Shown here: in pieces, positions 1 to 25,326 of the stretch
Position numbering within the stretch: the first letter of the stretch is position 1
How the letters are laid out: each line of letters opens with the position of its first letter
Assembly (NCBI GenBank): GCA_965223155.1
Contig: CBDCVR010000007.1
Coordinates: 1 to 25,326 of the forward strand
Source of the DNA: Candidatus Multivoradales bacterium
GTDB lineage: Bacteria > Acidobacteriota > Thermoanaerobaculia > Multivoradales > JAHEKO01
Length of the DNA stretch: 25,326 nt
Direction: 5' to 3'
Notes under the pieces: model-generated
Told to the model about the DNA's origin: nothing
The model's input: the letters and a program-made list of their open reading frames with translations, nothing else
Databases searched by the model: none
Position numbers and translations under genes: made by a program

Positions 1-2
1 TC

Positions 3-194
3 GAGGACGAAGAGCTCATCCGCCACTCGTCCGAGAACGCCCCCGTGGCTGCCGGAACGGAGCCAAGCGACGCCGGTGAGTACCGGGCGCCCGAGCTCGA
101 GAAGTTCACCGACATGGAAGAGCTCCTCGCCCTCGATCCCCCCACGCCGGGCGCTCTCGACAACTTGATGCGACAGCCGCTTGGCGACGACTAA
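3..194 (+). CDS. C-terminal part of a probable PqqD-family protein (5' end outside window)
   Basis: Frame from base 3 reads EDEELIR...GEYRAPELEKFTDMEELLALDPPTPGALDNLMRQPLGDD* (TAA 192-194). The YxxPxL..DM..LL.LDP tail resembles PqqD-family proteins found next to HPr-kinase-like genes. The PqqD domain itself is not in the window. Confidence 0.6.
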   Translation, partial: EDEELIRHSSENAPVAAGTEPSDAGEYRAPELEKFTDMEELLALDPPTPGALDNLMRQPLGDD

Positions 195-1226
195 TCGAAC
201 CGATCCGGTCGCGGCGAGCTTCGAGGAAGCCGCGCGCCGGTTCGCGCTTGCCACCGAGGCGGAGCCGCCGACCGCCGCCGACTACGACCTCGCCGGACAG
301 CACGTGGCGGTGCGAACGGTGGGCCACGAGCTGGGGACGGGAGCTCGCCCAACCCCTCGGCCACCTGACCGCCCACCGCACGAAGACACCCGCGCTCGAG
401 ATCGACCTCTGGCTCGGCTCAGAAACCGGAATCGACTGGCCGGAGCTCGCTGACGAGCTCGACCCCGCCGACCGGTTCCCGCTGCGCACCTCGGCCGACG
501 ATCGTTTCGTCGTGCACCGCCAGATCGAGACGGCCGTCTGGCTGGACCGCCAGGAAGGCGCATGGTGGGCGCCGTTCGCGATCTCGCTGGTAGATCTCTC
601 TATGAGCGCGGCCGGCCCCTGAAAACGCCGCTCACGGTCTGGATGCGCGACCGGAACGTTCAGGTCGCCCACGCCGCTTGCGTCGCCCTCGAAGGCCGCG
701 GAGCCCTCCTCCTGGGAGCTAGCGGCTCTGGCAAATCAACCCTGGCCGCTCGCTGCCTGGCGGCGGGCTTCGAGTTTCTGAGCGACGACAAGGTCGCTCT
801 TACCGGCGACGCCGCGACCGGATTCACCGGGCACAGCCTCAACAACTCCCTCCATCTCTCGGCCGATTCGATCGACCTGGTGCCCGAGCTGGCGGCCAGC
901 GCCGTAGCCCCGGCCACGAAGCTGGACGACAAGTTTCGGGTCCCACTCGCAGAGGGGCCGGTGGGCACCCCTGCTTCGCGCCCGCGCCGCCATCACCGTC
1001 CTGGTGCTGCCCCGGCTCGAGGCCGCGCCTGCAACTGGACGGGGCAAGCCCGCGCGAGGCTCTGCTCGCCCTCTCGCTCAGTACCCTGCTCTCGCTTCCG
1101 GTTCGGCGAGCGACCAGCCTCGACCGGCTGGCCGAAGCCGTCCGAGCCCTGCCGGCGCTTCATCTCGACGCCCGGGACGACGCCGCGCCCGAGCGGCTGC
1201 GCGAGATTCTGCGCAGCGGCGTCTAG
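181..1226 (+). pseudogene. HPr kinase/phosphorylase-like P-loop kinase, multiply frameshifted in this sequence
   Basis: Pieces from ORFs 181..453, 248..622, 562..1347 and later frames join into one protein with HAACV, Walker A GASGSGKST and FLSDD motifs. C-terminus ...ERLREILRSGV* (TAG 1224-1226). Shifts near 335, 560, 970, 1045 and 1170. Confidence 0.7.
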
Positions 1227-1255
1227 ACCCGAACCGCCCTCCGATCGGACGGCGC

Positions 1256-2318
1256 TCAGGAGCCCGGCCCGCGCCCTAGGAGCCGGTTGCCGATCCGCCG
1301 GGCCGGGAAGGTCACCGCCGTCCACGGATAGCGCGCGGCGATCTTGACCGCCGACCCCCACCACGGCCATCGCGAGAGGCCTTCGAGCCGGGCTGCGCGC
1401 AGGCCGCGGCGCACGAAAAAGTAGCGCCGATGCGGCCGGCGCCCGAGATCCTCCACGAGCCCCGAGAACCAGGGCCTGCGAGGCGGCAGCCAGCCGGCCC
1501 ATTCCGTCTCCTCCAGAAGACGAAAGAACTCCGGGGTGAAATCGTCCGGGCACTTGGGCATCCAGGGTTTCTCGACCCCGGCGAAATGGGCGACAGACGG
1601 CCTGGCAAGCGCCGCCTCGAACTCGTCGGCATCGAAGCAGGTCGAGCGGTGCGAGGGGATCTCCTGAACGTGGGTCATGCGATTCCAGACCAGAGGCAAT
1701 GGCGTCCAGCGCCCGGCCAGTGCGCAGTTGAGTCCCTGCTGGTCGGGCGACCAGAACTGCCGGCGGTAGCGAACCGCGAAGTCGATCGCCCGCCCGCAGA
1801 CGTCCTCGGCGCGCCAGCGGTCTAGTGGAATCAACATGAGCCCCCGAGTTGAAGACCGGCAGCGGCCGCGAAGCGTCGATCTCGGGAGGCACGAAGTGGT
1901 GGTGCAGATGATGCACCATCGTGTCCTGCACCGCCGCCACCAAACCGTCCGCAAAGTCCATCGACCACAGCGGCTCGAGGTCGGCCAGAACGATCATGTC
2001 CGCGTCCAGGAACAGGACCTTCGCCAGATCCCCTGGCAGCAAGCGATCCAGGACCAGGGGGACACAACTCGCCAGCGGAAATGAGTACTCGGCCAGGCCA
2101 GGGCGGCCAGCCGCTCACGGTTCAGCCGATGCCAGACCACGGCGACGCCGTCGCCACGCCAGGAGCGCGTCAGCCGTTCCCGGGTCCCCGGTCTCGAGTC
2201 CGGCGTCGATGGCATGAAACTCGAGCGGCCGCTTCGGGCCCCGATGCTCGATCACCGAAACGCCGAGCGCCGCCAAACCGATGGCGAAGCGCTCGTCGGC
2301 GCCCGCGACCACCACCAT
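1256..2318 (-). pseudogene. Glycosyltransferase family 8 domain, frameshifted in this sequence
   Basis: GT8 motifs spread across frames: VVVAGADERF (2115..2318), VLFLDADMIV and FNSG (993..2042), DQQGLN, WN and HFAGVEKPW (1256..1954). Confidence 0.8.
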
Positions 2319-2322
2319 CGGC

Positions 2323-3291
2323 TCATTCGAGGAGCCGCTCGTCTCGCCGGTCCACGTCTCGAGCCAGTGCCCGAGGTCGCGGCCGGTGATCGCCCTCGAC
2401 CCGGCGAACGTCGTCCGCGAACCGATCGTTGAGCCGGCGCCGGGTTTCCGTGCGCATCGTAGGCGGCTTGACCCAATTGAGCCGTCGGTTGACTGCCATC
2501 GCCGCCTCCCAGAGACGGCGCGACGACCCTCCGGGCAGCAACCTCTTGAGCGCCGAGCGCGTCGGACTGGGAGTGGTCAGCCAGTTCTCGGCCGCGGGCA
2601 GCCGGGTGATGCGGGCCCGATTGTGGCGCTCGCCCACGTCCACTTCGAAATCGTCCCGAACCCCGAGGAATCGAAAGAGCTCGACCAGAAACGACGCCGG
2701 ATCTCGCGCGAGGTCTTCGAAGAAGAGAACCTTGAGGCGTGCGGGCTCGAACAGGCGCAGATACCGCTCGAGCTGCTTCGCGTACAGCCCCTTCTGAACG
2801 TAGTGATACTGCTGACCCCAGTTCTCGGCAATCCGCCGCGGCTCGGCCGTCAAAGCCTCTTCGAAGCTCAAGGTCTCCTTGCCGCCTCTCAAGTTCATCA
2901 GATAGGCCGAGTAGGCGCGATCCGCCGGCTGGCGCAAGATCGCCACCAGCAGAGCCTCGCTGGCGTATCGCGCGATCTTCTCGGCCGCCCATTCGTCGTA
3001 CAGGTACAACGTCGTCGCTTCACCGGCGACCTTCTCGTCGGTGCGTCCGGCGAAAAGCGCTCGGTACTGCTCGAAAGTGCGGATACCGTCCGGGCGCCTC
3101 GTGGCTTCCAGCGGTCCCCCCCATCGCTCCCGTCCATCCACGAGGGCGAAAAACGCCGGCTCCTTGCGGGGCGACATATACACCTCAGGGTGCTGGCGCA
3201 GGTAATGGTACACCGAGGTCGTGCCCGCTTTCATGGCACCCAGAATCAAGAAGTCGGGCATCGCCCCGGAGCCGCTCCGCACGGTGAGCAT
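2323..3291 (-). CDS. PAPS-dependent sulfotransferase (probably continues into the GT8 domain)
   Basis: 5'-PSB motif PDFLILGAMKAGTTS, KEPAFF, GEATTLY and 3'-PB motif ILRQPADRAYSAY. The C-terminus appears shifted at about 2394. Confidence 0.88.
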   Translation of the reverse strand: MLTVRSGSGAMPDFLILGAMKAGTTSVYHYLRQHPEVYMSPRKEPAFFALVDGRERWGGPLEATRRPDGIRTFEQYRALFAGRTDEKVAGEATTLYLYDEWAAEKIARYASEALLVAILRQPADRAYSAYLMNLRGGKETLSFEEALTAEPRRIAENWGQQYHYVQKGLYAKQLERYLRLFEPARLKVLFFEDLARDPASFLVELFRFLGVRDDFEVDVGERHNRARITRLPAAENWLTTPSPTRSALKRLLPGGSSRRLWEAAMAVNRRLNWVKPPTMRTETRRRLNDRFADDVRRVEGDHRPRPRALARDVDRRDERLLE

Positions 3292-3355
3292 AATACTCCG
3301 CAGGCTCCGGCGCCTCGGCCCTTGCTATCCTGGCCTCGGGAGGACACCGCATTCG

Positions 3356-4076
3356 ATGCGAAATCTAGGTCTGGTCGGTCTGGCTCTTCTTCTCGCTCTG
3401 TCTTCGTTCGCCCCGGCGGCCGAGGCGGCGCGGATCCCCGATTGCCTCGACAATCCCGGCGTACCCGATCGGCTGGGTTTCACGCACCGAGTACCGATTC
3501 GCATTGGCGGCACATTCTGGTACTTCGCGGATCCGGGACTCCAGCTCTCCTCGACGCCGGACAACGTCGGCCAGCCGCAGGACATCCCCGGTCACTGCTG
3601 GTCGGTCTCGGCCCCCGCTGGGCCGGTATCCACGCTTCTTCGGGCACCACTACAACACCGGTCCGCTGGGAGCCGGGGCGCCCGGCCGGTTCTGGTCCAG
3701 CAATGCCCCGGATCACTCCCTGCTCTTTCTGGTCGACATCATCATCTCGCGCTGGACGCCCAAGCTCGCCCTCGAGCGCTTCAATGACGGCTACGTCCAC
3801 TACCACGAGCTGGTGCGCGAGGGCGACGGCTGCGTCCATCCCCGACTCGTGGCCTGGTTCAAGCACACGGCCATCGAGAGCTTCTCGTTCGACGGCGGGC
3901 CGCCGCCGGTGCTTCCGGACGGCACCTTCTTCCGGCCCCGCAACGTCCCGTTCAAAGTCAGGCCCGGCATCGCCCACGGCTTCATGGTCAACTACGACGT
4001 GCCCTACAAGCCGCAGCAGCAGCGCATCGGCCGCGAAGCGTTTCCGGTCGAAGTCTGCAAGCTGAGCCGCCAGTAG
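3356..4076 (+). CDS. Secreted hypothetical protein, one apparent frameshift near 3612
   Basis: ATG 3356 with GGAGG upstream and signal peptide MRNLGLVGLALLLALSSFAPAAEA. DIPGHCW in one frame continues as HHYNTGP...GYVHYHELV...WFKHTA...DGGP in ORF 3504..4076. The shift lies at a CCCCC run. Confidence 0.65.
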
Positions 4077-4099
4077 GGAATTCGGGAATTCGGTGACAG
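4077..4099 (+). repeat. Left half of REP-like motif (IS1111 target) with GGGAATTC duplication
   Basis: GGGAATTCGGGAATTCGGTGACAG rejoins with GATACATATTTC (5462-5473) when the IS is removed. Confidence 0.75.
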
Positions 4100-4189
4100 A
4101 TGAGATGAGTCGGTCGGTCTCCAGCTGGGACACTGTGCCAGTTGGAGATAACCAAGAATCGGCATCAGAGCCGAGAAAGGAGACCGACC

Positions 4190-5203
4190 ATGGAGTATCT
4201 TGGCATCGATGTTCACTCGAAGTACAGCGAGGTGTGTGGCGTATCAGAAGACGGTGAGGTGACGGTTCGCCGGCGGGTTCCGACGACCGAGACGGGCCTG
4301 CGAAGGTTCTTCGCCAATCGGGAACGCTCGCAGGTGACGCTCGAGAGCGGTCCGGTCACACCCTGGGTCTATCGACTGCTGTCTGAGCTCGGCCATGAGG
4401 TGATGGTGGTCAATCCACGCCGGGTACGTCTGATCGCGGAATCGACCCTGAAGACGGACGGAATCGACGCCGAGATCCTGGCTCGTTTGAGCCGGTTGGA
4501 TCTGGGTTTGCTTCGACCAGTCTACCAGCGCACAGGTGAGGCCCAAGAGCTTCGGACGCGTCTTCGGGTCCGAACGAGTCTGGTGAAGACCAGGACCTCG
4601 CTGATCAACTCCGTACGCGGAACGCTGCGGGCACAGGGCTACCGAGTGCCCTCATGTCCGGCGAAGAGCTTCGTGGCTCGGTACGCGTCGATGTCGGTCG
4701 AAGCCGGCCTGTTGGGAGCGCTCGAACCTCTGGTAACGACAATCGGCGAGCTGACCGATCGGATCCACCATCTCGAAGACGACCTCATCTCCGAGTCGAG
4801 ATCAAACGAGCTGGTCCGTCGGCTGCAGACGGTTCCTGGTGTGGGGCCTCTGGTGAGCCTTGCGTTCGTCGGCTGGATGGATCGTCCGGATCGGTTCGAG
4901 AAAAGCCGCGACGTCGGAGCGTGTCTGGGCTTGAGACCGTCGCTTCGCAGCTCAGGAGGGCATGAGGTCAGGGGCCGGATCACTCGCGAGGGCGACTCGG
5001 AGATGCGCAGACTCTTGGTGCAGGCAGCTCATGCGGCGTTGAACTGTCGCAAAGAGTCGTCACTCAAGAGATGGGCTGAGGGCCTGGTCGAGAGGCTGGG
5101 TAAGGGCAAGGCCGTGGTCGCGCTAGCTAGGAAGATCGCGGTGTTGCTCCACAGGCTGTGGGTGACAGGTGAGAGCTTCCGAGCCTTTCCCAAGGCAGCG
5201 TAG
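4190..5203 (+). CDS. IS110/IS1111-family DEDD transposase (RNA-guided recombinase), 337 aa
   Basis: RBS AAGGAG then ATG 4190. YLGIDVH, LESG and KTDGID (DEDD), VVNP, TVPGVG, GLRP..RSSGG (catalytic Ser region) and ALARK. Confidence 0.96.
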   Translation: MEYLGIDVHSKYSEVCGVSEDGEVTVRRRVPTTETGLRRFFANRERSQVTLESGPVTPWVYRLLSELGHEVMVVNPRRVRLIAESTLKTDGIDAEILARLSRLDLGLLRPVYQRTGEAQELRTRLRVRTSLVKTRTSLINSVRGTLRAQGYRVPSCPAKSFVARYASMSVEAGLLGALEPLVTTIGELTDRIHHLEDDLISESRSNELVRRLQTVPGVGPLVSLAFVGWMDRPDRFEKSRDVGACLGLRPSLRSSGGHEVRGRITREGDSEMRRLLVQAAHAALNCRKESSLKRWAEGLVERLGKGKAVVALARKIAVLLHRLWVTGESFRAFPKAA

Positions 5204-5235
5204 AAGAGATAACTAGACGACCAACAAGCAAGGAC

Positions 5236-5395
5236 GGATTGAGAGGTTCGATGACTCCGAAAGTATCCTTGGTGGCCCCGACACCGTGTGACAGATGGGA
5301 GCATCGATTCCTAAACGGACGCAAAACTCACCATGCACCGGTTCAAAGAAGAACCCTACAGAGTGCGAATAGAAGCTCGTCCCAAGCCTCGATCC
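5236..5395 (+). ncRNA. Predicted bridge/seek RNA of the IS1111 element
   Basis: Closing stem GGATTGAG/CTCGATCC. Loop 1 is closed by TCGATG-CTCC/GGAG-CATCGA and carries the target matches. Loop 2 is closed by GGACG/CGTCC and carries the donor match. Transcript ends unknown. Confidence 0.8.
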
Positions 5396-5461
5396 AAACC
5401 TAAGGAAAACTACAAAAAGAAGAAACGAAACTCTTGACGCCAACCGACCGACTCATAGAAG

Positions 5462-5580
5462 GATACATATTTCGGGACTGTCCCTCTGCGGCCGGACCCT
5501 TCCCTTGAAACGAGTATCCTGTCACCGAATCCGAATTCACCGAATCCGAATTCTGTCACCGAATCCGACACCGAATCCGG
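5462..5580. repeat. REP/REPIN-like repeat cluster with an empty IS target
   Basis: GGGACTGTCCC near-palindrome (5474-5484), full inverted motif GAAACGAGTATCCTGTCACCG (5507-5527), and four clustered copies of CACCGAATCCG. Confidence 0.8.
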
Positions 5581-5606
5581 ATTTAGTGAGATGATGGCCG
5601 GGCAGC

Positions 5607-7619
5607 GTGCACATCAAGCGTCGATTCAGGGGCGCCGCCGTTACGGCGGCCATCTGGACCGCGGTGGTGACCCCGGACCCCGCGGCGGCCCAGCCGGCGG
5701 TCGTCCGTGTCACGGTCACCCAGGTCACGGCCCTTGACTGCCTCGATCCGGCGGGTCTGTCGTGCGCCGGCGCCGACTTCTACGCCAAGCTGAGCGTCGA
5801 CGGCGAGACGGTCCAGACACCGCACATCGATGATGCGACCTCGATCTCGCCGAACTGGACGCTGGAGCGGTCCGTGGCCCGCAATCCGGTGCCCGTCCGG
5901 ATCGAGATCTGGGAGTCCGATAGCTGGTTCCGGGACGGCGACGACCCGGTGGATCTCAAGTCTGCCCCGGGCCGGAGCCTCAATCTCTCGGTCGACACCC
6001 AGGCCGGCAGAATCTCGGGCAACCTCACCGGCAGAACCAACACGGCCCTGACGTCGGCCGGAACCGAGTCCGGCCGGGCCCGAATCACCTTCCGCATCGA
6101 CGTCGTGACGCGTCCCAAGCTGGGAGAGCTCGCGATCACCGTGGAGCGCTTGACCACCCTCGAGACGGTGGACGACGGCGTCACCGGACGCCAAGGCCGG
6201 GCCGACTACTACGTCCGGGCAGCCATCGACGGCATCGTCACCAGCAACCGCGACGACCCGACCACCTCCGTCTACTGCGACCACGACGAGCTGGCTCCGT
6301 ACTGGACCTTCAAGCGAATCGTTAATCTGAACCGTCGCTCGATTCCGTTCGCCCTCGAGCTAATGGATGCCGACAACAACGCCGACGACCGGGTCGACAT
6401 CCAGCCCGGCCTAGGCCGGGTCCTGCACATGACGGTGACGCCGAGCACCTGCCGGATCCAAGGCGACGTCACCGGCCGTTGTGCCGGTCCGTTTGACGCC
6501 AGGGGGCGGATCGTGGCCTCCGGCGAACAGGACGACCGCGCACGCATCCAGGTCCGCGTCGAGCTGCGCCGGCCGCCGCCCTTCGCATTGCGCTGCCTAC
6601 ACTCGCCACTCTGGCCGCGTCCCGGACAAACGGTCTCGATCCGGGCCGAGGCCCTCGACAGCCAGCTCGACCCGGTGGTCGCGGACGGCATTCAAATCGG
6701 CGTCGCGGGCACCGGCAGGATCCACTCCTGCGACAACGCTGGGGCCTGCACTCTCAACGTCATGATGCCGGCGGGCGCGACACGGTTTGACTACATCTGC
6801 CAGGCGCAGCGCTTCCGCAGGACGGTCACGACCGGCCTACGCCAGGTAGCCGTCGGGGCCAGGCCCGGCGAGCGAGCCGTCCCGATCTTGAGACATCAAC
6901 CCTCAGCCAAGGCCCTCGACCTCGTGTTCCTGGCCGATCTCGACACCTTCTCGACCGCGTCCGAGACCGCCTATCTCGGCGCGGTCGAATTCTTGATCCG
7001 CTCCGGTCTCTTTCGGAATCCTCCGTTGGTCCTCAACCAACAACGTCTCAACCTGTGGATCGCCAAGGACCTGGCCGATGCCAACGGTTTCGTGCCGGGA
7101 AGCACGGTGCGCTGCAGCCAGCCGCCGTCGAACTGGACCACCGCTTACGGCTTCGCGGACTCGGGCATCGTCGTGCACCAAGAAGCGATTCGGGACTGCG
7201 CCGACTTCGCCACGGTCGGGCCTCAGGGCCAGATCTTGCGCCCGATGGTGAGCACTCCGGCCAACTCTCCCGGCGTTCTGCTACACGAGCTGGGGCACAT
7301 GCCCTTCGGCCTGGCCGACGAATACTGCTGTGACGGCGGCTACTTTCAAACCGGATTCGCCCCTAACGTCTACGCCTCGGCCAACGCGACCCAGTCGAGC
7401 GCGGCCTGCCGGGCCGATCCTCTTGCTGCTCTCCTGGGCGCCTGCGGCGCCTTCACCGAAAACCGCCCACCGAGCCGGCGGCGGGTGTTTCGCCTCGATC
7501 ACCCTCCAGGAAGCCGGTTCGACTTCCGTGACGTCTCGAACGACCTGATGGTGGACGACGGCACCCTCCGGCCCGCCGACGTTCGACGATTTCAACACGT
7601 GTTCCGAAGCCTTCCGTGA
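5607..7619 (+). CDS. Secreted multidomain zinc metallopeptidase (M64-like C-terminal domain)
   Basis: Probable signal peptide, two repeated beta-rich (C2-like) modules with AD(F/Y)Y...P.WT...D..DD.VD, then DLVFLAD and VLLHELGHMPFGLADEY (HExxH...GLxDEY). Confidence 0.8.
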   Translation: MHIKRRFRGAAVTAAIWTAVVTPDPAAAQPAVVRVTVTQVTALDCLDPAGLSCAGADFYAKLSVDGETVQTPHIDDATSISPNWTLERSVARNPVPVRIEIWESDSWFRDGDDPVDLKSAPGRSLNLSVDTQAGRISGNLTGRTNTALTSAGTESGRARITFRIDVVTRPKLGELAITVERLTTLETVDDGVTGRQGRADYYVRAAIDGIVTSNRDDPTTSVYCDHDELAPYWTFKRIVNLNRRSIPFALELMDADNNADDRVDIQPGLGRVLHMTVTPSTCRIQGDVTGRCAGPFDARGRIVASGEQDDRARIQVRVELRRPPPFALRCLHSPLWPRPGQTVSIRAEALDSQLDPVVADGIQIGVAGTGRIHSCDNAGACTLNVMMPAGATRFDYICQAQRFRRTVTTGLRQVAVGARPGERAVPILRHQPSAKALDLVFLADLDTFSTASETAYLGAVEFLIRSGLFRNPPLVLNQQRLNLWIAKDLADANGFVPGSTVRCSQPPSNWTTAYGFADSGIVVHQEAIRDCADFATVGPQGQILRPMVSTPANSPGVLLHELGHMPFGLADEYCCDGGYFQTGFAPNVYASANATQSSAACRADPLAALLGACGAFTENRPPSRRRVFRLDHPPGSRFDFRDVSNDLMVDDGTLRPADVRRFQHVFRSLP

Positions 7620-8269
7620 CGACTCGCATGCTCGACTACATCAGCCTTTCGAAGCTGCCCGATCCAACCGGGCTTCTCGGCACGTTCGTGCTGGCTGTCG
7701 CCGTCGCGCTGGCCGGCTGTGCCGTCGAGGAATCGGCCGAGCTGGGAACCGCCGCGACCCGGACCGAGCTCGTCCAACCGACGGTAGCGATCGAAGCGGT
7801 CGAGACCGCCCCGGCGGTGCCTCCGGCCGCAACCGTCGAAGCCGACCCTCCCGACGCCAAGGTCATCGCCGTGGACTTGACCGCCAGCGGCACCGGCGAC
7901 GACTTCGACGTCGAGCTGTCAAACGTTCGCATCCTCCCTGGGGTCGCGCCCAACACCGTCGGCAATCCCCCGCTTCTCGACATCGAGCTCCGGGATTCCG
8001 AGGGCGAGAGCCTGTCGCGCTTCTTCGCGTGGGATCCACGCTGGACCTTCGTCTGGGACGCCGACCACCGCGGGGAAGAGCTCGTAGTCCGGCAAGAAGC
8101 GACGGTGCCGGTACTCTTCCCGTTTCGGCCCGACCTCGCCGAGATGCTCGTCTTCACGGAACAGCAGGGACGCCGGCACCTCGCCTCGATCGACCTCGCA
8201 CCCACGATCCTCGATTTCTGCGCGGTCAATCCGGGAGATCCGGACTGCGCCGCGGTACGCGTGCCCTAG
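7616..8269 (+). CDS. Putative lipoprotein, partner of the peptidase
   Basis: GTGA overlap with the upstream stop, hydrophobic stretch and lipobox LAGC, Pro/Ala-rich linker, terminal Cys pair. Confidence 0.7.
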   Translation: MTTRMLDYISLSKLPDPTGLLGTFVLAVAVALAGCAVEESAELGTAATRTELVQPTVAIEAVETAPAVPPAATVEADPPDAKVIAVDLTASGTGDDFDVELSNVRILPGVAPNTVGNPPLLDIELRDSEGESLSRFFAWDPRWTFVWDADHRGEELVVRQEATVPVLFPFRPDLAEMLVFTEQQGRRHLASIDLAPTILDFCAVNPGDPDCAAVRVP

Positions 8270-8333
8270 GAATCCGCCCCTAGCCAGGCAGTCTGGCGGT
8301 CGAAACGGGGAAGATGCCGTCCACCGAATCCCC

Positions 8334-9482
8334 CTAGAGATCGCTTACCAATCGCGCGGCTGCGACAGCTCGCACCTTCTTGGACAGGGCAAACGTCTCT
8401 TGGCCCGCGTGGATCACGTTCAGCTCATGGAGGTCGAGCGACTCCAGCGCCGCTCTCATCGATGCCGTGACCCTAGGACTCGATGTCCGCTTGAACTCGA
8501 ATCCGATCCGGCGGCGGCCAATCCGAGCGAAGAAATCGAGCTCCGCGCCGGTGTGTGTAGCCCAGAAATGGACCTGGTCATCCGCGAGGCCAAGCTCGCC
8601 GATCACCTGTTCGAGCAGAAATCCTTCCCAGGAAGCTCCCACTTTGGGGTGCGACTCCAAATCCTCGTGCGCGTCGATTCGAAGAAGCGAATGCAGCAAT
8701 CCACTGTCGCGCAGATAGACCCTCGGAGACCGGACCTGGCGCTTCGAGGTATTTGCAAACCACGGCTGCGCCTGCCGGACAACGAGTGCCGATGTCAGAA
8801 GATCCAAGTAGCGACGGACCGTGACATCCGAAACTCCGAACGAACGCCCGAATTCGGATCCATTCCAAGTCTGGCCATGCCAGTGTGCCAGCATCGTCCA
8901 GAACCGCCGGAGCGTGGTCGCCCCAATCCGAATCCCGAGCTGCGGCAAATCTCGCTCCAAGAAGGTTCGCACGAAGCTCTCCCGCCATGTTCGGCTATCC
9001 CGGAGCGACCGAGCCAGGAAAGACCGAGGGAAGCCTCCGCGCAGCCAGAGCTTCTGAAGGGATCCCTCCCGTACCTCGGACAGCAAGAAGCCAGGCAGGT
9101 TGTAGTAGGAAATCCGACCCGCCAGGGTTTCGGACGACTGTCGCAACAGCTCGGGCGAAGCGCTTCCGAGCACTAGAAAGCGAGCTCTTGTCGGTCTTCG
9201 GTCGGCCAGGACACGAAGTACCGGAAAGAGATCCGGCCTGCGCTGAACCTCGTCGAGCACAACGAGGCCCTGGAGGTCACTGAGCGCCAAGTGGGGATCG
9301 TCAAGACGCGCAAGATCCGGAGGGTTTTCCAAATCGAAATGATGGCACGGCTTCGTTTGAGAGCGCGCGATCTGCTGACTCAGAGTCGTCTTACCGACCT
9401 GGCGGGCTCCCAGGATGGCAACCACGGGGAACGTCCGAAGCCGATCCAAGATTGTCTTGACATGATGAGACCGCTCGATCAC
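8334..9482 (-). CDS. AAA-family ATPase with DUF4143 domain
   Basis: GARQVGKTT, VVLDEVQR, LGSAS, ETLAGR, RGGFP, YLRDSGL and C-terminal ELDF...FEFK. Confidence 0.92.
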   Translation of the reverse strand: MIERSHHVKTILDRLRTFPVVAILGARQVGKTTLSQQIARSQTKPCHHFDLENPPDLARLDDPHLALSDLQGLVVLDEVQRRPDLFPVLRVLADRRPTRARFLVLGSASPELLRQSSETLAGRISYYNLPGFLLSEVREGSLQKLWLRGGFPRSFLARSLRDSRTWRESFVRTFLERDLPQLGIRIGATTLRRFWTMLAHWHGQTWNGSEFGRSFGVSDVTVRRYLDLLTSALVVRQAQPWFANTSKRQVRSPRVYLRDSGLLHSLLRIDAHEDLESHPKVGASWEGFLLEQVIGELGLADDQVHFWATHTGAELDFFARIGRRRIGFEFKRTSSPRVTASMRAALESLDLHELNVIHAGQETFALSKKVRAVAAARLVSDL

Positions 9483-9498
9483 CGGAGAACCTTACCAC

Positions 9499-9527
9499 GA
9501 AATCTCGAAGGTAAGCGTCGAAATTTC
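9499..9527. promoter_or_regulatory. Imperfect palindrome upstream of the ATPase (possible operator)
   Basis: GAAATCTCGA-N9-TCGAAATTTC, 9/10 complementary, 16 bp upstream of the GTG start. Confidence 0.4.
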
Positions 9528-9585
9528 AGGCAAGATTGCCGGCTGGCGGATGTTTATCCTCATCTCGCCAGGATCAGGCCTCGAC

Positions 9586-9613
9586 GAAATGAATACCCTG
9601 TCACCGAGAATTC
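9586..9613 (-). repeat. REP-like motif, unoccupied variant
   Basis: GAAATGAATACCCTGTCACCG-AGAATTC, 18/21 identical to 5507-5527. Abuts the stop codon of ORF 9612..10319. Confidence 0.75.
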
Positions 9614-10319
9614 ACGGGCCGGGGATACACGGTCGGCAGCGGCAGGTGAAGAAAAAGAAGAAGCACTTGCAGCATGCGAAGTCATCCGGATTGCCGCAGC
9701 TCACCTCGCAGCCGGAGAAGACCGAGCAGGTCACGCTACACGCGTTGGCGCCCTCGCCGCCGGCATCGCAGTCGTCACCGTTCACGCACTGCCCTGATGC
9801 CGGGTCGTGGTAGTCGTACCAGAACGACTCGGGCCAGGACTGGAGTTGGTCCCAAACGTGGTCGTGAACGCCGTGATCGATCCCGAAAAGCGGGCTGTTC
9901 GTCACCATCGCGAGCTCGAGTCCATTCGTCGCTCGAAAGACGAATGCTCCCGGAGGCGCCTGGCCTGGCCCTTCCCCGTTCCCGCTCCCGGAGGCGCCCT
10001 TCGGATTCCTGACCGTCAGCAGAACGACGAACCGCGCGTCGGGACCGACGACCTTGAGCGACCTGTCCTTGACGGTCACGACGGCGTCGTCGACGTGCTC
10101 CCACCAGGTCGGCTCCAGACGATCCTCGCCGGTGAAGAGAAAAAACTCGTCGACCTTGTCGTCGCTGTCGGCCGCGGAGTCCAAAGCAACAAGCACCCGC
10201 CCGAGCTCATCGACTCCAACCACGACGTCTCCAAACTCCACTCGCGCCGAGTCGCTCGATCCCAGCGCCGGACCGGCAATGAGACACGAGCACAGCACGA
10301 TCAGCGAAGAACACCTCAT
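9612..10319 (-). CDS. Secreted protein with Cys-rich C-terminal domain
   Basis: RBS GGAGGAG, signal peptide, and tail CVNGDDCDAGGEGANACSVTCSVFSGCEVSCGNPDDFACCKCFFFFFTCRCRPC (12 Cys). Confidence 0.8.
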   Translation of the reverse strand: MRCSSLIVLCSCLIAGPALGSSDSARVEFGDVVVGVDELGRVLVALDSAADSDDKVDEFFLFTGEDRLEPTWWEHVDDAVVTVKDRSLKVVGPDARFVVLLTVRNPKGASGSGNGEGPGQAPPGAFVFRATNGLELAMVTNSPLFGIDHGVHDHVWDQLQSWPESFWYDYHDPASGQCVNGDDCDAGGEGANACSVTCSVFSGCEVSCGNPDDFACCKCFFFFFTCRCRPCIPGP

Positions 10320-11410
10320 AGCTCCTCCGATCAGGGGCCGTCGGAAGCGAATGCCCCTCTACTTATCTAATTTCCGTAGCGAGGGGTTTCCTGACAAGAA
10401 ATTGCTGCTTCTTGAGCGGGGGAAAGCGGAGAAAGCGGTGACAGATGAGATGAGTCGGTCGGTCTCCAGCTGGGACACTGTGCCAGTTGGAGATAACCAA
10501 GAATCGGCATCAGAGCCGAGAAAGGAGACCGACCATGGAGTATCTTGGCATCGATGTTCACTCGAAGTACAGCGAGGTGTGTGGCGTATCAGAAGACGGT
10601 GAGGTGACGGTTCGCCGGCGGGTTCCGACGACCGAGACGGGCCTGCGAAGGTTCTTCGCCAATCGGGAACGCTCGCAGGTGACGCTCGAGAGCGGTCCGG
10701 TCACACCCTGGGTCTATCGACTGCTGTCTGAGCTCGGCCATGAGGTGATGGTGGTCAATCCACGCCGGGTACGTCTGATCGCGGAATCGACCCTGAAGAC
10801 GGACGGAATCGACGCCGAGATCCTGGCTCGTTTGAGCCGGTTGGATCTGGGTTTGCTTCGACCAGTCTACCAGCGCACAGGTGAGGCCCAAGAGCTTCGG
10901 ACGCGTCTTCGGGTCCGAACGAGTCTGGTGAAGACCAGGACCTCGCTGATCAACTCCGTACGCGGAACGCTGCGGGCACAGGGCTACCGAGTGCCCTCAT
11001 GTCCGGCGAAGAGCTTCGTGGCTCGGTACGCGTCGATGTCGGTCGAAGCCGGCCTGTTGGGAGCGCTCGAACCTCTGGTAACGACAATCGGCGAGCTGAC
11101 CGATCGGATCCACCATCTCGAAGACGACCTCATCTCCGAGTCGAGATCAAACGAGCTGGTCCGTCGGCTGCAGACGGTTCCTGGTGTGGGGCCTCTGGTG
11201 AGCCTTGCGTTCGTCGGCTGGATGGATCGTCCGGATCGGTTCGAGAAAAGCCGCGACGTCGGAGCGTGTCTGGGCTTGAGACCGTCGCTTCGCAGCTCAG
11301 GAGGGCATGAGGTCAGGGGCCGGATCACTCGCGAGGGCGACTCGGAGATGCGCAGACTCTTGGTGCAGGCAGCTCATGCGGCGTTGAACTGTCGCAAAGA
11401 GTCGTCACTC

Positions 11411-12782
11411 GAGTTATCGTCAAATGTTGTGTACGGGTGACTCAGGCGGCGATCCGGTTCTTGGGTTCTCCATCAACGAATTTGACACCTCGGACAACGT
11501 CGGCGATTCGCTTGTAGCCCTGTAGCCGCCGCCATCGTTTCTCGGCACTCTGGCTCAGCTTGAAGACCATCGAGAGCATGGTCTCGCGGGAGAGACAACC
11601 ACGGGTCTTGGCCGTTCGAAGGCGTACGGTGGCAAAGGTCGACTCGATCGGGTTCGTGGTCCTGAGATGGACCCAATGCTCGGCCGGGAAATCGTAGAAG
11701 GTCAGCAGGACCTTGCGATCCTTGGCCAGGCAACGCGTCGCCTTCGGGTACTTGGCCCCGTAGGTCGACAGGAAGGCATCGAAGGCTCGCTCGGCAGCCT
11801 CGCGCGTTTCGGCCATCCAGACCTGGTGCAGCGCCTGCTTGGCCTTTGGCTGGACGGCCTTGGGCATCTTGTTCAAGACGTTGCCGGTCTTGTGGACCCA
11901 GCAACGCTGGGTCTTGGTGTTGCTCCAGACCTGAGCCAGGGCCTTCCAGAAGCCCAGAGCGCCGTCACCGGTCGCCAGCTTCGGCTCGATGGCAAGCCCT
12001 CGCGCTTCGAGTCCACGCAAGAGCTCGAGCCAGGAAGCCTCGCTCTCGCGGTAGCCGTCTTCGACGGCGATGAGCTCCTTGGTGCCGTCCTCGGTGGCGC
12101 CAATCAGTACCAGCAGGCACAGCTTCGCGTCGTCCAGACGAGCCTTGGTATGGATCCCATCCGCCCACACGTAGACGTAGCGCTTGGAGGACAAGTCCCG
12201 GGTGCGCCAGTCGGTGTACTCCTTGGCCCAGACTTTCTTCAGACGGCTGATCGTCGCGGCTGACAACCCCGGGGCGTCGGGGCCTACCAGAGCTTCCAGG
12301 GCATCGGAGAAATCTCCGGTGGAGATGCCGCGCAGATAGAGCCACGGCAGCAGCTCCTCGACGCTCTTGGCCCGTCTGAGATACGGAGGCGCGATCTTCG
12401 AGCGAAAGACCAACTCACCTTCACGATCCCGAACCCGAGGCACCTTCACCGGCACACCTCCGATTCCCGTCTGGATCTCACGCTCGCGCAGGTAGCCGTT
12501 GCGAACCATGCGGCGCCGGCCATCTTCCGTTTGCTCGCCTCGGTACTCGGCCAGGAAGCTCTCGACCTCGGCTTCGATCGCTTCGCGAAGCAACTCGCGT
12601 GAGCCGCGGCGAAGCACTTCGGTCAAGGCATCTCTCGAACTCTCTGATCGGTCAATCGAAACTACGTTACTCTTGCTCAAGGCGTATCCTCCTTCTTTGA
12701 GGGTTTGAATCCGATTTGGAAAACCGGACTCAGGATACGCCGCCTTCATCTCAACTCATACACAACTTTCGACCATAGCTCC
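11411..12782 (-). mobile_element. IS256-family insertion sequence
   Basis: 8-bp target duplication CGTCACTC (11403-11410, 12783-12790). Imperfect terminal IRs GAGTTATCGTCAAATGTTGTGTA / TACACAACTTTCGACCATAGCTC. Confidence 0.95.
11442..12680 (-). CDS. IS256-family (Mutator-like) DDE transposase
   Basis: RNGY..R, VPRVRDR, YLRGISTGDF, VWADGI, TGDGALGF, QRCWVHK and TTNPIES motifs. Likely TTG start at 12680 after AAGGAGG. Confidence 0.95.
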   Translation of the reverse strand: MSKSNVVSIDRSESSRDALTEVLRRGSRELLREAIEAEVESFLAEYRGEQTEDGRRRMVRNGYLREREIQTGIGGVPVKVPRVRDREGELVFRSKIAPPYLRRAKSVEELLPWLYLRGISTGDFSDALEALVGPDAPGLSAATISRLKKVWAKEYTDWRTRDLSSKRYVYVWADGIHTKARLDDAKLCLLVLIGATEDGTKELIAVEDGYRESEASWLELLRGLEARGLAIEPKLATGDGALGFWKALAQVWSNTKTQRCWVHKTGNVLNKMPKAVQPKAKQALHQVWMAETREAAERAFDAFLSTYGAKYPKATRCLAKDRKVLLTFYDFPAEHWVHLRTTNPIESTFATVRLRTAKTRGCLSRETMLSMVFKLSQSAEKRWRRLQGYKRIADVVRGVKFVDGEPKNRIAA

Positions 12783-12960
12783 CGTCACTCAAGAGATGGG
12801 CTGAGGGCCTGGTCGAGAGGCTGGGTAAGGGCAAGGCCGTGGTCGCGCTAGCTAGGAAGATCGCGGTGTTGCTCCACAGGCTGTGGGTGACAGGTGAGAG
12901 CTTCCGAGCCTTTCCCAAGGCAGCGTAGAAGAGATAACTAGACGACCAACAAGCAAGGAC

Positions 12961-13120
12961 GGATTGAGAGGTTCGATGACTCCGAAAGTATCCTTGGTGG
13001 CCCCGACACCGTGTGACAGATGGGAGCATCGATTCCTAAACGGACGCAAAACTCACCATGCACCGGTTCAAAGAAGAACCCTACAGAGTGCGAATAGAAG
13101 CTCGTCCCAAGCCTCGATCC
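12961..13120 (+). ncRNA. Predicted bridge/seek RNA, copy 2
   Basis: Same sequence as 5236-5395 (offset 7725). Confidence 0.78.
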
Positions 13121-13220
13121 AAACCTAAGGAAAACTACAAAAAGAAGAAACGAAACTCTTGACGCCAACCGACCGACTCATAGAAGGATACTCATTCCGC
13201 CAGGTCGGAGCCCCGGTTTC

Positions 13221-13355
13221 CGTCTCGGTAGCATTGTTGTGCCCGGACTGGCACACCACGTCACTCAGCGGGGAGCGAGGCGAATGCAGGTCTTCTTCAG
13301 CCAAGACGACTACCGCATCTATGCCTCCATCTTGAGCCGACAGGCCCGTCGATAA
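13221..13355 (+). pseudogene. N-terminal remnant of a Y1 HUH (RAYT/IS200-like) transposase
   Basis: RLGSIVVPGLAHHVTQRGARRMQVFFSQDDYRIY...RR* matches the R....PG..HHVTQRG..R..VF....DY..Y start of RAYT-type Y1 transposases. No proper start codon, and it stops before the HUH motif. Not in the ORF track. Confidence 0.78.
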
Positions 13356-13428
13356 GGCACCTGGGCCCAGGGAGGGGGAATTCTCTTCTTGCCAATGCCC
13401 TCCTCCCAGTGCCGAGTGCAGCGAGGCT

Positions 13429-13473
13429 TGGTGGGCCGTGAGGGAATCGAACCCCCGACCATCAGATTAAAAG
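13429..13473 (-). tRNA. 3' fragment of tRNA-Lys(UUU), attachment-site duplication (not a complete tRNA)
   Basis: Minus strand CTTTTAA-TCTGA-TGGTC-GGGGG-TTCGATT-CCCTC-ACGGCCC-ACCA gives the anticodon loop, T arm, acceptor 3' strand and CCA. The 5' half is absent. Confidence 0.88.
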
Positions 13474-13590
13474 CCGCCCCAAGCAGTCCCGAGCAGGACA
13501 ACCAGGGACAAATAAGGCCATTAGTTTCAGCAGTTTACAGAGAACTCCATTGTCCCTCTCAGTCCTCGTTTTGCCCCGTTTGGCCGCCCG

Positions 13591-13610
13591 GAGTGCAGCG
13601 AGAGTGCAGC
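13591..13610 (+). repeat. Direct repeat GAGTGCAGC x2, candidate integrase arm-binding sites
   Basis: Copies at 13591-13599 and 13602-13610, about 120 bp inside the att site. Confidence 0.45.
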
Positions 13611-13638
13611 ATGAGAGCCGCGCGGGCGGCTTGAGCCG

Positions 13639-14478
13639 GTGGTCCGTGGGGCGCAGCGCCGGCACTTCTCCACCGCACCGGCGGAACCGAGCGACATCGG
13701 CTTCATGGCGCGTCCCTTCGTGCAGGCAACGCTGCCGCACAGGGATACCCAGGCCCTCGTTCATACCCGCCACAACGGCCGCCTGACGCTCAAGATCACT
13801 GGCGACAAAGACCTCGGCCTCCCCTACGGCCGGTACCCGCGACTGCTGCTCGCCTGGATGACTCGCGAGGCCTGCCGCACGAAATCACGCCGCCTCGAGC
13901 TCGGGCACTCGCTGTCCAGCTTCATGGCGCAACTCGGCCTCACACCCACCGGTGGGCGGTCAGGCACGATCCCGCGCCTGCGCGACCAGATGGCCAGGCT
14001 CTTTCTCTCGACAGTCTCGTTCACCGACTACGACCCGGGCGCAGGCAGGCTCGCCGACGATCGCTTCACCATCGCTGACAAGACTCGTCTCTGGTGGTCG
14101 CCGTCCGAGGAGAGAGAGCAGCCCTTCTGGGGCTCCTTCGTCGTCCTCAGCGAGCTCGGCTTTCGAGCCCTGTCCGAAAGACCGGTGCCAGTCGACATGG
14201 CGACCCTCCGAAGCCTGCGCAGCCCGCTGGCACTCGACATCTACTGCTGGCTCACCTACCGCAACAGCTACCTGCAGCGACCGACTCGGATTCCCTGGCC
14301 TGCTCTCGCCGCTCAGTTCGGTGGGAGCTACAACGACCGGCGAAACTTCAAGCGGAAATTCAGGGCGGCGCTACGCCAGGTCCTCATGCTCTACCCAACC
14401 GCACGCGTCTCACAGGTTCCTGGAGGCCTGCAGCTCATCCCCTCACCTAGTCACATCCAGCGACACATCGAACAGTGA
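13639..14478 (+). CDS. repA: Plasmid-type replication initiator (RepA_C / IncW RepA-like)
   Basis: FMARPFVQATLPH, GLPYGRYPRLLLAW, TGGRSGTI.RLRDQM.RLF, PVPVD, SPLALDIYCWLTYR and W..L..QFG. Start codon uncertain. Confidence 0.85.
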   Translation: MVRGAQRRHFSTAPAEPSDIGFMARPFVQATLPHRDTQALVHTRHNGRLTLKITGDKDLGLPYGRYPRLLLAWMTREACRTKSRRLELGHSLSSFMAQLGLTPTGGRSGTIPRLRDQMARLFLSTVSFTDYDPGAGRLADDRFTIADKTRLWWSPSEEREQPFWGSFVVLSELGFRALSERPVPVDMATLRSLRSPLALDIYCWLTYRNSYLQRPTRIPWPALAAQFGGSYNDRRNFKRKFRAALRQVLMLYPTARVSQVPGGLQLIPSPSHIQRHIEQ

Positions 14479-14486
14479 ATCGCGCC

Positions 14487-14581
14487 TGTGGAAACCCGAA
14501 GTTTTCCACACATATCCGGTACCCCCTGGTACGCATAAACGGTACCCCCTGCCAGCCGAATCCACGCATAAACAGTACCCC
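14487..14581. promoter_or_regulatory. Putative replication origin: DnaA-box-like pair and three iterons
   Basis: TGTGGAAAC (14487-14495) and TTTTCCACA (14502-14510). 18-bp repeats ACACATATCCGGTACCCC (14508), ACGCATAAACGGTACCCC (14531) and ACGCATAAACAGTACCCC (14564). Confidence 0.7.
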
Positions 14582-14783
14582 TATCCCTGTATTTCTTCCT
14601 GTACGTCCTCCCAGTAGTAGTCGCCGGCCTCTCTGTGGAAGGTGGCGACTTCTTCAACGCCTCCAAATGCCGAGCCTCTTGGAGCGCACCGGTTATCCCA
14701 GAAGACGCCTTCCCTCCAGGAGCAAAGACGCGCTGAAGCAACGCTGATGGATCTATCTTGTACTTGAGACGTGCGACAATGGT

Positions 14784-15611
14784 TTGATGGCAAGCAGTGC
14801 AGGTAAGCCAACTCACGCGACGCTGGACCCTGACCAGAAAGCACGCTTCAGGAAGCGAGCCGTCAAGTGCCGCCTGATTCCCAACCGAATCGAATCACTC
14901 GCCGATTACTTTGCCGTCCTCGATGGCTCATTCGATGAAAGGCAAACGTGGTGGTTTCGAGGTCATTCGCGTCTTTCGTATCGGCTGATCCCATCTGCAC
15001 TCCGCTATGGCCGAGCCCAGGATCGCAACGCCGCACTTGGTCTGATCTCTGAGTTTCGACGGATTGCTCAGATCAAGCAGACGCGCCCGCCCGATGCTGA
15101 TGACGACCTCGGGTGGCAACAAGTCGGGCAGCACTACGGGCTCCCGACGCAGCTGCTGGATTGGACGGAGAATGCGCTCGCCGCTCTATACTTCGCCTGC
15201 GCTCACACCTCAGAAGACGGGCTTGTCTTTGTCTTCAATCCTTTTGCTCTCAACCAGGCCAACGCTCCCGGTCACAGCTATCGGATTCTCGACCCACACG
15301 ACGACAAGGCCATCATCGAGCGTTACCTCCGGAAGAACAGCAAGGTACTCAAGCCGGTAGCGATCAATCCGGTCTGGAACTCGGAACGCATCATGGTCCA
15401 GAAGGGTACCTTTACACTGCACCCGCAGCACAACCGCGAACTCGGGGGGAAACGATCGGGTACGCCGACCCTGGTGGCACTGCCAATCCCTCTGGAAGCA
15501 AAGAAGGAACTGATGAGACAGCTTCGGAAGGTGGGTGTCGACGAGATCACGCTCTTCCCGGAGCTGGAGCATGCGACGAAAGAGCTGAAGAAACGAGCCA
15601 GACTCGACTAG
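14784..15611 (+). CDS. FRG domain protein
   Basis: WWFRGH, LIPSALR, QHYGLPTQLLDWTENALAALYFAC, ERIMVQKGTFT and LFPELE. Start codon uncertain. Confidence 0.9.
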   Translation: MMASSAGKPTHATLDPDQKARFRKRAVKCRLIPNRIESLADYFAVLDGSFDERQTWWFRGHSRLSYRLIPSALRYGRAQDRNAALGLISEFRRIAQIKQTRPPDADDDLGWQQVGQHYGLPTQLLDWTENALAALYFACAHTSEDGLVFVFNPFALNQANAPGHSYRILDPHDDKAIIERYLRKNSKVLKPVAINPVWNSERIMVQKGTFTLHPQHNRELGGKRSGTPTLVALPIPLEAKKELMRQLRKVGVDEITLFPELEHATKELKKRARLD

Positions 15612-15622
15612 GAGCGAACACG

Positions 15623-16804
15623 ATGGCGCTGATCCCTTTCGTCAACACAGCTACCGACCGCGATCTTCTGAGCAGCTTCGGGGATGTTCCAGTGGTCCGG
15701 ACGCGGCCGGAATTCGCCGGTGCCGTGAAAAAGATCACGCCGAAGGCCAAGCTCTGGATTGACGGACGCCTAGATGGCTACCACCATTGGCCGAACAACT
15801 CTGACGACTGGAAGCAGTTCATGGCAGCGTTTCCGGATTGGCAACGGCTTGGAAGCACGAGCTTCCAGGAGAAGCCGGAGAAGAAGGTAGTCGAGAGATT
15901 CGCTACCGGGCTACTCGACAGGTGCCACAACGATGGCGCCGACTGGATTACTGTGCCCCAGATGCCAGTCCGTCGGGCAAAAAAACGTAACGCCATCAAC
16001 AGGCAGCTGGCTAGCGCAACCGGAAAGTGGAAGATGTCCTCCGGCTATCGAGGTGAACTCGTTATGCCGGTAATCCTGGAGAAGCCACTCGATCTAGACC
16101 GCCGCGCGACGCGCAAGACAGCGGTCGATCTCGCGGCTCGGTGTGTCTCTCTCTCAGGCGCTACGGTTCTGTGGGCGGTAGCGATGGGCCTGGATGATCA
16201 ATCTGGTTCAAATATGCTCACGCAGCGAAGATTCCCGGGCGCAATAGCGCTCCACCGGGAACTCAGCGCAGAGCTATCGTCCGTTTCGACCCAGATCTGC
16301 GGGCCCTACTGGGCCCTGAATCTGGCCCTGTGGGCTCGCGGCCTTGCGACCCACGTAGCCACAGGAGTGGGTACTGGCTATCAGTACCAGCCACCGGGCT
16401 TGTCCGGGCTCCGAAGAGGAGCAACCCGGATCGCGCTTCCACCCCTTCGCCGAACGGCTACGGTTTCACCCGACCTCAGGCAGTGGTTTCAGGAGGTTTC
16501 GAACTCGCTGCCTACTTCGGAACCCGAGGCGAAGGAATTCACGGCATTGGCTAAGAAACTCGATGTGTACGAAGACAACTTCCGTGAAGCGCGTAAGCAG
16601 ATCCTTGCTTTCTACCGTAGCTGGCACTCGAAGTTTGCAGGAATAAAGCCGGTGGGGCGCCCTCTTGCTCTCTACCAAGACCTGTCCTCCGCGTTCGTTC
16701 TCGGGCGGGGACGAAGGCTACCGGCGCTTGAGAAGACCGGTACCGGAAGACGACCCGAGCGCCTTGCGGAGCAGCTGATGAGATTCTGCTTGCCTGAGGA
16801 CTAG
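15623..16804 (+). CDS. Uncharacterised 393-aa protein (possibly TIM-barrel, beta-protein/sce7725-like)
   Basis: AGGAG RBS and ATG 15623, 11 bp after the FRG stop. Alternating alpha/beta pattern (LWIDG, ADWITVP, LVMPVIL, VLWAV, ICGPYW, VATGVG). The family call is tentative. Confidence 0.6.
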   Translation: MALIPFVNTATDRDLLSSFGDVPVVRTRPEFAGAVKKITPKAKLWIDGRLDGYHHWPNNSDDWKQFMAAFPDWQRLGSTSFQEKPEKKVVERFATGLLDRCHNDGADWITVPQMPVRRAKKRNAINRQLASATGKWKMSSGYRGELVMPVILEKPLDLDRRATRKTAVDLAARCVSLSGATVLWAVAMGLDDQSGSNMLTQRRFPGAIALHRELSAELSSVSTQICGPYWALNLALWARGLATHVATGVGTGYQYQPPGLSGLRRGATRIALPPLRRTATVSPDLRQWFQEVSNSLPTSEPEAKEFTALAKKLDVYEDNFREARKQILAFYRSWHSKFAGIKPVGRPLALYQDLSSAFVLGRGRRLPALEKTGTGRRPERLAEQLMRFCLPED

Positions 16805-17499
16805 GCGAAAGTGTGCCGGTGTGAACGCCAGAAACGCTCGACGCAGTGAAACTGGGCGATCGGGTCCGGCTGTTCGACGACGTTCTCAGCCGGCTGAATC
16901 ACGATTCTCGCCCGTTCTTGCCAGACCGCAAGCAGACCGATTCCATAAGCGTTGAACGGCGCCCGCCTATCAGAGCGCGCAACTCTGAAGGCGAGGCAAG
17001 CGGGTAGCGCGACGTAGACCTCGCTGGCGAATCTTCGATGGGCGTGGGCCTGCGCAAGAGCTTCCTGGACCCGGCTGAGCTTCATTTCTACAGCGATTAT
17101 CTTGCGCTGGAGGGGTGCCCAACCGTTCAACCTCTGCACTCCGCCGCGCGCGGTCCGTTGTACAAAGCGATGCTTCTCAAGCCAGTCTAGTTCTGCTCGC
17201 AGTTGAGGCGCCGGCAATGAGTCCTCAGAACGCCGGGCCAGGCTCCCGAAAGAAGCAGCCTTCCCAGTCTCGACTTCAGGGATCTGATGCAGTAAGCGCA
17301 CTCTCCACGCTGGACCAAGCGCCGCTCTCTGCCCCATCGCGATGCGTTGCCGTGCTCGTCTCCGATCGACAGACACACCAACGAAATCACAAATCCCCCA
17401 CGGCAGAGAGAATTCTGCCTTGACAGCGTCGCTCCGCGCCCCCAGCCAAGAGGCGACAGGCGGCGCCATTTCGTGCTCCTTGGCGAACGAGTCCCTCAT
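16801..17499 (-). CDS. PD-(D/E)XK nuclease-fold protein (MmcB/sce7726-like) with central HTH-like insert
   Basis: E.EM..PV..WL, EFSLPWGICDFVGV, IIAVEMKL, ALAQA....FASEVYVALP and GIGLLAV. Confidence 0.72.
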   Translation of the reverse strand: MRDSFAKEHEMAPPVASWLGARSDAVKAEFSLPWGICDFVGVSVDRRRARQRIAMGQRAALGPAWRVRLLHQIPEVETGKAASFGSLARRSEDSLPAPQLRAELDWLEKHRFVQRTARGGVQRLNGWAPLQRKIIAVEMKLSRVQEALAQAHAHRRFASEVYVALPACLAFRVARSDRRAPFNAYGIGLLAVWQERARIVIQPAENVVEQPDPIAQFHCVERFWRSHRHTFA

Positions 17500-17697
17500 C
17501 CCTCGGGCTCAGTCTAGCTCACCTGGTGGCCGTCTGCCAGTTGACAGAGTCTGTTGCGGAGTAGGTCCTTATCTCAGAGTTGGTCATCGCTCGCCATGAC
17601 GTTCGGCGCTCGCCCGAAGCCGGGCGGTGAGCAACAGAGATTAAGACGCTTTCTGAGAGAATGGGAACATAGAACGCACCTTCCAAAAAAAGAGCCA

Positions 17698-20600
17698 ATG
17701 ACGATCGAATTCAAAGACGACTACGACAGAACCTTCTTTGGTAATGACGCTGACGTTGCTTTTGAGCGCTTCATCGAAGAGATCCTCTCGTCTGTCTATT
17801 CCGATCTCCAACGGGTATCTACCGGCGGACGTGACGGCGGCATTGATCTAATCGCCGAGGAGGATCATGGACGCACGGTTGTGGAGTGCAAGCTCCTCAG
17901 CGTCGATGGTTTCCTTGCAGCCAAGAGGAGCTTCGATGCTGTTGCGCAACGCCTGCAGCGGCACCTCGCCAGCTCGACACCGGGTCAGTCCCAATACCAG
18001 CCTTGGTTCGAGCGCGAGCGTCCAGTCGTCCGATACGTGTTCGCGATCAGCTCTAAACTTGAGAACCTCGCGAGGGTCGACGCCCTAGCCAAGCACATCA
18101 AGTCAGTCTTCGACGCGCTGGCTCACTCTCAGCACCTTCGTCATCTTAAGGGCCTGGACGTAGCGATAGTTCACCGTGCCGCATGGCTCACGCGGCTCCG
18201 AGAGAGGCCCAGGCTCGAGTTTCGTTGGTTCCCGCGACTCAGGCCTACAGGCTTGGCGCCACTATTGACCAGGGCTTCCGGCACCTATCGATCCTATCTG
18301 CACAGGTCCGTCCTCCCTTACTACAGTCTAAGGGCGCACAAGAGTATCGCACCTCCGCCGATTGACACCGAGATCATCGACGAATTCAGGATACTCGAAA
18401 ACCTCTCAGAAAGCGCAGACGTTGGAACGCTCATCACTGGAGGCGGGGGCTTTGGAAAGACCAGGCTGACACTAGAAATCGGCCATCTGGCGGAAGCTCA
18501 CGGGTGGCAGGTCACTCGCGTCACCCATCGACTAGAAAGCAAAGGACTCGAGGACTTCGCAAGGCGCCTAAATGATCGTCAGCGAGTGTTGCTGCTGTTC
18601 GACTACGTTGAGACAAGCCCAAATCACGCCGAGGTCGTTGCAGCGATACAAGATCTCGTCGCGGAGTACAGTCTTCATCTCCGCTATCTTGCCAATTGCC
18701 GAACGAGCTTTTATCCCCACATCGCGGGCGTGCTTCCGCACGCGCATGTAGACCTCAGTCCGCCAGGACCGCGAGGCGAGTGGTTCCGCGGATACCGAGT
18801 CGCGGTCGTTCGTCACATTCTGGAAAGCAGCGGTATAGAGAGCGACAAAGCGCCACTCGCGATCCAGCACAGCCCGCCGATCTTCTCTGTCTTTGTGGCG
18901 CATCTGCAGCGCCAGGACCGCCCTGAGCCAAGCTCCTTCTCTGGCGCGACAGGCTTTTCAAGCTGGCTGCACAAGCGAGTGTCAATGTCTTTTGGTCGAG
19001 AAGTGGACCGGATTACACTTGCATCGCTATTGGCTGCATTGCCACTACCCAGCGAGAGCACAAAACTGTTCAAGGCGGAGGAAAAGGAACTCTTCCGGAT
19101 CCTGGCACAAGACTACTGGGTGGAAAGAGAACTGGCCGAGGCAAGCAGCGCGCTTGAAGAGGACTCGTGGGTCGCAGCGCACGACGTGCAGGTCGATAGT
19201 CTTCTCGTTCGTTTGTTCTCGGACTTCCAAACCACTTGCAGCGATGTGCTCGATGACCTGGCCGACAGCGCGGTGCGACTCAAGAGCGTCGCATCGCTTG
19301 TCACCGCACTGGAGAGGATCATAAACGAGCCACCTCTGCGGGACTTTCCGTGGCTCGGTTGGATTAAGGGCCAGCTCGATCATCATGCCGACGCTTGGAG
19401 CGCAGTTCGCACGAGGCTGTTCTATTCGCAGCTTCTGGATGCCAGGACTGCCCTCGAGCTGCTCCGCCAGTATCCAAGCATGTGGGACGGAGCGCTCGCG
19501 GAGTGGAGATTCCGATTCGGCCTCGTGAGGGTAGTGCGGTCCGCACGAGAATCGATCGATCCCGAGGACCCCCTGCGCGGGGTCGCCGTCGACTGGATCA
19601 CACGAGCGGCTGCAAGCGAGCACGCCACGAAGTCGGTCGTCGCGGAGGCGCTTGCCATAGCACCGAAGAAGATGAAGAACCATGCGCTGCATATTCTGGA
19701 GTCGAGCGACGCATGGCGTACGCGGGAGTACTTTGCCTCGTTCCTAGCGGCAGGAGTGCCCAAAGAGATCTTCTCGGACGCGATTGGCGAGCTGTCCGAC
19801 AAGCTAGCCACCGAGTTCCCATACTGTTTCCTTGCGCGGGACTGGCTCTCCGCGGATGGGCCGCTGGAAGTAATCGCTAGCGGAATACGTCGATGGTTTG
19901 ACGAATTCGCGACGGCACGAGACGCGAGCTTTCTGTTCCGAAGTTTCCTAGATGCGGGGGGTGATCCTCAGGAGATCGAGGGTCCCTTGGCTAAGTGGTT
20001 GACCAAGCATGCTGGCAAAGACTACTCGGACTTCATTCTAACGGCTTGGTTGGACGCGGGCGGCTCGCACAAGCTCGTGCGCGAGCCCGTGCTGAGGTTT
20101 CTGCAGAAGCGCGCGGAAGAGAAAGAGGCGGACTTCTTGTTCCGGAAATGGATGCAGTCCGGCGAGCCCTTGGAGGAAATAGCCGGGGAGCTGAAGCGAT
20201 GGCTGGCTATCCATGGACAGCGACCGCGGGCAACGTACTTGTACAGCACCTGGCTCCACATGGGCGGCGACCCAAAGGAGATCGAGAGTGAATTGACTCA
20301 ATGGCTGGAGAGTCACTCCCTTGACCTGCACACATGCTTCATCTATTCGGCTTGGGCGGAGCAGCGTCTGAGTCCAGAGGCGTTGGCGAAGCCGGCAAAA
20401 GAATGGCTCAAGAAGTGGAAGAATCATGAATGGTCGGGTTTTGTTTGTGGCCTAGTCGGGCAGAGCCAAACGATCGACGAAGAAGTTCTTCGAGGAGCAC
20501 TGGAGACCTCGCGAACTTCGAATAGAGGCATCATGATGCTCGCCGACTTGAGCGACCACTTCGTCCGATCAGAGCTCTCTAAGTCCTTCTTCGAGGAGGT

Positions 20601-21036
20601 TTCGAATTCGATTGAGAAGCTACTGAGACAGACGAAGATTTCTGAAGGCAGGGCAGCGGCCATACAAAGGCTATGCGCGGTACTCTGCCGAGAGAATGTG
20701 CGCATAGGGGGGCCCGCACGAGACCACATCCTGGTATCAGCGGTCCGGCACAGCTCCGTTTTCAGCAGAAAGTCGGTTGAAGGCGAGGTCCAGTTTCCCC
20801 TGCTGTTTCTTAGAGTGTGGGGCCTCGTTGCTAGTGGAGCACTATCGTTCGATGACGACCGGCGTGCGTTGGATAGGTTTGTTCAATGGGCGAATGGCTG
20901 GCATCCCAATGCAAAAATAGGGCTTGCCCCGGTTGTGGAACGACTCAGGCAACGCTATCCAGACGAGGCTTTCTGGAAGCGCTTTCGGTTCGAAGGGATT
21001 CGTCTACGCCGTGCCACGCACCCGGTCGCCACTTGA
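17698..21036 (+). CDS. Restriction-endonuclease-fold + STAND-like NTPase + helical-repeat protein (NLR/Avs-like)
   Basis: N-terminal FERF...GGRDGGIDL...VVECK, Walker A GGGGFGKT (18439-18462), Walker B LLLFDYVE, and seven 34-aa repeats at 19726-20439. ATG 17698 is the likely start. Confidence 0.8.
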   Translation: MTIEFKDDYDRTFFGNDADVAFERFIEEILSSVYSDLQRVSTGGRDGGIDLIAEEDHGRTVVECKLLSVDGFLAAKRSFDAVAQRLQRHLASSTPGQSQYQPWFERERPVVRYVFAISSKLENLARVDALAKHIKSVFDALAHSQHLRHLKGLDVAIVHRAAWLTRLRERPRLEFRWFPRLRPTGLAPLLTRASGTYRSYLHRSVLPYYSLRAHKSIAPPPIDTEIIDEFRILENLSESADVGTLITGGGGFGKTRLTLEIGHLAEAHGWQVTRVTHRLESKGLEDFARRLNDRQRVLLLFDYVETSPNHAEVVAAIQDLVAEYSLHLRYLANCRTSFYPHIAGVLPHAHVDLSPPGPRGEWFRGYRVAVVRHILESSGIESDKAPLAIQHSPPIFSVFVAHLQRQDRPEPSSFSGATGFSSWLHKRVSMSFGREVDRITLASLLAALPLPSESTKLFKAEEKELFRILAQDYWVERELAEASSALEEDSWVAAHDVQVDSLLVRLFSDFQTTCSDVLDDLADSAVRLKSVASLVTALERIINEPPLRDFPWLGWIKGQLDHHADAWSAVRTRLFYSQLLDARTALELLRQYPSMWDGALAEWRFRFGLVRVVRSARESIDPEDPLRGVAVDWITRAAASEHATKSVVAEALAIAPKKMKNHALHILESSDAWRTREYFASFLAAGVPKEIFSDAIGELSDKLATEFPYCFLARDWLSADGPLEVIASGIRRWFDEFATARDASFLFRSFLDAGGDPQEIEGPLAKWLTKHAGKDYSDFILTAWLDAGGSHKLVREPVLRFLQKRAEEKEADFLFRKWMQSGEPLEEIAGELKRWLAIHGQRPRATYLYSTWLHMGGDPKEIESELTQWLESHSLDLHTCFIYSAWAEQRLSPEALAKPAKEWLKKWKNHEWSGFVCGLVGQSQTIDEEVLRGALETSRTSNRGIMMLADLSDHFVRSELSKSFFEEVSNSIEKLLRQTKISEGRAAAIQRLCAVLCRENVRIGGPARDHILVSAVRHSSVFSRKSVEGEVQFPLLFLRVWGLVASGALSFDDDRRALDRFVQWANGWHPNAKIGLAPVVERLRQRYPDEAFWKRFRFEGIRLRRATHPVAT

Positions 21037-21522
21037 CCTCGCTATCTGCGAGTACGAACGCCGGGGACAGCTCTTGATAGAACTAGATCCTCTTGTGCGC
21101 GCTCAATTATGGTCCTGCCTATCTCCCCCGCCTACTGCCCCTAAAGCTCAAGCCAGGCTGCTGTTTCATTCTCGATCTGGTGGAGGCGTGTTGAAGAAGT
21201 CTCTAGGAAGTTCACTGCAGCTTTGCGGAAGAATCGTGCGAATAGTCAACCGGACCGGCTCTATCAAGGCAGCGAGCAATGGGATGTATATACGTGCTGG
21301 CGCCCGTACCCCATCCCTTCAACGGCGCAGCGAGCAATGCGTTGTGGCCACACGGCGTTGCCGTGTGTCTCAACGCAGCTCGCCCTCTCCGCGCTTCCCA
21401 CCCCCACCTTTCGCGACCCTGGCGGGCGCTCAAGAGATCGAAAGCAAGGAGCCTGCCGAACACGGTCTACTGCCCGGGGCCTCTATCGAAAGGGGTGGGC
21501 CTGTTTGTGGGGGACGCCCCTA

Positions 21523-22689
21523 CTATCGATTGCCTTTGGCCCGATTGTGGGTAGTGCAGAGCATTTGGCAGTTCTTGGCTGAGGAGTCGCCGCCTTTGCT
21601 CCAAGCCGTCACGTGGTCGGCGTCCATTTCCTTCAGTTCGTACACTTTCGTCTTGCTTGCCTCGGGGCCCTGAGCGCAGAGCGGACAGTTGGATATGCCC
21701 TTTGATTTGGCATCGCTTGTTTGCTTGTCGTAGACCGACCTCTTCGTGGCATCGTCGAACACCCGCACGTCCAGGAGCTTTCTGTTCGTTTGGCCGCTGA
21801 GAATGTACTCGAAAACGCCGCGACGCCTCCTGACATACGGATCGCCAAACAGCCGCTTGACCTCCGCAGAGACCTTGGCCAGATCATATGAGTTGGAATG
21901 ATATTCCTCATAAAGCCGTCCCCACTCCAATCCCCGCATCTCCTTCTCAACGTCCCTGAACACGCTCGACACCCAATCGATTACGCTGTTGAAGTAGGTC
22001 TTCAGCTCATTGATGTTGCCGTCGTTGCGATGCTGGCTCATGTAGCCGCCGATATCGCCTTTGCTGACCCAGTCCAGCGCCCGCTCTAGGAAATCTTGCC
22101 GGTTTGCGCTGCCCTTGATGTATGCGCTCCATTTCTGGATGTTCGCGTTCTGGCTGTTGCTGAACTCGGCCTTCGCAAGCGTCACGAACGGCCCGGAGTA
22201 GATGGCGTTCAGCAACTCCTGGTCGTTGAGTGGCACGCCTGCGATATTGATCGTCTCAAACCACTGCTTGATTTCGGTCTCCTTCCCCTCGCACTCGTAA
22301 ATCAGCAATCCCGAGTCCCGAATCTTGGCTTTTTGGTCGGCGGGTAGGCTGTCGAAGTTCTTCGGATTGCCGTTATCCATGATCGCGAACTTATTCGTGA
22401 TGAACCGTCCGATGCTGGTGATCCGCTGCTGTCCGTCCAGTACTTCGAACTTGTCCTTCGCGACTTTGTTGAAGTAGATCAGCCCGAGCGGATACCCCTT
22501 AAGAAGCGAGTGGATGACCGCCTGCTCTTTGCTGCCACCCTTATCCGCATAGATGTAGTTGCGCTGGTACTCGGGCTGAATGGTGAGCTTGCCGCCCAGC
22601 CCGAACAACCCTTTACCCTCCAGTTGGTTGTAGACGAACCCTTCACATATGTGAGCGACCGTAATATCGGTTTTGAGGATGGTTTTCAT
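21523..22689 (-). CDS. DUF262 (ParB/GmrS-like) + HNH endonuclease
   Basis: [20 protein letters not shown] and C-terminal CPLC...[12 protein letters not shown]....NCQMLC..HN..K. Confidence 0.9.
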
Positions 22690-23837
22690 TACGCCCTTGC
22701 TCTATGTCTAATGAAAATTCTGTCGTACTTCCTTCTTCCACTCAGAATCGCGCAGCCGCCTCGATCATCAGGATGAGGTGAATACCCCATCCGCTCTAAG
22801 ACATCCGCTGGGGTGGACGCCCGAGTATTGCCGCTGGCTTGCCAGATGATCTCGAACTGTTCCGGCGAGTACTTGTCGAGAAAGCTAATCGGCACACCCA
22901 TGATGCCGTCGTAGTCACTGGGGATGGCGTCGGTAAACGGCACTTCGATAGCGGCGTAGTTATCGAAGCGCTCATAAGCCGGCTTCTTCTTGAGCTTCTT
23001 GTTGAACCTCAGATTATCTGCCATGGACATGAGGCTCAAGGGCTGATGGCGACGGCCATGGTCCAAGTTTGTAAACCACCTGACGCCCTTGACCCTTATG
23101 AACTTGGTCCCGTCCTCATCCACTCGCCATCCTGCGGCCTTAAGCGGGTAGCTGTCAGGCACCTGGAATTCGCGATCGCCACCGGTAATGCTCGGACCAA
23201 GCCACAGTCCGTTGCCCTGAAAGTGCGGAAAGACCGCCTTGTATTTGATCGCGTTCAGGTTGCCGATGATGAGCAACTTCTTCTTGTGCCCCATCAGTTG
23301 GGCGATGTACTCACGGAAGAGGGAGAACGGCGGATTGGTGACGACGATGTCGGCTTCATTCAGGAACGCGATGCACTGGGGGCTGCGAAAATCCCCCCCA
23401 GAGTACGTTCTGTGGGCTTTCAAGGCGTTCCGGGCGGCCTTGTTCCGCTTGAGGAAAAGCTCGACGTCCGTCACGTCCGCAGCGCCGTCTCCGTCCTCGT
23501 CAGTCACACGGTCTACGATGACGGCGAGCGCCTTGGGCTTCTGGCGTTCGCCATTCCCCTCGTCGTATTCCGGGAACAACGTACCCTGGCCGGCGATTGG
23601 GGAGCCGTCGTAGCTGGTGGTGATGAGCTTCTTCAGGCCGAGCTTGTTGAAGTTAGCGGCGAAGTACTTGAAGAAGTTGCTCTCGAATGGGTCATCACAG
23701 TTGCAGTAGACGACCTTGCCGCGGAAGGTATCCGGGTCGAACTCCAGGTAAGCCTCGACCTCTTTCTGGATATCGACATACTGAGTGTAGAACTCATCCT
23801 TCTTGGCCGCCTTCGCCGCGGCCAGGTCTCTATTCAT
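22689..23837 (-). CDS. EcoRI-family adenine-specific DNA methyltransferase
   Basis: [43 protein letters not shown] and [11 protein letters not shown]. Its stop overlaps the nuclease start (TAATG). Confidence 0.92.
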
Positions 23838-24135
23838 CGGCTCGCTTTCCCTTTCGACGGCGCAGCCGCCAAACGGCTTGACCGTCCGCTCCTTTTGCGT
23901 GTTTCTGCCCACGATATCTTCTTCGCCATGGGGCCTTAGCCTACTCCATCAGGGTTCGCCTAACTACTTACTAGTCGCCACTCCAAACCCACCAAAGCGT
24001 GCGGGCAGTCCTCAGCAAAGCGGGACTGATGCCGTATCCTCGGGATCCGAACCGAAGCTCTAGGAACCCCTCGGCAGATGTCCGTGACCATAGTCTGTAG
24101 AACTATCTCTTATTCTCGTAGTAGTTTTTCTCCCT

Positions 24136-24402
24136 ATGGCACCACTTGGAGCGACGCGCACGCGGATAGGGCGACCCGGGCGGACGCCTCGCGGGAGTGC
24201 ACCAGCCACAGAGGCCAAGAACCTCCGCACCGTCCCTCAGATGGTCGAGGAGTGCCCGGCCTTCTCCGAGGCGGCGCTCCGCAAGCTCATCCTGCGGGCT
24301 CCGCTCAACGGGCTCGAGCCGGCGATCGTGCGGCTCGGTCGTCGGGTGCTGATCGACTACGCGCAGTTCAATCAGTGGATCGAGGGCAACCGAGGTCGAT
24401 GA
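24136..24402 (+). CDS. Excisionase-like DNA-binding protein
   Basis: LRTVPQ....PAFSEAALRKLI....NGL..AIVRLGRRVLID...F..W. Convergent with the integrase, 2 bp apart. Confidence 0.75.
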   Translation: MAPLGATRTRIGRPGRTPRGSAPATEAKNLRTVPQMVEECPAFSEAALRKLILRAPLNGLEPAIVRLGRRVLIDYAQFNQWIEGNRGR

Positions 24403-24404
24403 GG

Positions 24405-25326
24405 TCAGCCACTCAGGAACTCCTCGACCATGCGCTCGGCGACGGACTCGGAGTGCGGCTCGGTCAGGTGCGCGTACCGCTGCACCATTGCGAGGGTGCG
24501 GTGGCCGAGGAAGGCGGCGAGCTCGGGCAGCGTGGCGCCGCTCATGGCGAGGTAGGAGGCCGCGGTATGCCGCAGATCGTGGAAGCGGAAGTTCTCGATC
24601 TTGGCCTCCTCGAGCGCCTTGCGCCACGGCTTCTCACGGAAGAGGGGTCTGCCTTCCGGGTTGGCGAAGACGTAGCCGCTGATGTGCGGCGTCTTCGACA
24701 TGCGCTTCAGGAGATCGCCAGCCGGTCCCGGGAAACTGATCGTCCGACGGTCCTTGTTCTTGGTCTTCTCGAGACGCGCTCGCATGTTGACCAGATCGAT
24801 GTCGCTCCACTTGAGGCCGAGGAGCTCTCCCTTGCGGGCACCCGTGGTGAGCGCGAAGAGAACGATCGGATAGAGCCGCGGATCGGAGCTCCCCTCGCAG
24901 GCCTCGAGGAGGCTCTTGCGCTCCTCGTCGGACAGGAAGCGCACGCGGCCGCGATGCTCAGGACGCCGGCGGATCTTCCTGACCGGGTTCTGGTCGATCC
25001 ACATCCACTCCTTCTCGGCGATCATGAGAAGAGCCGAGAGCGCCGCGAGATAGCGGTTGGAGGTCGGCCCGGAGACCTTCTTCAAGAGCTTGGCGCGCGT
25101 CTCGGTGATGATGGCCGGCGTGACCTCGGAGAGCGCCAGGTCGCCGATCCGATCGTCCCACCAGTCGAGGTAGCGCGTGCGGTTGAGCCGCTCGCGCTCG
25201 GAGAGCCCGGCGAGGTTCTCGTCCTTGTAGCGGTCAATGCACTCGCCGAGGGTGTGCTTCTCCTCCTCCACGCGGCGCAGGAACCGCGAGGAGCTGATCT
25301 GGCCTTCGATGTCTCGCGCCCACTCC
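24405..25326 (-). CDS. int: Tyrosine recombinase/integrase (N-terminus outside window)
   Basis: TGARKGEL, KTKN, FHDLRHT, LGH and RYAH give the R-K-H-R-H-Y set. NP.R and RVRFL are also present. Confidence 0.95.
   Translation of the reverse strand, partial: EWARDIEGQISSSRFLRRVEEEKHTLGECIDRYKDENLAGLSERERLNRTRYLDWWDDRIGDLALSEVTPAIITETRAKLLKKVSGPTSNRYLAALSALLMIAEKEWMWIDQNPVRKIRRRPEHRGRVRFLSDEERKSLLEACEGSSDPRLYPIVLFALTTGARKGELLGLKWSDIDLVNMRARLEKTKNKDRRTISFPGPAGDLLKRMSKTPHISGYVFANPEGRPLFREKPWRKALEEAKIENFRFHDLRHTAASYLAMSGATLPELAAFLGHRTLAMVQRYAHLTEPHSESVAERMVEEFLSG

Follow-up and report, generated by a model that had tools for sequence, protein, structure and literature searches.

An IS1111-type element probably guided by RNA to a RAYT-type REP in an acidobacterial genome

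Targeting of REPs by IS110-family elements, which an earlier note on this DNA had mentioned, alongside attC sites, for several IS110/IS1111 members, is established (PMC1525189, PMC11208160). Copies of the Pseudomonas IS110-family elements ISPpu9, ISPpu10 and ISPa11 are reported in REPs in 7/7, 7/7 and 6/6 cases, respectively (PMC1525189); ISPpu9 has a small-RNA gene downstream of its transposase gene (PMC12288879), and a stem-loop in the target is described as adding specificity for ISPpu10 (10.64898/2026.03.19.712850). The founding element for bridge RNAs, IS621 (IS110 group; Escherichia coli), encodes a DEDD recombinase with PF01548 and PF02371 and is described as inserting scarlessly at one position in REPs, using two guides that pair with opposite target strands and overlap at a 2-nt core (PMC11208160). 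The IS1111-family elements with a seekRNA treated in PMC11187229 include ISEc11, ISKpn4 and IS1111, an attC-targeting group, and IS4321 / IS5075; targets given for the studied elements are attC sites, Tn21 ends and other sequences in Proteobacteria. In REP/REPIN-RAYT systems, short extragenic repeats occur as inverted doublets that fold into hairpins, with copies on either side of a lone Y1 / HUH transposase gene.

Here we describe an IS1111-type element that occurs twice in a 25,326-nt stretch of acidobacterial DNA (the window; Table 1), and for which guidance by an RNA to a RAYT-type REP as landing site is, taken as a whole, a highly probable explanation. It is clearly a new example, in an acidobacterial genome, of the REP targeting already known in other bacteria. 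Compared with ISPpu9, ISPpu10 and ISPa11, the element belongs to another phylum, uses other REP sequences and other guides, and is known from sequence alone; unlike the studied seekRNA IS1111 elements, it resides in a RAYT-type REP of a Thermoanaerobaculia-like acidobacterium.

The element and its insertions

The transposase matches Pfam PF01548 (N-terminal DEDD, RuvC-like domain; 87.8 bits, cut-off 29) and PF02371 (C-terminal domain; 75.5 bits, cut-off 21.3) as well as NCBIfam transpos_IS110 ('IS110 family RNA-guided transposase'; 241.3 bits, cut-off 140), and alignment places GLRPSLRSSG at the G..P....SG motif described as conserved in the C-terminal part of IS110-family transposases (PMC11187229). 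Based on protein domains, ends and downstream non-coding region, the element is an IS110-family member of IS1111 type: it combines a DEDD transposase with 14-bp subterminal inverted repeats (about 7-17 bp in the IS1111 subgroup), 258 nt of non-coding DNA 3' of the transposase gene versus 90 nt 5' of it, and insertion without target duplication. The terminal extensions are AGATGAG (7 nt) and AGA (3 nt) when the core AG is counted as left end. Subterminal inverted repeats with 7-nt and 3-nt extensions, a non-coding region 3' of tnp, a transposase of about 339 aa, guides in which the complement of the top strand precedes the match to the bottom strand, and natural re-aiming are all shared with the seekRNA IS1111 elements of PMC11187229. 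The DEDD recombinase with its two domains, the single insertion position in REPs and the scarless use of two guides overlapping at a 2-nt core are likewise shared with IS621; the core AG reads CT on the other strand. In IS621, however, the RNA is encoded 5' of the gene, within the left end, whereas the RNA predicted for the present element lies downstream; the subterminal repeats of IS621 measure 2-3 bp rather than 14 bp, the guide order is reversed, and the two proteins are distant (E 6e-10).

Genome-wide, 14 full-length copies (99.9-100% identity) and the interrupted copy 2 make up 15 insertions. All 15 lie at GGTGACAG^GAT(A/G)C, with GGTGACAG on the left in every case and GATAC (14 insertions) or GATGC (one) on the right, and with respect to the motif all are oriented alike. 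The junctions carry a 2-nt ambiguity, AG, on account of which copy 1 can equally be written as 4098-5459. The locus of copy 2 is found empty and intact at C14:366085, where 10.4 kb of DNA are 98.9% identical to the window, and C14:574419 is the unoccupied equivalent of the insertion at C11:2930; the element inserts precisely and does not duplicate its target. Copy 2 is itself interrupted by a nested IS256-type element, flanked by an 8-bp target duplication (CGTCACTC, 11403-11410 and 12783-12790) and present in four further copies elsewhere in the genome.

Table 1. Features of the window, in order of position within each group.
Feature	Position	Strand	Description
IS copy 1	4100-5461	+	1362 bp, intact
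Left subterminal inverted repeat of copy 1	4105-4118	+	ATGAGTCGGTCGGT; 14-nt reverse-complement match with 5443-5456
Transposase gene	4190-5203	+	337 aa, DEDD / IS110 family; Pfam and NCBIfam profiles
Predicted seekRNA / bridge RNA	5231-5382	+	about 152 nt; non-coding region 3' of transposase gene; consensus fold
Guide segment GTATCCT	5263-5269	+	complement of top-strand AGGATAC (core and right target half)
Guide segment GTGACAG	5288-5294	+	identical to top-strand left target half and core
Candidate donor-binding segment ATAGAAG	5369-5375	+	same as last 7 nt of IS right end
Right subterminal inverted repeat of copy 1	5443-5456	+	ACCGACCGACTCAT; pairs with 4105-4118
IS copy 2	10445-13186	+	two pieces, 10445-11410 and 12783-13186
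Nested IS256 / Mutator-type IS	11411-12782	-	1372 bp
Transposase gene of nested IS	11442-12749	-	Pfam Transposase_mut, 221.7 bits
Occupied REP copy 1, left half	4085-4099	+	GAATTCGGTGACAG; adjoins IS copy 1; CGGTGACAG at 4091-4099
Occupied REP copy 1, right half	5462-5473	+	GATACATATTTC; directly 3' of IS copy 1
Empty REP, perfect guide match	5507-5533	-	CGGTGACAGGATACTCGTTTC at 5507-5527
Degenerate REP	5548-5561	-	CGGTGACAGAATTC / GGTGACAGAATTC; inside 34-nt tandem duplication at 5519-5583
Empty REP, two mismatches in right half	9586-9612	-	CGGTGACAGGGTATTCATTTC at 9586-9606
Occupied REP copy 2, left half	10430-10444	+	CGGTGACAG at 10436-10444
Occupied REP copy 2, right half	13187-13198	+	GATACTCATTCC; directly 3' of IS copy 2
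RAYT-like (Y1 / HUH) N-terminal remnant	13221-13352	+	44 aa; ends in stop codon

The repeat and its link to RAYT genes

The target motif belongs to a REP some 26 nt long, with the consensus GAAWTC GGTGACAGGATAC NTATYYC, in which the target 12-mer GTGAC-AG-GATAC is the most conserved portion. The 13-mer GGTGACAGGATAC occurs exactly 17 times in the genome and its reversed pattern not once, while a position weight matrix retrieves 48 sites scoring at least 14 against about 1.5 in null genomes. Although the genome is 18% non-coding, 40 of the 48 sites lie outside predicted genes (p = 1e-22); apparent genic sites fall at over-extended ORF starts. Opposite-strand neighbours form convergent pairs in 17 cases out of 17, and six compact pairs fold at z -5.4 to -9.7, whereas the folds of three single units do not surpass those of shuffles (z -0.6 to +0.6), some flanks looking complementary by eye. 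The 13-mer recurs in 11/18 other genomes of the same family (reversed control 0), and inverted pairs were found in 63 public-genome stretches, of which 60 bear the titles of Acidobacteriota lineages. As the earlier note had seen, the repeat is conserved past the 12 nt that match the guides: positions -6 to -1 and +13 to +19 are biased in this genome and likewise among 158 distinct copies taken from other Acidobacteriota. The repeat is thus independent of the IS and intergenic, a family in its own right as that note had proposed: counted genome-wide it is enriched outside genes and in inverted pairs, it exceeds chance frequency, and it is not confined to former IS sites, 33 of the 48 being unoccupied.

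Within the window, a 14-mer allowing up to two mismatches gives three matches, against a shuffle mean of 0.19, and none of 100 shuffles reaches three. The two occupied and two empty copies listed in the earlier note are all present where it placed them, and a fifth, degenerate copy accompanies them. The empty copy at 9586 departs from the right guide at two bases (GGTAT for GATAC), as had been noted, whereas that at 5507 matches throughout. With the IS removed, the copy 1 REP and 5507-5527 fold into an 85-nt DNA hairpin (-23.4 kcal/mol, z = -5.4), in agreement with the inverted pair postulated for the state before insertion; 5507-5533 is therefore the inverted partner of the copy 1 REP, and the pair forms a REPIN.

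In relatives, the repeat adjoins RAYT genes. A 219-aa gene in genome G014 is flanked on either side by exact motif copies that are inverted relative to each other; its product matches Pfam Y1_Tnp (35.5 bits, cut-off 23) and NCBIfam REP_Tyr_transpos (E 5e-19), the latter at 68.6 bits and thus below the curated cut-off of 80. Among loci of RAYT homologues in other genomes, 7/10 have a copy (at most two mismatches) just upstream in the same orientation as the gene, and at two loci (L014 and L017) variant copies flank the homologue on both sides. The variant differs from one RAYT locus to another (GGATAC, GTTTAC, GGCTAC, GGAAAC). A search for an intact RAYT in the present genome found remnants only, so that the REP-RAYT link rests on relatives and the REPs here, their RAYT having decayed to fragments, are orphans. 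Both remnants adjoin REPs. That in the window lies 22 nt 3' of the REP of copy 2, in the same orientation, matches RAYT homologues in eight other genomes (E 2e-18 to 5e-7), and shares 58% identity with the G014 RAYT over residues 3-54 of the latter. We infer from these arrangements that the REPs were mobilised by RAYT. As in REP/REPIN-RAYT systems, the repeat is short and extragenic, forms inverted hairpin doublets and, in relatives, brackets a single Y1 / HUH gene; it differs from them in that the unit has no clear palindrome, the RAYT of this genome is decayed, and the copies are few. About 48 is a low number for a REP family.

A genuine repeat that serves as IS target might alternatively be MITE-like, a protein-binding site or a terminator-like hairpin, with RAYT adjacency a secondary matter. 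Such an origin would suit a genome in which no intact RAYT was found, a unit without a clear palindrome, a G014 RAYT that falls under the NCBIfam cut-off, and genome G010, where 68 copies accompany a weak RAYT-like match only (32% identity, at a contig end). We regard it as unlikely, given that bracketing by inverted copies with locus-specific variants is the defining REP-RAYT arrangement and that both remnants here adjoin REPs.

Guide segments and choice of site

The non-coding region of the IS offers a candidate guide. A consensus fold of five related sequences predicts an outer stem around a target-binding internal loop, across which the two guide segments face each other, plus a second hairpin; variation among the five regions is concentrated in the guide segments and the surrounding stems are fixed. 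Segment GTGACAG is identical to the top strand and hence complementary to the bottom strand, and GTATCCT, the complement of the top strand, lies 5' of it, which is the guide order described for IS1111 elements (PMC11187229). The candidate donor-binding segment ATAGAAG is invariant in 5/5 regions; the match between the IS left end and the putative donor loop, on its 5' side, is not clean. Compensatory changes occur in only 2/36 consensus pairs among the five sequences, the non-coding region folded as a single sequence is not better than shuffles (z = +0.46), and an Rfam search returned no family at E up to 1, Rfam 15 possibly having no bridge-RNA / seekRNA model.

In the sequences compared, guide segments and flanking DNA co-vary among related IS copies. 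The IS of G002 is re-aimed, its guides AAGTGGGT and GTGCCAG agreeing with flanks ACCCACTT and GGTGCCAG at 8/8 and 7/7 positions, and GTGCCAG replaces GTGACAG in relatives with left flank GGTGCCAG. At C15:372322, guide AAAAGGGT agrees with flank ACCCTTTT at 8/8 positions and left guide GTGCCAG with flank GTTCCAG at 6/7. Agreement is imperfect in some relatives (G004, 6/7; C13:297859, 6/8; right side of the G039 copies, 6/8, 6/8 and 5/8). It is probable that the RNA is made and bound, and that pairing drives target choice. The IS at 4100-5461 is active and, within the IS110 family, of IS1111 type. Under the mechanism we propose, the non-coding region 3' of its transposase gene would yield a seekRNA / bridge RNA of about 150 nt, a single internal loop of which would hold both short guide segments, each including the core AG. 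DEDD transposase and RNA would then recombine the circular IS with GTGAC-AG-GATAC, without target duplication and always in a single orientation, at a 12-mer that sits in an intergenic REP, often in inverted pairs giving REPIN hairpins.

Occupancy, which the earlier note had suggested tabulating against guide mismatches, falls from 14/31 sites with no mismatch to GTGACAGGATAC to 1/11 with one and 0/88 with two. A hand count from the genome-wide site table finds 6/10 unpaired perfect sites occupied, so that insertion can do without a hairpin partner. An alternative is that the transposase reads the REP or REPIN by DNA shape or protein-DNA contacts and that the matches in the non-coding region are incidental. 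Guide matches of just 7 nt each, a non-significant single-sequence fold, targets lying within strong hairpins and the ISPpu10 precedent, in which a target stem-loop is described as raising specificity (10.64898/2026.03.19.712850), would all accord with it. Even so, it appears very improbable, since unpaired sites are occupied, the segments change amid fixed stems to match new flanks at 8/8 and 7/7 positions, and RNA guidance is reported as experimentally established for the family (PMC11187229, PMC11208160). The idea that the motif is no independent repeat but a product of the IS (a footprint, a solo end or a site of past insertion) could draw on the 15/48 high-scoring sites that are occupied and on a 12-nt core coinciding with the guide-matched bases, yet it is already contradicted and can be set aside, as the motif has no sequence in common with the IS ends, reaches about 7 nt past the guide-matched bases in both directions, makes up REPINs whose 45-nt spacer is conserved, brackets RAYT genes, and is abundant in genomes without any match to IS DNA (68 copies in G010, 18 in G014, 7 in G018, 6 in G013).

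REPs as landing sites

Given that the 12-mer is the core of an intergenic REP that flanks RAYT genes in relatives, the RNA-guided element would use another mobile-repeat system as a source of harmless landing sites. The proposal of the earlier note, that an RNA-guided IS parasitises another repeat system and so gains intergenic safe sites, is supported, every element of that reading having held up when tested.

More tentatively, and as a possibility that we would not yet favour, one IS1111 lineage in this acidobacterial genus may have been re-aimed between different REPIN families through changes restricted to two guide segments of 7-8 nt. A sibling IS in the same genome, 82% identical, has guides GTGCCAG and AAAAGGGT and lies within one arm of another hairpin repeat, GAGGTTCC-AC-CCTTTTCGCAAG, which is intact at C14:172055-172113 and 185511-185569. 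Were re-aiming general, REP families would be exchangeable landing pads for RNA-guided IS, and the IS would be the main agent splitting and inactivating REPINs, a parasite outliving its parasite host. In the present genome, the main IS survives and multiplies on REPs with an already decayed RAYT.

The target repeat and its probable own transposase

The earlier note had placed four copies of a motif in the window, two occupied by the IS110/IS1111-type element (the main IS) and two empty, and had read them as an RNA-guided IS exploiting a separate repeat family. All four copies are present, with the empty copy at 5507-5527 matching the guides perfectly and that at 9586-9606 carrying two mismatches in its right half; the observation as a whole is confirmed and its interpretation supported. 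At up to two mismatches, the window contains three matches to a 14-mer of the motif, compared to 0.19 in shuffled sequence, and none of 100 shuffles reached three. A fifth, degenerate copy at 5548-5561 is an extra partial copy resulting from tandem duplication of a 34-nt unit (CTGTCACCGAATCCGA...) at 5519-5583, beside the empty site. Coordinates of the main features are summarized in the following table.

Principal features of the window
Feature	Position	Strand	Description
IS copy 1	4100-5461		1362 bp
ATPase gene (AAA_14 + DUF4143)	8334-9482	minus	between the two IS copies
IS copy 2	10445-13186		interrupted after its own base 966 by the IS256/Mutator-type element
IS256/Mutator-family IS	11411-12782	minus	1372 bp; within IS copy 2; 8-bp duplication CGTCACTC
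RAYT-like remnant	13221-13352		44 aa, ends in stop codon; beside copy 2; matches genes in 8 other genomes

Contig C7, which the window covers in full (25.3 kb), belongs to a 4.0-Mb assembly (15 contigs, 67% G+C). After IS copies were removed by script, a position weight matrix was built from 41 seed sites; scores of at least 14 were obtained at 48 genomic sites, well above chance (1.5 in third-order Markov genomes). The conserved unit, hereafter REP, is approximately 26 nt long and comprises GAAWTC, a 13-nt core, and NTATYYC. A crude self-trained ORF caller, which covers 82% of the genome and begins each ORF at the first start codon, places 40 of the 48 sites entirely outside predicted genes (p = 1e-22). 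High-scoring sites that it assigns to genes are 14-442 nt from ORF starts, which it has probably over-extended. Opposite-strand neighbours within 200 nt are convergent in 17 of 17 pairs. Six compact pairs (71-85 nt), including the one restored by removing IS copy 1, fold as DNA hairpins (z -5.4 to -9.7), and five wider pairs have z values of -1.7 to -4.6. All 31 genomic matches to the exact 12-nt guide-matched sequence fall within such repeats. Abundance, intergenic enrichment, and inverted pairing, the properties by which the earlier note proposed to judge the motif, are all found genome-wide. Flanks of some copies also looked complementary by eye, as in a single-REP hairpin; given that three single units were no more stable in folding than shuffled sequence, only the hairpin of the inverted pair (REPIN) was retained.

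Of 18 other genomes in the family, 11 contain the 13-nt core; among 12 genomes from other families of the order, one (G030) has a single copy. The reversed core occurred in none of the genomes searched. Copies number 68 in G010 (mostly inverted pairs), 18 in G014, 7 in G018, and 6 in G013; main IS DNA was not found in these four genomes, which, as drafts, do not establish absence. In a public genome collection, the inverted pair was recovered in 63 stretches, of which 60 were titled Thermoanaerobaculia, Bryobacterales/Bryobacteraceae, Acidobacteriaceae, or Acidobacteriota and three were otherwise labelled. The flanks outside the core are also conserved in 158 distinct copies from these stretches, in keeping with the conservation beyond the guide-matched bases reported earlier. 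The inverted core (loci L042-L104) is common to MAGs labelled Thermoanaerobaculia and Bryobacterales/Bryobacteraceae, which are different Acidobacteriota classes, and is present in three further contigs whose labels are not acidobacterial. Such a distribution points to ancient conservation or else to horizontal transfer of the repeat together with its REP-associated tyrosine transposase (RAYT).

A Pfam search with the remnant beside copy 2, as a 55-aa sequence, gave no matches. Its full-length homologue in G014 (219 aa) scores above the Pfam Y1_Tnp cut-off and matches the NCBIfam model 'REP-associated tyrosine transposase' with an E value of 5e-19, under the model cut-off. The G014 gene is bracketed by exact inverted motif copies, with 74 nt separating the upstream copy from the start codon and the downstream copy immediately following the stop codon. 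At seven of 10 homologous loci elsewhere, a motif copy with at most two mismatches, a different variant at each locus, lies just upstream in the orientation of the gene, and at two of the 10 such variants bracket both sides. From these associations, we identify the target as the REP of a RAYT system. An intact RAYT was not found in the source genome with either PF01797 or the G014 protein as query; the latter recovered only two N-terminal remnants (C7 and C14) and one C-terminal remnant at C14:1236903, with an IS-occupied REP on one side and the partner of that REP on the other. The only PF01797 match, C14:32014, is an IS200-type TnpA lacking the motif nearby. Among the 10 papers listed of 1,642 literature hits, none described a RAYT/REPIN system in Acidobacteria/Acidobacteriota, in itself a weak basis for calling such a system unpublished.

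The element and its insertion sites

The main IS transposase (337 aa, 4190-5203) matches Pfam DEDD_Tnp_IS110 and Transposase_20, scores 241 bits against the NCBIfam model 'IS110 family RNA-guided transposase' (cut-off 140), contains the G..P....SG motif, and is distantly similar (E ~1e-10) to those of IS621 and ISCro4, whose structures are solved. Among 8000 proteins scored against it, 2801 are related at E up to 1e-30. The element has 14-bp subterminal inverted repeats (ATGAGTCGGTCGGT and ACCGACCGACTCAT) and, with the ambiguous core AG given to the left end, terminal extensions of 7 and 3 nt, which agree with the IS1111 rule as quoted in PMC11187229. Non-coding DNA amounts to 258 nt downstream of the transposase gene versus only 90 nt upstream. 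On these sequence features, we classify the element as an IS1111-type member of the IS110 family. The IS256/Mutator-type element within copy 2 encodes a 435-aa transposase (221.7 bits to Pfam Transposase_mut) and is one of five near-identical genomic copies, the others being at C14:571680, C11:5664, C13:299686, and C15:374675.

A BLAST search of the genome identified 14 full-length main IS copies (99.9-100% identity) in addition to the interrupted copy 2. Two siblings (82% identity) and a left-end fragment of 40 nt were also detected. The left flank is GGTGACAG in all 15 insertions, the right flank is GATAC in 14 and GATGC in one, and orientation relative to the motif is constant throughout. 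Window bases 1-10,444 align with C14:355657-366092 at 98.9% identity, similarity restarts at base 13185, and the copy 2 site is empty and intact at this C14 counterpart; an empty counterpart of the C11 insertion is likewise found at C14:574419, with flanks 94% identical. Judged from these paired loci, insertion is precise. The stretch was also found as contigs in four public sequencing runs of one study, and in 4/4 runs one contig joins 10442 to 13185, corresponding to the empty copy 2 site; since flanks 9800-10444 and 13185-13455 are identical between C7 and C14, this joint is indistinguishable from the C14 locus and provides no independent evidence of polymorphism.

Occupancy, which the earlier note had proposed to set against guide mismatch, is 14 of 31 for sites identical to GTGACAGGATAC, 1 of 11 at one mismatch, and 0 of 88 at two. 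Copy counts that include the small contigs are not independent, as these contigs may represent a second strain or real duplications (C5, C8, and C11 resemble chromosomal regions at 94-98% identity). When restricted to tabulated repeat sites on the three large contigs, the corresponding values are 10/26, 1/9, and 0/6. Perfect sites are occupied in 8 of 21 paired versus 6 of 10 unpaired cases, and no pair is filled on both arms, all of these being small numbers. A 10-kb hot spot at C13:297800-307800 contains three REPINs, extra REP copies, two main IS copies, one 82% sibling, an IS256-type copy, and an inverted 40-nt solo left end.

Guide segments and the predicted guide RNA

Two segments of the non-coding region correspond to the target: GTATCCT (5263-5269) is the reverse complement of AGGATAC, the target core and right half, and GTGACAG (5288-5294) is identical to the target left half and core. 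This order, with the top-strand complement first, is the same as that described for IS1111-type seekRNAs in PMC11187229, and the inclusion of the core in both pairings agrees with the bridge-RNA model as outlined in PMC11208160. Guides and flanks of the main IS and related elements are compared in the following table.

Correspondence between guide segments and insertion flanks
Element	Left guide	Left match	Right guide	Right match
Main IS	GTGACAG	7/7	GTATCCT vs AGGATAC	7/7
IS of related genome G002	GTGCCAG vs GGTGCCAG	7/7	AAGTGGGT vs ACCCACTT	8/8
Sibling C15:372322	GTGCCAG vs GTTCCAG	6/7	AAAAGGGT vs ACCCTTTT	8/8
Sibling C13:297859		7/7		6/8
IS of related genome G004		7/7	GTAACCT vs AGGCTAC	6/7
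IS of G039 (three copies)		7/7		6/8, 6/8, 5/8

The consensus fold of five related non-coding regions predicts an outer stem around two modules, the first consisting of a stem and an internal loop with guide segments on both sides of a small hairpin, and the second of a further hairpin between conserved single-stranded segments. One of these segments, ATAGAAG, is identical to the final 7 nt of the IS right end; donor-binding bases are placed in a multi-loop in many IS1111 bridge RNAs by Durrant et al. (PMC11208160). Stems are near-invariant (compensatory pairs, 2/36), and variation is concentrated in the guide segments. Counting against the RNA model, a single-sequence fold of the non-coding region was not better than shuffles and an Rfam search of 3900-13500 matched no family at E up to 1. 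Among RNA sequencing runs, none contained more than 0.05 of sampled words of the stretch. We consider it very probable that the proposed RNA-guided mechanism, as a whole, applies. The pairs GTATCCT/GTGACAG, AAGTGGGT/GTGCCAG, and AAAAGGGT/GTGCCAG could serve as test cases for IS1111-type bridge/seek RNAs.

The sibling at C15:372322 is flanked by GAGGTTCC on the left and CCTTTTCGCAAG on the right of the core, where the main IS site is GGTGACAGGATAC. Combined, these flanks form one arm of another hairpin repeat, which is intact at C14:172055-172113 and 185511-185569, occurs also at C14:187763, and has arms GGTTCCACCC(C/T)TTTCG around a conserved spacer; the sibling at C13:297859 lies within a variant of the same repeat. 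The 82% sibling seems to target this second repeat; we treat this as a lead, given that the family is small (9 matches at up to two mismatches) and its matches are not all convincing, and the sibling may have switched to it.

Relation to known elements and the end of the C7/C14 similarity

REP targeting by RNA-guided IS is already established. Work from 2003, cited in PMC11208160, showed that IS621 inserts in REPs, and in 2006 REPs were described as IS targets, with the IS110 family best represented (PMC1525189). Guidance by RNA was demonstrated in 2024 for elements of both the IS110 and the IS1111 type (PMC11208160 and PMC11187229), and ISPpu9 and ISPpu10 are presented as current experimental models of REP targeting (PMC12288879 and 10.64898/2026.03.19.712850). 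In every respect that can be assessed without experiment, the main IS groups with these elements, and it leaves the accepted picture of IS110-family biology unchanged. It stands out by its host phylum, which is little studied, and as a clean natural example in which the target, the guides, the unoccupied sites, and the re-aimed relatives are all legible from sequence; in addition, the REP's own transposase has decayed, and a sibling may have switched to a second repeat family. An IS can thus go on using REPs after the REP's own transposase is lost.

Window bases 1-10444 and 13185-13485 are 98.7-98.9% identical to C14:355657-366393, with divergence beyond. This similarity stops at ~13429-13485 (minus strand), within what looks, from its arm sequences, like the 3' part of a tRNA, and contig loose ends at 13473 continue into a tRNA-like 5' half; ARAGORN predicted no tRNAs in the window. 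An integrated element may have left this tRNA-like end behind as the remnant of its attachment site. Just past the end of chromosome similarity, an ORF at 13639-14478 (plus strand) matches Pfam RepA_C (plasmid-encoded RepA protein) at 94 bits, and a plasmid-like or integrative element may make up C7 or part of it.

Follow-up and report, generated by a model that had tools for sequence, protein, structure and literature searches.

Introduction

RNA-guided recombinases of the IS110 family and its IS1111 group are under development as programmable DNA-insertion tools. IS621 uses a CT core (the core of the element described here is AG) and, to our knowledge, has no long subterminal repeats. Its bridge RNA, in the portions of the published account drawn on here (Durrant et al. 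2024, PMC11208160; structures 8WT6 and related), comprises a target loop and a donor loop, each of which reads both strands around a shared 2-nt core. For the IS1111 group, seekRNAs have been described in which the top-strand match lies 5′ of the bottom-strand match and the two overlap in the target (Siddiquee et al. 2024, PMC11187229), and according to PMC11208160 a bridge RNA could be predicted for 93% of IS1111 elements, in their right end, and the subterminal inverted repeats measure 7 to 17 bp.

Here we describe an insertion sequence at positions 4100 to 5459 of a 25,326-nt stretch of DNA (the window) from a Candidatus Multivoradales bacterium (Acidobacteriota; contig CBDCVR010000007.1 of assembly GCA_965223155.1). 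It is very probably a recently active IS1111-group element whose 3′ non-coding region encodes a putative two-loop guide RNA (seekRNA/bridge RNA). Like ISEc11, ISPa11, ISKpn4, and ISPst6 (PMC11187229), it combines a DEDD transposase of about 340 amino acids carrying GL-P----SG with subterminal repeats and a long downstream non-coding region, and it shares with them the guide order, orientation-specific insertion at a fixed short site, and apparent natural reprogramming among relatives. Unlike these four, with which it is compared by published description, it is known from sequence alone, and its target is GTGAC-AG-GATAC. The element resembles IS621 in its two predicted loops, each of which would read both strands around a shared 2-nt core, and in a recombinase that joins a RuvC-like DEDD domain to a Tnp domain; the IS621 protein is only distantly similar (E = 6e-10), and IS621 carries its RNA in the left end, with the guide order reversed (PMC11187229). 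Insertion into a dispersed palindromic repeat recalls ISPpu9/ISPpu10 and ISPa11 (repetitive extragenic palindromes), from whose targets the repeat here differs in sequence. The element adds a well-resolved new member to an established class; its novelty is modest and it brings no new mechanism, and its subfamily may already be catalogued in published bridge-RNA tables.

Element anatomy and transposase

The element is an intact IS1111-group (IS110-family) insertion sequence of 1360 bp (Table 1). Its transposase matches PF01548, the N-terminal DEDD, RuvC-like domain (E = 8.5e-25), and PF02371, the C-terminal domain (E = 4.5e-21), and scores 241 bits against the NCBIfam model NF033542, "IS110 family RNA-guided transposase" (cutoff, 140). 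The DEDD residues are D7, E52, D90, and D93, and GLRPSLRSSG at residues 247 to 256, with S255-G256, fits the GL-P----S(T)G motif defined for the C-terminal domain of the IS110 family (PMC11187229). Across 40 relatives, both sets of positions vary little or not at all: within the motif, G247, P250, and S255 never change, and L248 and G256 are kept in at least 90%. In the databases, the closest proteins come from metagenomes, are labeled "IS110 family transposase," and reach no more than 87% identity; the solved transposases of IS621 and ISCro4 are distantly similar (E of about 1e-10). A search of genome contigs with the single transposase protein yielded two loci, one of them useful (L020, 85% identity).

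The subterminal inverted repeats are 13 bp long and leave short terminal extensions, as in IS1111, and the non-coding stretches on either side of the gene (256 nt downstream versus 90 nt upstream) follow the IS1111 layout. Together with the domain matches, these features agree with an earlier note on this DNA, which had assigned the element to IS110/IS1111 and placed its RNA downstream of the gene.

Table 1. Positions of the element, its predicted RNA parts, its target sites, and its second copy in the window
Feature	Position	Strand	Basis or remarks
Left target flank GGTGACAG	4092..4099	+	AG core copy of left junction at 4098-4099; matches 3′ target guide 5288-5294
Left IS end, 90 nt	4100..4189	+	Starts ATGAG; boundary from copy-to-copy comparison and an occupied/empty site pair
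Left subterminal inverted repeat ATGAGTCGGTCGG	4105-4117	+	13 bp; 5 nt from IS end; pairs with 5444-5456
Transposase/recombinase gene, 337 aa	4190..5203	+	Pfam, NCBIfam, DEDD residues, SG motif
Putative long seekRNA/bridge RNA, limits of the earlier note	5236..5395	+	Conserved structured core 5248-5382
Target-binding stem-loop (predicted)	5248..5307	+	Stem 5248-5253/5302-5307 and 5255-5258/5298-5301; apical hairpin 5270-5286; internal loop holds both target guides
5′ target guide AGTATCCT (predicted)	5262..5269	+	Complementary to top strand of core and right flank AGGATAC(T)
3′ target guide GTGACAG (predicted)	5288..5294	+	Identical to top strand of left flank and core; predicted pairing with bottom strand
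Donor-binding stem-loop (predicted)	5317..5382	+	GGACG 5317-5321/CGTCC 5378-5382; apical hairpin 5334-5367; internal loop holds both donor guides
5′ donor guide CTCA (predicted)	5327..5330	+	Complementary to TGAG, bases 2-5 of left end ATGAG; co-variation
3′ donor guide ATAGAAG (predicted)	5369..5375	+	Equals last five bases of IS right end and AG core; co-variation
Conserved TTGACG, -35-like box facing outward across right end	5434..5439	+	TTGA[CT] 25-26 nt from IS end in 56/59 distinct right-end tails
Right IS end: subterminal inverted repeat CCGACCGACTCAT (5444-5456) and terminal extension AGA	5444..5459	+	Repeat 3 nt from end
Right target flank AGGATAC	5460..5466	+	AG core copy of right junction at 5460-5461
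Unoccupied target GGTGACAGGATAC	5514..5526	-	Other arm of palindromic repeat hosting copy 1
Copy 2, left part	10445..11410	+	99.5% identical to copy 1; left flank GCGGTGACAG; cut by another IS
Nested Mutator/IS256-type IS	11411..12782	-	PF00872, E = 1.8e-65; interrupts copy-2 transposase gene
Nested IS transposase	11442-12749	-	Within the Mutator/IS256-type IS
Copy 2, right part	12783..13184	+	100% identical to copy 1; right flank AGGATACTCATT

Insertion at a single site in a dispersed repeat

The genome holds 15 copies of the element, 14 whole and one split, and all 15 are inserted at the same site and in the same orientation, with only the 2-nt AG at both junctions and without a conventional target duplication. 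The earlier note had named copies at unrelated sites as speaking against RNA guidance, and none of the 15 lies at such a site. The left flank GGTGACAG is shared by all 15, and the right flank is AGGATAC in 14 and AGGATGC in the remaining one. The genome also contains 17 exact unoccupied GGTGACAGGATAC sites, and two occupied/empty pairs with identical flanks (copy 2 on C7 with C14:366086; C11:2930 with a C14 site) have a single AG in the empty site and a double AG after insertion. It had been proposed that removing either IS of the window restores CGGTGAC-AG-GATAC; this is true for both copies, and C14:366086 is the empty copy-2 site itself, with identical flanks and one AG.

In this genome, the element inserts into the loop of a hairpin repeat with dispersed copies, GAAATnnG-GTGACAGGATAC-nnTATTTC; the stems vary, the loop is constant, and about half of the repeat copies are occupied. 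Since the repeat hosting the insertions is palindromic and dispersed, the genome offers many identical targets.

Copy 2 in the window has been split by a nested Mutator/IS256-type element. Its two BLAST segments overlap by 8 nt, which indicates an 8-bp duplication, and its predicted seekRNA region (12967-13108) is identical to that of copy 1 and scores 147.4 bits against the covariance model. Over 3900-5700, contigs from four DNA runs gave no joints, neither a circle junction nor a skipped form, and they are uninformative on excision because rare forms, to which contigs are blind, cannot appear in them; the same contigs have many different flanks at both IS ends. The element accounts for repeat-associated assembly breaks and points to ongoing movement in the sequenced population.

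A conserved structure downstream of the transposase gene

All stems, guides, and hairpin motifs listed in the earlier note are present where it had placed them. In the target-binding stem-loop, TCGATGACTC (5248-5257) pairs with GGAGCATCGA (5298-5307), A5254 forming a single bulge, below an apical hairpin of TGGTG/CACCG (5270-5286). The inner hairpin of the donor-binding stem-loop (5334-5367) consists of TGCAC/GTGCG and GGTTC/GAACC. Folding, as had been suggested, was run on 5204-5461: the minimum free energy (MFE) structure of this single sequence contains both stem-loops, with a stability no better than that of shuffled sequences (z = -0.74; 47/200 shuffles as stable). Fold energy alone therefore proves nothing, and structural support had to be comparative.

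We built a covariance model (R1) on 5242-5383 and relatives, again following a suggestion of the note. It has 81 matches in 85 sources, every one of them downstream of a transposase gene and on the transposase strand. Seventeen are in the genome of the window, of which 15 belong to this element and 2 to a sister element, IS_B. Extra copies of ssr9 have been reported for Pseudomonas putida; among the 17 R1 matches in the present genome there are no orphan copies of the RNA gene. Across 27 sequences, 90.0% of cells are paired, versus 28.9 to 48.3% with slid partners, and double changes occur at 13 pairs (65 double-change cells; 0/500 shuffles as high). Changes on both sides are found in 7 of the 10 pairs of helix 1 and in 3 of the 5 pairs of helix 2. 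In the donor loop, helix 5 has double changes at two pairs, with UA in 13 sequences and CG in 10 at one pair, and helix 4 adds no covariation support because it never varies. RNAalifold also recovers the inner part of the target-binding stem-loop.

The limits proposed for the RNA (5236-5395) stand for the conserved core, 5248-5382, and their outer parts rest on a stem present in the closest relatives only. The MFE fold contains this outer stem (5236-5246/5387-5395), and the closest relatives have part of it; RNAalifold failed to recover it, and the model was built without it.

A scan of 3900-5700 against Rfam (E up to 10) returned only chance-level miRNA and snoRNA matches, with E of at least 0.62. 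Scans of 4050-5500 found no sigma-70-like promoter in the linear sequence and no terminator on the + strand; the single terminator-like site is in the left end and faces the other way, on the minus strand. The conserved TTGACG near the right end could combine with GAAGAT across the circle junction to form a junction promoter.

Predicted target guides and their covariation with flanking DNA

Both predicted target guides match the flanks of all 15 genomic copies, and their order and overlap are those of the published IS1111 seekRNA arrangement (PMC11187229). The 5′ guide AGTATCCT had been described as the reverse complement of the core and right target. This holds for seven bases; the 15 copies differ at position 8 of the right flank, and the eighth base of the guide fits some of them only. 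Because of this variation, the robust pairing is 7 + 7 nt sharing AG, that is, a 12-bp site. The reading of GTGACAG as left target plus core agrees with the left flank in 15/15 copies and with family-wide covariation. Of 20,000 mononucleotide shuffles of the 256-nt non-coding region, one contained two matches of 7 nt or more, the first to the left flank and core and the second to the complement of core and right flank.

Covariation between guides and flanks was assessed on the 81 R1 matches. For the right flank, we kept matches that had a right end and at least 9 nt of flank and counted identical guide-flank combinations once, which left 60 distinct combinations; for the left flank, we dropped those lacking a left end that starts with AT, those with less than 7 nt of flank, and duplicates, which left 24 (the AT rule excluded L023, a mis-called left end). 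The 5′ guide agrees with right-flank positions 3 to 9 in 281 of 393 cases (72%), against a permuted mean of 146.8 (37%), and the 3′ guide agrees with left-flank positions -7 to -3 in 111 of 120 (92%), against a permuted mean of 78.0 (65%); 0/5000 permutations were as high in either test. Since the relatives share phylogeny, the permutation p-values overstate independence, and the signal persists with one row per distinct guide (205/285 for the 5′ guide against the right flank, n = 43). About 40 distinct natural guide variants have flanks that follow them, a comparison of natural variants only.

The sister element IS_B, 82% identical and resident in the same genome, has the guides AAAAGGGT and GTGCCAG and the flanks GGT(T/G)CCAG and A(C/G)CCTTT; its guides differ from those of the element in the window, and its flanks differ correspondingly. 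The 15 copies, the covariation among relatives, and IS_B all support the two proposed target guides.

A 9-nt target match, GGTGACAGG at 5161-5169, was considered as an extra guide and rejected because it lies inside a conserved coding stretch (LWVTGESF) and the IS_B sequence at this place does not follow the IS_B target.

Predicted donor guides and alternative explanations

The weakest claim of the earlier note was that CTCA reads the left end, and it gains support from co-variation. Counted per locus and not de-duplicated, left ends of ATGAG go with CTCA (27/27), ATGGG with CCCA (24/26), and ATTG(C/T) with CCAA (11/11). ATGGA ends carry ACCA (4/4), and here, as for ATTG(C/T) with CCAA, the pairing is imperfect, at 3/4 positions; one locus has the left end ATGTG yet a CTCA guide. 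At the other end, 61 CATAGA loci carry ATAGAAG and CATAAA ends carry ATAAAAG in 3/3, in keeping with the proposed reading of ATAGAAG as right end plus core. A second loop that would read the IS ends through both guides is thus supported, with a left-end guide of just 4 nt that pairs imperfectly in some subgroups.

So short a guide, imperfectly paired in two of the four end types, also suits a different division of labor, in which only the stem-loop at 5248-5307 guides, as in the short seekRNA of ISEc11, the stem-loop at 5317-5382 is a scaffold for protein binding or processing, and the transposase reads the IS ends via the subterminal repeats. Such repeats are present, long and readable by a protein, and in published work a seekRNA of 70 to 100 nt with target matches sufficed, the role of the long RNA not being established (PMC11187229). 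The second loop is, moreover, mostly invariant family-wide, which leaves few chances to see donor-loop co-variation. Where the ends do vary, however, the loop follows them in nearly every locus counted above, its donor segments lie on opposite strands of an internal loop like the target guides, and donor-complementary loops occur in the IS1111 members inspected by Durrant et al., in the portions of that study used here (PMC11208160). We therefore regard a purely structural second loop as unlikely.

Far less probable still is an explanation at the level of DNA or of history, in which the matches are captured target remnants, or the protein alone chooses the site and what looks like an RNA structure serves to terminate transcription or stabilize the mRNA. 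Unlike a captured target, the matches consist of one sense and one antisense guide split over an internal loop; guides change with flanks in relatives, and stems keep pairing by compensatory changes. The unremarkable fold energy and the additional target-like 9-mer in the coding region (5161-5169) would be compatible with such an origin, whereas the lack of a + strand terminator-like site in the region, and experiments on other IS1111 members, whose equivalent RNA is essential and co-purifies with the transposase (PMC11187229), argue against it.

Proposed mechanism

The preferred reading, a guide RNA with a target loop and a donor loop, has direct support in the anatomy of the element, its site and orientation specificity, the single AG before and double AG after insertion, the conserved RNA structure, and the guide-DNA covariation of four guides. 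Under this reading, the element would excise as a circle with the junction ...CTCATAGA-AG-ATGAGATGAG..., and the DEDD/SG recombinase would bind the RNA. The first internal loop would pair with the 12-bp site GTGAC-AG-GATAC on both strands, the 5′ target guide reading core and right flank on the top strand and the 3′ guide reading left flank and core on the bottom strand. The second internal loop would pair likewise with the circle junction, CTCA with the left end and ATAGAAG with the right end and core, and recombination at the shared AG would produce insertion in one orientation with one AG per junction. Within this scheme, we infer the transcription and processing of the RNA, its binding by the protein, its programmability, the excised circle as an intermediate, and the sequence in which strands are exchanged.

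The locus is a decoded natural example, in which target, donor, core, and four guides can be assigned from sequence and cross-checked on 15 insertions, 17 empty sites, and two occupied/empty pairs. Its roughly 80 relatives, many with naturally reprogrammed guides, could be used to train or test guide rules for the IS1111 branch, which is the less studied one, among them the 7 + 7 nt guide lengths, tolerated wobble and mismatch, and core behavior.

Both guides of the element at 4100-5459 read AG, and nothing unusual is implied for its core. In IS_B and at least 11 distinct relatives, the target guides disagree on the core at its second base: AG is given by the 3′ guide, as by the donor loop, and AC by the 5′ guide, which ends in GT. 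It is possible, though we hold this only tentatively, that recombination in this IS1111 lineage routinely crosses a core mismatched at position 2, or else uses a 1-nt crossover, with the donor core always on the left and the target core on the right. If true, this constant asymmetry could shed light on which strands are exchanged first and might favor insertion over excision. Unoccupied IS_B targets in this genome read GGTTCC-AC-CCTTTT, and in occupied ones the left junction has AG and the right junction AC.

Element anatomy and probable guide RNA

The window, which is the whole of 25-kb contig C7 in a 4.0-Mb, 15-contig assembly, contains two copies of an IS110-family element. The transposase of copy 1 (337 aa, exactly the length of many of its relatives) matches PF01548, PF02371, and NCBIfam NF033542 "IS110 family RNA-guided transposase" (241 bits; cutoff, 140), carries residues D7/E52/D90/D93 and the motif GLRPSLRSSG, and shows distant similarity to two transposases of known structure, those of IS621 and ISCro4. 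Its gene is flanked by 90 nt of non-coding sequence upstream and 256 nt downstream, and the element has 13-bp subterminal inverted repeats lying 5 nt and 3 nt from its termini; subterminal repeats and a long downstream non-coding region are stated features of the IS1111 group in excerpts of two papers (PMC11187229; PMC11208160). Copy 2 is dead as an autonomous element because a Mutator/IS256-type IS, with an 8-bp duplication, interrupts its transposase gene; it retains an intact guide RNA region and both ends.

The region downstream of the transposase gene very probably encodes a working guide RNA, the element being of the IS1111 type. Every motif of the two-loop, four-guide RNA proposed in an earlier note was located in the sequence (see the table), and minimum free energy folding of 5204-5461 returned the same two stem-loops, at an ordinary energy (z = -0.74). 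No Rfam family matched the element region. A protein search found 2801 relatives at E<=1e-30 among 8000 scored candidates, none of them named, and we retrieved 80 metagenomic loci and one MAG locus (50-86% identity) for comparison. With the proposed structure imposed on an alignment of 27 non-redundant 3' regions, 90.0% of cells were paired, versus 28.9-48.3% with partners slid 1-3 columns; both sides had changed at 13 of 30 pairs, and double-change cells numbered 65, compared with 23.8 in shuffles (0/500 as high). RNAalifold independently found the inner parts of both stem-loops. Our covariance model (R1) gave 81 matches in 85 sources, all of them downstream of a transposase gene and on its strand. 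The 17 matches in the window's own genome correspond to 15 element copies and two copies of a sister element, IS_B, with no orphan guide RNA among them. The earlier observation is confirmed and its interpretation supported: stems covary in the 27-sequence alignment, and guides covary with relatives' flanks.

Coordinates of the element, its guide RNA, and related features (C-numbers are contigs of assembly G000; L-numbers are loci)
Feature	Position	Strand	Remark
Copy 1	4100-5459		
Copy 1 transposase gene	4190-5203	+	
ORF beside copy 1	2281-4065		594 aa; no Pfam match at E<=0.001
ORF beside copy 1	5607-7619		670 aa; no Pfam match at E<=0.001
Putative guide RNA	5236-5395	+	conserved core 5248-5382
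Target-loop closing stem	5248-5258 / 5298-5307		TCGATG-A-CTCC / GGAG-CATCGA; A5254 bulged
5' target guide	5262-5269		AGTATCCT; within first stem
First-stem inner hairpin	5270-5286		TGGTG/CACCG
3' target guide	5288-5294		GTGACAG; within first stem
Donor-loop closing stem	5317-5321 / 5378-5382		GGACG / CGTCC
5' donor guide	5327-5330		CTCA; within second stem
Second-stem inner hairpin	5334-5367		TGCAC/GTGCG + GGTTC/GAACC
3' donor guide	5369-5375		ATAGAAG; within second stem
TTGA(C/T) motif	5434-5439		
Hairpin repeat	5460-5530		
Unoccupied target site	5514-5526	minus	GGTGACAGGATAC
Copy 2	10445-11410 + 12783-13184		interrupted by Mutator/IS256-type IS
Nested Mutator/IS256-type IS	11411-12782	minus	PF00872, E=1.8e-65
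Nested IS transposase	11442-12749	minus	
IS_B copy L016	G000:C15:372322-373624		
IS_B copy L017	G000:C13:297859-299161		
Solo left-end fragment	G000:C13:299287-299326	minus	L017 ~2929-2971; 40 nt
Empty IS_B sites	C14:185512, 185556, 187764; C4:9445		GGTTCC-AC-CCTTTT

Target sites and target-loop guides

The assembly holds 15 element copies (14 whole, 1 split), two IS_B copies, and one left-end fragment. Copies at unrelated sites, which the earlier note had named as evidence against guiding, were not seen: all 15 share the left flank GGTGACAG, and the right flank reads AGGATAC in 14 and AGGATGC in one. The exact 13-mer GGTGACAGGATAC occurs without an IS at 17 further places in the assembly; by arithmetic estimate, chance would produce the 12-mer about 0.5 times over 8 Mb, both strands counted. 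The target forms the loop of a hairpin repeat that is dispersed in the genome, with consensus gaAat.CG-GTGACAGGATAC-.tATttc (also written GAAATnnG-GTGACAGGATAC-nnTATTTC), whose loop is constant and whose arms are variable yet complementary. We counted 32 sites genome-wide, 15 of them occupied; sites often form inverted pairs 45-80 bp apart. Two occupied sites have empty twins with identical flanks (copy 2 versus C14:366086, and C11:2930 versus a C14 site), and these give directly what had been reconstructed from the window: AG is single before insertion and present at both junctions after it. Window positions 1-10444 are 98.9% identical to C14:355657-366092; because of this identity and the empty twins, we regard the small contigs as variants of chromosomal regions differing by these insertions, and the assembly seems to contain either insertions that are polymorphic within a mixed population or regions that are duplicated.

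We compared the 5' guide, in fixed register and with the core excluded, with the complement of right-flank positions 3-9. Agreement was found in 281 of 393 cells (72%), versus a permuted mean of 146.8 (37%; 0/5000 as high; n=60 distinct guide-flank combinations), and in 205 of 285 cells with one row per distinct guide (n=43). For the 3' guide, compared with left-flank positions -7 to -3, 111 of 120 cells agreed (92%; permuted mean, 78.0 or 65%; 0/5000 as high; n=24). Together with the copies' shared flanks, this family-wide covariation supports the earlier assignment of the target guides. Robust pairing in the element spans 7 nt per side with AG common to both; the eighth base of AGTATCCT faces a flank position that varies among copies, and a conserved flank G at -8 lies opposite U in the guide. 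When the non-coding region was shuffled 20000 times, both target guides reached at least 7 nt once. The top-strand complement is 5' and the matches overlap in the target, an arrangement that equals that of the ISEc11, ISPa11, and ISKpn4 seekRNAs and reverses that of the IS110 type, as described in an excerpt of PMC11187229. A separate 9-nt target match, GGTGACAGG at 5161-5169, is probably a coincidence: it lies in transposase codons for the conserved WVTG, and the IS_B sequence there does not track the IS_B target.

Donor loop and rival readings

Because the ends of close relatives are nearly invariant, the donor-loop test rests on distant subgroups. Left end ATGAG accompanies loop segment CTCA at 27/27 loci, ATGGG accompanies CCCA at 24/26 (the others being one TCCA and one CCCC, possibly misaligned), ATTG(C/T) accompanies CCAA at 11/11, ATGGA accompanies ACCA at 4/4 with pairing at 3/4 positions, and ATGTG accompanies CTCA at one locus with one mismatch. 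For the right end, CATAAA is matched by loop segment ATAAAAG at 3/3 loci, and 61 loci combine CATAGA with ATAGAAG. Since loop segments co-vary with both ends, the two donor assignments made earlier (CTCA to the left end, ATAGAAG to the right end plus core) are supported; the predicted left-end guide is short, and its pairing is imperfect in some lineages.

The second loop could instead be a scaffold, given that, according to PMC11187229, ISEc11 needs no more than a short seekRNA and the long form has no established role; the loop-end co-variation opposes this reading, though few independent changes lie behind it. The alternative that the matches act at the DNA level, or that protein alone picks the site, fits poorly, as the two guides have opposite orientations (sense and antisense), are separated by an internal loop, and covary with the flanks.

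For a guide RNA, studied IS1111/bridge-RNA members, as excerpted in PMC11187229 and PMC11208160, are analogous, and from them we infer transcription, binding, circle, and chemistry alike. The element would excise as a circle with junction CATAGA-AG-ATGAG, and the recombinase would hold an RNA that probably starts as part of the transposase transcript and is processed afterwards. The two loops would join the circle junction to GTGAC-AG-GATAC, and exchange at AG would give insertion in one orientation. In 56 of 59 distinct right ends a conserved TTGA(C/T) sits 25-26 nt from the terminus, and it may be the -35 half of a promoter that only the circular form completes; the junction would carry the hexamer GAAGAT at 17-18 nt spacing, its final T being circle-only. 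A promoter scan of the linear element sequence found none. Contigs assembled from four DNA runs gave no joints on 3900-5700 and showed no circle junction; rare forms would escape such contigs. No RNA run was listed for the sequence, an outcome that is uninformative either way.

The RNA-guided IS110/IS1111 class has been known since 2024. This element is an unusually well-documented member of it, with a target specificity that is new as far as checked, the protein search having brought up no named relative; the subfamily may already be catalogued in ISfinder or the papers' supplements. Bridge RNAs were predicted for 93% of catalogued IS1111 elements, according to an excerpt of PMC11208160.

Sister element and core mismatches

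IS_B is 82% identical to the element and has the same ends and stems. Its guides differ (5', AAAAGGGT; 3', GTGCCAG), and the flanks of its copies read GGTTCCAG...ACCCTTTT in one and GGTGCCAG...AGCCTTTC in the other. Its target is GGT(T/G)CC-AC-CC(T/C)TTT. The core is in conflict: the 5' target guide reads AC, and the 3' guide and donor loop read AG. L016 has AG at the left junction and AC at the right, and L017 has AG on both sides. The asymmetry recurs in 11 distinct relatives: guides ending in GT go with AC flanks (11 distinct combinations) and those ending in CT with AG (34). It belongs to the sister lineage, not to the window element.

A subgroup with loop ATAGACG (metagenome loci L061, L077-L080, L082, L088-L091, and L101; ~52% protein identity) carries TG at its left junction, whereas its right junctions are AG, GT, or GG. 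Its left end is ATTG(C/T)ATGAG, its 3' target guides end in TG or CG, and GGGTACC-AG-GTATCCC is the sequence of the empty sites next to L088. The solo left-end fragment lies inverted ~100 bp downstream of the L017 IS_B copy, is flanked by GGTTCCAG, and may be left over from an earlier insertion or from a rearrangement.
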